From a virus (taxonomy: Duplodnaviria; Caudoviricetes), in the IMG/VR virus record IMGVR_UViG_3300025401_000648: a DNA stretch of 64,000 bases; one strand, 5' to 3'. Positions 1 to 64,000 of this stretch are shown here, piece by piece. Below the pieces are notes generated by a model. The model saw only the letters and a program-made list of their open reading frames with translations. It was not told where the DNA came from and did no database searches. The number at the start of each line of letters is the position of its first letter. The first letter of the stretch is position 1. The position numbers and the translations under genes are program-made.

Positions 1-16
1 TTCTTTTAAAAATGTA

Positions 17-1993
17 ATGATGAACAAGCGTCAAATTATTGAACCAGTTGATTGCTTTATCAGTATGCTAGATGAAAAGAAAAGTTTCGCAAACTTTTTT
101 ATTCAAAAAGCAAAAATAGATAAAGATAAATTTATTACTTTCTTAAACAAAGAATCAATCATCGAGGAAGAAGAAGCCAACGCAGAACATGCGGATCGAT
201 TGGAAAGAATGATTATACAATTCTGCTTAAATTTAAGTGCCCGTGCTAAGGCCAAAAAGATTGATCCAGTGATTGGTCGAGAAAAAGAGATTGAAGAAAT
301 CCAATTAGTGTTAGCCCGACGAACCAAGGCCAATGCTATCTTGATTGGAGATCCAGGCGTAGGTAAAACTGCTATCGCTGAAGGACTAGCCCGTAAAATA
401 CATGAAGGCAAGGTTCCTAAATTTATTCAAAATCATGTGGTCTATAGTTTAGATATCAGTGCCATGCTGGCTGGTAGTAAGTACCGTGGCGATTTTGAAG
501 AAAGACTAAAAACTGTCATCAATGCTCTTGAAAAGAAAGGCAACTGTATTTTGTTCATTGACGAAGCACACATGATGAGTGGTGCTGGAGCAAGTAGTAG
601 CGGCAGTAATGATATGGCCAATATGCTTAAATCAGCATTGGGCAAAGGCGGCATTAAGGTTATTGCTAGTACTACCTGGGATGAATATAGAAAGTATTTT
701 GAAAAGGACCGGGCTTTAATGCGTCGATTCCAACGTGTTACTATCGATGAACCAGATGAAGACACTGCCATTAAAATTATCAAAGGTCTTAGAAAGTATT
801 ACGAAAAACATCACGGTGTTAAAATTACCAACCAGGCTGTAATTGATTCCGTCAAGTATTCTGTCAAATATATCAGTGATAAAAAATTACCTGATAAGGC
901 TATTGATCTGATTGACTGTGCCTGTGCTAGATTCAAGATACGTGATGAAGAAAATGGTGTTGTTGATCATGCTGAGATATTATTTGAAATCAGCAAAATT
1001 TCTAATTTGCCACTGGAGCAAATTACTAATAAAGAAACTGCCAACATGGCCAATTTAGAAAAGAACATGAAGGCCAAAGTTTACGGACAAGAAAAGGCCA
1101 TTGAAAGTCTATTGGATAAAGTCTTTATTGCTCAGGCAGGTCTCAAATCATTAAACAAACCTGTAGGCACGTTCCTATTTGTTGGACCAACTGGTGTAGG
1201 TAAGACCGAAGCCGCTAAACAACTTGCCAGCAACCTAGGAGTCAAACTTGTTCGTTTTGATATGAGTGAATATCAGGAACAACATAGTGTATCTAAATTT
1301 ATTGGGGCTCCTCCAGGATATGTTGGTTTTGAAGATAATGCTGGCCAACTTATCACACAGCTACAGGAAAATCCTAATTGTGTGTTGTTGTTAGATGAAG
1401 TAGAAAAAGCTCACCCCAGTGTGCTTACTGTGTTACTACAGTTAATGGACAATGGGTTTATCACAGGCAGTAATGGTAAGAAGGCCGACGGTCGCAATGC
1501 TATTATTATTATGACCAGTAACCTGGGTGCTAGTGATGCTGAAAAGAATTCAGTAGGATTTGGTAGTTTAGAACGTGATGGTGATCCTAAAGATGCTGTC
1601 AACAAATTCTTTGCTCCAGAGTTCCGCAATCGCCTAGATGGTATCATCCGCTTTGGCAAGTTGGATCACGCTACTATGATTATGATTGTTAAGAAGTTTA
1701 TTGACGAGCTTAACCAATTGGTTGGTGATAAAAACATATTTGTCAAACCTACGGAGCTAGCATTAGACTATCTAGTGAACAAGGGATTTGATAGCAAAAT
1801 GGGTGCTCGTCCGTTACAGCGTACTATCGACGATATGATTAAACGCCCATTAAGTAAAGAAATATTGTTTGGCCGGTTAACCAATGGTGGTATTGTTGAA
1901 ATTGATATTGTCGATGACAAAATAATATTAAACTTTATTGATCCATTACCTATTCCAGATAAGCCTGTTGTAGATAGCGCTGAAACTATCTAA
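17..1993 (+). CDS. clpA: ClpA-type AAA+ unfoldase (5'-partial; frame is open to the window edge)
   Basis: Two AAA modules: GDPGVGKT/LFIDEAH and GPTGVGKT/LLLDEVEKAH; pore loops AGSKYRG and PPGYVGF; VGFG ClpP-docking-type loop; GARPL sensor; no ClpB middle domain; no in-frame stop upstream of 17. Confidence 0.9.
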   Translation: MMNKRQIIEPVDCFISMLDEKKSFANFFIQKAKIDKDKFITFLNKESIIEEEEANAEHADRLERMIIQFCLNLSARAKAKKIDPVIGREKEIEEIQLVLARRTKANAILIGDPGVGKTAIAEGLARKIHEGKVPKFIQNHVVYSLDISAMLAGSKYRGDFEERLKTVINALEKKGNCILFIDEAHMMSGAGASSSGSNDMANMLKSALGKGGIKVIASTTWDEYRKYFEKDRALMRRFQRVTIDEPDEDTAIKIIKGLRKYYEKHHGVKITNQAVIDSVKYSVKYISDKKLPDKAIDLIDCACARFKIRDEENGVVDHAEILFEISKISNLPLEQITNKETANMANLEKNMKAKVYGQEKAIESLLDKVFIAQAGLKSLNKPVGTFLFVGPTGVGKTEAAKQLASNLGVKLVRFDMSEYQEQHSVSKFIGAPPGYVGFEDNAGQLITQLQENPNCVLLLDEVEKAHPSVLTVLLQLMDNGFITGSNGKKADGRNAIIIMTSNLGASDAEKNSVGFGSLERDGDPKDAVNKFFAPEFRNRLDGIIRFGKLDHATMIMIVKKFIDELNQLVGDKNIFVKPTELALDYLVNKGFDSKMGARPLQRTIDDMIKRPLSKEILFGRLTNGGIVEIDIVDDKIILNFIDPLPIPDKPVVDSAETI

Positions 1994-1998
1994 AAGTG

Positions 1999-2033
1999 TC
2001 CTGATTTAGCATAAATACTTGTCTAAATCAGGA
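1999..2033 (+). promoter_or_regulatory. Late promoter ATAAATA (2011-2017) in the loop of an 11-bp inverted repeat whose right arm contains the SD of the 2040 gene
   Basis: TCCTGATTTAG (1999-2009) / CTAAATCAGGA (2023-2033) are exact reverse complements; AGGA 2030-2033 lies 6 nt before ATG 2040. Confidence 0.7.
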
Positions 2034-2039
2034 ACCTAT

Positions 2040-2447
2040 ATGTCAGCCCTAAGTCAAAGTTTAACATTTCCTATATACAATAGCACTTCAAGTGTACAGG
2101 TTGTATATCCAAATTCAGCCACTAATACTATGAACTATATTAGTTATCAAGTGGAAGGGGATGGCTACTATGGCGCTAGTGATGGATTACATACTGTGAT
2201 GTATACAACCACAGACAACTTTGTTGGCACAGTGACCATGCAGGCCAGTTTGGCCACTGTTCCTGCTGATAGTGATTGGTTTACAGTTAATGGTACTACT
2301 TTTGTTGTTAGTACCAGCACATATTACGATAATATTTCAAGTTCTAGCACAGTAAATTGCTACAATTTCACCGGTAACTTTGTATGGGTCCGCGGAGTCG
2401 TAGCCATCAATAATGGTACTGTCGAGTCCATACTCTATAATCACTAA
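2040..2447 (+). CDS. Hypothetical S/T/N-rich beta protein, probably virion-associated
   Basis: ORF 2019..2447; start moved to ATG 2040 (SD AGGA, late promoter upstream); composition resembles the tail proteins in this window. Confidence 0.7.
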   Translation: MSALSQSLTFPIYNSTSSVQVVYPNSATNTMNYISYQVEGDGYYGASDGLHTVMYTTTDNFVGTVTMQASLATVPADSDWFTVNGTTFVVSTSTYYDNISSSSTVNCYNFTGNFVWVRGVVAINNGTVESILYNH

Positions 2448-2469
2448 ATTTCTATTTGGTAAAAGTTGA

Positions 2470-2476
2470 ATAAATA
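2470..2476 (+). promoter_or_regulatory. T4-like late promoter ATAAATA
   Basis: Intergenic ATAAATA heading the 2521-10752 operon; same motif recurs before other late/structural genes. Confidence 0.55.
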
Positions 2477-2520
2477 GTTTATATGTTGAGCTACGGCCAA
2501 CAATTTTAAAGTAGACTACT

Positions 2521-2895
2521 ATGAAACTAATGGAATTTTTCGGCAAGCCCGTCGATATCAACAAAGAAATGTCCAAGGATCGTGAAGATTCTAAAATAGG
2601 TGATGATTTATTCTGGTTCATTGTCGATCATGATCGACTACACAAGGATTTCTTTCATCCTATTGCTGTAAAAATTCACCGAGCACAAAAATCTAATAAA
2701 CTAGATAAAGAAGAAATTGTCAAAGATTTTATGCCCATGGTTATTAAAGGGTGTAAAGAGTTTTTTAGAAAACATAAAATGCTAGGCAACATTAAAGAAA
2801 CTTTCCCCAAAGAACTACGCAAAGATGTTTGCGAAAAACTATTTGATCATTATCGTGAAGATATTATCAAAGGCAAATATAAGATAGGAATTTAA
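2521..2895 (+). CDS. Hypothetical protein with capsid-targeting-like N-terminus (MKLMEFF)
   Basis: 124-aa ORF directly upstream of 2897; N-terminus resembles those of neighbours. Confidence 0.7.
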   Translation: MKLMEFFGKPVDINKEMSKDREDSKIGDDLFWFIVDHDRLHKDFFHPIAVKIHRAQKSNKLDKEEIVKDFMPMVIKGCKEFFRKHKMLGNIKETFPKELRKDVCEKLFDHYREDIIKGKYKIGI

Positions 2896-2896
2896 T

Positions 2897-5800
2897 ATGT
2901 TTCTAAGAGATATTTTTAAACGTATAGTTGTTGAAGGTGGCAATTTAGAATTACCTAATCCTCAAAACGCCAACGAACCACATCGTGCTGATGAAATAGA
3001 TCTACAGGTTCACAACCGTAGTTTTATAGTTCCAATATTAGATAAACTATTAAAAGACATCAACAATTCATTTAAGGCCAAATATAAAACTCCTATTTGG
3101 AGTCAAGACCTTTTGACCAGCAAACAATTTTTAGGCGGCAGTAGTTTACATTTCTTCAATACCAAAGGCATCAACGATCAACAATTTACTGCCAAGAAGC
3201 CCAAGGTAGGTGATATCGATACGCAGTGCAATAAAGAACAAGAAGAACAAATAAAAGAATTTTTAACTGTTTATACAAATAAACAAATTGGTGACACAAC
3301 GTTATTGGGATTTAGCGCAGGCAATGAACAATTCAATGCCCTGTTTCAATTCCAAGATCCGCCAATGAAAATACAGGTTGATTTTGAGTTTGGCCGATAT
3401 AATCCAGAAACAAACACACCAGATGAGTGGTTTAGATTCAGTCATAATAGTGAATGGAATGATATTGATGCCGGTATCAAGGGAGTGTTCCACAAATATC
3501 TTTATAGATCTTTAAGTGGTATATCGTCACGTAGAGCATATATTGCCAAACTGGCAGGACGTGGTAAAGCACGTGCCATACAAATTTCTGATGAACCAGA
3601 AGAAGTTAACTTAATCTCTTTTGCTGTGGCAAGCAAACAAGGTGGTGGTGTTAGTCAAAAATATAAACCCTATATTGATCCAAATACCAATAAGCCCATG
3701 GTGAAAGATAATTTACCAGTATTGGAGCCAGTAGCGCCTGCTGATAGACAATATGAACAAAGATTAAGCAAACAATTTGAAATGTTTTTTGGCCGTGTTC
3801 CTACTCCTGAAGATTCTAAACTACAACAAAGTTTTTTAGGCACATTAGACTTAATTAACAGATATGTTGAAAATTCTAAAAAGGCAGGAATAGTTGAAGA
3901 TTTCTTAGATATTTGTTTTGAACAAGGTAGTCAAATGATTACCCGAGACGATCCTAAACGTGATGCTGAAACTAAATTTATAGCCATAGATGTAATGCTA
4001 GAAAAATTAGGCATGCGATCCATGCGCCCCAAGGCCATTGAAATGGCCAAGGCCTATGAGCAAGATTATAATGATGTCGAAGCATTTAAGAAAGCCAATC
4101 CAGGTGTATCACAACCACGTGCCGCGATGAAAAAAATGGCTGTTCGAGAAGCTGAAGGTGATGCCCCGGCAGTTAAAGCACAACTACGCAAAGGTATGCC
4201 TCACCTTCGTGATCTAAAACCTGCGGACTTTTTAGATCTAATCGATGAGTTACATGATGGCAATGGTAATTTTAAATTACAAAATATTCCATTAAATGTC
4301 AAAATAGATGGATTTGGTGGACGCTTTGGTAAAAACGCAGATGGTAAACCATTCATGGGCACTAGCCGTACTGAGCCACGTTACGAGCCAGGTTTTCTAA
4401 AGTATCATCAAGAAAAAGGCACAACTGATCCAGAAATATTGGGTCGCGCTCAATCTTTTGACAAGTTGTTTGATGAAATGATGAACGCTATTAAAGTAGT
4501 TGATAGTACTTTAGGTCCAGATTTTCTAAAAGATAGACAGGTCACCTGCGAGGTATTATTTTTACCATTTGCCACACAAACTGAAGAAGGCAAATTAAAA
4601 TTTGTAGGTATTGAATATGATCAACTGCCAAAAGGTGTTAATCTTGTGCTGGTACCTTTTCGCATTGTAGAAGGTAGTACAGGTGAGGACATACCTGACA
4701 GTGACAGAGTTATTCAAGAATTATCAAACTTAGGACAGAATGGTAGTGTGGCATTCATGAGCAACAGGCTGGTACAAAAACAAGGCTTGGATGTTACAGA
4801 AATTATCAACCCGTTAGACAACATTGAAGAATTAAAACAAATTGTCAGCGGAGCCGCAGGTAAACGAGACAAAGCCAGTTTACAACTGCGTAGAGAAGTT
4901 GAGGAAAAGTTAAAGCCTATACAAATAGCATTAGAAAAAGCCATTGATGAAGATCCTAACATTATTGGCAAAGACATGTTGGGGCAAGACTACGAGGGTA
5001 TTGTTATCAATAGTCGATTGGGACCAATCAAGGTCACAAGTCAACGCCAAAAAGATATTATCACCGCTAAGAATGCCGCTAAGAAAAATGCCCGTACAGA
5101 ACGCCCACGCAGTGAAAACAAAACAGCAGTAGTGGCCATTGGCAGTTTTGTTGGACATAAAGGCCATCAACAATTATTTGATTACACAATTAAGAAGGCC
5201 AAGGAATTGAATGGCGACCCGTATTTGTTTATGGGCAATGCTGTAGGAAAAGATGATCCAATTCCAGTCGCTGATAAAATTAAAACTTGGCAAATGCTGT
5301 ATCCACAATATGCCAACAATATCAGTGCTGTAACAATGGAAGGTGGAACACTCATGCAGAAAATCAAACATGAGTTAATCAATCCATTGCCAGGTAAACT
5401 GCCACGCTATGATAACATTATTATTATGGTTGGGGAAGATCAGGCCAAGATGCCAATAGCAGGCGCATTGATGAAAGCAGTTAATAAATTTCCAGGCTAT
5501 GAGAATGTCAAAGTTCATTTAGAAGTTACCCCGCGTGGAACTGGAATGAGTTTTACCAAATTACGTGATATTTTAAAAACAGGTAATCCTGATCAAGCAT
5601 TTCAATTATGGAATGATGCGTTTAACGGTGGTCAGTTTGGTGCCAAACAACTACCACCAGAATGGATACGACACCTAATGGATGTAACAAGGAACGGTAT
5701 GGGAATCAAAGAGCCACAAAAACAACAACCTGTTGCTGAACAGAGGTTGTTTAATTCGTTGTTGCGCCCACAAGTAAAGAAAGAAAAGCAAGGTGTGGCG

Positions 5801-6298
5801 GAGACTACAGGAGATAAACCGTTTGATAACATGATGAAAACTATTAAAACGGGTACAAAAAAACAAGCCACCGCAGATAGACGAGAACAAAAAAAGCAAG
5901 ATCAAGAAAGAACAAGAGCCGCTATTAGCAATATGTTTGGCAATAGTATGGATCACTTAAAAAATTTAAAAATTAAAGAGCGAAGTGTGGCAGAAAAGAT
6001 GATGCCTGCCGGTAATTTTTCTAGCACACCCAAAAACAAACTAGGCCCAGCAGGACAGCTAAAGGGCAAGATGAAGCGTCCAGCACGGGCAGGTGATCTA
6101 GTGGGTGGTGCTGAAGAAAGTTATGACGGCGGTAGTTATACCTCACACAAACCAGGATTTGGTGGACAAGGTAGATACACTGATTCTGTGAGAACACAGT
6201 TTAATATTGGTGAAAACAAACTAGTGCCTATTGGTGAAGATCTAGAATTAAAAATGGCCGAAGCTGTGTTAAAACTGATGGAAAATACCTTAAAATGA
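2897..6298 (+). CDS. Multidomain nucleotidyltransferase: Pol-beta-like NTase + ATP-dependent ligase-like adenylation domain + HIGH (cytidylyltransferase-like) domain
   Basis: GGSS...GDID...QVD (Pol-beta type); KIDG, TCEVLF, VPFRIV, YEGIVI, PIKV (ligase motifs I, III, IIIa, IV, V); GHKGH and SFTKLR (HIGH superfamily); basic tail with QGVAE. Confidence 0.65.
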   Translation: MFLRDIFKRIVVEGGNLELPNPQNANEPHRADEIDLQVHNRSFIVPILDKLLKDINNSFKAKYKTPIWSQDLLTSKQFLGGSSLHFFNTKGINDQQFTAKKPKVGDIDTQCNKEQEEQIKEFLTVYTNKQIGDTTLLGFSAGNEQFNALFQFQDPPMKIQVDFEFGRYNPETNTPDEWFRFSHNSEWNDIDAGIKGVFHKYLYRSLSGISSRRAYIAKLAGRGKARAIQISDEPEEVNLISFAVASKQGGGVSQKYKPYIDPNTNKPMVKDNLPVLEPVAPADRQYEQRLSKQFEMFFGRVPTPEDSKLQQSFLGTLDLINRYVENSKKAGIVEDFLDICFEQGSQMITRDDPKRDAETKFIAIDVMLEKLGMRSMRPKAIEMAKAYEQDYNDVEAFKKANPGVSQPRAAMKKMAVREAEGDAPAVKAQLRKGMPHLRDLKPADFLDLIDELHDGNGNFKLQNIPLNVKIDGFGGRFGKNADGKPFMGTSRTEPRYEPGFLKYHQEKGTTDPEILGRAQSFDKLFDEMMNAIKVVDSTLGPDFLKDRQVTCEVLFLPFATQTEEGKLKFVGIEYDQLPKGVNLVLVPFRIVEGSTGEDIPDSDRVIQELSNLGQNGSVAFMSNRLVQKQGLDVTEIINPLDNIEELKQIVSGAAGKRDKASLQLRREVEEKLKPIQIALEKAIDEDPNIIGKDMLGQDYEGIVINSRLGPIKVTSQRQKDIITAKNAAKKNARTERPRSENKTAVVAIGSFVGHKGHQQLFDYTIKKAKELNGDPYLFMGNAVGKDDPIPVADKIKTWQMLYPQYANNISAVTMEGGTLMQKIKHELINPLPGKLPRYDNIIIMVGEDQAKMPIAGALMKAVNKFPGYENVKVHLEVTPRGTGMSFTKLRDILKTGNPDQAFQLWNDAFNGGQFGAKQLPPEWIRHLMDVTRNGMGIKEPQKQQPVAEQRLFNSLLRPQVKKEKQGVAETTGDKPFDNMMKTIKTGTKKQATADRREQKKQDQERTRAAISNMFGNSMDHLKNLKIKERSVAEKMMPAGNFSSTPKNKLGPAGQLKGKMKRPARAGDLVGGAEESYDGGSYTSHKPGFGGQGRYTDSVRTQFNIGENKLVPIGEDLELKMAEAVLKLMENTLK

Positions 6299-6606
6299 AG
6301 CAATTTAGGATTACTTCAGAAAATAGCCAACCCATAGACAGTAGTGAAGATTGTGTACTACCTCCAGACGACTATGCTCACGAGCTAAAGCGTTTACAGT
6401 ATTTGGGCGGTTTAGGTGGAGAGGCAAGGCTTCAAGAATACCGTGCTCATCAAAATGCGGTAAATAAAGGAAGCAATGTCAGTGTTACAGGTACTGAAAA
6501 GGCTCAACTGATGAAGCAGAATAATATTAAACCAGGAACTCCAGAATGGTTTCAACTTTGGTTTAGTAGACCGTATCTAACACATGAGAAACCAGTAGGA
6601 AAATAA
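6295..6606 (+). CDS. Hypothetical protein
   Basis: 103-aa ORF, ATGA-coupled to upstream gene; PGTPEWFQLWF motif. Confidence 0.75.
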   Translation: MKQFRITSENSQPIDSSEDCVLPPDDYAHELKRLQYLGGLGGEARLQEYRAHQNAVNKGSNVSVTGTEKAQLMKQNNIKPGTPEWFQLWFSRPYLTHEKPVGK

Positions 6607-6607
6607 T

Positions 6608-6973
6608 ATGAGAGCAAAAGAATTTATCCGTGAATCATTAGGGTCACAAAACATGGCCAAGGATCAAGTGACTAGTATTCCTAATGCTCACTATTTTCCT
6701 GATTTGGATAACAGTAGTGGTTATGAAGCATATCGTTGGGGTGTGGCTTTGGCAGGTATGCCAGATTACCCAATGCCGCAAGATGGCACTACAGGACAAA
6801 AATTAGTTACAATTGGCTATACTGAAGCAGATGATTTAATTATAGACAGCACCAGTAAATTATTTGGTGCTAGAAAAGTAAGATTGACCCCACGCGGTAG
6901 TACAGAGTTGAAAGACACAAACAAAACTAGCCCCGTGGCTAATTGGATGGGAAAAGAGAAAAACAATGACTAA
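6608..6973 (+). CDS. Putative internal head protein (MRAKEFIRE leader)
   Basis: N-terminus resembles the T4 capsid-targeting sequence MKTYQEFIAE. Confidence 0.65.
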   Translation: MRAKEFIRESLGSQNMAKDQVTSIPNAHYFPDLDNSSGYEAYRWGVALAGMPDYPMPQDGTTGQKLVTIGYTEADDLIIDSTSKLFGARKVRLTPRGSTELKDTNKTSPVANWMGKEKNND

Positions 6974-9287
6974 CGAATTTAAAAAAATCTCCAAGGGTAC
7001 AGAAACCCGTTATATTCTAGAAAGCGAAACTGCTGGTGCCACTGGCAGTGGATCTATTGCCACTGTGCCAGGTGGTATGGGTGGTGTTCGTAAACGTGGC
7101 GGAAACTTGTTAGCTCAGGAAGGCAATAAAGAAAAAGTTCCTGCTACTAAGCCAAGAAACTTTGTGGCCAAGAATGCCAAGATGGGCGGTGCTGGCGCAC
7201 ACAAGGATAAGAAGAAGGCTGAGAAGCAGGGTGATGTAAAACATCGTAAACCATTTGCCGAACAAGGTGTGGCGGAAGGCTCCGGAGGCAATTGGTATAT
7301 TCGGGTCAACGGTAAAATCCTCAATGACACCAAGTATAAGCCAGAGATTTTCTCATCTGAGGACGAGGCAAGAAGTCACGCAATGAAACTTGCTGATAAG
7401 AAACGCATACCGTTGTCACAAATTAAATTAACAAAAAGTTGGATGGATGCTCCTGAGCAAGGTGTGGCGGAAGGCAGTATATCTGACTTATTGAATAAAG
7501 ATTCAGCATCACCAAAATTCAATGACCATCCAGCACCACTCAAAACAAAACATTCTGGTAGCATTCCAACGCCCTACGAAAAAGGTAGATTAGATGCTCA
7601 TAGAAAAAAGCCATATAACAATATCCACAAAGACAAGCAAGATGCGGAAGATTATAAAACTGGTTATGGGCACGTTAAATCTAAGCAAGGTGTGGCGGAA
7701 GGCTCGGGAAAGAATGTAGTCAAGTCAGTCAAGGTAGGAAACTTTAGACACGATTTGGTCAATACTGGAATGGGTTGGCAGGTTCGTATCTATAACGGTG
7801 ATGAACTTTATGATACTGGGTTGAGCAAGAACTCTGAAGAAAAAGGTTTAGCCGCATTGGATAACTCAGTGGCATACACTAAAAAGCAACTAAACATTAA
7901 AGAGCAAGGTGTGGCGGAAGGCGCTCCAGAACTATTGAAGAAAGAAATGCCACTACATCGTCATGCTGAAAAATTATTAGCACAAAATGGCGTCAGTAAA
8001 GATGATCCAGATTATCGCCATCATCTTGGTAACACGATAAAACATCTTCGTCAGTTTGGTAATATTGATTTGATTAACAAGAGTGACGAGCAAGGTGTGG
8101 CGGAAGAGTGGAGTCAAAAATATAAATCTAGTATCAACTGCTCACATCCAAAAGGTTTCTCACAAAAGGCTCACTGTGCAGGCAAGAAAAAGCACACGGA
8201 AAGTATGATGACAATGGAAGCAGTATGTCCTGATTGTGGTATGTGCCAAACACACGGCAACTTGAATGAGATCAAGAAAGGTGCTAAAGACAGTAATGGA
8301 TTTACCAAATGCTGGCCTGGACATCATGCGGCAGGTACTAAGAAAGGTAAGAACGGTGGACAAGTTCGTAACTGTGTGCCTAATGAAAGTTTGTCAGAAG
8401 GTTGGGGTATGGGCGGTTATGAAACTGCCAAGGTACAGCCAATTGAACCAGGCAAAGGCATTGATAAAGAAATAGGTGAAAATCCAGATTGGTACAATGA
8501 CGAAGCAAATAGCATGAGCACTGCTCAACTAAAGAGTTTGGTCAAACATGCTACTAAGCTCCGCCATGCTGTCAAACAAATGCAAGCACAAGGCGATACA
8601 TTAGAACCTTGGCAACAAAGCAAAGTTACCAAAGCCGCAGATTATTTAGATGCTGTATTCAATGCTGTAGATGACGAACATGACATGGACGAAGAGGAAG
8701 GAGCAGGCGGAATGTTAAGCCCTATATCAGAAGCTCCAATTGATATGGATCCGTCCGAACCAATGAATCCAATGATATACGGACATCAAGGTGTTAATCC
8801 TGCTAAACTAAAAGATCGAATGATGAGGGCCGCTGGTCAATTAAAAGATCTAGCACAAAGAGCAGAATCAGGAAGTGCGTTAGGCTGGGAAAGTATCACT
8901 CGTCACTTTGAAGAATTGGCAATGAACATTGAACAAATACGTCATGCTTTAGAAGAGCTGGCTAACAAACGTAAGAAAGGTGGCATTGGTTCAAGAGGTA
9001 TTGATCCACACATTGGCGAAAGTGATCATCCTGATGAAAAAGAAGATAAAGCACTTATTCGTAAAATGGTCAAGGCACAAGCATTGAAACAAGAAGACAG
9101 TTATATGGCTGAGCTACAGGCCAAACTAGCTGAAAAGATTCCCAAGAATGCTCCTGTAGATGTTTATATCAAAGATTTTGAAAAATCCAATGCTCCACAG
9201 TTCCGTGGTAAGACAAAGGAAAAACGTCGTCAAATGGCCATTGCCGCCAGTTACGGTGCTAAAAATCCTAGCAAGAAGAAAAAATGA
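6966..9287 (+). CDS. Modular Lys-rich putative internal head polyprotein with five QGVAE(G/E) repeats
   Basis: 773 aa; unrelated 56-70-aa modules separated by QGVAEG; further [ILV]-x-E sites (LNE, LSE, ISE, IGE) between later modules; CPDCGMCQTH putative metal site. Confidence 0.7.
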   Translation: MTNEFKKISKGTETRYILESETAGATGSGSIATVPGGMGGVRKRGGNLLAQEGNKEKVPATKPRNFVAKNAKMGGAGAHKDKKKAEKQGDVKHRKPFAEQGVAEGSGGNWYIRVNGKILNDTKYKPEIFSSEDEARSHAMKLADKKRIPLSQIKLTKSWMDAPEQGVAEGSISDLLNKDSASPKFNDHPAPLKTKHSGSIPTPYEKGRLDAHRKKPYNNIHKDKQDAEDYKTGYGHVKSKQGVAEGSGKNVVKSVKVGNFRHDLVNTGMGWQVRIYNGDELYDTGLSKNSEEKGLAALDNSVAYTKKQLNIKEQGVAEGAPELLKKEMPLHRHAEKLLAQNGVSKDDPDYRHHLGNTIKHLRQFGNIDLINKSDEQGVAEEWSQKYKSSINCSHPKGFSQKAHCAGKKKHTESMMTMEAVCPDCGMCQTHGNLNEIKKGAKDSNGFTKCWPGHHAAGTKKGKNGGQVRNCVPNESLSEGWGMGGYETAKVQPIEPGKGIDKEIGENPDWYNDEANSMSTAQLKSLVKHATKLRHAVKQMQAQGDTLEPWQQSKVTKAADYLDAVFNAVDDEHDMDEEEGAGGMLSPISEAPIDMDPSEPMNPMIYGHQGVNPAKLKDRMMRAAGQLKDLAQRAESGSALGWESITRHFEELAMNIEQIRHALEELANKRKKGGIGSRGIDPHIGESDHPDEKEDKALIRKMVKAQALKQEDSYMAELQAKLAEKIPKNAPVDVYIKDFEKSNAPQFRGKTKEKRRQMAIAASYGAKNPSKKKK

Positions 9288-9568
9288 AAATTGTAGAGTT
9301 GATCAATGAGAGTGATGACAATTGGGATGAGTTATCTCAAAAAGTATCAAAAAAATCAGCTGATCAAGCAATCAAACATCTTCAAAAGGATTTAAAAGAT
9401 CCTATTGGATATGAAGCAGTGGACCATATGATGACCAGTATAGCTAAAAAATACAATATGACTCCTCATGACCTACATTTATTATTTGTAGAAAAAGTTG
9501 GCACTACACCAGATGTTTGGATTAGAAAAATCGGTCCAAGTTTAGACAAGTGGATTAACAAAAAATGA
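9284..9568 (+). CDS. Putative internal head protein (MKIVELINE leader)
   Basis: ATGA-coupled; paralogous to the N-terminal domain of the 9565 protein. Confidence 0.7.
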   Translation: MKIVELINESDDNWDELSQKVSKKSADQAIKHLQKDLKDPIGYEAVDHMMTSIAKKYNMTPHDLHLLFVEKVGTTPDVWIRKIGPSLDKWINKK

Positions 9569-10002
9569 AAATCCGTGAACTAGTTGAGGCTATGAAGCCG
9601 GAACATGTGTCAGGTAAGGAAAAACCTGGTGCCGTAGATGCATTAGAAAAAAGATTATTGGCTGCTAAAAAATCTGGTACAAAATTCAACTACGACGTCA
9701 TTGATCAAATGATGCAAAAAATCTGTAGAGAATTTAATCTCACAGGCGATAAACTTCATAATGATTTTGTAAAGAAACATAATCTTGTTCCAGACAATTG
9801 GATTAAGAAAGATCTTAACGTAGAAGAAAACTTTGCTGATGGTAAGCATCCAGGACGTAAAGGATTAGCCAAACGCAGTGGTGTAAATACAAAAGCCAGT
9901 GTTAGTAGCCTACGCAAAACTGCCAAACACAGCACAGGTGAAAAACAACGTATGGCACATTGGTTGGCCAATATGAAAGCAGGGAGAGCCAAGAAAAAAT
10001 GA
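9565..10002 (+). CDS. Putative internal head protein (MKIRELVE leader), two modules
   Basis: ATGA-coupled; shares DxMMxxI...LHxxFVxK...PDxWIxK with the 9284 protein; second basic module after NVEE. Confidence 0.7.
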   Translation: MKIRELVEAMKPEHVSGKEKPGAVDALEKRLLAAKKSGTKFNYDVIDQMMQKICREFNLTGDKLHNDFVKKHNLVPDNWIKKDLNVEENFADGKHPGRKGLAKRSGVNTKASVSSLRKTAKHSTGEKQRMAHWLANMKAGRAKKK

Positions 10003-10418
10003 GAGCATCAGAATTCATAATTGAAACAGCCGCTTGGCAAAAATCATCAGGTAAAAATAAAAATGGTGGTTTAAACAAAAAAGGTGTGGCCAGTTATCGT
10101 AGAGAGCATCCTGGATCAAAATTACAAACTGCTGTGACCACTAAGCCCAGCAAGTTGAAAAAAGGTAGCAAAGCCAGTAAACGTCGAGCAAGTTTTTGTG
10201 CTCGTATGAAAGGTATGAAAAAACATCGTACAGGAGCCTCCACCAAGAGAGATCCAAACAGTCGCATAAACAAAAGTCTACGCAAGTGGCATTGTGAAAG
10301 TGTTGAGCAATTATACGGCGTGTTACAAGCATTGAGAGAAGCAGCCAATCCAGCACAGCAGGCTGCTATTGCTATCAATATGAAGAAGAATCATAAAAAG
10401 CCTAAGAATACAAAATAA
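9999..10418 (+). CDS. Putative very basic internal head protein (MRASEFIIE leader)
   Basis: Start moved from 9960 to ATG 9999 (ATGA overlap with upstream stop); K/R-rich. Confidence 0.7.
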   Translation: MRASEFIIETAAWQKSSGKNKNGGLNKKGVASYRREHPGSKLQTAVTTKPSKLKKGSKASKRRASFCARMKGMKKHRTGASTKRDPNSRINKSLRKWHCESVEQLYGVLQALREAANPAQQAAIAINMKKNHKKPKNTK

Positions 10419-10422
10419 AAAT

Positions 10423-10752
10423 ATGTCAAATAACTATAATTGGATTATTTCAAAATTAGATTGTATTCCCAATGCCAATGGTTTGGAAAATGTGATTCAA
10501 TCAATACATTGGAGATTTGGTGGTACTGACGGCACTAACTATGCCGATGTATTTGGGGAAGTTATACTGGATAGTCCGGATCCTGATTCATTCATATTAT
10601 ATAAAGATTTGAGTGAAGAGCAAATTATAAACTGGATCACCGCATCATTAGGTGAAGAAGCAATAATATCTTTTAAGAAAACAATAGATGCCAAAATTTC
10701 CGCAATAGTCAACCCACCCGTGGTAAATCCTGCGTTTCCTTGGGTTATTTAA
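10423..10752 (+). CDS. Hypothetical protein
   Basis: 109-aa ORF at the end of the late operon. Confidence 0.7.
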   Translation: MSNNYNWIISKLDCIPNANGLENVIQSIHWRFGGTDGTNYADVFGEVILDSPDPDSFILYKDLSEEQIINWITASLGEEAIISFKKTIDAKISAIVNPPVVNPAFPWVI

Positions 10753-10778
10753 ATTAATATCTAAAAATTCCAAAACAC

Positions 10779-10807
10779 TTGATCTCCTGACTTCACTAGC
10801 GTATAGT
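10779..10807 (+). promoter_or_regulatory. Sigma70-type early promoter
   Basis: TTGATC-N17-TATAGT upstream of SD AAGGAG and ATG 10830. Confidence 0.65.
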
Positions 10808-10829
10808 AAGTGAATAAGGAGATTTTTTT

Positions 10830-11102
10830 ATGAGTAAAGCGTTCGGCGCCCCAGAACAGGCAAAGATTAAACAGATTGTAGCAGAAGGTATGACTGTGAT
10901 GCAGGAAATTCAAGACCTTACTGAGGGGTTGAATGATACAATTAAAGCAGTAGCCGAAGAATTGGAAGTCAAACCCAGTGTTATTAAGCGGGCCATTAAA
11001 ATTGCCCAAAAAGATCAATGGGATCAAGTATTCCGTGAATTTGATGATTTGGAAACTATCGTTGATATTGCCGGACACGCAAATCGTCGACAAGACGTTT
11101 GA
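10830..11102 (+). CDS. Small dsDNA-binding protein, T4 DsbA/GapR-like
   Basis: 90-aa helical protein; IKAVAEELEVKPSVIKRAIKIAQK resembles the T4 DsbA pattern. Confidence 0.55.
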   Translation: MSKAFGAPEQAKIKQIVAEGMTVMQEIQDLTEGLNDTIKAVAEELEVKPSVIKRAIKIAQKDQWDQVFREFDDLETIVDIAGHANRRQDV

Positions 11103-11134
11103 TAAAAGTACTTGATATTAATTAACCAATTTAC

Positions 11135-11163
11135 TTGATCTATCTTACACAGATCTGTAATAT
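11135..11163 (+). promoter_or_regulatory. Possible sigma70-type promoter
   Basis: TTGATC-N17-TAATAT; same -35 as the 10779 promoter. Confidence 0.4.
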
Positions 11164-11208
11164 AACTAATAACTGATGTATATCAGCATACAACAAAAGG
11201 AAATAAAG

Positions 11209-11481
11209 ATGAAAACAATTAGTCAAGAAACAAAAACATACAAGCTATTGACCGCATTAAAGAGCGGCGAAAAGTTTACAGCATCACAAGCTGAAAAGCG
11301 TTTTGGTATCAAGAACATCAGCGCAGAAGCAAGTCGTCTTCGTCAAGCTGGACACGCTATCTATGCTCGTAGCCGTAAAGCTGGCAACGGTGTTAATGTA
11401 ACTGAGTATCACTTGGATCGTCCAACCCGCAAGATGGTTGCTTTGGCATACAAGGCACAAAGCCTAGGCATTACACTGTAA
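11209..11481 (+). CDS. Winged-helix/HTH DNA-binding protein
   Basis: Start moved to 11209 (SD AAGGA); LLTALKSGEKFTASQAEKRFGIKNISAEASRLRQAG has an HTH pattern. Confidence 0.6.
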   Translation: MKTISQETKTYKLLTALKSGEKFTASQAEKRFGIKNISAEASRLRQAGHAIYARSRKAGNGVNVTEYHLDRPTRKMVALAYKAQSLGITL

Positions 11482-11501
11482 TTTGAGCTTGCTCAGTAAT
11501 C

Positions 11502-11523
11502 AACCCGCTTAGGCGGGTTTTTT
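11502..11523 (+). terminator. Rho-independent terminator between convergent genes
   Basis: AACCCGC-TTAG-GCGGGTT followed by a T run. Confidence 0.85.
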
Positions 11524-12583
11524 ATTGACTTTTGTAGTCTCGGTATCGTTGTCCGGACACTTCGCCTGAGAATAATTTTTTAACATATTCCAGACCTTTG
11601 GTCAATGCGTCTCTATCTTTGACAGCGCGGGCTTGACTGGCATCTGTACTAGCCTTGTCACGTTTGGGCGCAGTGATAGCATGTTGCGATTTTTCTACAT
11701 AGTGATTGGCAAATTGATTAATAAAGTCATCGGCAGAACTGAATCGTTCCAAATCACCCTTACCAAACATTCCATTTAATTCACAGCTACGAGCAAACCC
11801 CTTAACACCATTAACCAAACGTTCTACATTAACATTCATTGTGTCAACACCAGGATTGGCCTTTAGTAGTGGATCAATCTTGGGATTTTCTATTCCAAGT
11901 TCTTCTGCCTCATGTAGGAATATGTCTAATACCCAGCGTTTGATATCTTGCCCTACTGTGTGTAGGTTGTAATTCTTAAGCGTCTTGCCATAATTAACTT
12001 TTTTTCCATTTACAGTTTTGTATTGGATGCCCTTGTGCTGCAGGTTAACTGGAATCAATTCGCTCATTGTGGCAAAGATATTACCGTTTAGTAAACCTTT
12101 TAATCCATGTTCTCCTGTGGCACGATAACGGCCCCATTCGGCAGTCTTTTCTGGATGCGGCATAATATCTACTTGTACCTTACTACCATCACCCAATATG
12201 AACATGGGCTGTGCTCCTCGACTTTCAGCTTTATCAATATAGGATAAATTTGAATCTTGAATAAATTTATTGATTAATGTGCCCCAGCGACCCTGAACTT
12301 GCCCACTGGTCATATCATCATATTCTGGTAAATCTGGAATAATAACCTGTAGATCCATGTCACCATATATGGTGTTTTCTGGATCATCGAGTTCATGATA
12401 AGCGGCGGATCCTGTGGGATGACCAACTTTCATAGGTCCAAGCCCCTGTTGTTTTAACCAAGGATTGAAATCTTTAAGGAAATTATCTACTGCAACAATT
12501 CCCTGTTTTACCACTTTGGCTTTGATGCCAGGATTATCTCCGGTGGTCCACCCGCCTTCAACAATTAATTCTCTAATTTTCAT
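11522..12583 (-). CDS. Pol-beta-superfamily nucleotidyltransferase with capsid-targeting-like leader
   Basis: Start at ATG 12583 (MKIRELIVEGG); TGS...GDMD...QVD motifs; paralogous to the N-domain of the 2897 protein. Confidence 0.65.
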   Translation of the reverse strand: MKIRELIVEGGWTTGDNPGIKAKVVKQGIVAVDNFLKDFNPWLKQQGLGPMKVGHPTGSAAYHELDDPENTIYGDMDLQVIIPDLPEYDDMTSGQVQGRWGTLINKFIQDSNLSYIDKAESRGAQPMFILGDGSKVQVDIMPHPEKTAEWGRYRATGEHGLKGLLNGNIFATMSELIPVNLQHKGIQYKTVNGKKVNYGKTLKNYNLHTVGQDIKRWVLDIFLHEAEELGIENPKIDPLLKANPGVDTMNVNVERLVNGVKGFARSCELNGMFGKGDLERFSSADDFINQFANHYVEKSQHAITAPKRDKASTDASQARAVKDRDALTKGLEYVKKLFSGEVSGQRYRDYKSQ

Positions 12584-12590
12584 AGTAAAG

Positions 12591-12597
12591 TATTTAT
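12591..12597 (-). promoter_or_regulatory. T4-like late promoter ATAAATA
   Basis: 7 nt upstream of ATG 12583 on the minus strand. Confidence 0.6.
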
Positions 12598-12606
12598 TCA
12601 AAACAG

Positions 12607-12635
12607 TTGTGTCAAATTGCTATAGCTGTTATACT
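12607..12635 (+). promoter_or_regulatory. Sigma70-type promoter
   Basis: TTGTGT-N17-TATACT immediately upstream of ATG 12641. Confidence 0.5.
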
Positions 12636-12640
12636 TGTTT

Positions 12641-12937
12641 ATGAATGAATTATTTAGACCCACCTTAGAATGGATACGCGATGATTATCGAAGTAACCCT
12701 TTTCGTTTTTTTGTTGAGCTTGTTGCTTGGGCGATTAGTATTGGCTGTAGTATCACAATGGCCTTTACTGTTCCCAATCCACCTCTCATTATTCTTTATC
12801 CTATTTGGATTAGTGGCTGTGCCATGTATGCTTGGTCTGCTTATACTAGGCAATCATTTGGCATGCTGGCTAACTACATCTTGCTAGTAAGCATAGATTC
12901 TGTTGGCTTAATTAGAATGTTAGCTAAATATTTGTGA
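12641..12937 (+). CDS. Small integral membrane protein (about 3 TM helices)
   Basis: Hydrophobic stretches FFVELVAWAISIGCSITMAF, LIILYPIWISGCAMYAW, FGMLANYILLVSI. Confidence 0.7.
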   Translation: MNELFRPTLEWIRDDYRSNPFRFFVELVAWAISIGCSITMAFTVPNPPLIILYPIWISGCAMYAWSAYTRQSFGMLANYILLVSIDSVGLIRMLAKYL

Positions 12938-12947
12938 GAAAGGTACA

Positions 12948-12997
12948 GCGAGCCATAAATCGCATCATGGTATTTGAGAGCCGTAAATCTCAAGGAG
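12948..12997 (+). promoter_or_regulatory. Tandem hairpins with GCCRTAAA loops abutting the DNA polymerase SD (candidate translational operator)
   Basis: GCGA-GCCATAAA-TCGC (12948-12963) and TTGAGA-GCCGTAAA-TCTCAA (12974-12993), then GGAG. Confidence 0.55.
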
Positions 12998-13006
12998 AAA
13001 AATAAT

Positions 13007-15676
13007 ATGAGTTATGTTGATGCCATTTGGGATCGCGAAAAAGACATTGTCAAAGTCATTGAGCGTGATCCAAAACAGGGTAGACTCTATCAAGAGTACA
13101 ATGCCCGCTATCTATTTTATTATCCAGACCAACGAGGAAAATTCAAAAGCATCTTTGGAGAAAACTTATCCAAAGTAACTGCTCGTAGCTGGAAAGAATT
13201 CATTAAAGAACAAAAAATCCATTCTTCTCATAAACTATATGAGAGCGATATCAATCCTGTATTCCGTTGTTTAGAAGAAAACTATCTTGGCAAAGATGCT
13301 CCAAAATTAAATGTAGCATTTTTTGATATTGAGGTGGACTTTGATCCAGAACGTGGCTACGCAAGTCCAGACGATGCGTTTATGCCAATTACTGCGATTG
13401 CTGTCCACCTACAATGGATGGATACTCTAGTATGCCTTGCTGTTCCTCCAAAGACTTTAACCATGGAACAAGCACAAGATCAAGTTAAAGAATTTCCCAA
13501 CACTATACTGTTTGAAACAGAATACGAAATGTTGGATACATTCTTAAATCTAATTGAAGATGCTGATGTGCTAAGTGGATGGAACAGTGAAGGGTTTGAT
13601 ATTCCCTATACTGTTAATCGTGTTACAAAAGTTCTAAGTAAAGAAGATACCCGTAGATTTTGTCTTTGGGGAGCCATGCCAAAGAAACGTGAATTTGAAA
13701 AATATGGAAAAACTGCTGTTACCTATGACCTTGTTGGTCGTGTTCACCTTGATAGTCTCGAGTTGTACAGAAAATATACCTATGAAGAACGCCACACATA
13801 TCGACTGGATGCAATTGGAGAGATGGAAATAGGCGAAAGCAAGACTGTTTACGAAGGTACGTTGGACCAGTTATACAATAATGATTTCCGTAAATTTATT
13901 GAATATAATAGACAAGACTGTGCCTTGCTTGATAAGTTGGATAAAAAGTTAAAATTCATTGACCTTGCTAATACTGTTGCTCACGAAAATACTGTGTTAC
14001 TACAAACTACAATGGGTGCTGTGGCTGTTACAGAACAGGCTATTGTAAATGAAGCACATCACAGAGGTATGATGGTACCAAGTCGCCCCAAACGAGATGA
14101 TACCGTAAGTAATCAGGCGGCAGGTGCGTATGTTGCTTATCCAAAAAAAGGCATCCATGACTACATTGGATCAATGGATATTAACAGTTTGTACCCGTCT
14201 GTGATTCGTGCGCTGAACATGGGTCCAGAAACGATTGTGGGTCAGTTACGCCAAGATTATACTAAAGAAGAAATTGAAAACAAAATGGCCAAGAAAGAAA
14301 GTTTCGCTGGCGCATGGGAAGGTAAGTTTGGCAGTAATGAATATGAATTTGTTATGAACCGAGATCGAAGTCATGATATTATCATTGATTGGGAGAATGG
14401 CGAAACCACTATTATGAGTGGTGCTCAAATTTATGAACTTATCTTTGAAAGTAATAATCCATGGATGCTAAGTGCCAATGGTACTATCTTTACCTATGAA
14501 AAAGAAGGTATCATTCCTGGTTTACTAAAACGTTGGTATAGTGAACGTAAAGAAATGCAGGCCAAGCTCAAAGAAGCAATTAAAGCGGAGAATAAAATTG
14601 AAGAAGAATACTGGGACAAAAGACAACTGGTTAAAAAAATTAACCTCAATAGCCTATATGGTGCTATTCTTAACGCTGGTTGTAGGTTCTTTGATAATCG
14701 TATTGGACAATCCACAACTCTTTCCGGACGTGGTATCGCCCGCCATATGGCCGCAAAGATAAATGAAGTTATCACTGGAGAGTACAACCATATTGGTAAA
14801 AGCATTATCTATGGTGATACTGACTCTGCCTACTTTAGTGCTTATTCATCTTTAAAGAACGAAATTGCCAAAGGTGAAATTCCTTGGAACAAGGACACAG
14901 TGGTTCAACTATATGATACCATTGCTGAAGAAGTAAATTCAACATTCCCAGATTTCATGCTAGAAGCACATCACTGTCCTCGCAGCCGTGGCGATGTTAT
15001 CCGTGCTGGTCGTGAAATTGTTGCTATCAAAGGCCTGTTTATTACCAAGAAGCGTTATGCCGTACTGTATTATGACAAGGAAGGCAAACGCAGTGACGTA
15101 GATGGCAAGCCAGGTAAGATCAAGGCCATGGGCTTGGATTTGAAACGCAGTGACACTCCTGAATTTATGCAGAAGTTTTTGGAAGAAGTTCTTACCAAAG
15201 TACTCAATGGTAGTGAAGAAAAAGAAATTCTAGAGATGATCAGTGAATTCCGTACAGAATTTAAAGCCCGACCAGGTTGGGAGAAAGGAAGTCCAAAACG
15301 TGCCAACAACATTACAGAATATCAAGAAAAAGAGAAGAAATTTGGCAAGGCTAATATGCCTGGTCATGTTAGAGCAAGTATTAATTGGAATACGCTCAAA
15401 AGAATGAATGGTGACAAATACAGTCAGCAAATTGTTGATGGTATGAAAGTTATCGTTTGTAAACTAAAGGGTAACCCCTTGGGATATACATCAGTAGCAT
15501 ATCCTGTGGACGAACTACGGTTGCCTAAATGGTTTCAAGAACTTCCGTTTGATCATGAAGAAATGGAAGCTACCATTATTAACAATAAGATTGAAAACCT
15601 TATTGGCGTATTAGAATGGGACTTGAGCAGTACTACTGAGACTAATACGTTTGGCAACTTGTTTTCGTTTGATTAA
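13007..15676 (+). CDS. gp43: Family B DNA polymerase (T4 gp43-like)
   Basis: Exonuclease FFDIE, WNSEGFD, YNRQD; polymerase DINSLYPS, KINLNSLYG, YGDTDS, KKRY; start at ATG 13007 after AAGGAG. Confidence 0.97.
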   Translation: MSYVDAIWDREKDIVKVIERDPKQGRLYQEYNARYLFYYPDQRGKFKSIFGENLSKVTARSWKEFIKEQKIHSSHKLYESDINPVFRCLEENYLGKDAPKLNVAFFDIEVDFDPERGYASPDDAFMPITAIAVHLQWMDTLVCLAVPPKTLTMEQAQDQVKEFPNTILFETEYEMLDTFLNLIEDADVLSGWNSEGFDIPYTVNRVTKVLSKEDTRRFCLWGAMPKKREFEKYGKTAVTYDLVGRVHLDSLELYRKYTYEERHTYRLDAIGEMEIGESKTVYEGTLDQLYNNDFRKFIEYNRQDCALLDKLDKKLKFIDLANTVAHENTVLLQTTMGAVAVTEQAIVNEAHHRGMMVPSRPKRDDTVSNQAAGAYVAYPKKGIHDYIGSMDINSLYPSVIRALNMGPETIVGQLRQDYTKEEIENKMAKKESFAGAWEGKFGSNEYEFVMNRDRSHDIIIDWENGETTIMSGAQIYELIFESNNPWMLSANGTIFTYEKEGIIPGLLKRWYSERKEMQAKLKEAIKAENKIEEEYWDKRQLVKKINLNSLYGAILNAGCRFFDNRIGQSTTLSGRGIARHMAAKINEVITGEYNHIGKSIIYGDTDSAYFSAYSSLKNEIAKGEIPWNKDTVVQLYDTIAEEVNSTFPDFMLEAHHCPRSRGDVIRAGREIVAIKGLFITKKRYAVLYYDKEGKRSDVDGKPGKIKAMGLDLKRSDTPEFMQKFLEEVLTKVLNGSEEKEILEMISEFRTEFKARPGWEKGSPKRANNITEYQEKEKKFGKANMPGHVRASINWNTLKRMNGDKYSQQIVDGMKVIVCKLKGNPLGYTSVAYPVDELRLPKWFQELPFDHEEMEATIINNKIENLIGVLEWDLSSTTETNTFGNLFSFD

Positions 15677-15684
15677 TTTAATCA

Positions 15685-15713
15685 TTGACTTTTTCGCTTG
15701 ACCTAAATAAACT
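15685..15713 (+). promoter_or_regulatory. Sigma70-type promoter overlapping a late-type CTAAATA (15703-15709)
   Basis: TTGACT-N17-TAAACT upstream of SD AAGGA. Confidence 0.5.
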
Positions 15714-15731
15714 TATATAAAGGAAAATATT

Positions 15732-16466
15732 ATGCAAGACTTACTTAAAGATATCGTGTCGCACACAAATAAACTGGGATTTCTTAACATTGTTAAGATC
15801 ACAGGCACTGATGAAGAAACATTAATCGACAGCATGGCTGAAGACCGTACTGTTGTTATGTACGCAAAAACTGCCAATCCTTATCCACAATTAATTGGTA
15901 GTTTTGGTATGCCACAACTTGAAAAATTACGCTACTTGTTAGAAGGTAAAGAATATCAAGAAGATGCCAAGATTGATTTGGTAACTGCTACCCGTAACAA
16001 TGAAACAATTCCGGTTGGACTTCACTTTGAAAACAAAGATGGCGATTTCAAAAATGATTATCGTTTCATGAACAAGGAAGTCATTGACGAAAAATTGAAA
16101 ACAGTTAAATTCAAAGGTGTCAATTGGAATGTCACAGTTAGCCCAAGTGTTAATTCAACACAACGTTTCCAATTCCAGTCAGGTGCTAATACAGAACATA
16201 CACACTTCTTGGCTAAAACAGATGGCGATAAATTGATTTTCTCATTCGGTGATGTAGCAAGTCACGCTGGTGAGTTTGTGTTTGCCACAGGCGTTACAGG
16301 TAAAATTAGCAAGTCCTGGACATATCCAGTTGTGCCTGTACTGAGCATTTTGAAAATTGCCGATGCTAACAATACAAAAATGAGTTTTAGTGATGGTGGT
16401 GCTCTACGTCTTGAATTAGACAGCGGCATTGCTACTTATGAATACATTGTTCCAGCCAAGGTATGA
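15732..16466 (+). CDS. Probable sliding clamp (gp45/PCNA-like)
   Basis: 244 aa, directly after the polymerase; C-terminal LRLELDSGIATYEYIVPAK resembles the PCNA-type last strands. Confidence 0.55.
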   Translation: MQDLLKDIVSHTNKLGFLNIVKITGTDEETLIDSMAEDRTVVMYAKTANPYPQLIGSFGMPQLEKLRYLLEGKEYQEDAKIDLVTATRNNETIPVGLHFENKDGDFKNDYRFMNKEVIDEKLKTVKFKGVNWNVTVSPSVNSTQRFQFQSGANTEHTHFLAKTDGDKLIFSFGDVASHAGEFVFATGVTGKISKSWTYPVVPVLSILKIADANNTKMSFSDGGALRLELDSGIATYEYIVPAKV

Positions 16467-16837
16467 TAAAGGGTATAAATCAGGGCGGGAGATATATTAG
16501 TGTTACCGGCGGAATGCCGGGCAGTAATTATATTAACAATTACTCTGGCGCACAAGGTATCGGTAACATGCGATTCAATACTTCTACACAAAATGTGGAA
16601 GTATGGGATGGCAATAATTGGATGACCTTACAAACATCTTATGCTACAGTTCAATTAGATAGTGAAGCAACAAGTCTACTAGATTGGGCTAAAGAAAAAC
16701 GTGATGAAGAATGGAAGATGCAGGAGTTGATTAAAACCAATCCTGCTGTTAAAATAGCGTATGACAATGTTTTGAAAGCACAAGAACAATTAAAGATAAC
16801 AACTATATTGAGTACAGATGAAAAAACCACCAGTTAA
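16463..16837 (+). CDS. Hypothetical protein
   Basis: 124-aa ATGA-coupled ORF. Confidence 0.7.
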   Translation: MIKGINQGGRYISVTGGMPGSNYINNYSGAQGIGNMRFNTSTQNVEVWDGNNWMTLQTSYATVQLDSEATSLLDWAKEKRDEEWKMQELIKTNPAVKIAYDNVLKAQEQLKITTILSTDEKTTS

Positions 16838-18356
16838 TTTGACACCATTACAAATGGATTATGCTGTATATTTGCCAGCCATTAGTAGTTTTTATGGCAC
16901 ATATATTGCTAAACAGAGATTAGAAGAATTTATTCCTAAGGATCGTATACCCACTGGGTTTGATCGAGGCATTGAAGGAATGAATTTCTTAAATGAAGAA
17001 GATGGGTACTTTACTTACAAATATGGTCTTTATTCAGCAGGTCACGCAACTCTAGACCTAAATAAGACTATGACAAAAGAAAGTATGATTCAACAACGTG
17101 ATAGAAATAAAACTCTAATACTTGGCGATTCAGGCGGATTCCAAATTGGTAAGGGCGTACTTAAATTTGATTGGTTAAATTTTGAAGGTCCTTCAGCTAC
17201 CAAGGTACGTCAAAGTATTTTAGAATGGCTAGAAGTAACTGCTGATTGGAGTATGATGTTGGACGTTCCTACGTGGGCGTGTGATCATAATCATACAGCC
17301 AAGACTGGACTAAAAACATTTGAAGATTGTTTGGATAAAACAAAATACAATAACAAATATTTCCTAGACAACCGCTTAGGTCAGACCAAGTTCCTAAACG
17401 TGCTACAAGGTGGCGACTGGGATCGTGCTGAACAATGGTATAATGGTGTTAAAGAATTTAGCGATCCTAAGATATGGGGCGACAAAGCCGCTGAAGGCTG
17501 GGCCATGGGCGGTGCTAATATGAGCATGATGGATGTTACTCTTAAACGTCTAATGACAATGAGAGACGACGGCATGCTAGTGGGTAAAGACTGGATGCAC
17601 TTTTTGGGTACAGCACAATTAGATTGGGCCTGCTACTTAACTTTGATTCAACGACAAATTAGGAAACATATCAATGAAAACTTCACCATCTCTTTTGATT
17701 GCGCCTCACCGTTTATCGCAACAGCACACGGACTTGTCTACACAAACCCACAGTTCTCGCCAAAACGGTGGAGTACTATTATGGAAAAAGCCACAGACAA
17801 CAAGGCACTCGCAACAAGCAAGACTCCTTTCCCCTGGGAAAGTGAAATTGGAAGCCGCTTGACAATGGGTGATATCTGCTGGTATCAGCCAGGCATGTTA
17901 AACAAGATTGGCAAAGAAGGCAAAACATCATGGGATAGTTTTAGCTATGCTCTTATGATGGCACATAATGTTAACAGTCACATTTCCAGTGTACAACGTG
18001 CTAATCATTTAGTAGATATCGAATGTACAAGATATCAGCCAAATTGGAAGTTATGGGGAATTGAAGGTAAGAAAGAAAAAGAATACAGTGACTGGGTTCC
18101 ACGTAGGATTTTATACTTTAGCCGTTTTATCAAAGAGCTGTTTGAAACAACATCAAAACAAGAAGCATTTGATATGATTGAAGAAGGTATTGGATTTTTA
18201 CGTAGCCTAGAAGGCACACGTAGCCAAGATGGTATGGCACGTAATACATTCTTTAATTTATTTGAAGAAGAAGCTAAAGATGAAAATGATTTAGACTTGT
18301 CTAATCCCGACGATGACGAATTACGTGCTTTAGAAGAAAGTGTTGACAGTGAATAA
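16818..18356 (+). CDS. tRNA-guanine-transglycosylase-fold protein, probably a DpdA-like deazapurine DNA transglycosylase
   Basis: DSGGFQ, MLDVPT, VLQGG, GWAMGG, HFLG, SFDCASP, MAHNV; the three TGT catalytic/binding Asp equivalents are present; QueE and QueD-like genes nearby. Confidence 0.8.
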   Translation: MKKPPVNLTPLQMDYAVYLPAISSFYGTYIAKQRLEEFIPKDRIPTGFDRGIEGMNFLNEEDGYFTYKYGLYSAGHATLDLNKTMTKESMIQQRDRNKTLILGDSGGFQIGKGVLKFDWLNFEGPSATKVRQSILEWLEVTADWSMMLDVPTWACDHNHTAKTGLKTFEDCLDKTKYNNKYFLDNRLGQTKFLNVLQGGDWDRAEQWYNGVKEFSDPKIWGDKAAEGWAMGGANMSMMDVTLKRLMTMRDDGMLVGKDWMHFLGTAQLDWACYLTLIQRQIRKHINENFTISFDCASPFIATAHGLVYTNPQFSPKRWSTIMEKATDNKALATSKTPFPWESEIGSRLTMGDICWYQPGMLNKIGKEGKTSWDSFSYALMMAHNVNSHISSVQRANHLVDIECTRYQPNWKLWGIEGKKEKEYSDWVPRRILYFSRFIKELFETTSKQEAFDMIEEGIGFLRSLEGTRSQDGMARNTFFNLFEEEAKDENDLDLSNPDDDELRALEESVDSE

Positions 18357-18825
18357 ATTTACAGATTTTCCAGAACAACCTAGAGTAATGCGTGACGCAG
18401 AGGGCGAAGCATATTTTAGTATTATGCTGGCCCAAATTGCAGATTTCAATCCTAACGAAATCATTGCTGTGGCACGTAGCGGATTTAGTTATGCTATGTG
18501 GGTAGCGCAAATGCTTAAATTACCATTAGGTGCTTATTGGGCAGAGCGAGGTGAACTGGTCACCGGCAGTGATCCAGAACGTATTGTATTTGTAGATGAC
18601 AATATTGTATCTGGTAGTACATATAAAGATACAAAACTTTTTATGGAACGGTATTATCCCAATACTGAATGGCGTTGGGCTGTATTATTTACTGACTGGC
18701 ATACTCCGAAAGAAATATGCGATGAAGTCATTCAAGGTGTAAAACTTCCTTACTTTGCTGAAGAGCCAATGTGGGGTAGCAAAAAAATTAGTCAAGATTA
18801 TGGCATAAGGTACAGAGATGAATAA
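18340..18825 (+). CDS. Type I phosphoribosyltransferase-like protein
   Basis: IIAVARSG and IVFVDDNIVSGSTY (PRPP-binding loop). Confidence 0.75.
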   Translation: MLTVNKFTDFPEQPRVMRDAEGEAYFSIMLAQIADFNPNEIIAVARSGFSYAMWVAQMLKLPLGAYWAERGELVTGSDPERIVFVDDNIVSGSTYKDTKLFMERYYPNTEWRWAVLFTDWHTPKEICDEVIQGVKLPYFAEEPMWGSKKISQDYGIRYRDE

Positions 18826-19234
18826 TATTAGAATCGCATTTGATATGGACGGGGTATTACTACCCGATTTTCATAAAATTCCTCAGTTAAATGATGATGA
18901 ATTTTTCGAGCATACATTATATGCTAGGCCCATGTTTTCGCCAGTTGGTGTTTTTGATGTGGTCACTGCCCGTACAGAAGATCGTCGGCCAGTTACACTA
19001 GAATGGCTCAAACAGTTATCCACTCCGCCACAAAATTTGTTTATGAAGCCTGTGAATAGTGATGAAACTCCAGCTGAATACAAATATCGTAAGTGTATTG
19101 AAGAAGGTTATAAAATTTTTGTAGAAAGCGAACCCAGTATTGTTTTAGAAATGCGTGAAATGGCATTGATTGATAACACAGACTTAATGGTTATTCATTT
19201 TTCTGGTTTCGTTTCAAGAGGATTTGAATTGTGA
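18818..19234 (+). CDS. Cap-less HAD-superfamily phosphatase
   Basis: IAFDMDGVL (DxD motif I), VVTAR (motif II), YK (motif III). Confidence 0.8.
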   Translation: MNNIRIAFDMDGVLLPDFHKIPQLNDDEFFEHTLYARPMFSPVGVFDVVTARTEDRRPVTLEWLKQLSTPPQNLFMKPVNSDETPAEYKYRKCIEEGYKIFVESEPSIVLEMREMALIDNTDLMVIHFSGFVSRGFEL

Positions 19235-20112
19235 AAAGTCTAATCGTAGGTATGGGGATTGGCAATCTCTACAAAGCAGTATTAACTAATTTAGGACACG
19301 AAGTTGTTACTGTGGATATCAATCCATCAGCAAATGCTGACTATCCCACAATTGGAGACGCTTGCCTTAAGCACAAACATTTTGATACCGCACACATTTG
19401 TACTCCAAATTATCTACATAATATTCATGCTAGGTCTGCGGCCAATTGTGCTAAAATTATATTTGTGGAAAAACCAGGTGTTGCTAATGCCAAAGATTGG
19501 TTGGAGTTAGTCAGCTATTTTCCTAAAACAAGATTCATGATGGTTAAAAATAACCAATGGCGAGATAATATTGAACGTATGCGTGAATTGATGATTGACT
19601 CAGATTCAATATCAATTGATTGGTTAAATCAAGATCGTGTGCCCAATCCTGGAACATGGTTTACCACAAAACACTTGGCATATGGCGGAGTTAGTAGAGA
19701 TTTAATGCCTCACTTGTTGAGCTTGTTTATGGCTTTAGACCCAGAATACATGACATCACGTGAATTAGAAAGATCGATTGACCGTAAATGGAAATTGTGT
19801 GATCTCACAAAGACAGATTATGGCAGAGTTAACGAACATGGCACATATGATGTCGATGACTACTTTAAATTAAATTTCATGTGTAATGATCGAGCTTGGA
19901 GTTTGACCGCAGACTGGCGTACTCTAAAAGAAGATCGTAGAGCTATTACATTTAATTTAAAAGATGGCGGTGCTGAAGTTATTGAATTAGGATTATGTCC
20001 AGAAGAAGCATACCAAGTCATGATCAAAGATGCTATTGATAATTTAGAAAATAATTTATTTTGGAATAACCAATTACTACAGGATTACTGGATTCACAGT
20101 AAGATAGAATGA
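19231..20112 (+). CDS. Gfo/Idh/MocA-family NAD(P) oxidoreductase
   Basis: LIVGMGIG Rossmann motif, ICTPNYLH, FVEKP. Confidence 0.85.
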   Translation: MKSLIVGMGIGNLYKAVLTNLGHEVVTVDINPSANADYPTIGDACLKHKHFDTAHICTPNYLHNIHARSAANCAKIIFVEKPGVANAKDWLELVSYFPKTRFMMVKNNQWRDNIERMRELMIDSDSISIDWLNQDRVPNPGTWFTTKHLAYGGVSRDLMPHLLSLFMALDPEYMTSRELERSIDRKWKLCDLTKTDYGRVNEHGTYDVDDYFKLNFMCNDRAWSLTADWRTLKEDRRAITFNLKDGGAEVIELGLCPEEAYQVMIKDAIDNLENNLFWNNQLLQDYWIHSKIE

Positions 20113-21002
20113 ACGTAAGACTACTACATACTACCGGAAACGGAATATTTGAAGAAACCATTTGGGAAAAGCCTGAACCTTCTGATAACGAAATTGAAGT
20201 ACGTGCTGTTATGACAGGTGTTTGCCGAAGCGACATCGACATGATGATGGGCAATTTTGGGCCACTACCATTACACATGCAGGGGCATGAAGGATTGGGC
20301 ATAGTAACCAAAGTTGGTAGTGATATCACTGATATTGCCATTGGAAATTTTGTTGCTACACGCGGTGAACCCGCTTATGCAGATTTTTATAATGTACGCA
20401 ACACTGAATACACATGGGTTCCTGAACTACACCCTCGCTATATTATTGAGCCAGTAGCCTGCGGTATCAATATTATAGATCAAGCATGGCAACAAATTAG
20501 AGAAAGATCTAATGGAAAAATACTAATCATAGGCAGTGGATTCCTTGCCTGGGTGGCGTTTAATAGATTAAAATCACAACGATCAAATGCCAGTGTTGAT
20601 GTATTAGGATCAAGTAATTTAGAATTATGGGGAGATCAACTGCTGTTAGGAACCAGTGAAAGTTATGATGTGGTCATTGACCTAACTGGAAAATATGCGT
20701 TAGGCTTAGACATTAAACTAAACAACAACGCAATAATTATAGACGGCGTTGGCAAAGCAATTAGTAGAGAGGAAGCACAGCAACAACTTTGGAAAGCCTG
20801 TACTACAATTCGTCCAAGTCCTCGAAATCCAAAATTTCATCAATGTATGAAAGAAGCAGTTTGGATGATTGAAAATTATCATTTAGCTATTGACAATTTC
20901 TGGACTAAAGCGTATAATAGAGATACAGAATGGCAACAAGCGTTTGCGGATGGTAAGGATCGTCCAAACGGTTATAGCCGAGGTTACATTGTATGGGATT
21001 GA
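20109..21002 (+). CDS. Zn-dependent medium-chain dehydrogenase
   Basis: TGVCRSD, GHEGLG, IEPVACG, IIGSG; lacks the four-Cys structural zinc lobe. Confidence 0.85.
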   Translation: MNVRLLHTTGNGIFEETIWEKPEPSDNEIEVRAVMTGVCRSDIDMMMGNFGPLPLHMQGHEGLGIVTKVGSDITDIAIGNFVATRGEPAYADFYNVRNTEYTWVPELHPRYIIEPVACGINIIDQAWQQIRERSNGKILIIGSGFLAWVAFNRLKSQRSNASVDVLGSSNLELWGDQLLLGTSESYDVVIDLTGKYALGLDIKLNNNAIIIDGVGKAISREEAQQQLWKACTTIRPSPRNPKFHQCMKEAVWMIENYHLAIDNFWTKAYNRDTEWQQAFADGKDRPNGYSRGYIVWD

Positions 21003-21532
21003 ATACTGAAGAACGACAAGGAGTCGTTTACTTTACAGGTTATGAAGTAGAACATACTATTTGTCATGGTATGTATACATTGTTTGTTGTAGGCACACCT
21101 CCTGTAGAAGATATCCTACGTATTGCCAACGACTCACAAGCAATGTTAGACGAGTCTAAACGTATCAAACATATCTACTTTGGTACTAGCCAAAGTTTTA
21201 ATCCTCAAGGTATTACATTTCAAGAATACCGGGCATGGGACGATGTCATTCTTCCATGTTTAAAAGCAGACTACTGGGTGACATTAGACTTTGATGTCAA
21301 ACACGCCGAAGGAGTGCTCGAATCTGGATATTCTGAATATCCTAGATTTGTTCCGATGATTAGTGTTAAGCTACCTTACATTAATCAATTTAACTATAAC
21401 GCCACACTTAAACTGGACGACCTCACATGGGGTAAGACTAATCCGGGTGTGTGGACTCATCAACTACATGATCTAATGAGTAAAGACAAATATACTTACT
21501 GGGATCAATATACACAGGACACAGAACTATGA
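20993..21532 (+). CDS. Hypothetical protein; possible QueE-like partial barrel lacking Fe-S cysteines
   Basis: 179 aa; ordered motif resemblance to the 25242 QueE (see findings). Confidence 0.5.
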   Translation: MGLNTEERQGVVYFTGYEVEHTICHGMYTLFVVGTPPVEDILRIANDSQAMLDESKRIKHIYFGTSQSFNPQGITFQEYRAWDDVILPCLKADYWVTLDFDVKHAEGVLESGYSEYPRFVPMISVKLPYINQFNYNATLKLDDLTWGKTNPGVWTHQLHDLMSKDKYTYWDQYTQDTEL

Positions 21533-21894
21533 CAACAAATACATATATCAAAATTCGCACAGAATTTGAAGGTTTTCATTTTTACCCCGACGCAGGTAAA
21601 ATTGATCCACGCATTGAATTTTTAGAACACGAACATCGCCATATGTTCAAGGTCGAAGTTAAAATCTCTGTCACGCATTTGGATCGTGAACTAGAGTTCT
21701 TCCTTGTCAAATGGGCACTACAAGATTTTATCCGAGCAGGCGACCAAAATCATAAGTCCTGCGAAATGATAGCAACAGATATTTTGCAGGACCATTTAAT
21801 TCCTCTTTACGGACCAAATCGATCTTATGAGATCGTAGTATCCGAAGATGGGGAATCAGATGGTATTGTGGAATATACTCCGTCTTTTCATTAA
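21529..21894 (+). CDS. T-fold QueD/PTPS-like protein
   Basis: FEGFH, EHEHRH (HxH metal site), SCEMIA; the canonical QueD Cys is absent. Confidence 0.65.
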   Translation: MTTNTYIKIRTEFEGFHFYPDAGKIDPRIEFLEHEHRHMFKVEVKISVTHLDRELEFFLVKWALQDFIRAGDQNHKSCEMIATDILQDHLIPLYGPNRSYEIVVSEDGESDGIVEYTPSFH

Positions 21895-21920
21895 CTCCTA
21901 TTTTAACAGGAAAATTTAAA

Positions 21921-22184
21921 ATGGCATTGCCAAACTATATTACAAAAACTCTTCAACTGAAGCCCGAAGTCAACAAGATCTTTAATGATCTAGATCGTTG
22001 GTTGGATCACTGTAGGATTAACCTACTGCCCTATAACCCTGCGGACTTGTATCGTAGTCCAGAGTATAGGAAGTTCCAACAGGAGCAAGAGTACTTAGAA
22101 CGTAAAGCACGTCGTGAACGTGAAGGACGTCCAGAGCCAGTTAAACAACGCGAATTCCGCGGCAACTTCAAGCCACGGTATTGA
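21921..22184 (+). CDS. Hypothetical protein
   Basis: 87-aa ORF with SD AGGA. Confidence 0.65.
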   Translation: MALPNYITKTLQLKPEVNKIFNDLDRWLDHCRINLLPYNPADLYRSPEYRKFQQEQEYLERKARREREGRPEPVKQREFRGNFKPRY

Positions 22185-22185
22185 T

Positions 22186-23253
22186 ATGGCAAATATCTTT
22201 CTAATCGATTTAGAAAGTGTAGAAACTAGGTACACGGGGCAATGGAAGTCCCATGTACCTAATATCTTACGAAAGGCAGGACACGATGTTAGAGTTATTT
22301 CCGGACCTGGAGATATTCCTCCAGCAACTACGCCAGGAGCTTTTCTTAACTTTGGTGGCACCAATATATACAAGGCTAATCAAGTTGAACAGATTAGTCG
22401 TTTGTTTTGCTCCGGAGCAGTCAAGCCTGGCGATCATTTTTTGTTCACAGATGCTTGGCATCCCGGAATCATAAATTTAAAATACATGAGTGAACTACTG
22501 GGAATCCCAGTAACTACACACGGCTTATGGCATGCTGGCAGTTATGATCCTCAAGATTTTCTTGGACGTCTTGTAGGAGATAAGCCATGGGTAAGACATG
22601 CTGAGAAAAGTTTTTATGAAGCATTTGATCATAACTACTTTGCCACACAGTTCCATATTGATATGTTCTGTGAAAATTTGTTAGATCGTAAATCTGATAT
22701 CACCATCTATTTTGCCAAAGATAAAATTGTTCGCACAGGTTGGCCCATGGAGTATATGGATGAATTATTGGGCGGAGGAGGCCCGTATGCCAAAGACAAC
22801 CTAATTGTATTCCCGCACCGTATTGCTCCAGAGAAGCAGGTAGAAATTTTTAGAGATTTGGCTAATCATTTACCAGAATATGAATTTGTTGTTTGCCAGG
22901 ATCAATCACTGACTAAGAATGAATACCATACCTTGTTGAAACGTGCTAAGATTGTGTTCAGTGCTAACCTACAGGAAACACTAGGTATCAGTTGCTACGA
23001 AGGTGCTATGGTAGATACTATTCCCATGGTGCCTGATAGATTAAGCTACACAGAAATGTATTATGATACTTTCAAATATCCAAGCAAATGGACTGAAAGT
23101 TTTGAAGCATATCAATCATATCGTCCGCAACTTTGCTATAAATTGGTCAATTACTTAAAAAATTACGAAAAGTTTTTACCACAACTACACAAACAAACTC
23201 AAGACTTAACAGAAAGATTTTTCTCATGTCAAAACTTGCTGACAAAATTTTAA
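22186..23253 (+). CDS. GT-B fold glycosyltransferase (GT4-like)
   Basis: Start moved to ATG 22186; FPHRIAPEK and ETLGISCYEGA donor-binding signatures. Confidence 0.8.
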   Translation: MANIFLIDLESVETRYTGQWKSHVPNILRKAGHDVRVISGPGDIPPATTPGAFLNFGGTNIYKANQVEQISRLFCSGAVKPGDHFLFTDAWHPGIINLKYMSELLGIPVTTHGLWHAGSYDPQDFLGRLVGDKPWVRHAEKSFYEAFDHNYFATQFHIDMFCENLLDRKSDITIYFAKDKIVRTGWPMEYMDELLGGGGPYAKDNLIVFPHRIAPEKQVEIFRDLANHLPEYEFVVCQDQSLTKNEYHTLLKRAKIVFSANLQETLGISCYEGAMVDTIPMVPDRLSYTEMYYDTFKYPSKWTESFEAYQSYRPQLCYKLVNYLKNYEKFLPQLHKQTQDLTERFFSCQNLLTKF

Positions 23254-23705
23254 ATTTGCTCGACCAAATGGGTCGTAAACGTGTTGTACTAGATCGAGAA
23301 GGAAATGAACCTTATCTTATACGCTATTATGTCTTTCTCAAAGACCGAAAGTTATTTCCATTTAATGTGTTTTTACACAAGTTTCTTAAGTCAGACCCCG
23401 ATGATGTGCATGATCATCCTTGGCCTTACGCTACACTAATTTTACGAGGTGGATATTACGAATGGATTCCAAAATTTAATGACAAAAAAGAAATGATTGG
23501 TGAAATTCGTAAATGGAGAGGCCCTGGTCATTTTCGTATATCTCGACCATCAAGCTATCATCGTATTGAATTACAAGAAGGAGTTACTCCTTGGACTCTG
23601 TTTATGCCTGGACCACAACAGCGTGAATGGGGATTTTTAGTTAATAATCAGTGGATACATAATGAACAATATTTGAAGGAAAGAAATGAACAAGCTCATA
23701 CTTAA
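23226..23705 (+). CDS. Cupin-fold protein
   Basis: HDHPW...GGYYE...HRIEL metal-binding cupin pattern. Confidence 0.65.
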   Translation: MSKLADKILNLLDQMGRKRVVLDREGNEPYLIRYYVFLKDRKLFPFNVFLHKFLKSDPDDVHDHPWPYATLILRGGYYEWIPKFNDKKEMIGEIRKWRGPGHFRISRPSSYHRIELQEGVTPWTLFMPGPQQREWGFLVNNQWIHNEQYLKERNEQAHT

Positions 23706-24186
23706 TGATCAGGAGTACAAAGGCCTTGTTGGCAAAATATGTCGGGATATCGCCGTTAGCGGTTGGCGCCCGGATTATATTGTAGGCATCGGTCGTGGTG
23801 GGTTGTTGCCTGCTGTCATGATCAGTCAATATTTTGGTATCAAAATGTGTAGTTTAGATATCAGTCTGCGTGATGGTGGCGATACTGTTAGTAATTTTAG
23901 TATGAGTGAAGATGCGTTTAGCGGCAAAAAAATTCTAATCGTCGACGACATCAACGATACAGGAGCTACAATTAACTGGCTAATGAATGACTGGCGTAGC
24001 TCATGCCAACCCGAGCATCAGGTATGGGACGAAGGTGTGTGGAATGACAATGTTAAATTTGCTGTGGTTGTGGATAACTGGAGTAGCGCATGTCAAGTCA
24101 CTATGGATTTCACAGGGATGGAAGTAAACAAATCAGAACAAGACGTATGGATTGAATTTCCTTACGAGGAATGGTGGACCAAATGA
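23686..24186 (+). CDS. Purine (Gpt/Hpt-like) phosphoribosyltransferase
   Basis: IVGIGRGGLLPA and ILIVDDINDTGAT. Confidence 0.85.
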   Translation: MNKLILNDQEYKGLVGKICRDIAVSGWRPDYIVGIGRGGLLPAVMISQYFGIKMCSLDISLRDGGDTVSNFSMSEDAFSGKKILIVDDINDTGATINWLMNDWRSSCQPEHQVWDEGVWNDNVKFAVVVDNWSSACQVTMDFTGMEVNKSEQDVWIEFPYEEWWTK

Positions 24187-24593
24187 AAAAGACTGTACAG
24201 GATAAAATCTTTGATGGGCCGGATCATATCGATTGGGCTGATACCCCATGGACTGACTTAGAACGTGATGATTTTCATGTGGCTATCTACAGAGACAAAT
24301 ACCCCTGTACACCCGGACATTTATTGTTTGTGCCTAAATACAATACCATAGGAGTACTAAATGATGCGTTTGAAGATGCTGTTAGATACGGCAAAAAAAT
24401 GGTGGAAACCGGAGAATGGGACGGTTACAATATTGGACTTAATATGGGCCAGGCTGCTGGACAAACTATCAACTGGCCTCATGTCCATCTTATACCACGT
24501 AGGCGAGGTGACGTCGACGATCCGACGGGCGGCGTCAGAAATACAATACCAGGCAAAGGCAATTATAAATCGCCGGACTTTAGAGCAGATTAA
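24183..24593 (+). CDS. HIT-family nucleotide hydrolase
   Basis: YPCTPGHLLFVPK, GYNIGLNMGQAAGQTINWPHVHLIPR; ATGA-coupled start 24183. Confidence 0.9.
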   Translation: MKKTVQDKIFDGPDHIDWADTPWTDLERDDFHVAIYRDKYPCTPGHLLFVPKYNTIGVLNDAFEDAVRYGKKMVETGEWDGYNIGLNMGQAAGQTINWPHVHLIPRRRGDVDDPTGGVRNTIPGKGNYKSPDFRAD

Positions 24594-24636
24594 TCCTATT
24601 GAGTATGAATGGAGCTCTAATAACCATACAGGATTT

Positions 24637-25029
24637 ATGGCGCAAACTATTGGACCAGCCTATGGATATTATAATACAGCAGTTGGTAGTCAAGCAGGTC
24701 ATAGTTATCAACCTAATAATGTACAGTTTAATTCCAGTGGGCCTAAGACTGTGTTAACCATTACCGGAGACGGTGATGTTATTTGGACAGGAAAACCCAG
24801 TGAGGCCGCAGACATTCTAGTACGTAGTTTTCAAATGTCTGTAGAAGATGCCAAGGGTGTTACTAAAGCCGCTCGTCGCAGATATTATGCTCTAGCCTGT
24901 CGCAATATTTTGAGCAAAGCAGAAGATATGGAATATGAAGAGTTCCTTGCTTTCCTAAATAGAGAAGTGTATAATAGAGAACGTAAGGTCATTTTAGATT
25001 CATTAAAAGGAGAAGACAATGCTACATGA
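24637..25029 (+). CDS. Hypothetical protein
   Basis: Start moved to ATG 24637 (SD AGGA); the upstream extension overlaps the HIT gene. Confidence 0.6.
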   Translation: MAQTIGPAYGYYNTAVGSQAGHSYQPNNVQFNSSGPKTVLTITGDGDVIWTGKPSEAADILVRSFQMSVEDAKGVTKAARRRYYALACRNILSKAEDMEYEEFLAFLNREVYNRERKVILDSLKGEDNAT

Positions 25030-25249
25030 TTCAATTAAAAATACATATAAAGAAATGGTCATTAAAGAAGATTCAGGATTTCGACTGGTGTTGAAGAAAC
25101 ATGAAGTGTTGAGTCCTAAAGGTCTTTTTAGTGTTAATTTAGAACAACAAAATTTACGAGATGGTGAAATCTCAGATGTTTCAACATATAACTTCTTTAT
25201 GACCAAAGAAGAAATTCAAGCACTAGCACATGGATTAACACATGAGTAA
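25019..25249 (+). CDS. Hypothetical protein
   Basis: 76-aa ORF with SD AAGGAG. Confidence 0.65.
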   Translation: MLHDSIKNTYKEMVIKEDSGFRLVLKKHEVLSPKGLFSVNLEQQNLRDGEISDVSTYNFFMTKEEIQALAHGLTHE

Positions 25250-26093
25250 GATTAAAATAGCAGAACTATTTTATAGTATACAGGGAGAAGGACGTTATAT
25301 GGGCGTACCAAGTATCTTCTTAAGGACTTTCGGCTGCAATTTCCGCTGTGCAGGATTTGGTATGCCTAAAGGGCAATTGAGCGCAGAAGCAGAAGACATT
25401 GCCACCGTAGTGCATTTATATAACAAATATGAAGATTTGCCGCTAGTATCAACTGGTTGTGATAGTTATGCTAGTTGGCATCCTGATTTTAAAAACCTAA
25501 GTCCTATGTTGACTACGGATGCTATTGTTGAACGCATCATGGAGATATTGCCCTTCAATGAGTGGCGCAATGAACATCTTGTTATCACAGGTGGTGAACC
25601 GCTATTAGGTTGGCAACGTGCTTATCCTGACCTGTTGGATCATCCTAAAATGTCTAAACTAAAAGAAATTACATTTGAAACAAATGGTACTCAAAAGTTA
25701 ACACAAGATTTTAAAAATTATCTTGGAGTATGGAATGGCTTACCTAGGCAAAAACGAGAAATTACATTCAGTGTAAGTGCTAAGTTGCCAGCAAGTGGTG
25801 AAAAGTGGGAAGAAGCTATTCTTCCAGAAGTTGTTTGTGAATATGAAGAAGTAGGCACAGCATATCTTAAATTTGTGGTAGCCACAGAAGAGGACGTTAA
25901 AGATGCAGAACAAGCAATTGAACAATATAGAGCGGCTGGCTTTAAAGGTCACATATATCTTATGCCTGTTGGCGGTGTTGAGTCTGTTTACAATCTCAAT
26001 GCTAAATCCGTTGCCCTTGCCGCAATGAAACGCGGCCTACGTTATAGTGATCGACTACAAGTGCCCTTGTTCAAGAACGAGTGGGGCACTTGA
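25242..26093 (+). CDS. queE: 7-carboxy-7-deazaguanine synthase (radical SAM)
   Basis: ELFYSIQGEG, FLRTFGCNFRC...GCDS, ITGGEP, FETNGT, SDRLQ; Cys motif is CX3CX36C. Confidence 0.85.
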   Translation: MSKIKIAELFYSIQGEGRYMGVPSIFLRTFGCNFRCAGFGMPKGQLSAEAEDIATVVHLYNKYEDLPLVSTGCDSYASWHPDFKNLSPMLTTDAIVERIMEILPFNEWRNEHLVITGGEPLLGWQRAYPDLLDHPKMSKLKEITFETNGTQKLTQDFKNYLGVWNGLPRQKREITFSVSAKLPASGEKWEEAILPEVVCEYEEVGTAYLKFVVATEEDVKDAEQAIEQYRAAGFKGHIYLMPVGGVESVYNLNAKSVALAAMKRGLRYSDRLQVPLFKNEWGT

Positions 26094-26380
26094 TGATGGG
26101 AGTAGGATACTACGGAAAAAAGGCTATGTCACATGATCGCCGGGGTGATGAAGTACAACAATCACCACCATCTGAAGACTGGGGATTACGCAGAGCACAA
26201 TATTGGAAACTTAAACTATGTTGGCTTCCAAAAAAGTGTTTTCTAACAAATAAGCCTCTTTGGGGTAAACTTGCGTATCACGGTGAAAACTGGATTACTG
26301 GTCCAGGTGATCCTGTTGTTAATCACTACTGGATAGAAAAAAATGAATTCTTAATGTGGAATTTGAGAGGAAGAAGATGA
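26093..26380 (+). CDS. Hypothetical protein
   Basis: TGATG-coupled to queE; W-rich. Confidence 0.6.
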   Translation: MMGVGYYGKKAMSHDRRGDEVQQSPPSEDWGLRRAQYWKLKLCWLPKKCFLTNKPLWGKLAYHGENWITGPGDPVVNHYWIEKNEFLMWNLRGRR

Positions 26381-26802
26381 ACAATTTATGGAAAAAGTTG
26401 ACAGGCATTGACAAGATTGAAAAAGAACGTGCTGATGCTGAAGCAGTACGGGAAGCCGCAAAACAGGCCGCGGCTGAAGCATTAGAAGCCGCTCGCATTG
26501 CCAAATTAACGCCAAAAGAAATTGCCACGGAGAAAAAAGAACCATGGGTCGCTGTATTAGACACGCATGTCAATATGGAAAATCTTAGAAACGGTTTCTT
26601 TGAACTTGACTGGAATGAGTACTTTGTAGTACAATTAAGAAGCGCTGGTTACGTAGGTGAAACAGACGAAGCAGTGGTTGATTCCTGGTTTACTGAATTA
26701 TGTCGTAATTTAGGATCAGAAGAAGGTGTTGATATGAGCCGTAGAGGATCAGGTTATATCAATATAAACAATTTAGGTGGCGGAAGATCGGAAATTTCTT
26801 AA
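26377..26802 (+). CDS. Hypothetical protein
   Basis: ATGA-coupled; Ala/Glu-rich helix then FFELDWNEYF. Confidence 0.7.
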   Translation: MNNLWKKLTGIDKIEKERADAEAVREAAKQAAAEALEAARIAKLTPKEIATEKKEPWVAVLDTHVNMENLRNGFFELDWNEYFVVQLRSAGYVGETDEAVVDSWFTELCRNLGSEEGVDMSRRGSGYININNLGGGRSEIS

Positions 26803-27794
26803 TGACAAAAACATATATTCTTGTAGATACAGCTAACACATTCTTCCGTGCTAGACACGTGATTAGGGGTGACCTTAACGATAAAATTGGTATGAGTATT
26901 CATACTGTGTTAGGCAGTGTACGCAAAGCATGGCGTGATTTCAAAGGCGATCATGTGGTGTTCTGCCTTGAGGGTCGAAGCTGGCGCAAAGACTATTATG
27001 CTCCCTACAAACGCCAACGTGCTGAAGGACGTGCAGCGATGAGTCCCAGCGAGCAAGAAGAAGAAAGAGTATTTTGGGAAACCTTTGATAATTTCAAAGA
27101 CTTTATTATCAACAAGACCAACACCACCGTGCTTCAACATCCACAACTTGAAGCAGATGATTTAATTGCTGGTTTTATTCAAGCCCACCCCAATGACCAT
27201 CATGTGATTATTTCAACAGATGGTGATTTTGCACAATTGATTGCGCCTAACGTAAAACAATATAATGGGGTAATGGAAATTACGACTACACATGAAGGAT
27301 ACTTTGATGCCAAGGGTAAACGTGTCGTTGATAAGAAAACTAAACAAGACAAGCCCGCGCCGGATCCGTCCTGGTTACTATTTGAGAAGTGTATGCGTGG
27401 CGACACCTCCGACAATGTCTTTAGTGCTTATCCAGGAGTTCGTACTAAAGGGACAAAGAATAAAGTTGGTCTCCAGGAGGCCTATGCCGACAGAAACACA
27501 CGGGGATTCAATTGGAACAACATGATGTTGCAACGCTGGGTTGACCATAATGGTGAAGAACATCGTGTGTTGGATGACTATAATCGAAATGTCACACTGT
27601 GCGACTTGACAGCACAACCTGAAAATATTAAAGTTTTAATTAAAGAAACAATCACAACGGCAACTACCGCAGATAAAGATATTCCGCAGGTTGGTGTTAG
27701 ATTGTTGAAATTCTGTGCTGAATATGACATGCAGAAAATCAGTGAGCAGGTTCAGAGTTACGCAGAACCATTAAACGCAAGGTATGTAAAATAA
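26802..27794 (+). CDS. rnh: T4-type RNase H / 5'-3' flap exonuclease
   Basis: LVDTAN, EADDLI, STDGDFAQL, GDTSDNV. Confidence 0.9.
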   Translation: MTKTYILVDTANTFFRARHVIRGDLNDKIGMSIHTVLGSVRKAWRDFKGDHVVFCLEGRSWRKDYYAPYKRQRAEGRAAMSPSEQEEERVFWETFDNFKDFIINKTNTTVLQHPQLEADDLIAGFIQAHPNDHHVIISTDGDFAQLIAPNVKQYNGVMEITTTHEGYFDAKGKRVVDKKTKQDKPAPDPSWLLFEKCMRGDTSDNVFSAYPGVRTKGTKNKVGLQEAYADRNTRGFNWNNMMLQRWVDHNGEEHRVLDDYNRNVTLCDLTAQPENIKVLIKETITTATTADKDIPQVGVRLLKFCAEYDMQKISEQVQSYAEPLNARYVK

Positions 27795-28285
27795 TGATAA
27801 CAAATGCCAAAATATTGATTCCAGAAAAAGAATGGTTAATTAAAAATGGTGACGAAAAATTAGGTAGCATTAGCAAAGTTAAAAAAGGTTACCTAGTTCT
27901 ACATCAAGGACAGGCTATCCCCTTTAAAGATCTATCTGAGATAAAAGCCAAACTTGGTATAGCATTGTTTGAAGAAAGTATTAAGAAAGCCAAAAAAGAT
28001 CTTGGTGAACCTATATCATACAGTATCTACGATTTTCCTTGTAAAAGTAAACCCTACGAACCCGTATACAATGTTCAAAAGAAACTGCCATTATATACCA
28101 AGCGTTCTAAAAGCAAAAGCCAGCATTGCGCTGGGCACTATATTATTAAATTCCGTAAAGGATGGGTCAAAAGTTTTTGCCCTAAGTTGATCACTTTGGA
28201 AAGATACCCCTACAAAGGTCCTTGGAAAACTGAAGAAGAATCAAAAATAGAACTAAGGAAAGCCAATCATAATGAAACAACTTAA
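27794..28285 (+). CDS. Hypothetical protein
   Basis: 163-aa TAATG-coupled ORF. Confidence 0.7.
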   Translation: MITNAKILIPEKEWLIKNGDEKLGSISKVKKGYLVLHQGQAIPFKDLSEIKAKLGIALFEESIKKAKKDLGEPISYSIYDFPCKSKPYEPVYNVQKKLPLYTKRSKSKSQHCAGHYIIKFRKGWVKSFCPKLITLERYPYKGPWKTEEESKIELRKANHNETT

Positions 28286-28502
28286 TACATTACCTATTGA
28301 AGATTTTTTGGATCGTGCTAGAGTAGCAATTAAGACCAATCAAAAAAATGTCACGTTAACCATTAAAGAAGCCACTGATTTACAAAATAGTTTGGCAGTG
28401 GTAATGACCAGATTATCTGGTGAGTTGGATCAGCTTGTATCTTCTGCTGGTACAGCACAATCAGATACTATTCAAGTAAAAATGGACGGCGGAACTTTTT
28501 AA
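28272..28502 (+). CDS. Hypothetical protein
   Basis: 76-aa ORF. Confidence 0.65.
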   Translation: MKQLNTLPIEDFLDRARVAIKTNQKNVTLTIKEATDLQNSLAVVMTRLSGELDQLVSSAGTAQSDTIQVKMDGGTF

Positions 28503-28510
28503 CATTCTGG

Positions 28511-28544
28511 ATAAATATATATACGCATATTTGGAGCGTATATA
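28511..28544 (+). promoter_or_regulatory. Late promoter ATAAATA (28511-28517) with adjacent 9-bp hairpin touching the SD
   Basis: TATATACGC (28518-28526) / GCGTATATA (28536-28544); GGAG at 28533-28536; GTG start at 28547. Confidence 0.6.
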
Positions 28545-28546
28545 AA

Positions 28547-28846
28547 GTGAGCAGACCTAAACCAACCGTTTTGTTAGAAATAACTAATAAAAAGACTTAT
28601 AAAACTGAACAGGTTTTAGAAGCAGAGGCGATTTGGGCCGTATTTTATAAAGATCTCCCAATTAATCTAAAAATTACCAGTTTGGTGGTACAACAATTAG
28701 GCCCAAAATATAAAAAAGTTAGTTTTAGTAATGCCGGACATGCCCTTAATCTTGCTAAAAAACTCAACAAACTATTTGGATGCCAGGACTTCTCTGTTTT
28801 TAAATTAACCACAGGTGAGAAGTTAATTGATGATTCAAAAAATTGA
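28547..28846 (+). CDS. Hypothetical basic protein
   Basis: 99-aa GTG-start ORF with SD GGAG. Confidence 0.7.
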   Translation: MSRPKPTVLLEITNKKTYKTEQVLEAEAIWAVFYKDLPINLKITSLVVQQLGPKYKKVSFSNAGHALNLAKKLNKLFGCQDFSVFKLTTGEKLIDDSKN

Positions 28847-29222
28847 AATAACCAAATACATCGCAGATCAATATAAGCTGGCTAGTGATGAAAAATCACT
28901 GAGAAAACTAGTGTCATTATGGTGGGTAAATCCTAGGAAAAAAGCCAAAGGTGGCTTGAGATTGACTGATGAAGGATTTGCTCGATTATCAGCACATATC
29001 AAATTCCATAAAGTTAAATTTACCGAAGGTCCTATTGAGTATAACAATCAGTTAATACTTCAATTAGATAATTTTATCAACTGCCCTTGGTATACGACCA
29101 AAAAAGAAATATTTGTGACCAATGACAAGATGGCTGTACAGTTGGTGTTGTTTTCTGGTAACATTGCTCGATTTAGTCATGCCAAGGCAAAAAGCATTAA
29201 AAATCATTTGACAGAACCCTAA
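28827..29222 (+). CDS. Hypothetical protein
   Basis: 131-aa ORF. Confidence 0.65.
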   Translation: MMIQKIEITKYIADQYKLASDEKSLRKLVSLWWVNPRKKAKGGLRLTDEGFARLSAHIKFHKVKFTEGPIEYNNQLILQLDNFINCPWYTTKKEIFVTNDKMAVQLVLFSGNIARFSHAKAKSIKNHLTEP

Positions 29223-29236
29223 AATCCCTGTATAAT
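29208..29236 (+). promoter_or_regulatory. Perfect-consensus sigma70 promoter
   Basis: TTGACA-N17-TATAAT. Confidence 0.85.
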
Positions 29237-29297
29237 TACTATATATTGAAACACTAATGCACTTCAATATTTTTTCAACTTTATAGAAAGAGATTTT

Positions 29298-30380
29298 ATG
29301 GCAGAGCAAATTAGCACTAATCGCACAGTTACGCCAAATGATGCTAAACGTAGCATTCGTAAGTGTATCAAAATCCAGCGCCCTGTATTCATGTGGGGGC
29401 CTCCGGGTATTGGTAAATCCGATATTGTTAAACAAATTGGCGACGAACAAGGACGTGAAGTCATTGACGTTCGTTTGAGTCTTTGGGAACCTACTGACAT
29501 CAAAGGTATCCCCTATTACAACAGTAATTCAAATACCATGACTTGGGCGCCGCCTGCCGAATTGCCCACAGATCCAGAATCAACTGCTATTTTGTTCCTA
29601 GACGAACTTAATTCCGCGGCTCCTGCTACGCAAGCCGCGGCTTTCCAATTGGTATTGAATCGCCGTGTTGGTACATATCAATTGCCTAAAGGTGTTAGTA
29701 TTGTTGCCGCAGGTAACCGTGAAACTGACAAGGGTGTTACTTATCGTATGCCTGCTCCATTGGCCAATCGTTTTGTACACTTGGAACTCAAGAGCGATTA
29801 CGATGACTGGTTGGAATGGGCTGTTAACAACAAGGTTCACGAACAAGTTGTTGGCTATGTTGGCTTTGCTAAACAGGATTTGTACGACTTTGATCCTAAG
29901 AGTGCAAGTCGTGCGTTTGCTACTCCACGTAGCTGGAGTTTTGTCAGTGACCTGCTTAAAGATGACGACCTTTCAGAAGGCACATTGACCGATTTGGTTG
30001 CTGGTGCTATTGGTGAAGGTCTTGCTGTTAAGTTTATGGCTCATCGTCGTGTTGCCAAACAGATGCCCAAACCAGAAGATATTTTGACAGGCAAAATTAC
30101 TAAGTGTGATATCAAAGAAATCTCAGCAATGTATTCTTTGACTGTGTCCATGTGCTATGAGCTCCAATCCTCTGACCAAAAGAAGGTCAAGAATTGGGAT
30201 AATATGGCAGATAACTTCTTTGCGTTCATGATGGATAACTTCCCAACTGAATTGGTTGTTATGGGTGCTAAGGTAGCATTGACCAGCTATAACTTGCCGT
30301 TTGATGCTAGTAAATTGAAGCATTTTGATCGCTTCCATGAGAAGTACGGCAAATATATTATCCAAGCAATGGAGAATTGA
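29298..30380 (+). CDS. MoxR/CbbQ-like AAA+ ATPase
   Basis: GPPGIGKS, LFLDELN, AAGNR, LANRF, TPRSW. Confidence 0.9.
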   Translation: MAEQISTNRTVTPNDAKRSIRKCIKIQRPVFMWGPPGIGKSDIVKQIGDEQGREVIDVRLSLWEPTDIKGIPYYNSNSNTMTWAPPAELPTDPESTAILFLDELNSAAPATQAAAFQLVLNRRVGTYQLPKGVSIVAAGNRETDKGVTYRMPAPLANRFVHLELKSDYDDWLEWAVNNKVHEQVVGYVGFAKQDLYDFDPKSASRAFATPRSWSFVSDLLKDDDLSEGTLTDLVAGAIGEGLAVKFMAHRRVAKQMPKPEDILTGKITKCDIKEISAMYSLTVSMCYELQSSDQKKVKNWDNMADNFFAFMMDNFPTELVVMGAKVALTSYNLPFDASKLKHFDRFHEKYGKYIIQAMEN

Positions 30381-30381
30381 T

Positions 30382-30403
30382 AAAAAGCCCCTAGGGGCTT
30401 TTT
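30382..30403. terminator. Bidirectional Rho-independent terminator
   Basis: Perfect palindrome AAAAAGCCCCTAGGGGCTTTTT. Confidence 0.85.
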
Positions 30404-30405
30404 AT

Positions 30406-30434
30406 TTGACTTTCAGGATAAATTCATGTATAAT
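30406..30434 (+). promoter_or_regulatory. Sigma70 promoter
   Basis: TTGACT-N17-TATAAT. Confidence 0.8.
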
Positions 30435-30454
30435 AGTATTTTAGAAGGGTAAAA

Positions 30455-31708
30455 ATGTCAAACACTACAGCAAACAAAAAATTTAAACTTCCTGAAAAGC
30501 GGGAATTCACACAATCAGAAAAAAACAAGATTGTTGAAAAACTAATCACTGCTCGTGTGGGCTTGTTATTGCGCCATCCATTTTTTGGTAATATGGCCAC
30601 ACGTTTGAAATTGGTTGATGCTAGTGATTGGTGTAGCACACTGGCCACAGATGGTCGTACATTTTATTACAGCAACGATTTTGTAAACATGCTGACTCCA
30701 AAACAGTGCGAGTTTGGCTTCGCTCACGAAGTTCTACATAATGTGTTTGATCACTTGAGCCGACGTGAAAATCGAGATAGAAACCTCAGTAACATTGCCG
30801 CAGACTATGCTGTTAATCAAATCTTAAAAGATGAACGCATCGGTGAAGTTCCTAGCATGATTCAAATTTTCCAAGATAACAAATATCGAGGAATGAGCTA
30901 TGAACAAATTTATGACGATTTGGAACAAAAAGCTATCAAAATCAATATCAATGATCTAGGCGAGTTGCTCGACGATCACTTGGATGGCGACGATGAAGGC
31001 GGTGGTGGAGACGGCGAGCAAGTTGACGGAAATGGTAAAGGCCGTCCTAAACTTACCGCAGAAGAAAAGAAACAGATTCGAGACGAAATTAAAGAAGCTA
31101 TGGTTGCAGCCGCACAGGCCGCAGGAGCAGGACGTGTACCAGCTGGCGTGTCAAGAATGATTCAAATCTTTACAGAGCCAAAAATGGACTGGCGCCAAAT
31201 GTTGCGTATGAATATCCAAAGTATTCTAAAAAGCAACTTCAGTTTCAGCCGTCCAAATCGTAAAAGTCAACATTGCGGTGCTGTACTTCCAGGTATGATG
31301 AACGAAGAAACCATTGATGTCAGTGTAGCAATTGACATGTCAGGTAGTATTAGTGATAAAATGGCCATGGACTTCCTAAGCGAAGTCAAAGGTATCATGG
31401 AAGAATACAAAGACTTTAAGTTAGATTTGTTCTGCTTTGATACCGAAGTGTATAACTACGCACAATTTACTGGCGATAACGCAGATGATATCATGAGCTA
31501 CGAATGCAAAGGTGGCGGTGGCACCGACTTTGATGCCTGCTATAACTTTATGAAAGAAAATAGTATTGAGCCAAAGCGGTTCATTATGTTTACAGACGGA
31601 TATCCATGCGGTAGCTGGGGCGATGAGAATTATTGCGATACGCTGTTCATTGTACATGGCAACGATAGCATTGAAGCTCCATTTGGGCAAACTGCCCATT
31701 ATAAATAA
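30455..31708 (+). CDS. Metallopeptidase-like (HExxH) + VWA domain protein, MoxR partner
   Basis: AHEVLH; acidic/Gly linker; VAIDMSGS MIDAS, GGGTDF, MFTDG. Confidence 0.85.
   Translation: MSNTTANKKFKLPEKREFTQSEKNKIVEKLITARVGLLLRHPFFGNMATRLKLVDASDWCSTLATDGRTFYYSNDFVNMLTPKQCEFGFAHEVLHNVFDHLSRRENRDRNLSNIAADYAVNQILKDERIGEVPSMIQIFQDNKYRGMSYEQIYDDLEQKAIKININDLGELLDDHLDGDDEGGGGDGEQVDGNGKGRPKLTAEEKKQIRDEIKEAMVAAAQAAGAGRVPAGVSRMIQIFTEPKMDWRQMLRMNIQSILKSNFSFSRPNRKSQHCGAVLPGMMNEETIDVSVAIDMSGSISDKMAMDFLSEVKGIMEEYKDFKLDLFCFDTEVYNYAQFTGDNADDIMSYECKGGGGTDFDACYNFMKENSIEPKRFIMFTDGYPCGSWGDENYCDTLFIVHGNDSIEAPFGQTAHYK
31700..31707 (+). promoter_or_regulatory. T4 late promoter TATAAATA
   Basis: Exact T4 consensus overlapping the VWA stop, 12 nt before ATG 31720. 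Confidence 0.6.
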
Positions 31709-31719
31709 GTGAGTAGTTA

Positions 31720-32004
31720 ATGGCATTAAGTAGAGGTGAACTCAATCCGCTAAGTGTTTTAAAATTGAGGAAGTTATCCTTTATACCCAATCACTTTGCC
31801 CGAATCACTATCAAAATACCAGAAACTGATACCAAGATATTAGATCAGTGGATTAACTACAACTTAAATAGTAGGTACGCTATAAAGAAAACGTTCACCT
31901 TAGATAACTCAAATAAAATGATTGAGGTATTAGAAGTTGGAATGGAAGATCCCAAAGAGATTACCATGTTTTCTTTAGGGTGTCCTTATATACATAAACA
32001 ATAA
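31720..32004 (+). CDS. Hypothetical protein
   Basis: 94-aa ORF. Confidence 0.7.
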   Translation: MALSRGELNPLSVLKLRKLSFIPNHFARITIKIPETDTKILDQWINYNLNSRYAIKKTFTLDNSNKMIEVLEVGMEDPKEITMFSLGCPYIHKQ

Positions 32005-32015
32005 AAGGAAATAAA

Positions 32016-32255
32016 ATGAGTGAAGATAACACAGCACAAGTCGCAAGTACAGCAGTTGGCGGAGATGCTACTGCCGTTCCAGAACAACCACAATTGAGTA
32101 TCACTGACCTACAAAACCTACGTGCTATTGTAGATGTATCAGTTAAGCGTGGGGCATTTGGCGCATCAGAAATCAGCGCAGTTGGAGCAACGTTTGACAA
32201 GCTAAACGCATTTTTAAATGCTGTAGCACCTCAAACTGACGCACCAACAGCTTAA
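32016..32255 (+). CDS. Hypothetical protein
   Basis: 79-aa ORF with SD AAGGA. Confidence 0.7.
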   Translation: MSEDNTAQVASTAVGGDATAVPEQPQLSITDLQNLRAIVDVSVKRGAFGASEISAVGATFDKLNAFLNAVAPQTDAPTA

Positions 32256-32267
32256 TAGGAGAACACA

Positions 32268-32909
32268 ATGAAACATACCGGCAAAATGAGTAATAACGGC
32301 GCTAAAGTCGTTATCGCTTACAGAACATTACCTGGAGATTCAAATAGTGCGTTAGTAATTGGCACCAATAATCTAGGTGACACATATCATGACGCAATTA
32401 TGAATTTACTACAAGATGTTAGCGGGCAACAAGCCAACGAATTTGCCGATATTCTTGCTGTTCGTAAATTCCCAGATGGCGCTGGAATGTTAGAATGGCT
32501 ACATACTCGTGGCCATCTAAAGAAGGTTCCAACCAAAATGGTCATTGTAACACCTAACAATCAAACATCTATTCCATTAAATGAACTAAATGAATTGATT
32601 GCTCAACAAAAGGGTATCAGTGTAGACGAACTAGCAATCACTGATGGCAAAACTCCAAACAAGAAAACTGCGCCCAAAGACGATCCAACTAAGACCACAA
32701 GTGCTACTGTAAACGCTGGCGAAGAAGATGTTACTACTGATCCAACTCCAGTGGCAGCAAAAGCAGTGGTGGAAGATATTAGTGACCTAACACCAACCCA
32801 ATTGCGTTCACGTGCTGATAAATTATTTAAAGAAGCACAGACATTGCGTAAGCAAGCTGACGCAATTGATCCTCCTAAAAAACGAACCAAGACTGTTGAA
32901 ACTGTTTAA
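32268..32909 (+). CDS. Hypothetical protein
   Basis: 213-aa ORF with SD AGGAG. Confidence 0.75.
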   Translation: MKHTGKMSNNGAKVVIAYRTLPGDSNSALVIGTNNLGDTYHDAIMNLLQDVSGQQANEFADILAVRKFPDGAGMLEWLHTRGHLKKVPTKMVIVTPNNQTSIPLNELNELIAQQKGISVDELAITDGKTPNKKTAPKDDPTKTTSATVNAGEEDVTTDPTPVAAKAVVEDISDLTPTQLRSRADKLFKEAQTLRKQADAIDPPKKRTKTVETV

Positions 32910-33793
32910 TGAGTAATTCTGAAAAAGTATATCTAAACGCATTACGAGACATTTTAGAAAACGGCGATGACCGACCTGATCGTACAGGGGTAGGTACACG
33001 CAGTATCTTTGGTCTCCAAATGCGTTTTGATTTAAGCGAAGGATTCCCTGCCATCACCACCAAAAAACTAGCATGGAAGGCCTGTGTTAGTGAATTACTT
33101 TGGTTTATTGAAGGTTCGGGTGATGAACGAAGACTTGCTGAAATTTTACATGGTACACGTAACCCAAATATGAAAACTATTTGGACTGACAATGTTACCG
33201 CAGATTATTGGATTAAAAAACGTCACCAACGAAATGCCGCAGATTTAGGCCGTGTTTACGGGGTACAATGGCGTCGTTGGCGTAAACCGTTAATACGCAT
33301 TAATAAAGTTGTTCTTCAAAATCATGATCAGTTACTGGAATTGATTGCAGGTATTAAAGATGATCCATATGGACGTAGACATATTATATCAGCTTGGAAT
33401 CCTGGAGAACTTGATTTAATGGCATTACCACCATGTCATATGATGGCACAATTTTATGTCAGCAATGGTAGATTGAGTTGTCATATGTATCAACGTAGTG
33501 CTGATTTTGGATTAGGTGTTCCATTCAACATTGCTTCTTATGCCTTGTTTACTCATATGTTAGCACAAGTATGTTATTTAGAAGTAGGTGATTTAATTAT
33601 CTCTTTTGGTGACGCACATATCTACAGCAATCACATCGAACAGATCAAAGAACAGTTAAAACGAGAACCACTGCCATTGCCCCAATTAAAGTTGAACCCA
33701 GATATTAGGGTTATTACCGATTTTGAAATGGAAGATATTGAATTAGTTGGATATGAAAGTCATCCCGCTATTACAATGCCAATGGCAGTATAA
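32909..33793 (+). CDS. thyA: Thymidylate synthase
   Basis: DRTGVGT, LPPCH, YQRSAD, GVPFNIASY, DAHIYSNH. Confidence 0.97.
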   Translation: MSNSEKVYLNALRDILENGDDRPDRTGVGTRSIFGLQMRFDLSEGFPAITTKKLAWKACVSELLWFIEGSGDERRLAEILHGTRNPNMKTIWTDNVTADYWIKKRHQRNAADLGRVYGVQWRRWRKPLIRINKVVLQNHDQLLELIAGIKDDPYGRRHIISAWNPGELDLMALPPCHMMAQFYVSNGRLSCHMYQRSADFGLGVPFNIASYALFTHMLAQVCYLEVGDLIISFGDAHIYSNHIEQIKEQLKREPLPLPQLKLNPDIRVITDFEMEDIELVGYESHPAITMPMAV

Positions 33794-33809
33794 TAATTAA
33801 TGAATTAAC

Positions 33810-35021
33810 TTAAAGAACTAAAACTTCAATAACCGCAGGACCATACGCATTAGTGCCTATGGCTTTGGCAAATACTGCGTTAAGTTCATCACCCCCAGAA
33901 ATATATGCTTCTGCGTATCCTGGCATCCAGCTAGTAACTAACAAGTCACCTTTATTAATTGGCCCTAAAACCTGGCATGGAACACGGCCTTTTAGGGCAA
34001 TAGCGGGGTGAGTTTCGTCATTTCCAGCGTCTTTATTCATTAAATAGGCCGGATTTGTAGACACTATACCTATTACTGTGGTATCAGCATGATTATTAGT
34101 AACAGTAACTTCGTTAGATCCACCTAAACATAAAACAGTACCCGGAGCATAAACAGCATCTGCCCAATAACGTTCTGCTAGGTCAGCATATTGTGCCGCT
34201 GTGGCTGTTGCGTTTAATACCTGTGTAGATACATTGTAATTAAATGTGCTGGTAGATAATATTGTCTGGGATCCAGTGGCCTGCACTAATGGAACATTCA
34301 GCACACCAGATGAAGTTGTAGATACCGTTACCTGAGATGCTAGATTGGCTGTAAGTGCTTCGGCGGCAGTTCCCCAAAGATAAAATCCACTGGCCTGTGT
34401 TGATCCAGAACCGTTGGCATCTTTCAAGGTTATACCAGCTACTACGCCATTAACAAAGTTTGAATATAAGTCTGAAGTTGTTTTTGGTTCAAAAGACGAA
34501 TTAGATATCACTGCCACTGGGTTTGACCCAATGTAGCCTTTTAAAATATTATAGGTATTTCCATCTGCTCCAATTTCAGCAACAGGTTGCCAGGATGCCA
34601 CTGACTCAACTGAGTTATATGGTCCAATAGTAATCCATCTACCGTATTCTGAGCTCCAAGAATTTAATTGTACTGATTGAGTATTCCACCAAAGATCACC
34701 ATCCAATGGTGTAGCAGTGATAGCCGGGTCCGTACTTTGGCTGGTGATATTGGCCAAAGGTTTAAAATTTATACCGTCGTAGCATACATTTAAATTACGT
34801 TCATTGGTGTTATTATTGAACCAGAGTTGACCTTGGACAGGCTTACTTGGAGCTGTACTATTGGCAAAACTTTCCAACAAGTATATAAAATTTTGGTTTT
34901 GTATTTGGCCATATCCGCTGTAATTACGACCAACAAACGATAGGCTGGTAGATTCGTCGACTGATCCGTCATCAACAGTGACTAATTTGCTTCCATTTGA
35001 ATTGTATAATATGTATGGCAT
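33810..35021 (-). CDS. Tail fibre/baseplate protein (paralog 4) with C-terminal intramolecular-chaperone/peptidase-like domain
   Basis: Shared N-domain (SLSFVGRNYSGYG...NFIYLLESF...GQLWF); C-terminal YADLAERY...IALKGRVPCQV. Confidence 0.7.
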   Translation of the reverse strand: MPYILYNSNGSKLVTVDDGSVDESTSLSFVGRNYSGYGQIQNQNFIYLLESFANSTAPSKPVQGQLWFNNNTNERNLNVCYDGINFKPLANITSQSTDPAITATPLDGDLWWNTQSVQLNSWSSEYGRWITIGPYNSVESVASWQPVAEIGADGNTYNILKGYIGSNPVAVISNSSFEPKTTSDLYSNFVNGVVAGITLKDANGSGSTQASGFYLWGTAAEALTANLASQVTVSTTSSGVLNVPLVQATGSQTILSTSTFNYNVSTQVLNATATAAQYADLAERYWADAVYAPGTVLCLGGSNEVTVTNNHADTTVIGIVSTNPAYLMNKDAGNDETHPAIALKGRVPCQVLGPINKGDLLVTSWMPGYAEAYISGGDELNAVFAKAIGTNAYGPAVIEVLVL

Positions 35022-35031
35022 TTCTAAATCC

Positions 35032-36678
35032 TTAAGTTTTAATTATTCCGTAGAGGGCGATATTTTTTGGACGTGTTTCACCAACATCCGCAATAGGATT
35101 ACCAGCTGCATCTTCAGCATTGCCAGTTAACCACATCTGTGCTCCGCCACCGTAACTGGATCTAGCATCATAATTAAATGGACCAACTGATGTGCCTGGC
35201 CAGTTGCTTGATCCAGCGGCACCTGTCAATTGATCATCGCCCGGAAATACATGGTAGTGCGATTTTATAACAGCATTGTCTGATTGTATAGTTGAGTACA
35301 ACCTACCAGGATCTCTGCCAGCACCATGATCGGCACCCCGTACAAAATAACCTCGAAGATCTGGTAGAGTAAAACTTGCGCCGTTGGCCCCGTAAGGGCT
35401 GGTAGCACCGCCCAAAGCAATATATAAATTGTAATATTGATCAACGCCTACAGATGAACCGTCTGCTAATAGGAATCCTGCTGGCACAGTTCCACCAGCA
35501 ATGTACATGATCGTTCCTGGTGGTATTGGTGTATACCCAGCTGCCAATGATGAAATTTGTAATTGTAAAGTTGCTATAGTTGCCGACAAGGTTGCCGCGA
35601 CTGTATCAACATAAGTCTTTGTGGCTTTTTGTGTTGCTAGATTTCCGTCCGAATCTGCTGATAAAGTACCGTCTGTATCAAATTTACTAATTGTTTGATT
35701 GTTACTGGCCGATATTAAATTGGTAAATGTTGCCGATGATAATATGACACCATTAACATTTAAACTATTTGAAGAAATATTTTGTGAATGAACGCTGTTG
35801 GTCCAAACTGTGCCCCATGTTAGACTTTGGGATCCTAAATTTACAGCATTAGTAGTTGATGGAGTAATTGAAGTATCAGCGAACCAAGATCCAGCCAAAA
35901 TACCAGCATTATTAAAACTAGTTAGTTTAGATGCGGTCAAACCGTTGACCGAAGTATTTCCTGATGAATTTCTTTGTACAATTGATGCGCCTGCCGATAT
36001 AGATGATGCTGTGAGATAGGTCGACTGAGTTTCATCTAATAAAGCGTTTGAAGACCCGCTAGTTTGAGAGTATCCAAAAAGTTCCACATCACTGCTGGCA
36101 TAATTTTTAAATGTAATGCCTCTATTCAATGAAGGGAATCCGTCCACAGCATTTACATAGGAAATGTTAAAAGCATCTCGGCTTATAATGGCAATTACTT
36201 CGCCGTTTATTACACATTCAATAACAGCATGGGCAACATTGTTAGTGTCCATTAATTCCACTGAACTAAACTTTGTTGTACTAAATCCAGAAACACCTTC
36301 TGGACCAATATTGATAAACCCGGTGCCTGTATTAATTTTTAAAATTTGATTGCTAGTATCAAACCAAAGATTGCCTTGTATTGATACAATGGGCGGAATT
36401 GCGTCATAGGTAATAACACCCAAAGTTTGCCAACCATTATTATAAACATTTAAAGAATTATTAGTAGTATCAAACCATAATTGCCCAACTAATGGACTAA
36501 CTGGTGGCACTCCGTAGGCAAAATTTTCCAACATATGGATAAAATCAGAATTTTGAGCTTGGCCGAACCCAACAACATTTTTGCCAATAAGAGAAATACT
36601 AGACGATATACTGTCAATTGTACCATCAGCTATTTCAGTTAATACAGTTCCGTCAGATTTTAAAATTTGATATGACAT
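35032..36678 (-). CDS. Tail fibre protein (paralog 3) with tail-collar domain
   Basis: PPGTIMYIAG...PAGFLLADG...LPDLRGYFVRG...ETRPKNIAL. Confidence 0.8.
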   Translation of the reverse strand: MSYQILKSDGTVLTEIADGTIDSISSSISLIGKNVVGFGQAQNSDFIHMLENFAYGVPPVSPLVGQLWFDTTNNSLNVYNNGWQTLGVITYDAIPPIVSIQGNLWFDTSNQILKINTGTGFINIGPEGVSGFSTTKFSSVELMDTNNVAHAVIECVINGEVIAIISRDAFNISYVNAVDGFPSLNRGITFKNYASSDVELFGYSQTSGSSNALLDETQSTYLTASSISAGASIVQRNSSGNTSVNGLTASKLTSFNNAGILAGSWFADTSITPSTTNAVNLGSQSLTWGTVWTNSVHSQNISSNSLNVNGVILSSATFTNLISASNNQTISKFDTDGTLSADSDGNLATQKATKTYVDTVAATLSATIATLQLQISSLAAGYTPIPPGTIMYIAGGTVPAGFLLADGSSVGVDQYYNLYIALGGATSPYGANGASFTLPDLRGYFVRGADHGAGRDPGRLYSTIQSDNAVIKSHYHVFPGDDQLTGAAGSSNWPGTSVGPFNYDARSSYGGGAQMWLTGNAEDAAGNPIADVGETRPKNIALYGIIKT

Positions 36679-36687
36679 TACTTTTCC

Positions 36688-37701
36688 TTACATTACCACG
36701 TTGACCGTAGCAGTTGTTATTACACTGTAATATTTTGTTCCTGTAGAATAAATTTCAACTGGTTGCCAGCTAATACCTTGTAGGCTATTATTTTGAATTT
36801 GGAATCTACGAACTTGTGTACCAACACCGCTGTTACCAGTTGCTCCTGATTTACTAAATGAGCAAATTACTCTGGCTTCAGATCCTAAAGGAATTCCAAC
36901 CTCATTGGTTGATGTGGAAACAGATACTGGATACATTAGTTTTAAGACACTGGTAATTGCTTGATTTTGTAATTGGTAGGACACATATAATGATACATTA
37001 TGTGAATCACTAGTTGTTAATACTGATGGATCTAAAGAATCAATGCTAACTGATGCCGATAAGTATCTATTAAATACCTGTCCCGATACCTTTAGGTCAC
37101 CGTTAATTGTCAAACCGGCAACTACTGTAGCAGTACTGGTACTAAAATATGTTTGGGCGGCTGCTGGAGTCATTGAAAAAGCAGAGTTGCTTAATACCCC
37201 AACTGTTGTTCCATAGTTGTTTAATAATGTAACCTGTTGCGTCGCCAATGTAGTAGCATCAACCAATGTGGCAGCAGGTAATACCCATCCGTTACTGCCC
37301 ACTGATTGTGGGAATACAGGACCAACAGTGTATAATACATTATCATTGAATAATTTTAATTGACTATTTGTACTATCCCACCAAAATGCTCCAGAATTTA
37401 AAATACCAGGCTGTGTTCCAGAGACAATAGCACCGCTAACTGGGTTAAAACCATTATCATAAACATATAATCGTTGAGCAGTAGTATTATACCATAATTG
37501 TCCAGTTACTGGATTTGCTGGGGGATTTCCATAGGTACTGGAAAAACTTTCTAATAATTTTACAAAGTTATTGTTGATATACTGTCCATAATTACTGACA
37601 TTTTTACCAACTAAAGAAAGGCTAGTTGTAACATTGTCTACTGAATTATCTGACAATAATAATAGCGTGGTTCCGTCTGAATTTAAAATTGTATATGCCA
37701 T
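36688..37701 (-). CDS. Tail fibre/baseplate protein (paralog 2)
   Basis: Shared N-domain SLSLVGKNVSNYG...NFVKLLESF...GQLWY. Confidence 0.7.
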   Translation of the reverse strand: MAYTILNSDGTTLLLLSDNSVDNVTTSLSLVGKNVSNYGQYINNNFVKLLESFSSTYGNPPANPVTGQLWYNTTAQRLYVYDNGFNPVSGAIVSGTQPGILNSGAFWWDSTNSQLKLFNDNVLYTVGPVFPQSVGSNGWVLPAATLVDATTLATQQVTLLNNYGTTVGVLSNSAFSMTPAAAQTYFSTSTATVVAGLTINGDLKVSGQVFNRYLSASVSIDSLDPSVLTTSDSHNVSLYVSYQLQNQAITSVLKLMYPVSVSTSTNEVGIPLGSEARVICSFSKSGATGNSGVGTQVRRFQIQNNSLQGISWQPVEIYSTGTKYYSVITTATVNVVM

Positions 37702-37702
37702 T

Positions 37703-39514
37703 TTAGTACTTTATTATATAGTTGACGTAGCCGGTCTCAGTACCGGGTACTTTGTATACTGCTGTTGCTGTTCTTAAATCAGGAACATTAAAATTAGGAA
37801 CAACTCCTCCATAGATAAAATTACCAGCACCTTGATATTGTAGCGCGGCAGCTAGATTAGGGTATGATGATATAGCATGACTTGATCCGTCACACAATAA
37901 CCAACCTGCTGGGGGAATATTATTTCCATGCATGATTATCATTCCTGCAGAGTAAAATCCTTGATTTAACTGATTTATACTAATTTTTTGAAGGCCTGTG
38001 TAACTAGCATTAGTAGATGTATCAACCACCATTAATGTCATGTTATTTGATGTATATGTTGCAGTATGCTGGGCTGTAATTGCGCTAGCAGTCAATGTTG
38101 TATTAAATGTTGCCGTTGAACCATTTCCATAAAACACAACATTAGTGGCGGTTACCTGTCCTTGTATTTTAAAATTAGTACCATAAGCCAATGCGGTAGC
38201 CGGGCCATTGAATACCCCAAATACCTGTGTACTAGTAGTACCAATTGCGTTGGCATAAATTCTGTTAAACTGTGCTGATGCGGATCCTATGTCATAAGTA
38301 CTAGTCACTGATGGTAAAATTCCGGCACCAGCTTGCGGATTACCATTTCCATCTAACCAATTTACATAAATTTGTCCGTCAACTGTTATATCATCGCCAA
38401 ATACTGATGTGCCACCAACACTTAATGTGCCAGATGTGGCAACATTGCCAGTTATTGTAGTAGAACCGCCTACACTAAGGCCAAGAGACACACTGGCCGG
38501 TCCATTAACTACTAAACTAGGATTATTAATGGATGTTGTTGTATTGATTGTAACGACCCCATCAGCAACTACCACTGTGTTGTTTGGCAAACTACTGATG
38601 CCATTAGTTGTTTTAATGACAATGTTACCACCGGCAGTGTTGTTTAGCAACACAGCATCGTTAATGTATTTGTATAATTGTATATAGTTGCTACTATTAG
38701 ATCCAGCTATATTAATAACTACCCCGTCGCGCCCTTGTGATCCAGATTGATTATTAGCATTGGGTGTTGAAAATAGTAGTCGACCTGTGATTACTTGACC
38801 GTTTACTGAATTATCATTTTTTCTTAAAAAACTACCGGCACTATATAACGAATTATTAACAGTTAAATTGGCCGCACTAACTGATACGCCATTTAAAAAT
38901 GATCCTGAAACAACATTAACTCCAGGATATATTCCGGTAAAACCAGAAATTATTGGATTTGGAATAAAAGTTTCATTTGCTAGTATCGTTACTCGAGATC
39001 CGTTGACATAAGTAGATGTGATTTGATGATTAGTGCCTGTAGTATCTACTACAGTTTCAACAACAGGGCCATTCAATTCGCCAGTTCCAGCATTTCCAAC
39101 AGCAATCCAACTACCAGCATTGTAAATGTTAAGCTGGCTTAATTGAGTGTTAACCCAAATATCTCCAGATTTTAATGTAGTGGTTAATGATGGATCAGTG
39201 GCCTGCTGATAAATTCCGTTTGCGCTGGCCCAATTAACAGCACCAGCTGTGCCATCCATTATGCGTAATACTTTATTACCAGGATTGCTGGTGTCGTACC
39301 ATAACTGACCTTCAATAGGATTGGCAGGCGGTAACGAACTAGAAAAGTTTTCTAAAAGACTTAGGAAATTTTGATCAATTGCTTGTCCAAAATTTGGGTA
39401 TCCTTTTCCAACCAAAGTTAAACTAGTATCAACAGTATTAACACCTGGAGGCATATCTGGAACTGTAATAGCAGTAATTTTACTTGGGTCTGAAAAATTA
39501 AGTGTATATGGCAT
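37703..39514 (-). CDS. Tail fibre protein (paralog 1) with minimal collar domain
   Basis: Shared N-domain; beta-helix-like GxLxV repeats; AGMIIMH...PPAGWLLCDG...VPDLR. Confidence 0.75.
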   Translation of the reverse strand: MPYTLNFSDPSKITAITVPDMPPGVNTVDTSLTLVGKGYPNFGQAIDQNFLSLLENFSSSLPPANPIEGQLWYDTSNPGNKVLRIMDGTAGAVNWASANGIYQQATDPSLTTTLKSGDIWVNTQLSQLNIYNAGSWIAVGNAGTGELNGPVVETVVDTTGTNHQITSTYVNGSRVTILANETFIPNPIISGFTGIYPGVNVVSGSFLNGVSVSAANLTVNNSLYSAGSFLRKNDNSVNGQVITGRLLFSTPNANNQSGSQGRDGVVINIAGSNSSNYIQLYKYINDAVLLNNTAGGNIVIKTTNGISSLPNNTVVVADGVVTINTTTSINNPSLVVNGPASVSLGLSVGGSTTITGNVATSGTLSVGGTSVFGDDITVDGQIYVNWLDGNGNPQAGAGILPSVTSTYDIGSASAQFNRIYANAIGTTSTQVFGVFNGPATALAYGTNFKIQGQVTATNVVFYGNGSTATFNTTLTASAITAQHTATYTSNNMTLMVVDTSTNASYTGLQKISINQLNQGFYSAGMIIMHGNNIPPAGWLLCDGSSHAISSYPNLAAALQYQGAGNFIYGGVVPNFNVPDLRTATAVYKVPGTETGYVNYIIKY

Positions 39515-39516
39515 GA

Positions 39517-40164
39517 TTAATTCCCGCTGTTGCTAAGACTTTGAACCCTAACTGTATAATCAATTTGAATCATTCTATTCAATGATTTTTGTACTGGATG
39601 GAATATGACATGTGTTAATAACATTCCTGTGCCCGGTCCATTTGGACTATAACTTAATAAACCTAATTCATCAAATACATAAGTTCCATTAGAATTAGTA
39701 GCATTGTCAAATGCTGTTTGACCGTTGGGTTCGCCAAAATCTAATAGACAGCTTACTAAAATATCGCTATAAGCAGTACCAGTAATATGACGTACCTGCA
39801 TGTAGTTATTTGTGGGATTTAAATCAGTAGTTTGCTGTGCGTCTACGGTTTTATAATAAGTTTGATTGTACAAACTAGCGCTGGTGCCAATTGTATTTGG
39901 AGTTAGATATGTAATAATTCCAGTATCATCAACTCGTGTGCCGCCATTGCCAAACGCCATTTCATAGATAGTACCATATCCTTGATTACTCAAACTCTGC
40001 GCCATAGCAAGACTAAAATTTTCGTAATGGATCGCATTCTTTTTATCAATGAACACTTCTTTAGTATTAGGGTCAAATATCTTAATATGCCCTTGTACTC
40101 GCATATTGCCCTGTTCATTGGGCTTTTGTTGTGGGTAGTTTGTCATTGTTGAGCTCTGTTTCAT
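39517..40164 (-). CDS. Virion structural protein
   Basis: Within the tail operon, after a late promoter; alternative start at 40146. Confidence 0.65.
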   Translation of the reverse strand: MKQSSTMTNYPQQKPNEQGNMRVQGHIKIFDPNTKEVFIDKKNAIHYENFSLAMAQSLSNQGYGTIYEMAFGNGGTRVDDTGIITYLTPNTIGTSASLYNQTYYKTVDAQQTTDLNPTNNYMQVRHITGTAYSDILVSCLLDFGEPNGQTAFDNATNSNGTYVFDELGLLSYSPNGPGTGMLLTHVIFHPVQKSLNRMIQIDYTVRVQSLSNSGN

Positions 40165-40168
40165 ATGA

Positions 40169-40175
40169 TATTTAT
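40169..40175 (-). promoter_or_regulatory. Late promoter ATAAATA
   Basis: Intergenic, immediately upstream of the 40164 gene. Confidence 0.55.
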
Positions 40176-40187
40176 CTATGTATTTTC

Positions 40188-41465
40188 TTAGTGTTTAAAT
40201 CGTGTATTGGATCTCGGAAATGTCTGCCCTTGATTAGGTCGAATACTAGACTGTCTTGGAAATGTCATACCTTGGTTTGATCGAAGACTTTGAATAAGAC
40301 TCAGTAAAGAATACCCGTTTGGCGCTCCCATACCTGTAACAGGATCCCAACCAACTCGTGATGCGTATCCTTGGGCTATGGCTGTGGCATTGGTACCTGT
40401 AGTGATATCGTAAAATGCAGTTGGATTGGCATAAAACAGTTGATTGTATGCTACTGATCCCAATGCTTTACCAGTTAATGCCTTGATTCTAGCTATCATG
40501 CCTGCCATAACAGGAGTGGATGCGCTAGTACCACCAACACCGCTTAGAGTTCCGCTAGTATAAAACGCATAGGCGTTGGCCATTGGACCAGAAATGTCTG
40601 GAATACCCCTCGCAGTCACAGATGTTAATGCTCCGGTAACGTGAGTCGAACTATTATATGTTTGATATTGTAGCCCACTTTGCCAGCTAGGAGCTGAAAA
40701 TATTGAACTAAATCCGCCGCCACTACCAAAAGTACTACCAAAAGTAGAGTCGTCTTGTTCGGTTGTTTCTGTTAAACGAGTATTGGTTCCTGTGTTTATG
40801 GTAAGATGAGTCCCACCAACAGCAATCATATAGGGACTAGACGGCGGATAGTTGACTGCCAATACATTTCCCGAATCAGAACCAAGGTCTCCCGAACTGT
40901 TTACAAAAGCAATATTATTGGAATTAGCTGATTGTAGCTGTGATGATAAAAAATCTCCACCAGATTCACTGAATGTCCAACTCATTGATATTACATCACA
41001 CCCATCAGAAACAGCTCTAGCAATAGTACTTCGAACATTAGCCACTGTAGTAGAACTGGTGTTTATGTAAATGGTAATATTGGCCTGAGGGACTAATGTG
41101 GCAATACATGTGATATCTAATATATTTTCTCCGTCAGCATTGCTGTCACTAGTGCCAGTTGCGCCATTTAACAATACCTGCGTTATAGTTGGTGCTGATA
41201 CTGATGCTGGAAGAATACCCCTTGTTTTATAATCTGAAAATGTTGAATTAAGATCGCTTTGAAGGAAAGTTCCACCAAAACTAATAATTCCAACCTTAAT
41301 ACCTGCTCCAGAATGATACGGCATATTATATGCTGTAGCAATTTGAGGGGGTGTAAGATATACATAATTACCACTATAATAGTAGCCAGTATTTGTGTGT
41401 ACTGATTCATCAATTGGCGTTACAGTTAAATCCGCAAGCTGGGCGACTATTTGTTCATCAGACAT
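40188..41465 (-). CDS. Sedolisin/kumamolisin-family (S53) serine-carboxyl peptidase, catalytic domain only
   Basis: ENILD (Glu/Asp pair), SSGDLG (oxyanion Asp), AVGGT, RGIPDI, GGTSASTP (Ser), GWDPVTGMG (Ca site). Confidence 0.9.
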   Translation of the reverse strand: MSDEQIVAQLADLTVTPIDESVHTNTGYYYSGNYVYLTPPQIATAYNMPYHSGAGIKVGIISFGGTFLQSDLNSTFSDYKTRGILPASVSAPTITQVLLNGATGTSDSNADGENILDITCIATLVPQANITIYINTSSTTVANVRSTIARAVSDGCDVISMSWTFSESGGDFLSSQLQSANSNNIAFVNSSGDLGSDSGNVLAVNYPPSSPYMIAVGGTHLTINTGTNTRLTETTEQDDSTFGSTFGSGGGFSSIFSAPSWQSGLQYQTYNSSTHVTGALTSVTARGIPDISGPMANAYAFYTSGTLSGVGGTSASTPVMAGMIARIKALTGKALGSVAYNQLFYANPTAFYDITTGTNATAIAQGYASRVGWDPVTGMGAPNGYSLLSLIQSLRSNQGMTFPRQSSIRPNQGQTFPRSNTRFKH

Positions 41466-44400
41466 TATTGTTCTAATCCTAATAGTGTTAATGTTACATT
41501 AACTGCTGACGAACTTCCAGAGTTATTTGTAACTGCCAGATAGACTGTACTATTTGTTATAGTATCATTATTAAATCCAACAACTCCTGGGGTAATTAAT
41601 TGTGTTAACGATCCAGAAGTTGTAATAACATCTGCTATCACTCCAGATCCTGCTGTAGGATCAGTACTTTGATTTCTAGAACTGTCATTGGATAAACTAG
41701 TTGCGTCAGTATAGATTCTAACCCATGCTGGCTGATCAGTTACAACTTTTGACAACACATAAGATTTGTATCCTAATACGATAGTTGTAGCAGTAGTTCC
41801 TGCCGCTAAAACGCTGGTTGCTGTTGTAACTGTTACTCTAGTACCTGCTCCTGCTGATCCAGAATAACCTACTGGTCCAACACTACCAGCATAGCCTATT
41901 GGACCACTGACTGTGCTTGCTGATCCAGTATAACCTGTTGCTCCAGCGCTGCCAGCGTAGCCTAAGCCACTTGATCCAGTATAACCTGTAGTCCCAATGC
42001 TTCCAGTGTATCCACCTGGGTCACCTTTGCTACCTGTAAATCCAATAGAAGCATAAGCACCCTGAGATCCAGAATAACCACGTGGTCCTTGTACCGTACT
42101 TGCTGATCCAGTATATCCACCAGCATCGCCTTTACTTCCAGCAAACCCCTGTGTACCAAAACTACCAGTAAATCCTGTTATACCTTGACTACCAGCATAA
42201 CCAACTGATCCCCAATAGCCAACGCTGCCAGCGTAACCTTGACTACCAGAATACCCCAATCCGCCAATTGATCCTGAATAGCCCTGTGGTCCAATACTTC
42301 CAGCATAGCCAGTACTGCCAGCATAGCCATTTTTGCCAACTACCCCGCTTAATATAAATTGCCAACTTGTAAATGTTCCAGATCCGTAGACTGAATAAAC
42401 TTGGGTAGTTACTGTTGTTCCAGTAATACTGGTAATGATACTTGAAATATAATTAGCAGGATTAACTACTCCGCCTGGAGAGGACAATAATACTATAGAT
42501 TGACTTGTGGTATACGCTGATAATGCAATGTTGGTAGCAGTAAAGCTGAATGTGGTTCCAGGAGAAACAAGAGCAATATTAGTTGCCGTACTTGTTGCTG
42601 TGGTAACAAGGAATCCTAATCCTATACTGCCAGTATATCCCACTGATCCAGAATATCCTTGGCTACCAGTAAAACCAGTAACGCCAAAGCTGCCAGTAAA
42701 ACCGGTAATGCCTTGGCTACCTGTGTAGCCAACACTTCCCCAATAACCAGCACTTCCCCAATAGCCAACGCTACCAGTGTAACCTTGACTACCAGTATAT
42801 CCACCTGGATTACCTTGAGCACCAACACTACCAGTATACCCGATTTGGCTTGCCGCACCAATTGACCCAGAGAATCCTCTACTACCCGTAAATCCATTAG
42901 GACCCTGTGGGCCACTTACGTTACTAGCAGAGCCAGTATAACCAACACTACCAGTATACCCTAAGCTACCGCTGTATCCCAATGGACCGCTTACGCTACT
43001 AGCGGATCCAGTATAACCTTGCGGACCTTGCGGACCAAAACTGCCTGTAAAGCCAGTTGATCCTGAATAGCCTGTTGGGCCAATTACATTACTAGCAGAT
43101 CCAGTATAACCTTGTGGGCCCACACTGCCAGTAAAACCAACTGATCCAGTATAGCCCAACGGTCCACTCACACTACTAGCAGACCCAGTAAAACCCTGTG
43201 GACCAATGCTACCTGTATAGCCCAAGCTACCAGCATATCCTTGACTACCAGCATATCCCTGTGGTCCTTGCGGGCCTACAGAACCAGTATATCCGCCAGC
43301 ATCACCTTTACTTCCACTAAACCCTTGGAAACCCTGTGGTCCAGATACAGTACTTGCTGATCCAGTATAGCCAATACTTCCGCTGTAGCCTAAACTACCT
43401 GTATAGCCCTGTGGTCCTTGAGCCCCAACCGAACCAGTATAACCTCCTGGTGGTCCTTGTGGGCCAGTTGGTCCAGGTACTTCACTGACACTACCTGTAA
43501 ATCCAGTTTTACCAATATTACCAACACTACCTGTGTATCCTCTAGGACCTTGCGGACCGCTTACATTACTGGCTGAACCAGTATAGCCGCCTGGAGGTCC
43601 TTGCGGGCCTGGAACAGAACTTGCTGATCCAGTAAAACCAATAGATCCAACACTGCCTGTATACCCTAAATTTCCAATACTACCACTGTAGCCAATACGA
43701 CCAACACTACCAGTATATCCGGAGGCACCTATACTGCCTGTATAACCACCCGGAGTTCCTGGAGCACCAGCACTGCCTGTATAGCCGCCTGGGTCACCTT
43801 TACTACCCGTGTAGCCAATTCCCACATTAGAAATGTTGATTACACCGTTCATGCTAGGCAAATTATTAGTTTGATATGCTAGAGTATCAGGAGCGTTCAT
43901 TGGCACACTAAATGTTACTGTACCAACCGTTGCTCCATTATTTGTTACTCCAGTAGTGTATGGGGCACTATTATTGTCAGTATAATGGTCAACTATGTAA
44001 AAACCATGACTTGGGCTATTAACAGTAAAATAATAAGTGAATCCACGGGCTAGATTAATAATGTTGGTATTAAGGCCATTGATTAAAAAACTGCCCAATC
44101 CACTATCTGTTATAGAAATATAAAGTCCTGCTAATTGCCCGGCACTACCAGTGTATCCTTTACTGCCAGTAAATCCAAAACTACCGTTATATCCAATAAC
44201 TCCTGCGCTACCAGCATATCCTGTACTGCCAGTATATCCCTTGCTACCAGCAAAACCATTTGATCCAGCACTACCAGCATACCCGGTGCTACCAAAATAA
44301 CCAATTGCCCCACTACTTCCAGTATATCCAACAGGACCTTGTGGTCCCACGCTTCCTGCAAATCCAACACTGGCACTGCCTGCGTACCCTTGAGATCCTG

Positions 44401-44527
44401 CGTAGCCAGTAAAACTATTTGGTAAATTACCAAAATTGAATCTCTTGGTAATTTGATTGTCAACTACTACAAAATAAGTTTCGTTTGTGGCAGTTGTCAA
44501 TAATGGTAATGTGGTAATTTGTGGCAT
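41465..44527 (-). CDS. Collagen-like Gly-X-Y fibre protein with G[YF][TAS]GSx hexads
   Basis: Start at ATG 44527 (SD AAGGA); long Gly-X-Y runs interrupted by two beta-rich inserts; S/T/V-rich C-domain. Confidence 0.8.
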   Translation of the reverse strand: MPQITTLPLLTTATNETYFVVVDNQITKRFNFGNLPNSFTGYAGSQGYAGSASVGFAGSVGPQGPVGYTGSSGAIGYFGSTGYAGSAGSNGFAGSKGYTGSTGYAGSAGVIGYNGSFGFTGSKGYTGSAGQLAGLYISITDSGLGSFLINGLNTNIINLARGFTYYFTVNSPSHGFYIVDHYTDNNSAPYTTGVTNNGATVGTVTFSVPMNAPDTLAYQTNNLPSMNGVINISNVGIGYTGSKGDPGGYTGSAGAPGTPGGYTGSIGASGYTGSVGRIGYSGSIGNLGYTGSVGSIGFTGSASSVPGPQGPPGGYTGSASNVSGPQGPRGYTGSVGNIGKTGFTGSVSEVPGPTGPQGPPGGYTGSVGAQGPQGYTGSLGYSGSIGYTGSASTVSGPQGFQGFSGSKGDAGGYTGSVGPQGPQGYAGSQGYAGSLGYTGSIGPQGFTGSASSVSGPLGYTGSVGFTGSVGPQGYTGSASNVIGPTGYSGSTGFTGSFGPQGPQGYTGSASSVSGPLGYSGSLGYTGSVGYTGSASNVSGPQGPNGFTGSRGFSGSIGAASQIGYTGSVGAQGNPGGYTGSQGYTGSVGYWGSAGYWGSVGYTGSQGITGFTGSFGVTGFTGSQGYSGSVGYTGSIGLGFLVTTATSTATNIALVSPGTTFSFTATNIALSAYTTSQSIVLLSSPGGVVNPANYISSIITSITGTTVTTQVYSVYGSGTFTSWQFILSGVVGKNGYAGSTGYAGSIGPQGYSGSIGGLGYSGSQGYAGSVGYWGSVGYAGSQGITGFTGSFGTQGFAGSKGDAGGYTGSASTVQGPRGYSGSQGAYASIGFTGSKGDPGGYTGSIGTTGYTGSSGLGYAGSAGATGYTGSASTVSGPIGYAGSVGPVGYSGSAGAGTRVTVTTATSVLAAGTTATTIVLGYKSYVLSKVVTDQPAWVRIYTDATSLSNDSSRNQSTDPTAGSGVIADVITTSGSLTQLITPGVVGFNNDTITNSTVYLAVTNNSGSSSAVNVTLTLLGLEQ
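41845..44415 (-). repeat. Degenerate 18-bp (hexapeptide) coding repeats
   Basis: Dozens of GYTGS/GFTGS/GYAGS units and recurring GPQG and GGYTGS blocks; coordinates approximate. Confidence 0.9.
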
Positions 44528-44528
44528 T

Positions 44529-47500
44529 TTATAATCCTTCAATCGGGTTATTATTTTGATCTGTTAAGACAAATCCTGTTTCAGTTGTTATATCAGGATC
44601 TCCACCGCTGTAGTAGCTATTTGGCAATACAGCTGGTCGAGCTTGTATAAATTTAGCCTGTTCAGTAGTACTATCCAATAATGAAACGCCATTGTTCCAT
44701 AATGTGGTATCCGAGAATTCTTTCTTAATAATAACCAATTTAATGTTGTCCCCTACTCCTTGTAGTGTATTTAACGTAATTTGTTGACTGACTGGACTTA
44801 CAAAGGTCAAGGGCCAAGCTATGGTGGCTGCCTGAGCAAGTCCAAATCCCCATCCATTAAATAGACTGTTATGCCCTGCCGAAATAATGGGATACTTGGC
44901 GCCGTTAGCATCAATCAATGTCCATCCTGCAGCTATCTGCTGAGTGGAGGTGTTTTGAGACAACACCCACCCTGAACCATTAGGTGGTTGGGCACCAAGT
45001 ACATCTACTGCGATAGCCCCAACGGTTATCTGCGTAGCAGTGATACTGAACTCAGGCGGCAAATAGTTTAAACCAGTATAGACATACCCGTTTACAGCAT
45101 CGGCTGCTATTGAATTTGTATAAATCCAGACTTTGTTAGTAGATGTAACAATATATGCTGTGTTTATTACTGTAGTTGAAGGCAACAATGATTCTGTAGA
45201 AACAGATCCAGTAATTTTAAATGTTGGACTATCATATGATAAAGTTGTATCTTGATAATATGTACCAACTTTATTCAACTGATATCCGCCATAATAAACT
45301 TGTACTTGATCCATAGCTGGTATTCCTGAAGATAAAGTTATACCATCCCCAGTCGCCGTACTAGCAGTGGTCAAAATAGTATATGTGGCAGTTGTACTGG
45401 TTGTATATAATGTTTGTGTATAAATGCTTTCATTAAATGGTATTGTTTGACTTGGACTTTGATCAATAACTGTGGTATAAATGTCTGAATAAGTCTTAGG
45501 ACTTGTGCCCAATGTTGATCTACGCAACTGACTTAATACATTTCCAGTGATTGTAAAGAACTCAATGCGCTCACCAGCAATCATTACAACTCCTGGAATT
45601 TTCTTGGATGGTATAGCAGGAGTCAGCACACTAGTATCATTAACATGAATTTCAGTATCTGTTAAGTTTAACGGTTGAGTTAGGTATGTGGAATTTTTAG
45701 CAGATATACGTTTGAATGAAGTTCTATTGAATATATCATTAAAAATTCTGTAACCCAACACAGTGGATGCCAATGTGTGATTGGCAATATATGTTATCAC
45801 AATCGTATTAGCCACACCAATCAAATACTTGTCGCTGATTTGTATTGTAACTCCATCACTCAAAATTTGATAGTCTACATTATTAACTAGCGGCACTCCA
45901 TCTAACACCAACCACAAATAGTTTGTGTTTAAAGGAGGAGCAGTGATCTTAAATTGGTTGGATATTGTGCCCTTAAATCGTTCTGTTCTCAACAACATTC
46001 CATCTTGATCAGTGTATGTTATAACTCTAATAGTAGTTCCAAGTGTGGGACTTGACAATATTAAATTAGATCCTTCAATATTAAAATCGTATCCATCCCC
46101 CGGTTGTTGATACAAATCAACCACCGCAACCACATCACCGTCTGAAACACCACTATAGCTAATGGTTATTGTATTGACTAAATTGTCAACTATGAAATCA
46201 AATCCACCACTTAGTTTAATGCCGTTGACGTAGACTTCTACACTGTTATTGGCTATGGCATATACCCCAGTTGGTCTTGGTCTACTGTTATTAATTTTAA
46301 ATGTTAAATTACCGTTGGTCACTGTGTAATAACTTACATAAGGTCCTACCAATTGTCTTGAATTTTGTTGAACTATGACATTTGACACTGCTGGTCCAAT
46401 ATTTCCAGGAGCTGGATTTAACGCATAGGTATTTACGGCGCCATCTGTAATTGTAATGAATTGATCTGTTATTTCATTGAAATAGTTGTGAGCAGATGTA
46501 AAGAACCATGCCTGAATAGTATTTGTCCCTGGAGGTAAATTGTAAACGGTCACTGCCGCACGAGTATCAGCCCCGTCAACAACTGGCCCTAATACATAAC
46601 CATAACCTGTAGAAGTAGTTTGTAGGGACACTGATGATCCATTAACTGTGACAAATGCGCTGTTGATAGATCCAAATTCAAAATTACAATATACTTGAGC
46701 ATTAGATACATCTGTTACTGTAACAGAATTATATGCCACAACCCCAGCATCATTACCACTTCCGCCGCCTACACTGATAATTGTATATCCAATTATTGCA
46801 CTATAATTTACGTATACACTTAATTGACTGGTTGCCCAATCAATGCTAAATTGTCCAGGTGTTAAATTAGTAGATGTGGTATATGAGTATACTTGCTGGA
46901 ATCCGTCAGTGACCGTTATACTTGCTGTTGTAGTTGGTAAAATAGGCAAGGTAATTGTACCGGTAGTACCACCAACAATATTAAAATTTCCACTGACAAC
47001 TATTGGAGCACCTGACGGTGTTTTGGTATAAACATTAATCCCAAGACTATCACTCGACCCACCTGCTACCAATTCTTCCGGAGCATAGCTATCATCAGGA
47101 TTTAAAAAGCCACTACCAACTCTCGCAGTGCTGGTAGATCCGCCATCAATAATAATGTCACTTGGATTGACACCTAATGCGCCAGTTAGTATAGCCGCGT
47201 TTGTCCCAGTCCAAGTTCCGCCATCAATTGATGTATCAAGTAGGGCGGAATTAGAACCCACATTCCAAAATTCAATAACTGTTCCAGGTGGGATCGCCGA
47301 AGTTAATGTGCTACTAAATGTCACCACTGTGCCTGTGACTGCTGTCACTGTTACATCAGTTGAATAAAACACATTAGTAATTGTACTAATAATATTTGCG
47401 TATTGCCCAACTAATGTAGCCGATGCTGAGTACAATGAAATATTATTTGTTCCTGCAGTTGCTGTGGAGGTTGATGTAGTCTTGCTATAGTATTCAATGT

Positions 47501-50500
47501 CGTTGCCCCATGGTGTTGTACCAAAAGGCACATTGCTTTCATCCCATCCTGTTGTGGCATTAAACGCCAATGTTTGAAGTTGTGTTCTGGGATAGTCAAC
47601 ACCCAACATTAGTTGCCCTAGATCTAATCCAGGCATACCCGAAGTAGCTGTATAATAATTTAAAATTCTATCTGCAGCGGATTGGATACTGACGTCTTTA
47701 ACATAGGTAATTTTTAATAACTGCCCGATACCAGGAACAGCATTTAAAAATTTAATCTGACAATATTTTTTTGAATATCCATTGTATTCTTCTGTGAAGT
47801 ATTCAATAGTATAATCAGAGTATAACACACGTAGCCCATCCAATGTCATAATAATCAAAGATTTATTAGGTACAGCGAGCCACCTTAACACAAATGAAGT
47901 TGCAGATCCATTACATATGAATTGGTCAGTAGTAGTTGTATTTCCAATTTGTCCACTGGCTGAAATTCTATCAAATTTCATTGTAATGTCAAAATTACGT
48001 ATTGGATCTAGAGCAGATGTTGAATCTTCAAAATCTGAGGTATAAGTAGCAGTTGGTTCTACAACAGAATATTGTTCTGTAAAATTCCTAATTTGTGTAT
48101 GATAAGGTTTTACTTCTTCAATATAGTTTTCAAAGTTTGTGCTACTGGTTACCAAATATACTGAAGGCTGTGCCAGCACGCCTGCTTCATTAGTAATACT
48201 GATAAATGATGTTTTGAATGCCCAGTCTAATAATTTTTGTTCTGTGAACGCATACTTAACTGCCTTAAAGAAGAATAAATTCCAATTTACTCGTAATTCG
48301 TTGATAAAAATATTATCACGTAATGCCGTTAAAATATAATTCAACTCTAAATCAGGAGTTTGATCGTATAGTGTTTGATCATACGCACTGATTTCATCAT
48401 AGGCTAGGCTATTATTTTGTGTATTCCAAATATTGTCAGAAATTTGTATTGTGCCGTTCTGTGAATAAACAATGTTAAAGTGATTGCTGAATGTTCCTAC
48501 ATTACTATCAGTATACTCTAAAATAATATAGTTGCCTAATCCGTTATTTTTAACCTTAACATAATCACCGTTGTTTAAAACTAAAGAATCAATTTGATAG
48601 ACATAGTTTACAGTTGTGGTGTAGTCCTTGTGTTTATTAAAGTCGCTACTTGACCAGTCAGTATAATTCCAATATAATGTAGTATTATACGATTGAGTAC
48701 GAGCTCTTACCCACGTTTTATTTTCAATATCACGTACAAATATTGCCCATTTGCCATTGTAAGTACTATCCGATACCACTACTACTGAATAGGGTCGAAC
48801 TGTTAATATAGGTGTTGCTACATAGCCTTGACCTGCGTTAGATATTATAGCATTTATAACTCTACCATTTGAATCAATCTCTGTCTTGATCACTGCTCCA
48901 GTACCTATACCATCAACAGTCACTGTTGGCGCAGTTAGATATCCAAGACCAGGGTTAGTTATAGATACTGATCTTACTTTCCCATCATATACTGTACAGG
49001 TTAGTTCAGCGGTTACAAATAACGATGTGTCAATTGTATCAAGTTCATTAGTATCCTCGAGTGTATAATCGTATAGGTTAGAAGATACAGGCGGTATTTC
49101 TTCCTGAGCATTTAAATTAATAAAATTATAACTGCCTGTAATAATATTGTTAATTAAGATGTCATTAGCAAATTCAATTAAATTTCGTAAGGCGTTTAAT
49201 CTGTTGACAAACATTGTTTGTCTTGGTCTAATACCTATGCCATATCGTGTTCTAGAAGTTAATGCTGGATCGGGAACTAAATTGCCCACACTATCATGGC
49301 CTAATAAGCTATCAAATAATTTCTTTTCAAGTAGAGCATTAGGTAATGAAGTCTCATTACCTTCCTGTAGCAACAACCATTCTGTGTGTTTAGGAATAAT
49401 GTTATCGGTAGTATCAATAGAAATATTTAAATCAATATTACTCTTTATTAGTTCTCCACCAACATTAGCAACTATCACGGCATGTGGAGAAATTATGGAC
49501 GCATATTGTAAGCCATACCCTGTTGGGTCTTTTATAACTCGTGCCACATCATATGCGCTGACTCGTCTATTTGGAACATTAGGTACTATAACTGAATTTT
49601 TAACCCAATAATAATATCTGTAGTTATTAAACGTTTGTGTTACTGTGTCATAGGACTGTACTAGAGAATAAACGGTATTATCTGGATTTTTTGGCTGTCC
49701 ACTAACACCCAAAGTTAAACCAGCAGGAGTATCAGCCAACGCACTCCACTCAGTAGGTGATAGATTAGACCCGACCCACTCATAAACATCTATACTTGAA
49801 CCTGGAAATACTTGTCCCCAAGTATTTTTTCTAAATGTATCTTCGCCCTGTTCGTACCATTGGTATTTTACAGTACTCAAATCCCACCACAATTCGCCAA
49901 CATGATTGTCAGCCCAATTTGTCAATGTATTAATGGCATTGGCAGTAGTTCCAATAGAATAAGTAGCAGGATCTGAAATCATTTTGTACGTCAATTCTTG
50001 ATCTGCCATACCTGCGATACGACCTTTTAGCGGATCGATTACATCAAGGTAATTTACAATTTCTTCAGTTGATGTATTAATCAATCTTACTCGTTGAATA
50101 GTGTCAGTAGCAACAAGATCATTTTGACTTCTTAGCAATTTCCATCCATTGGTACTAGTATCAATCTTACTAAACAGATACACAGAACTTGCTATGGTTG
50201 AATTATCAATTGCTGGAGCACCAACTAGCGCAGTATCAGAATCAATAGTAACAGCCTTACCATAATTAGTACCGTCTGCTGTTGATACTGGTGAAAGTTC
50301 TTCAGAGAATACAAATCTACTTGCCAATCTAGTATAGATATATGCTGTGCCAGAATTATTAATTACATCATAAAATTTTGTAGAATCTGCGTCAAATGTA
50401 GTATTCCCGCCAAATTTTGATGTAGCATCAAAAGTTGTTGCCCCATGTACCCCCGATCCGACACTAGAAATTATCAACGAATTGTTTGTTGAATTGATAT

Positions 50501-53500
50501 CTATATCAGTACCAAAATGTACTCCAATAACTCCAGATGGATTTGTTAATACCTGCGACTCATAGAATGTGCCATTAATATTTTCAAAAACATACACACT
50601 ACCATAACTTCGATCAAAGTTTTCACAATAAGGAGCGCTAACAAACAAATAAGTTCCATCTGGTGATAATAGAACTTTTTGTCCAAATCCAGAACCAGCA
50701 GGCAAAGATACAGTAACCTCCTGATTAGCAACAGCGTAGCCATTAGAATTTGAAAAAATACTAACAAATGCTGGTGTATTGGTATTACCCAAAACACTGA
50801 CAGCTATCAACGATGCGTCATCTGTACCGCTAATACTATAGCCAAATTGGCTACCAACACTAAGAGGAGCCGCAAGTCGGTAGAAAAGAGTAGCAGACAC
50901 CGTACTACCACTGATGGATAAATTATAGAAATTCAGAGTTCCTGTACCTGTATTGACTGTGCCCGGAGCAGTCACAACCATTACTTTATTTGTTGTTGTA
51001 GAAGTTCTTTGTACATATATTCCTGAACCAAACAAATCGTAGTTTGAAGGGGAAGGATTATTAATGACCAGTTGCTGAACTTCTTCAAGACTTACAGAAT
51101 TTATACTGCTGATCTTTACTAGACCAGAATCAACAACACCATTAGTAGTCTGTGCGGTTGGAGCTCCAGCAAATACCAATCCATAGATTGATGATCCAAA
51201 AGCATTATCATCATAGACTACAGTTTGTCCAAAACCTGTGTCATTGTTTAATGAGTTGGCTGCGCCGCTTAACTCATTTAGGTAATAGTCTAATTTTCTA
51301 GTTAGTCCGCCATTATTATTTGTTGTATATACTGTGACACGCCCGTAATTTCCGCTTTGTACAAATCCAGGAGCGCCAACAACCACAACATTAGATCCCT
51401 TACGTTTACTGATGCTATAGCCCAATTGTTGATTATAAACATTACCAAGACTGTTTGCTGAAGACACTGAGTAGTTGTTTATTTTTTCATAAACACCCCA
51501 CTGCCCGTTGTTGGCATTGTCAATCCATACTTTGGTGCCTTCAGGTAATTTTAATAATTTTTTATCATTTGATAAATTATCAAATGTGTTAAATCTAAAA
51601 CTATCAAATTTAAATAAAAGCCCCACAGTGGTTGTAGAGGCAGAATTAGCAACATACGTAGCAGTCGATGCTATCAAGAATGAGGTTGGATTAGGCACCG
51701 CAGTTACCAAATATACACCATTCACAGTAGGATCAAATTCAGTAATGGAAACTAGTTCTCCTGAATTTAATCCATGATATCCATTGGTAGTAACTAATAC
51801 ATCAACCCCTGGAACATTGATTCCAACTGAAGCAATTTGACCATCTGATTCAGTATAACGTAATACGTCCCAATCATTATCCTGTTTGAATCCCAACCAA
51901 ACAATATCGCCTTCTTTGAATACACTAGTGCTACTAGAAACAACAGCGCTCAAAGTATCTAAATTTAAAGTTGTGTAGGATACATCATCAGCTCGCACAT
52001 ACCCAGCAGTGGTTAATTCAAAAGCATTATTAGTTAACGTTCCAGAATTTACCGCAAAGGTCATGGAACTTACATAATTTGGTGGAGTAATTTGCCAGTC
52101 AGTGGCAGTACTGTAGACTTTTAAGTCATATGCTGACACGGGTGGATTAGTTGCTGTGAACACAATCACTTGTGGATTGTCGATAAATGTTCCTTCAACC
52201 AAAGGCACTTCTAATTCATTATATGAAGAATATGATCCGTATTGTCCAACTCTAAATGCCCATTCTTCGTTATAGGTAAAATTACCTTGAAGATTTTGTA
52301 TACTGGCCTTGGCCAATTTAGCAATGGCATTGTACGTACCTTTCTCTTTAATGTATCCTTGATAAAATTTGTATTGAGCAATCGGATCAATGATAATATT
52401 TGTCAGATAAGGTCTAGGTGTATAACCAGTTAGATACTGAGCGGATTTTTGTTGACCAGAATCAAAATTATCTATATCTAAACTGTAGAAGTCTTGGAAC
52501 TGGCTAATTTTATAATCAAGATTAGGTAATAATCCTGCTGTAGGTTTTTTAGGTAGTACTTGCCATTTAGTAAAATCAAACTTTTGAGCACCGTCAATAT
52601 TGTTAATTGCCGAATAATAATTTCCAGAATAGTAAACAGCATCGCCCGCGTTATAATCTTTGTATTGTGTCCAGTCGCCTACCTTGGCAGTATCGTAAAC
52701 AAAGCCTGGACTGAAATAATCACCGTTCCAATTAGCAGTTCTAAAACCACTTAATTTCATACGCTGTTGATAAAATCCAGTTTCAATACTATATGCTGTA
52801 TTATCAAAAATTGTGGTATTGTTAAACACCATACCGTGTTCTTTTTGTACATTTCTAAATATAGCAAAATATATGCCATCATTAGAGTTTAGGGTAGTTA
52901 TTGTACAAACACCATCCTGTCGAGTAATGTTTATTCTATTTTTTGGTATCAATGTACCATTCGCAGACATCACATTGTAGGAATAAAAAGGATCAAAAAT
53001 ATCATCAACTACAGAATTAGCAGAAGTAAATTGTACTTTTTCAGCAAATGGGCTTAATGCTATTACACTATTATCTGCCCAATTTTGCGTCGACCAATAT
53101 AAAAATTCCTTTGCTGTAAAATTCCAATCAATATTAGTTCCAAAATCTGAACTGTATAAATCAAAAACAAATCTTTGATCAGTTAGCCATGCGCCGTAGC
53201 CAATAATAAAGTCGTAAACTTCTTGTATTGTATTGAACGTAGTACCATAAGAAATCTGTTTAATAGTTTTATTAAAGGTTGTAGCAATTTGAACAGTTGC
53301 GCCACCAGTCACTGGCAATGCTGAAATTTCTTGATATAATGATGGATTAAATGTACTTTCTGATTGATGTGATACAGTTACAATGTAAAAATTACTACCG
53401 TATTGTACATATTGACCTTTCTGATAAAACTTTCCAGTTGGAGAAGTATTAGCTGTAGTTGTTTGGTCAGCAGTAAGTCCTGTTTCACCGTAGCTAGTGG

Positions 53501-56500
53501 TGTTGGACCATGTAACAAACGGAGCTGTTACCCCGCCAACATTTATTGTTGGTGTTGCGGAATTTCTAACTGGAGTATAAACATTAAAATAAGGATTAGT
53601 CTGATCATATCCTTTGACTACAAATGCACCATTAACTTTTTGTAAAATAATTCCAGAAATACTAGAGTAACTGATAGGATCGCTGACATTTAAAATTAAC
53701 GAATAATCCTGTGGCGCCAATAATGCTCCAGGACTAGTAGCAGTTGGATCAATAGCATTTATAGTCACTTGAAGGGTGTTTTGACTTACAAACCCACCAA
53801 CTTTATGAAATAAGTTATAACTCAAATAATTAATATCAGACTGTAATTCTGAATTATAATTTTGTGTGCGTTGACGACCAATTTCGCTAATATAGACACT
53901 GTATCCCGCTGTTAGGGCATTATTGACACCTTGTAGTGTAATATTTTTAAGGCTTAAAAATGAATAGTCTAAATTTACACCATAAGCCCATTGGCCAGCA
54001 ATATTTTTTTGAATACGACTTGTGTCATACATTAAAGATGAATAAGCGGCAGGATATGTCAATGCCAGTAATTTTTGAACCGCAAACGGAAAATAACTAC
54101 TTCTACGCCATGCGGCTTCTGCTGGGCCTTGATCTCCAAATACCCAATTTTTTTGTTCACCTTCTGGAGTATAGTTCACTAGTAAGTTAACTGTAGGGTC
54201 TAATAAATTGCCATACTCATCTACAGGCAATATATTTGACAACCCAGGACGGGAATATAAACTGTTAATGGTATCGGTATGGGCGTTGCGTCCGTATTCT
54301 AAATCTTGCCATAACAAAGTGTTTCCAGATGTATAAGGTGCCGGTCCGTACTGAGCAGTCCACCATGATGGCTGTTCACTAAATCCCAACATCTCCCACG
54401 GGCATGTGTGAGGACGATCAGTGCCGTAAAAATATTTGTAAATTCCTCTCCAATTGCCATTTACTGGGATTCCTAATAGTTCATTATAAGATCCTGAATA
54501 GTTCCAAGTAAATTTTTCATCTTGATTAAAACTCACATTCTCAGTATAATCAACACCATATGCTCCTGCCCATTTAATAAAATCTCGAGATAATATAGTA
54601 TTAACTTCATTTAAAGAATAATCGTTGGTATTGAAGGCTCCAGGAATTACTGTGTTAATATCAAATAGGTCTGATCTATATTGAGTCTTGATATTATTAT
54701 AAATTCGTTTTTCAAATTCTAAAACAATGGCATCTCGATAATCATTATATGCCACCATGATGCTGCCATCATGCCCTTGAATAACTTTTACTGGTCCATC
54801 GGCATAGGTGTTATCTAAATAAATTGAAGGAGTAAATTTAGGATATAGTCCTAATTTAGTAGGAGTCGGTGGCACATAGCTACCCGATGTATCTGGATAT
54901 TGATTTACTGTTAAAACATCTCCAGGAGTTAATTTTGTTAATAATGTAATACTTGAGTCAGCAACATTAAATTCATAATCAACATTTAGTAATAACTGTT
55001 CGTTGTTTATGTAAACTAACATGGCTGTTAGACTTAGTACTGAAGGATCAAAATCAAAACTTAATGGATACGTTACATTTCTTGAATCTGTTACTGTCCA
55101 GGTTCTAGAATTTACATCAGTACCGTAAGGAATCATGTCAGATAGATAATACGGGCTTAGAATATTCATAGAACTATTCATAGCGGCCAAGGCCTGATCA
55201 ACTGCCAGTATTGGATTTGATTGATTGCCTAATATTAAAATCTGTTTCAAAAATCCTAATTTATACTGATTGTACTGATCGGCAGCTTTAGTAAGAGCAT
55301 TGATAACACTATGTTCCTTTTTCCCAATAAACATTTGAGCAAAAGGTATTGGGTTGACATTAGAAATTAAACGACGGCCATATTGTTCAATGCCAGCGAT
55401 ATCTCGCAAATTACCAAGTCCTGGAAATTTTCCTAAGAATTCGGGAGATCCTTCTGCCATTGTTTGTACATGATCCTGTAGATCAGTCAATGTTATGGAA
55501 GTAAGTAAACCATTTAATGGATTATTTGTAAGCCCAAGAGGAGGTTCATAATATCCCGTATCGTTAGACAGGGGAGTCTTTGAATATAGTTTAAACAATA
55601 CATTTGTACCAGTAGCTAATGGCTCGGCAAATGAAACAACAGTTTTTTCTAAAGATTTTAATAAAGTAAATTCGTTACTATGTAATTTTGAAAAATTAAC
55701 ATATACTTCAATATCATCATTGTTTGAAAAATTATCTAAGGCAGTTATAGCAATAGTTGATGTAGTCGATGTTGTTGCTTGAAATTGTAGTATAGGTATC
55801 TTATATCCGTTAGATAAGGACCACACATTTGTGTAAACATTGCCAGTACTTTCTGAAAATTTACAATAGGTAACAGCAGTCGACACTGCTAGGCTAGTTT
55901 GTCCTTGAGAAACATTGATAACATCAGAATTAAAATAGTTGGTAAACAAATAACTACCAACACTAATACTATTTTGATATTTTATTGAAAATCCTAGCAC
56001 TGAATCATATACGTCGCCAGGAGTGTAGCCAAAAATTTGATTACCTTTGAAATCTGATATGTAATGATTGGTATCACTATAACTATTTCCAACATCGTCA
56101 AATAAATCAAATAGTGGTGGCTGATTTAATTTAGTATGTTGTTGAGCATAGACCCAGTCTGTACCATTATACCACCAACTTGATCCAGCATATTTTGAAC
56201 CGTTTACAATACTAACACAGTTGCCAGTTACCGGAGTGTGATCTGGTGCTGGAATAAGTGCCAATTGTCGTGTATTACCAACTCCTGGAATATTATAAGT
56301 AACTATCCATATTTTATCTTTTACCAAAGGATCTGGGTCGTTGGTAAAAATAACACGATCACCTTGTCCCAATAATCTTGGATTGGTATTGTCATAATCA
56401 ACAAAATATCCCCACGAACCTTCAACTGATTTAAAAACATTTGTTGTTTCGGTGTCAATCCAATCAACGTTGGCAATAGCTGAATCACCAAAATTATAAA

Positions 56501-57419
56501 GTTGTAGATTGGCTTTAAATTCAATAATAGGGCGAGTTGCTCTTTGTTGCGCAGGGTATACTGCCTGTACTCCATTTGCTAGAGCGCTAGCCGCAATCAC
56601 ATCTTGATGTACCCAACGATTATAACGTGTCCAAGCATTTAAATCTTTACTAGCTCGATTAATTGTTATATAGTCAGGACTAATAGGTAAGGATTTATTT
56701 CCATCAAAAGGAAAATCATCAAATCCATCACCATCAAAACTTTCATTATAGATTGTGGAAATTTTTCCAGCAGTTACTAATGAATTGTAGTCAATTAATA
56801 CTACGGAAGAGCCTACACCTTCGACAAAGAATTTTTTATTCAGATAATCAGAAGTTATATTTTTACCAACAAACTCAATCAGCATACCATTAGATAATGC
56901 GATAGTGGCAGTGCCTATCAATGTAGTAAATCCAGATTTGCCTACAATATCTGCTTCCACATCTAGTACATCATTTGTAATAGTTATGATCTCTGGACCA
57001 GTTACTAGCCAATAATATTCTTGATAGTTAACTAGTTTGTCCCAATCGATATGCGGATTATATGAATAAAATTCACTTCTAAATAAACGGTCAAGATTGT
57101 TAGTAATGCCGCCATTGACATTTACTTGGTTGATCAAATCGTCGTAGGCTATAACTTCTTTAATATTTGAATTGATATCATTAATAACTAGAGCTGGCTC
57201 TAAATTATATGCCGCACGTATTGGCGAAAAGTTTGAAATATAATTATCAGTGGTTGAAACATAGTTAGGAGTAACCTTACTACCAATATACCCATCAATG
57301 CGTTCTAATTGAGCAGGACGAATTAATTGATCGATAGTACTAGATAAAAATTTTGCGTTTTTATCTGTTTGAAAGTATGAGGGAAGTAAATTAACTGATT
57401 GAAAAGTTGATGTACTCAT
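44529..57419 (-). CDS. Giant (4296 aa) virion structural protein, baseplate wedge/fibre-like, with FG-GAP-type beta-propeller
   Basis: Uninterrupted ORF between gp6-like and fibre genes; repeated FG.(S/T)[VI]...[VL]GAP blades around 50200-51430; SITNPGLGYLTAPTVTV-type repeats. Confidence 0.75.
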   Translation of the reverse strand: MSTSTFQSVNLLPSYFQTDKNAKFLSSTIDQLIRPAQLERIDGYIGSKVTPNYVSTTDNYISNFSPIRAAYNLEPALVINDINSNIKEVIAYDDLINQVNVNGGITNNLDRLFRSEFYSYNPHIDWDKLVNYQEYYWLVTGPEIITITNDVLDVEADIVGKSGFTTLIGTATIALSNGMLIEFVGKNITSDYLNKKFFVEGVGSSVVLIDYNSLVTAGKISTIYNESFDGDGFDDFPFDGNKSLPISPDYITINRASKDLNAWTRYNRWVHQDVIAASALANGVQAVYPAQQRATRPIIEFKANLQLYNFGDSAIANVDWIDTETTNVFKSVEGSWGYFVDYDNTNPRLLGQGDRVIFTNDPDPLVKDKIWIVTYNIPGVGNTRQLALIPAPDHTPVTGNCVSIVNGSKYAGSSWWYNGTDWVYAQQHTKLNQPPLFDLFDDVGNSYSDTNHYISDFKGNQIFGYTPGDVYDSVLGFSIKYQNSISVGSYLFTNYFNSDVINVSQGQTSLAVSTAVTYCKFSESTGNVYTNVWSLSNGYKIPILQFQATTSTTSTIAITALDNFSNNDDIEVYVNFSKLHSNEFTLLKSLEKTVVSFAEPLATGTNVLFKLYSKTPLSNDTGYYEPPLGLTNNPLNGLLTSITLTDLQDHVQTMAEGSPEFLGKFPGLGNLRDIAGIEQYGRRLISNVNPIPFAQMFIGKKEHSVINALTKAADQYNQYKLGFLKQILILGNQSNPILAVDQALAAMNSSMNILSPYYLSDMIPYGTDVNSRTWTVTDSRNVTYPLSFDFDPSVLSLTAMLVYINNEQLLLNVDYEFNVADSSITLLTKLTPGDVLTVNQYPDTSGSYVPPTPTKLGLYPKFTPSIYLDNTYADGPVKVIQGHDGSIMVAYNDYRDAIVLEFEKRIYNNIKTQYRSDLFDINTVIPGAFNTNDYSLNEVNTILSRDFIKWAGAYGVDYTENVSFNQDEKFTWNYSGSYNELLGIPVNGNWRGIYKYFYGTDRPHTCPWEMLGFSEQPSWWTAQYGPAPYTSGNTLLWQDLEYGRNAHTDTINSLYSRPGLSNILPVDEYGNLLDPTVNLLVNYTPEGEQKNWVFGDQGPAEAAWRRSSYFPFAVQKLLALTYPAAYSSLMYDTSRIQKNIAGQWAYGVNLDYSFLSLKNITLQGVNNALTAGYSVYISEIGRQRTQNYNSELQSDINYLSYNLFHKVGGFVSQNTLQVTINAIDPTATSPGALLAPQDYSLILNVSDPISYSSISGIILQKVNGAFVVKGYDQTNPYFNVYTPVRNSATPTINVGGVTAPFVTWSNTTSYGETGLTADQTTTANTSPTGKFYQKGQYVQYGSNFYIVTVSHQSESTFNPSLYQEISALPVTGGATVQIATTFNKTIKQISYGTTFNTIQEVYDFIIGYGAWLTDQRFVFDLYSSDFGTNIDWNFTAKEFLYWSTQNWADNSVIALSPFAEKVQFTSANSVVDDIFDPFYSYNVMSANGTLIPKNRINITRQDGVCTITTLNSNDGIYFAIFRNVQKEHGMVFNNTTIFDNTAYSIETGFYQQRMKLSGFRTANWNGDYFSPGFVYDTAKVGDWTQYKDYNAGDAVYYSGNYYSAINNIDGAQKFDFTKWQVLPKKPTAGLLPNLDYKISQFQDFYSLDIDNFDSGQQKSAQYLTGYTPRPYLTNIIIDPIAQYKFYQGYIKEKGTYNAIAKLAKASIQNLQGNFTYNEEWAFRVGQYGSYSSYNELEVPLVEGTFIDNPQVIVFTATNPPVSAYDLKVYSTATDWQITPPNYVSSMTFAVNSGTLTNNAFELTTAGYVRADDVSYTTLNLDTLSAVVSSSTSVFKEGDIVWLGFKQDNDWDVLRYTESDGQIASVGINVPGVDVLVTTNGYHGLNSGELVSITEFDPTVNGVYLVTAVPNPTSFLIASTATYVANSASTTTVGLLFKFDSFRFNTFDNLSNDKKLLKLPEGTKVWIDNANNGQWGVYEKINNYSVSSANSLGNVYNQQLGYSISKRKGSNVVVVGAPGFVQSGNYGRVTVYTTNNNGGLTRKLDYYLNELSGAANSLNNDTGFGQTVVYDDNAFGSSIYGLVFAGAPTAQTTNGVVDSGLVKISSINSVSLEEVQQLVINNPSPSNYDLFGSGIYVQRTSTTTNKVMVVTAPGTVNTGTGTLNFYNLSISGSTVSATLFYRLAAPLSVGSQFGYSISGTDDASLIAVSVLGNTNTPAFVSIFSNSNGYAVANQEVTVSLPAGSGFGQKVLLSPDGTYLFVSAPYCENFDRSYGSVYVFENINGTFYESQVLTNPSGVIGVHFGTDIDINSTNNSLIISSVGSGVHGATTFDATSKFGGNTTFDADSTKFYDVINNSGTAYIYTRLASRFVFSEELSPVSTADGTNYGKAVTIDSDTALVGAPAIDNSTIASSVYLFSKIDTSTNGWKLLRSQNDLVATDTIQRVRLINTSTEEIVNYLDVIDPLKGRIAGMADQELTYKMISDPATYSIGTTANAINTLTNWADNHVGELWWDLSTVKYQWYEQGEDTFRKNTWGQVFPGSSIDVYEWVGSNLSPTEWSALADTPAGLTLGVSGQPKNPDNTVYSLVQSYDTVTQTFNNYRYYYWVKNSVIVPNVPNRRVSAYDVARVIKDPTGYGLQYASIISPHAVIVANVGGELIKSNIDLNISIDTTDNIIPKHTEWLLLQEGNETSLPNALLEKKLFDSLLGHDSVGNLVPDPALTSRTRYGIGIRPRQTMFVNRLNALRNLIEFANDILINNIITGSYNFINLNAQEEIPPVSSNLYDYTLEDTNELDTIDTSLFVTAELTCTVYDGKVRSVSITNPGLGYLTAPTVTVDGIGTGAVIKTEIDSNGRVINAIISNAGQGYVATPILTVRPYSVVVVSDSTYNGKWAIFVRDIENKTWVRARTQSYNTTLYWNYTDWSSSDFNKHKDYTTTVNYVYQIDSLVLNNGDYVKVKNNGLGNYIILEYTDSNVGTFSNHFNIVYSQNGTIQISDNIWNTQNNSLAYDEISAYDQTLYDQTPDLELNYILTALRDNIFINELRVNWNLFFFKAVKYAFTEQKLLDWAFKTSFISITNEAGVLAQPSVYLVTSSTNFENYIEEVKPYHTQIRNFTEQYSVVEPTATYTSDFEDSTSALDPIRNFDITMKFDRISASGQIGNTTTTDQFICNGSATSFVLRWLAVPNKSLIIMTLDGLRVLYSDYTIEYFTEEYNGYSKKYCQIKFLNAVPGIGQLLKITYVKDVSIQSAADRILNYYTATSGMPGLDLGQLMLGVDYPRTQLQTLAFNATTGWDESNVPFGTTPWGNDIEYYSKTTSTSTATAGTNNISLYSASATLVGQYANIISTITNVFYSTDVTVTAVTGTVVTFSSTLTSAIPPGTVIEFWNVGSNSALLDTSIDGGTWTGTNAAILTGALGVNPSDIIIDGGSTSTARVGSGFLNPDDSYAPEELVAGGSSDSLGINVYTKTPSGAPIVVSGNFNIVGGTTGTITLPILPTTTASITVTDGFQQVYSYTTSTNLTPGQFSIDWATSQLSVYVNYSAIIGYTIISVGGGSGNDAGVVAYNSVTVTDVSNAQVYCNFEFGSINSAFVTVNGSSVSLQTTSTGYGYVLGPVVDGADTRAAVTVYNLPPGTNTIQAWFFTSAHNYFNEITDQFITITDGAVNTYALNPAPGNIGPAVSNVIVQQNSRQLVGPYVSYYTVTNGNLTFKINNSRPRPTGVYAIANNSVEVYVNGIKLSGGFDFIVDNLVNTITISYSGVSDGDVVAVVDLYQQPGDGYDFNIEGSNLILSSPTLGTTIRVITYTDQDGMLLRTERFKGTISNQFKITAPPLNTNYLWLVLDGVPLVNNVDYQILSDGVTIQISDKYLIGVANTIVITYIANHTLASTVLGYRIFNDIFNRTSFKRISAKNSTYLTQPLNLTDTEIHVNDTSVLTPAIPSKKIPGVVMIAGERIEFFTITGNVLSQLRRSTLGTSPKTYSDIYTTVIDQSPSQTIPFNESIYTQTLYTTSTTATYTILTTASTATGDGITLSSGIPAMDQVQVYYGGYQLNKVGTYYQDTTLSYDSPTFKITGSVSTESLLPSTTVINTAYIVTSTNKVWIYTNSIAADAVNGYVYTGLNYLPPEFSITATQITVGAIAVDVLGAQPPNGSGWVLSQNTSTQQIAAGWTLIDANGAKYPIISAGHNSLFNGWGFGLAQAATIAWPLTFVSPVSQQITLNTLQGVGDNIKLVIIKKEFSDTTLWNNGVSLLDSTTEQAKFIQARPAVLPNSYYSGGDPDITTETGFVLTDQNNNPIEGL

Positions 57420-57421
57420 AG

Positions 57422-60400
57422 TTAATTCCCAGCACTAGTTATAATTGATTTTGTATCTAATTGACTCGCCGTGATAGCTGATATCACTTGAATATTTGCC
57501 GCAGTTGCCCCGCTTACAAAAATTTCATTATTTTGACATGCTACCTCATATAGGCTACCAAAGTTATTATTTGGATTTACAGGAACAATAACAAAGTTTG
57601 TTATGTCTGGTGTTAATAAATTCATCACGTATGTACTCAATTCACTGAAGTGGAAACTCTGACCAAAATCCCAATTTTCTAAGGCAAAGAATTTATTGAT
57701 TGCTGCCAATATTTGTGATTTAATATTATTAACACTCAATGTGCTAGTTGGACTTTGTACTGCTTTAAATGTTGCTTGTAGATTTAGATCAGCAAATGCT
57801 CCAAACAATACCTTGTATTTTACAGGCTGATATATGATCTGATCACTAATTGTTTTAATAGGTTCTAAACTAGAAGAATAATTATTTTCTAATGCCACGC
57901 TGGTTGGAGGTAAGGGCTCAGTGCCGTTACCAGTTAATAACCAATTTCTAAAAGCAATATCATAATCGCTAGTCAACATGTAGATATCAATAATATTACT
58001 CTTACTAGGATCAATTCTAGTATCCTGTCCAGTATTATGAACATATTGGAATTTAATTCCACTGCGACCCGGATAAGCTATGTAGGTTGATGCGGTGGTA
58101 TCATACAACCAAGGATTATTAATATTAGCTGTGCTTGTACTATAACTGTTGATTACGTTATAATCTGAATCATAAAAATAAAATAAATCACCTGTGGAAG
58201 GTGTAATAGTACCACTGTTGATAGCAACTATTGCGGCAGCTGGGTTAGGATAGGCAGTGAACATACTGCTATCAACTAATTCATATGTTAGGCCGTCTGA
58301 TTGAAGTTTAAAATAGACAAATTTATCTTCCCACCCAGTAATTTCATTTGTACTAGTAGTGGCTACTATTTTTTCAAAAGCATCAGGATCAACAATTTGT
58401 CCTGAATTGTTATAATCGTAAAAACTAACAACTACCTGTCTAGGTTCCACATAGCCGTCTGACTGTGTAATTGTACCATCAACCTGCCACAAATAATCTG
58501 TGCCCAAAGCCACTGAACTTGTGGTGTTTAATGTGTTGACTGACAACACTGTAATTTTATCTTTGATAACAGTATTTGTGGTAAAGTCATAGTTAATATT
58601 ATTTGAATCAATAAAGAATCCTGTTTGTTGAGCACTTTCAAACACATAGTCAGTTTGTCTGTATTGAACTGTATAACTTGTGCCGTTCCAAGAAAATGCC
58701 ACTAACCAACTGGAGTCTAAATTAGCATTACTAATATTATTTTGATATTCTAAACTAAATGGACTTACTAAATTTAGATTACTGTCAGCAATAATGTTCC
58801 AAACTCTATTGATAGAATCAAAAGATAATCCAAAATTTCTTTGAATTAGACAGAGATTTACAATTTCAGTAATAAACGAATTTGAAAAAGAATTTACAAA
58901 CACTGGAATTATTTCAACAGGAGTAGCAGTACTTGGTACCACGTTGTTCATTGTTATCGGGCCAACACCTGTACTTAATGCGCCAGTTCCGTTATTAGAA
59001 CCATCACCTATAACCTGAGATACTAAAGACCAAATATAATCTACAGTGGTAGAAGTTTTTTTGTTGATTAATGTGCCGTTAGGTAAAAAATATTGGCCAG
59101 CTGGAGGAACAAATTTAATTAATGCTCCTGACACGATATAGGCAAGATTACTATTAGAAAATCCGCCAACCGCTGTGGCAACATAAGTTGATGTATTTGT
59201 AAAATAACCTGTACTTTGTCCAGAAGATTTAGTAACCTGTACCCAACTAACTCCAGATTGTGTGAGATCAGGTCTTGGATATTGATCAAGATAAAAAGAT
59301 CTCATGGTAGAGGAGGCAATAATTGGTGTTAATCGATTTTGTATAATTGTGTAGATATCATTTTGACTATTAAATGTAAAGTCAAAACTGTTTTGTGTTA
59401 GATTTTTATATAAAATGCCGTCATCAGCAAATATGTTTGTACTAGAATATTTTCCGCTAACATCACTTAATTCAAAATACTTGCTAACGCCACTGGTTAC
59501 TCTAGCAACACTTTTAACTTTAAGTATTTCACTGCTGACATTCAAAGGAGCGATATTGTAATCCTCCCCAGTTACCATACGGTTTTGTGTGTAGTACGTT
59601 TGTGGAGCATTAGTTTGTATACTAGCGTTGGATTCAGTTCCTTGACTGTTTGACACAGTATATTCTAAAGAATATGTGATAGTCAATGTTTGACTTTGAC
59701 CTGCTTGATTTACATAAGGAATTCTAACGCTTACACCAGTCATTTGACTAGGACTAATTGTATAAGTTAGGCCATTACTTTGGCGATAAAACAAACCAAA
59801 ATCACCTGTGGGAAGATTACCAAAACTTCCATCTGAAAAGTTTAAATCAATTTGGTCACCGTTTCTAGTACTTACACTATAAAAATTTCTTGTACTGGCA
59901 TTTAAACTGTTGTATATAACATTGTTACCTGTTAGAGCAGGAACTTGTGTCCACAAAGTCTGGTATTGGCCGTTAAGCCCTTTTTGCCACAACCAAACGT
60001 CTGTGTTATTGATGTCTGTGATATTAACACCAATGATTTCATTTGGAACAGGAGCAGTTATACTGAAATTACTTGAGCTTAATGACCCTTGTCTAAAATG
60101 ACTGAAAAATCCTGTATTAGCACTGGCATTGCCCTGGTTATCATTTTGATAGATAATTGAGAAACTATTTCCTGGCTCAGGCGGTTCTTCATATATGTAG
60201 GTCTTACCAGAGAATGTAGTGCTTACGATTTCAAAAATCATAGGAGTGCCATTGATATTCTGTGTAAAACTAAACACTGGTACATCTTGATTAGAGCTAT
60301 TAATTGTATATTGTTGTACTAAAATTCCGCCAATAGTGTTTTGATCTGAAGGAGTTCCAAACCCATGTGGCGCATTAAAACTATTGTTTAATATTGTTAT

Positions 60401-60868
60401 AAATTGGTTATACCAATTTGAATTTGTGGAATCATTCCAGCCTATAGTAATATTGCTGAGATTATTGCCCAACGCATCAAACACACTGTCTGTGGTAGAA
60501 ATAGCAGACATTTTTAGTAAACCATTAGCTGGTACATTCCTAGTTGGTACGTAGCTGATCAATTGAGCCAGTCTTAAAATACTGTCTCTACGTGTCGCAG
60601 TTTCTAAAAAGTTTTCACGGGCATTTAGGTCAATACGGAAACTTAGATTTTGACCTAGGTAAGCAATTAAATCCACTAGGGCAATGTATTCACTACTATC
60701 AATGAAGTCGTTGAAGTCTTCAGGAAAATTTTCTTGAAGATACGCAATCATTATTCTACGCAGTGTTTCAAAATCATAGCTTTGGAACTCTGCGTTAGGG
60801 AAAGATTGATAGATTTTTTTCCAATCTTCTGTAACTAGATACTGTGAATTAGTTGCTGGAATTGTCAT
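57422..60868 (-). CDS. gp6: Baseplate wedge protein, T4 gp6-like
   Basis: DFETLR...LIAYLGQNLSFRIDLNARENFLETATRRDSILRLAQLISY; VTGEDY. Confidence 0.8.
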   Translation of the reverse strand: MTIPATNSQYLVTEDWKKIYQSFPNAEFQSYDFETLRRIMIAYLQENFPEDFNDFIDSSEYIALVDLIAYLGQNLSFRIDLNARENFLETATRRDSILRLAQLISYVPTRNVPANGLLKMSAISTTDSVFDALGNNLSNITIGWNDSTNSNWYNQFITILNNSFNAPHGFGTPSDQNTIGGILVQQYTINSSNQDVPVFSFTQNINGTPMIFEIVSTTFSGKTYIYEEPPEPGNSFSIIYQNDNQGNASANTGFFSHFRQGSLSSSNFSITAPVPNEIIGVNITDINNTDVWLWQKGLNGQYQTLWTQVPALTGNNVIYNSLNASTRNFYSVSTRNGDQIDLNFSDGSFGNLPTGDFGLFYRQSNGLTYTISPSQMTGVSVRIPYVNQAGQSQTLTITYSLEYTVSNSQGTESNASIQTNAPQTYYTQNRMVTGEDYNIAPLNVSSEILKVKSVARVTSGVSKYFELSDVSGKYSSTNIFADDGILYKNLTQNSFDFTFNSQNDIYTIIQNRLTPIIASSTMRSFYLDQYPRPDLTQSGVSWVQVTKSSGQSTGYFTNTSTYVATAVGGFSNSNLAYIVSGALIKFVPPAGQYFLPNGTLINKKTSTTVDYIWSLVSQVIGDGSNNGTGALSTGVGPITMNNVVPSTATPVEIIPVFVNSFSNSFITEIVNLCLIQRNFGLSFDSINRVWNIIADSNLNLVSPFSLEYQNNISNANLDSSWLVAFSWNGTSYTVQYRQTDYVFESAQQTGFFIDSNNINYDFTTNTVIKDKITVLSVNTLNTTSSVALGTDYLWQVDGTITQSDGYVEPRQVVVSFYDYNNSGQIVDPDAFEKIVATTSTNEITGWEDKFVYFKLQSDGLTYELVDSSMFTAYPNPAAAIVAINSGTITPSTGDLFYFYDSDYNVINSYSTSTANINNPWLYDTTASTYIAYPGRSGIKFQYVHNTGQDTRIDPSKSNIIDIYMLTSDYDIAFRNWLLTGNGTEPLPPTSVALENNYSSSLEPIKTISDQIIYQPVKYKVLFGAFADLNLQATFKAVQSPTSTLSVNNIKSQILAAINKFFALENWDFGQSFHFSELSTYVMNLLTPDITNFVIVPVNPNNNFGSLYEVACQNNEIFVSGATAANIQVISAITASQLDTKSIITSAGN

Positions 60869-60885
60869 ATTTTTTGCCTATACCG

Positions 60886-60892
60886 TATTTAT
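60886..60892 (-). promoter_or_regulatory. Late promoter ATAAATA
   Basis: Intergenic, 17 nt upstream of the gp6-like ATG. Confidence 0.55.
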
Positions 60893-60913
60893 TGCGGCAA
60901 TTAACCACATATA

Positions 60914-61357
60914 TTATTGTTGCTGGGCCACTAGCCCGACCTGCTGATCAAATGCCAATGCCAAATTCACAGATTGATTATTGTAATTCAGTATCAAGGT
61001 CATTTCAATCAAATATCCTTGAGGGTATTCTGAAATATCAATTTGGGTTGGATAGATCCTAGGATCGCTTTCACAGATGCTGATCACATCTTCCTTTATT
61101 TGCTCTTGTATGTCTGGAGTCAATGGTTCAAACAATAAATCCCATATGATACTACCGTATGTAGGGTTCATCACACGTTCACCGCGTCTTGTATTAAAAT
61201 GATTGATTAAATCTTGTTTAATCAAATCATAATCATATAGTTTACTACCAGTGTTAGCATTATCTAATGTGCTAAATCCTACATAGAATTGATTAGATTG
61301 CGGAGCCTGACTTTCTATAGGGTTGGAACTAGGAATTGTAAAATTTTTATATGGCAT
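60914..61357 (-). CDS. gp25: Baseplate wedge protein, T4 gp25-like
   Basis: IKQDLINHFNTRRGERVMNPTYGS...LFEP; DPRI. Confidence 0.9.
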   Translation of the reverse strand: MPYKNFTIPSSNPIESQAPQSNQFYVGFSTLDNANTGSKLYDYDLIKQDLINHFNTRRGERVMNPTYGSIIWDLLFEPLTPDIQEQIKEDVISICESDPRIYPTQIDISEYPQGYLIEMTLILNYNNQSVNLALAFDQQVGLVAQQQ

Positions 61358-61365
61358 AATGTCAA

Positions 61366-61372
61366 TATTTAT
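61366..61372 (-). promoter_or_regulatory. Late promoter ATAAATA
   Basis: Overlaps the gp5-like stop, 8 nt before the gp25-like ATG. Confidence 0.5.
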
Positions 61373-63528
61373 TACTGTGTAATCGGGCTAAAATCAGGAT
61401 TCTTACCTGCCTTACGCAATATTGCTATAGCTTCTGCTTTTTTCTGATTACCAATATTGGACATCATGCCTATGGTTATATAGCCCAAGCCAGATGGATC
61501 AAAATATGGAGCATTTGGTGTATAGTTCCATGGTTCAAAAGTTTTAGAAACTAAAATTGTATTAACATCCAATGTGTGAGCCCTGGCTGGAATGAATATT
61601 GTAGAATAAACATGCCCTATTGAAGGACTAGGAATCTTTGGATCTGGCCAGTGCCATAAATCATGGAAATATCTATAGACATAGTCCATTTGCTGTACAC
61701 GACTTAGTTGTGCTAATTGTCCAGTAGTAGTCCCTAAGCTCGCAGCCGTAGATGATATAAATTGAATTAAACCAGTAGCACTACTACGAGGATTCTTAAT
61801 TGAAGGATCCATTGTATAAGCAGTTTCAGAAAGCATACAGGCAATTAAATCAATAGGTTGGAACGTCAATGATCGAGCCACTTGAGTAACCTTTGCAAGG
61901 AAGGCATCATCCATGGCCCAAGGGGTATATGCCCCGCGAACTGTGCCTCGATCTGATGTAGGACCTGCTTTTCCTTGAAACGGTTGACTAGCTGATTGAA
62001 CACTAGTAGATCCGCTTGATGCTGTAATGTTTGAATCAGTATAGTTAAAAGAAAATAACGCAGGGTTATTATTTTCATGACCGTCCCATGGTTCATGACT
62101 TGGTACTCGTTGCATAATAGATTGAATACCATCAGATTTGTAATGAGACCCAGCCCATGTGCTGGCTGTTGAGTTAGCAGTTACGCTGAATAAATTTAGT
62201 AGAGCAGGAGTTGTTGGGTTAGCTGCAGTAGGCGGTGTGGCTTTTGGCCCATTCTGATTGATTACCCCAGCAGTCATTGTGATTGAAGATTTACCAGTCA
62301 TAGACAAATCACTGCCTGCCCCAAGAGCAAGTAGTCCGTTTGATTTTAAACTTAGATTTCCGCTGGCTGTATGATTTGATACACCTCCAACAGATGTATT
62401 ATAATCTTTGGCCACTGTTAGATTAAATCCACCAACAGCTTGGATGTACATGTCATTGCCAATTATATTAGAACTACCTTGGGCGCTGAGTGTGACGTTA
62501 CCGCCAGCTTGTCCAAAAGAAGATCCCAGAGCCGCTATGTTAACGTTTCTGCCAGCTTCTAAATTTACATCTCGATCAGCTCGGAAATTAAAATCTCCTT
62601 GTGAATGAATACTAATACTATCAGCGGCATAGATATCAATTTTTCCAGCACTGGTGAATTCCATCCATGCGGTGCCTTTACTGTTGGCTATGTAGATTAG
62701 ATCTTCTGAATTATGTAATAATATTTGATGCCCAGTTCTAGTTCTGATACGAACCAGTTCGTTGTTACCATTTAGGTCACCGTCATCCATAACAAATGTT
62801 GTACCGCCTAGTCGACTCACCGGAGCCATGACACCTTTACCAAAGGAAATATCTCCTCGCTGTGCGCCATTACTGGTATCTAACGGTCCAGGCGTACTTA
62901 TACCAAATACTTGACTAGGTACTTCTCTACGTGCGCCACTTGATGTAATACCCCTAACAGTATCTGCTAATAATCCTTGTTCTAACAATCTATAGGCAAA
63001 GGGGTGAAGTGGTCTTCCTACTGAATCTGGGTTAGGTACTTTTCCGTTATAAACTTTTTTATTATATTCTGCTACTGGCAAACTTGTTATATCTGATCCA
63101 AATTTACTGCGTTGTGCTGGCGTAAGTTCAACATGTGAACTGGCTGCAATACCTGGTACCATGTGATTTTCAAACTTATCTTCACTTGGTACACACCCTA
63201 TCCAATAGCCTTGATCAGTCTGCCCATTAATGAATATAACCATGACCTTGCTGCCAATATCTGGCGGTATCATCCACATTCCATAGGATTTTTGTGTATG
63301 ATTGAAATTAGCACTGTCGTTGCCAAGGAAACGAGCCGATGTCACTCCATAAAAAGGAGACATATATTGAACAGGCAATGCGTTTGATGGATCATTCACA
63401 AAACCTGGGACATCGGTTGTTAATACAACTTTTAATGCTCCCATAAAAGATGTATCTAGGTGATTTACTACCTCGGCAATGTAAGGGCCCGGACTAGGTA
63501 AACTTTTCGTCTGTTTATCTACTGACAT
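61372..63528 (-). CDS. gp5: Baseplate hub/spike, gp5-like: OB-fold + beta-helix + C-terminal lytic transglycosylase-like domain
   Basis: GMWMIPPDIGSKVMVIF...YWIG (OB-fold); GKIDIYAADSISIHSQGDFNF repeats; LSET...SATGLIQF...QQMDYVYRYF (SLT-like). Confidence 0.8.
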   Translation of the reverse strand: MSVDKQTKSLPSPGPYIAEVVNHLDTSFMGALKVVLTTDVPGFVNDPSNALPVQYMSPFYGVTSARFLGNDSANFNHTQKSYGMWMIPPDIGSKVMVIFINGQTDQGYWIGCVPSEDKFENHMVPGIAASSHVELTPAQRSKFGSDITSLPVAEYNKKVYNGKVPNPDSVGRPLHPFAYRLLEQGLLADTVRGITSSGARREVPSQVFGISTPGPLDTSNGAQRGDISFGKGVMAPVSRLGGTTFVMDDGDLNGNNELVRIRTRTGHQILLHNSEDLIYIANSKGTAWMEFTSAGKIDIYAADSISIHSQGDFNFRADRDVNLEAGRNVNIAALGSSFGQAGGNVTLSAQGSSNIIGNDMYIQAVGGFNLTVAKDYNTSVGGVSNHTASGNLSLKSNGLLALGAGSDLSMTGKSSITMTAGVINQNGPKATPPTAANPTTPALLNLFSVTANSTASTWAGSHYKSDGIQSIMQRVPSHEPWDGHENNNPALFSFNYTDSNITASSGSTSVQSASQPFQGKAGPTSDRGTVRGAYTPWAMDDAFLAKVTQVARSLTFQPIDLIACMLSETAYTMDPSIKNPRSSATGLIQFISSTAASLGTTTGQLAQLSRVQQMDYVYRYFHDLWHWPDPKIPSPSIGHVYSTIFIPARAHTLDVNTILVSKTFEPWNYTPNAPYFDPSGLGYITIGMMSNIGNQKKAEAIAILRKAGKNPDFSPITQ

Positions 63529-63540
63529 GTTAGATCCTTA

Positions 63541-63999
63541 TCATTTGTTTACAATTTTGGTAACCGGCGATTGTGCCTGTTGAGCCAGCTGTTTAGAATA
63601 TGCTTCAGCATTTGCCCTTACCTGATCCAGAATTATCGTTCTGGCATTAGGATCAAGTCCTGGCGTATTTGCCTTTTGAGTAAGGAACCGCTGTGTTTCA
63701 GAATATGACTGGGCTGTCTGTGTCGCAGGCTGTGTAGCAGTTTTATTAGCATCCTGAGATAATTGGGCTTCTGGATTAGGTTTATTAACAAACCCTTCAG
63801 GTTCTGTTCCCGATTTGACTGGATTGACACCTGTAGTATCTGTCTGTGGCGGACGTCTTATACCCATTCTCTGTTTGAAAACCCCATTTTTAAAACTACT
63901 TACTAGTATTGTTGGCACATATACTCCACTGAAAGGAACTTGCTCTGGTATAAAAATAGCCATACCACCATCACCTGTTGTGGTTACTGCTTGAAAATC
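63541..63999 (-). CDS. C-terminal part of a baseplate hub-type protein (5' end outside window)
   Basis: Frame is open from the window edge; FSGVYVPTILVSSFKNGVFKQ resembles gp27-like hub C-termini; directly upstream of gp5-like. Confidence 0.5.
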   Translation of the reverse strand, partial: DFQAVTTTGDGGMAIFIPEQVPFSGVYVPTILVSSFKNGVFKQRMGIRRPPQTDTTGVNPVKSGTEPEGFVNKPNPEAQLSQDANKTATQPATQTAQSYSETQRFLTQKANTPGLDPNARTIILDQVRANAEAYSKQLAQQAQSPVTKIVNK

Positions 64000-64000
64000 T

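Follow-up and report, generated by a model that had tools for sequence, protein, structure and literature searches.

The presence of a polymerase-like peptide in a TGT/DpdA-like transglycosylase, together with a neighbouring sliding-clamp gene, suggests that this enzyme of a giant phage is probably carried by the clamp and modifies DNA while it is being copied. A clamp-tethered TGT/DpdA-like enzyme that modifies DNA during replication is, taken as a whole, the best explanation of the findings, and we put its probability at about 0.66. Clamp coupling is undescribed for this enzyme class, and the key DpdA papers make no mention of a clamp (PMC6884629, PMC10516641); here we report the two tails, their conservation and their matching.

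The DNA polymerase and the transglycosylase share a peptide

The window, which is the whole 64-kb stretch of viral DNA analysed here, encodes the two proteins concerned as follows:

12974..15676, + strand, family-B DNA polymerase of 900 aa (Pfam DNA_pol_B 1.4e-37 and DNA_pol_B_exo1 3.4e-18; phrog_262 8e-198)
15644..15673, + strand, C-terminal peptide NTFGNLFSFD of the polymerase, presumed clamp-docking tail (direct reading)
16818..18356, + strand, TGT/DpdA-like transglycosylase of 512 aa, unclassified subfamily (hhalign, catalytic residues)
18231..18272, + strand, peptide region of the transglycosylase, residues 472-485, predicted to dock on the clamp (conservation and complex model)

The polymerase ends with TETNTFGNLFSFD, followed by the stop codon. 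The initial annotation had claimed that a peptide resembling this end is also found in the transglycosylase, and comparison of the two proteins confirmed the match at 18243-18263, where NTFFNLF (residues 476-482, in the context GMARNTFFNLFEEEAKDEND) is identical to NTFGNLF of the polymerase at six of seven residues. The peptides are encoded by AAT ACA TTC TTT AAT TTA TTT in the transglycosylase and by AAT ACG TTT GGC AAC TTG TTT in the polymerase (15644-15664). The codons differ at four of the six identical residues, implying that the two peptides are not the product of a recent DNA copy. When the polymerase tail was compared with the real transglycosylase tail, the score was 30; shuffled tails averaged 13.4 (sd 3.9), and none of the 300 shuffles reached 30. 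Among the real genes of the window, only the polymerase and transglycosylase ORFs carry the motif. A third, weaker motif, NNLFW, in the oxidoreductase at 19231-20112 was without conservation in relatives and was rejected as a chance occurrence.

The peptide had also been likened to the docking peptide of T4-type polymerases. This likeness stood in part: the motif is shared and an acidic tail, EEEAKDENDLDLSNPDDDELRALEESVDSE, is present directly after it. It did not stand for the position of the motif, which is internal to the transglycosylase tail, 30 residues upstream of the stop, rather than terminal, nor for the clamp, which is at least as PCNA-like as it is gp45-like. The transglycosylase sequence N-T-F-F-N-L-F-E departs from the PIP-box consensus Q-x-x-[ILM]-x-x-[FY]-[FY], having neither the Gln nor the terminal aromatic pair; the motif is therefore not a canonical PIP box and would be PIP-like in its use.

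Assignment of the transglycosylase to the TGT superfamily

The family was represented by an alignment of 76 diverse sequences with 28-87% identity to the window's transglycosylase. Comparison of this 76-row profile with E. coli Tgt by hhalign gave 90% (E 1.7e-6) over 182 columns, and two motifs of the active site could be located:

17124..17144, + strand, GDSGGFQ, residues 103-109, TGT active-site motif with Asp104 (conservation, alignment)
17691..17714, + strand, SFDCASPF, residues 292-299, with Asp294 as the presumed nucleophile (conservation, alignment)

GDSGGFQ aligns with TDSGGFQ of E. coli Tgt (Asp89); among the 76 sequences, D104, S105 and G107 do not vary, and conservation reaches at least 90% at G106 and Q109. 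D294, likewise invariant, was aligned to FDCVMP of E. coli Tgt (Asp264). Judged by these catalytic residues, the 512-aa protein appears to belong to the TGT superfamily, and it is at this level that the earlier description of it as TGT-like held. Its neighbours in the Atlas feature search also carried TGT or DpdA.

Searches with the window's protein itself returned no match in Pfam (PF01702, DpdA PF23859, DUF6610/PF20314), PHROG, NCBIfam or PADLOC; three of the 76 family members matched Pfam TGT weakly (best E 0.0045). The CxCxxC...H zinc site of bacterial Tgt was not found, and no Cys stands at an invariant or 90%-conserved position in the alignment of the 76 sequences. In addition, the protein is about 200 residues longer than Tgt. 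From its sequence, it does not appear to be any of the described DpdA1-4 enzymes. DpdA3, the 'complete replacement' enzyme, was considered and set aside: the DpdA3 of phage phiST has 259 aa, gave 73% in hhalign over 84 columns and is without an LF tail, and phiST carries a DnaE-type polymerase. DpdA2 was also set aside, as the family profile found nothing in the DpdA2-encoding phage nt-1 in a search run without a positive control.

A PCNA-like clamp is predicted beside the polymerase

The gene that follows the polymerase had been annotated as a clamp, and the predicted fold agreed with this:

15732..16466, + strand, PCNA-like sliding clamp of 244 aa (predicted fold, Foldseek, BFVD)

The AlphaFold2 model, built from a 45-row alignment, had a pLDDT of 93.2 and a pTM of 0.89. 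In a Foldseek search against the PDB, only PCNA or clamp chains were present among the 50 matches listed, with E values down to 5.5e-11 and TM scores of 0.6-0.73. The search against BFVD returned viral PCNAs and T4-type sliding clamps, all named matches listed being clamps or clamp-like processivity factors. Three copies of the protein co-folded with a pLDDT of about 90. By its modelled fold, the product of the 15732-16466 ORF is thus a PCNA-like sliding clamp. The ORF had no Pfam or NCBIfam match, and when profiles of the clamp and transglycosylase families were searched against PDB sequences, no meaningful match and no TGT emerged, the clamp-family alignment used in that search including one unrelated protein of phage Phosso. 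The clamp family has more than 3800 database relatives, and the phage clamp gene adjoins the polymerase gene in every lineage examined. A clamp-loader-like AAA+ gene (DNA_pol3_delta2, 33 bits) is present in the 98%-complete relative G002 and not in the window.

Co-folding of the transglycosylase peptide with the trimer encoded at 15732 had been proposed earlier as a check. The complex was modelled with ESMFold2 from three copies of the clamp and residues 464-500 of the transglycosylase, alongside three controls. In the result, the peptide occupies the canonical pocket of the clamp with an ipSAE of 0.68, whereas the best control scored 0.00; 58 of 80 solved complexes attained that mark, as did 2 of 110 mismatched pairs. 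Contact agreement between runs was at least 85%, and the pLDDT of the peptide partner was at least 53, with values of 54-57 in the complex. Residues 468, 472-478 and 480-485 of the transglycosylase touch the clamp in the model, and the clamp residues contacted are 38-42, 123-130 (the inter-domain loop), 196/199, 222-224 and 239-244 (the C-terminus). These clamp residues are no more conserved than the protein as a whole (4/22 versus 36/244). The model supports, and does not prove, binding of the peptide in the inter-domain-loop pocket of the clamp; it may pass because many PCNA-peptide complexes have been solved, and so indicates a likeness.

The tail motif is conserved and follows the polymerase of each distant lineage

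Conservation of the motif in orthologues was likewise borne out, as 43 of the 53 distinct transglycosylase tails in the window's clade carry it, and so do PA5oct, Vibrio phage 2.275.O and six metagenomic lineages. Within the clade, F482 never varies, conservation is at least 90% at N476, F478 and L481, the flanks vary, and none of columns 483-498 is conserved. The 43 tails retain [LM]F, while altered forms (HF, IF, FF, ILTF and others) occur in the other 10. Among the polymerases of the clade, each of the 31 distinct tails carries F..LF.F, so the altered forms suggest a weaker constraint on the transglycosylase tail than on that of the polymerase. Further downstream lies another conserved stretch:

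18288..18338, + strand, second conserved tail element of the transglycosylase, DLDLSNPDDDELRALEE, residues 491-507 (clade conservation)

Within the clade, L505 of this element does not vary, and conservation is at least 90% at D499 and L502; similar ends of the form F/D...(D/E)xLxxLE are found in PA5oct and in representatives P0126-P0135.

The wider transglycosylase family was taken as 889 representatives at 50% identity. An x[LM]F motif lies within the last 50 residues in 50 of the 104 full-length representatives, compared with 10.9% of 50-residue windows from the body of the proteins, a C-terminal enrichment with an odds ratio of 7.6 (p = 3e-18); in 31 of the 104 it lies at most 12 residues from the C-terminus. 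A recognisable motif is absent from about half of the distant family representatives.

The tails of the two proteins also resemble each other lineage by lineage. The polymerase and transglycosylase tails, respectively, are HFDSLFGW and SFNSLFDV in PA5oct, NNTDLFDW and NNNDLFGW in Vibrio phage 2.275.O, LDDLFDF and VNNLFDFS in lineage L085, IFNSLFSF and HFSSLFSF in L089, and AMKLFNY and AKSLFEF in L090. Across nine distant lineages, the mean polymerase-transglycosylase tail score was 24.0 for self pairs and 17.1 for non-self pairs (exact permutation p = 0.0037), whereas inside the window's clade the two were nearly equal (24.6 versus 23.4). Lineage matching of the tails is therefore detectable only between distant lineages. 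The homologue in phage Phosso ends with GLF; the gene next to it does not encode a clamp and the Phosso polymerase is DnaE-like, so this case was uninformative.

Deazaguanine genes accompany the transglycosylase

One gene of deazaguanine synthesis was found in the same gene block:

25242..26093, + strand, QueE-like radical-SAM enzyme (NCBIfam QueE 8e-17 to 1e-9, below the cut-off; Pfam Radical_SAM 2.7e-6)

The syntenic gene of PA5oct is annotated as 7-carboxy-7-deazaguanine synthase. Scans of the 64-kb window for deazaguanine pathway genes detected this QueE-like gene only. The neighbours of transglycosylase homologues include QueE in PA5oct, QueF, QueC and FolE in Vibrio phage 2.275.O, FolE in L085, and QueC and FolE in L086. 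PA5oct DNA resists cleavage at restriction sites that contain G, and a sensor of modified G targets it (PMC12191111).

A third enzyme with a polymerase-like tail

In the relative G002, an ORF scan for the tail motif showed that the only carriers are replication and modification enzymes. One of them, an FkbM-type methyltransferase, ends with NQFESLFDFG, and ends resembling xFxxLFDFG are present in all 119 homologues of this methyltransferase. Its identification as DpdM was rejected because DpdM is a DUF3109 protein.

Proposed mechanism and alternatives

The proposal is that a divergent guanine transglycosylase of the TGT/DpdA type, encoded by a giant T4-related phage, would dock on the PCNA-like clamp, in the pocket of the inter-domain loop, through the enzyme's disordered acidic tail, whose motif N-x-F-x-x-L-F-acidic would be a copy of the docking peptide of the phage's own polymerase. 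Docking on the clamp would hold the enzyme on freshly replicated DNA, where it would exchange guanine for a 7-deazaguanine-type base from the neighbouring QueE-containing gene block. Clamp riding by the transglycosylase, activity at the fork or directly behind it, a DNA substrate and the identity of the inserted base are all steps that we infer. Clamp riding, activity at the fork and the DNA target receive indirect support from the QueE-like gene nearby and from the published evidence that PA5oct DNA has a modified G (PMC12191111). DpdA enzymes are believed to replace guanine in DNA with a 7-deazaguanine derivative (PMC6884629, PMC10516641). This modification has been described as post-replicative, with insertion ranging from less than 0.1% to 100% of G, a spread that is unexplained (PMC10516641).

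The docking motif may be real and have a partner other than the phage clamp, such as the host beta clamp, the phage clamp loader, the single-strand-binding protein or the helicase. Bacterial beta-clamp clients carry QLxLF-like motifs, which many family tails (LSLFEF, LDLFD, PDLFG) loosely resemble, and docking on the phage clamp is supported by a model. This is nevertheless unlikely, given that the C-terminus of T4-type polymerases binds the phage's own clamp (PMC2988020), that the phages examined keep their own clamp gene next to the polymerase gene, and that the peptide was modelled into the canonical pocket against a control score of 0.00. We regard as improbable, and after a different partner the next to be weighed, a protein that docks on the clamp without exchanging DNA bases, either a tRNA transglycosylase or a catalytically altered TGT fold that would regulate the polymerase or compete with it on the clamp. 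The missing Pfam TGT/DpdA match, the missing zinc motif and the extra residues relative to Tgt would fit such a protein, but neither the two catalytic Asp residues nor the DSGGFQ loop varies over the 76 sequences, the transglycosylase gene repeatedly occurs in linkage with genes of deazaguanine synthesis, and PA5oct, whose DNA behaves as G-modified, has this transglycosylase as its only TGT-like gene found. A tether to a DNA clamp would also make little sense on an enzyme of tRNA.

That the peptide is some other shared signal, for example for degradation, sorting or packaging, seems very improbable. It does occur on three unrelated enzymes, and mass spectrometry led to the annotation of the PA5oct clamp homologue as a virion 'structural protein'; the sole carrier with a precedent, however, is the polymerase, whose tail docks on the clamp (PMC2988020), and the carriers in G002 have replication or modification in common. 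Least probable and strongly disfavoured is that two tails rich in Phe and acidic residues converged by chance or through their composition, without any function. The motif is short, LF is common and the loose pattern turns up in 10.9% of body windows, but the shuffled tails never reached the observed match, the motif is conserved amid variable flanks, and both the C-terminal enrichment (p = 3e-18) and the lineage matching (p = 0.0037) argue against it.

Relation to known clamp clients and base-modifying enzymes

Eukaryotic and archaeal PCNA clients such as DNMT1, UNG2 and archaeal UDG, which modify or excise bases, are recruited to nascent DNA via a PIP box bound in the inter-domain-loop pocket. 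The proposed clamp-riding transglycosylase would resemble them as a base-acting enzyme with a short peptide placed by modelling in the same pocket; it differs in having a motif that is not the canonical QxxhxxFF, in belonging to a bacteriophage and in being a putative base-exchange transglycosylase. If the proposal is true, it would be the first phage parallel to the PCNA-recruited DNMT1 or UNG2 and would give a concrete and testable account of how bases could be exchanged efficiently during replication.

In T4, gp43 docks on gp45 via a hydrophobic, acidic C-terminus, and the hydrophobic, acidic clamp-binding ends of gp43, gp55 and gp33 are interchangeable, an internal copy still being functional (PMC2988020). 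As with the gp45 clients of T4 and RB69, different proteins of one phage here share a polymerase-type peptide on a variable linker, with clamp docking predicted from the model. Unlike the transcription factors among those clients, the new candidate clients, the transglycosylase and the FkbM-type methyltransferase, would be DNA-modifying. Further differences are that the fold search placed the window's clamp no further from archaeal and eukaryotic PCNA than from gp45, and that the window's motif is followed by 30 more residues including a second conserved element. Like bDpdA and the phage enzymes DpdA1-DpdA4, the transglycosylase is a TGT-superfamily enzyme, as far as its sequence indicates, and stands beside preQ0/CDG pathway genes in phages, but unlike the described DpdA subfamilies it matches neither the DpdA family models nor PADLOC.

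A broader and more tentative proposal, which we hold possible and short of probable, is a 'hypermodification toolbelt' of giant T4-related phages, in which the transglycosylase, the FkbM-type methyltransferase and possibly pathway enzymes such as QueD would be held on the clamp by polymerase-mimicking tails, such that nascent DNA would be modified before host nucleases encounter it. If this is true, the tail motif could uncover unknown DNA-modifying enzymes in phage genomes, and the arrangement could explain why some DpdA-type enzymes are highly efficient on genomes and fail alone in E. coli. The tail motif offers a sequence signature for the prediction of clamp clients, and two abundant 'hypothetical' families of jumbo phages, that of the 244-aa clamp and that of the transglycosylase of about 500 aa (889 representatives), receive putative assignments. 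PA5oct, a Pseudomonas phage with suspected modified G, has the same arrangement (gp316) and is cultivable, which places genetics and biochemistry within reach.

Relatives keep the gene order polymerase-clamp-(small ORFs)-transglycosylase. The interval between clamp and transglycosylase in the window is occupied as follows:

16463..16837, + strand, ORF of 124 aa (only weak matches, to PHROGs without an assigned function)

Small ORFs are found in the same position in PA5oct and in lineages L084 and L088.

A peptide shared by the polymerase and a downstream protein

The genes considered are arranged as follows:
12974-15676, + strand, family-B DNA polymerase of 900 aa (Pfam DNA_pol_B, 1.4e-37; phrog_262, 8e-198)
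15732-16466, + strand, 244-aa ORF
16463-16837, + strand, 124-aa ORF
16818-18356, + strand, 512-aa ORF
25242-26093, QueE-like radical-SAM gene

The polymerase ends in TETNTFGNLFSFD, in which NTFGNLF lies at 15644-15664, and the 512-aa protein carries NTFFNLF at 18243-18263 (residues 476-482, context GMARNTFFNLFEEEAKDEND), followed by 30 mostly acidic residues. The two peptides match at six of seven residues, and none of 300 shuffles of the 512-aa protein's tail did as well, bearing out the shared peptide and the acidic tail claimed in the initial annotation. Four of the six identical residues are encoded by different codons, which rules out a recent DNA duplication as the source and implies that the likeness is maintained at the peptide level. 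No other real gene of the window carries the motif; NNLFW in an oxidoreductase (19231-20112) was rejected as a weak match not conserved in relatives. In T4, gp43, gp55 and gp33 bind the gp45 clamp through exchangeable ends that are hydrophobic and acidic, and a copy placed internally remains functional (PMC2988020); the internal position in the 512-aa protein is therefore no obstacle.

The 244-aa protein is a predicted sliding clamp

The 244-aa protein had no Pfam or NCBIfam match, belongs to a PHROG without an assigned function and gave a pLDDT of 36 when folded as a single sequence. With a 45-row alignment of homologues (26-80% identity), collected among gene neighbours in distant relatives, AlphaFold2 reached a pLDDT of 93.2 and a pTM of 0.89. 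A Foldseek search of the PDB with this model gave at least 500 matches, and the best 50 were all sliding clamps, PCNA among them (best E 5.5e-11; TM 0.6-0.73 among the matches listed). In BFVD the model matched PCNAs of viruses and 'sliding clamp' proteins of the T4 type. The modelled fold thus upholds the earlier assignment of the ORF between the polymerase and the 512-aa gene as a clamp. PA5oct, Vibrio phage 2.275.O and a number of metagenomic lineages share the order polymerase, clamp, small ORFs and 500-aa protein, and G002, a 98%-complete, 353-kb IMG/VR relative, has a clamp-loader-like AAA+ gene (DNA_pol3_delta2, over the Pfam cut-off). The PA5oct homologue, gp314 (QCG76195.1; 6912-7658 of its locus L001; 36% identical), is annotated as 'structural protein' from virion mass spectrometry. 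Because the family fold is that of a PCNA-like clamp, this label probably needs correcting, unless the clamp is truly packaged.

The 512-aa protein is a candidate DNA-guanine transglycosylase

No match to the 512-aa protein was obtained from Pfam, PHROGs, NCBIfam or PADLOC. An exhaustive HMMER search gave 889 representatives at 50% clustering, and 76 sequences (28-87% identity to the window's protein) were aligned. Invariant columns include D104, S105 and G107 (GDSGGFQ loop), D149, H261, G264 and D294; zinc-site cysteines were not seen in this alignment. The result of hhalign against E. coli Tgt (probability 90%, E 1.7e-6, 182 columns) showed that GDSGGFQ is paired with TDSGGFQ (Asp89) and SFDCASPF with FDCVMP (the nucleophile Asp264). 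Three of the 76 members have weak Pfam TGT matches, and the language-model neighbours have TGT or DpdA domains. These data suggest that the protein is a divergent TGT/DpdA-type enzyme. Membership of the described phage DpdA subfamilies was rejected: the protein has no DpdA or DUF6610 match, the family profile matches nothing in phage nt-1, which encodes DpdA2, and the 259-aa DpdA3 of phiST reached only 73% over 84 columns in hhalign. We therefore rate it, from sequence comparison, as a putative new subfamily.

The genomic context argues for a 7-deazaguanine role, because the window has the QueE-like gene, homologues of the 512-aa gene adjoin QueE, QueF, QueC and FolE genes, and PA5oct DNA is resistant to enzymes whose sites contain G and is targeted by a modified-G sensor (PMC12191111). 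That paper lists QueE and QueD and names no transglycosylase; in a search of phage records, gp316 (41% identical) was the sole PA5oct homologue.

The peptide is conserved and follows each lineage's polymerase

The window's clade was represented by 80 IMG/VR loci (68-88% identity). F..LF.F is present in each of their 31 distinct polymerase tails, and [LM]F is retained at the corresponding position in 43 of 53 distinct transglycosylase tails, the remainder having HF, IF, FF or shifted hydrophobic residues. F482 is invariant, conservation reaches at least 90% at N476, F478 and L481, and residues 483-498 contain no conserved columns. Among 104 full-length family representatives, x[LM]F occurs within the last 50 residues in 50, compared with 10.9% of body windows (odds ratio 7.6, p = 3e-18), and within the last 12 in 31. 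The expected conservation in orthologues thus holds within the clade and as C-terminal enrichment, but about half of the distant members have no recognisable motif.

In every distant lineage with both tails readable, the two are more alike than a general consensus requires.

Table. Polymerase and transglycosylase tails of distant lineages (L084-L090, metagenomic)
Lineage: polymerase; transglycosylase
PA5oct: HFDSLFGW; SFNSLFDV
Vibrio 2.275.O: NNTDLFDW; NNNDLFGW
L084: KFESLFD; TFDGLFD
L085: LDDLFDF; VNNLFDFS
L086: VNKMFTF; AMKLFDFGG
L088: ILDELFY; LSNLFEF
L089: IFNSLFSF; HFSSLFSF
L090: AMKLFNY; AKSLFEF

With a score set in advance (best ungapped 8-mer by BLOSUM62, last 12 polymerase against last 70 transglycosylase residues), the mean was 24.0 within and 17.1 across genomes (exact permutation p = 0.0037, nine lineages). 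Within the window's clade, where the motif is nearly constant, such matching gave no signal.

Beyond the LF motif and a variable acidic linker, the very C-terminus holds a second conserved element, NPDDDELRALEE / DLDLSNPDDDELRALEE (residues 491-507, 18288-18338; D499, L502, L505). PA5oct and a number of distant representatives have comparable F/D..(D/E)xLxxLE ends. This element might provide another docking site or act as an autoinhibitory mimic of DNA.

A modelled complex of the peptide and the clamp

Three clamp copies (alignment A5) and transglycosylase residues 464-500 (alignment A6) were modelled with ESMFold2 in one controlled job. The complex scored 0.68, a level that 58 of 80 solved complexes, and 2 of 110 mismatched pairs, also attain, and the best of three controls scored 0.00; contacts agreed by at least 85% across runs, with partner pLDDT at least 53. 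Confident contacts involve partner residues 468, 472-478 and 480-485 and clamp residues 38-40, 42, 123-130, 196, 199, 222-224, 239 and 241-244. In the clamp monomer model, 123-130 form the loop between two domains and 239-244 the C-terminal end; on PCNA, this is where PIP-box peptides bind. The contact residues were not more conserved than the rest (4/22 versus 36/244). The peptide proposed to ride the clamp thus docks in silico, but many PIP-box/PCNA-type complexes have been solved, and the method may in part have reproduced them; the model supports binding and does not show it.

Other tailed proteins

A scan of every ORF of G002 revealed one further protein whose C-terminal end closely copies that of the polymerase (NQFESLFDFG versus NTFAKLFDFE):
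339996-341060, - strand (L111:16999-18060:-), FkbM-family methyltransferase of 354 aa (Pfam Methyltransf_21, 1.4e-20)

An xFxxLFDFG-like end is kept by every one of its 119 full-length homologues in the database (69-97% identity), and a shorter paralogue in L010-L013 is tailless. This methyltransferase, whose gene was not found in the window, is possibly a second clamp-tethered modifying enzyme. The ending ...EWNEDLFA was also seen on another G002 protein:
97661-98167, + strand (L099:2661-3164:+), QueD-like 6-pyruvoyl-tetrahydropterin synthase (phrog_2389, 3e-35)

This end might belong to the protein's fold, or it might represent a weak clamp motif on an enzyme of the precursor pathway.

Interpretation and alternatives

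We favour, with a probability of about two in three, the reading that a clamp-docking peptide tethers the DpdA-like DNA transglycosylase to the phage's PCNA-like clamp and that, in relatives, the same motif tethers the methyltransferase; such tethering would couple base exchange to replication. The partner shared by these peptides might instead be a different protein, for instance the host beta clamp, whose motifs many tails of the family loosely resemble; the predicted clamp gene beside the polymerase and the modelled docking speak for the phage's own, and we consider this alternative unlikely. Slightly less probable is that docking is real and the docked protein does not modify DNA: its database matches are nil, set against the Tgt-like motifs and the que-linked context. 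That three unrelated enzymes carry the peptide would suit a signal of another kind, an improbable reading given the T4 precedent of a polymerase tail docking on the clamp. The shortness of the motif would suit chance resemblance, which the shuffles and the same-genome matching make the most improbable of all.

The key DpdA papers do not mention a clamp, and no report combining clamp-binding motifs with phage hypermodification came up in a full-text literature search. A clamp-client motif of a known type would thus be present on a class of client not described before, a candidate DNA-guanine transglycosylase from a putative new subfamily.

Neighbouring genes

Directly downstream of the transglycosylase, 18340-24186 holds phosphoribosyltransferase-like genes (18340-18825 and 23686-24186), a HAD/PNK-like gene, a GFO/IDH/MocA oxidoreductase, a zinc-type alcohol dehydrogenase and a weak GT1-like gene; such a block suggests that the base is decorated further once inserted. 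In L088, a Tad6-family gene (PF25188; 3454-3855) lies between polymerase and clamp. In PA5oct (L001 1605-6831) a Hef-like homing endonuclease splits the polymerase gene, and in L090 (2955-7154) an intein and two inserted ORFs do so, the putative clamp-binding tail remaining on the final fragment in both. L090, a 272-kb phage contig, also has a Cas12f1/TnpB-like gene with a PDDEXK neighbour (11616-12971) a few kb downstream of the transglycosylase.
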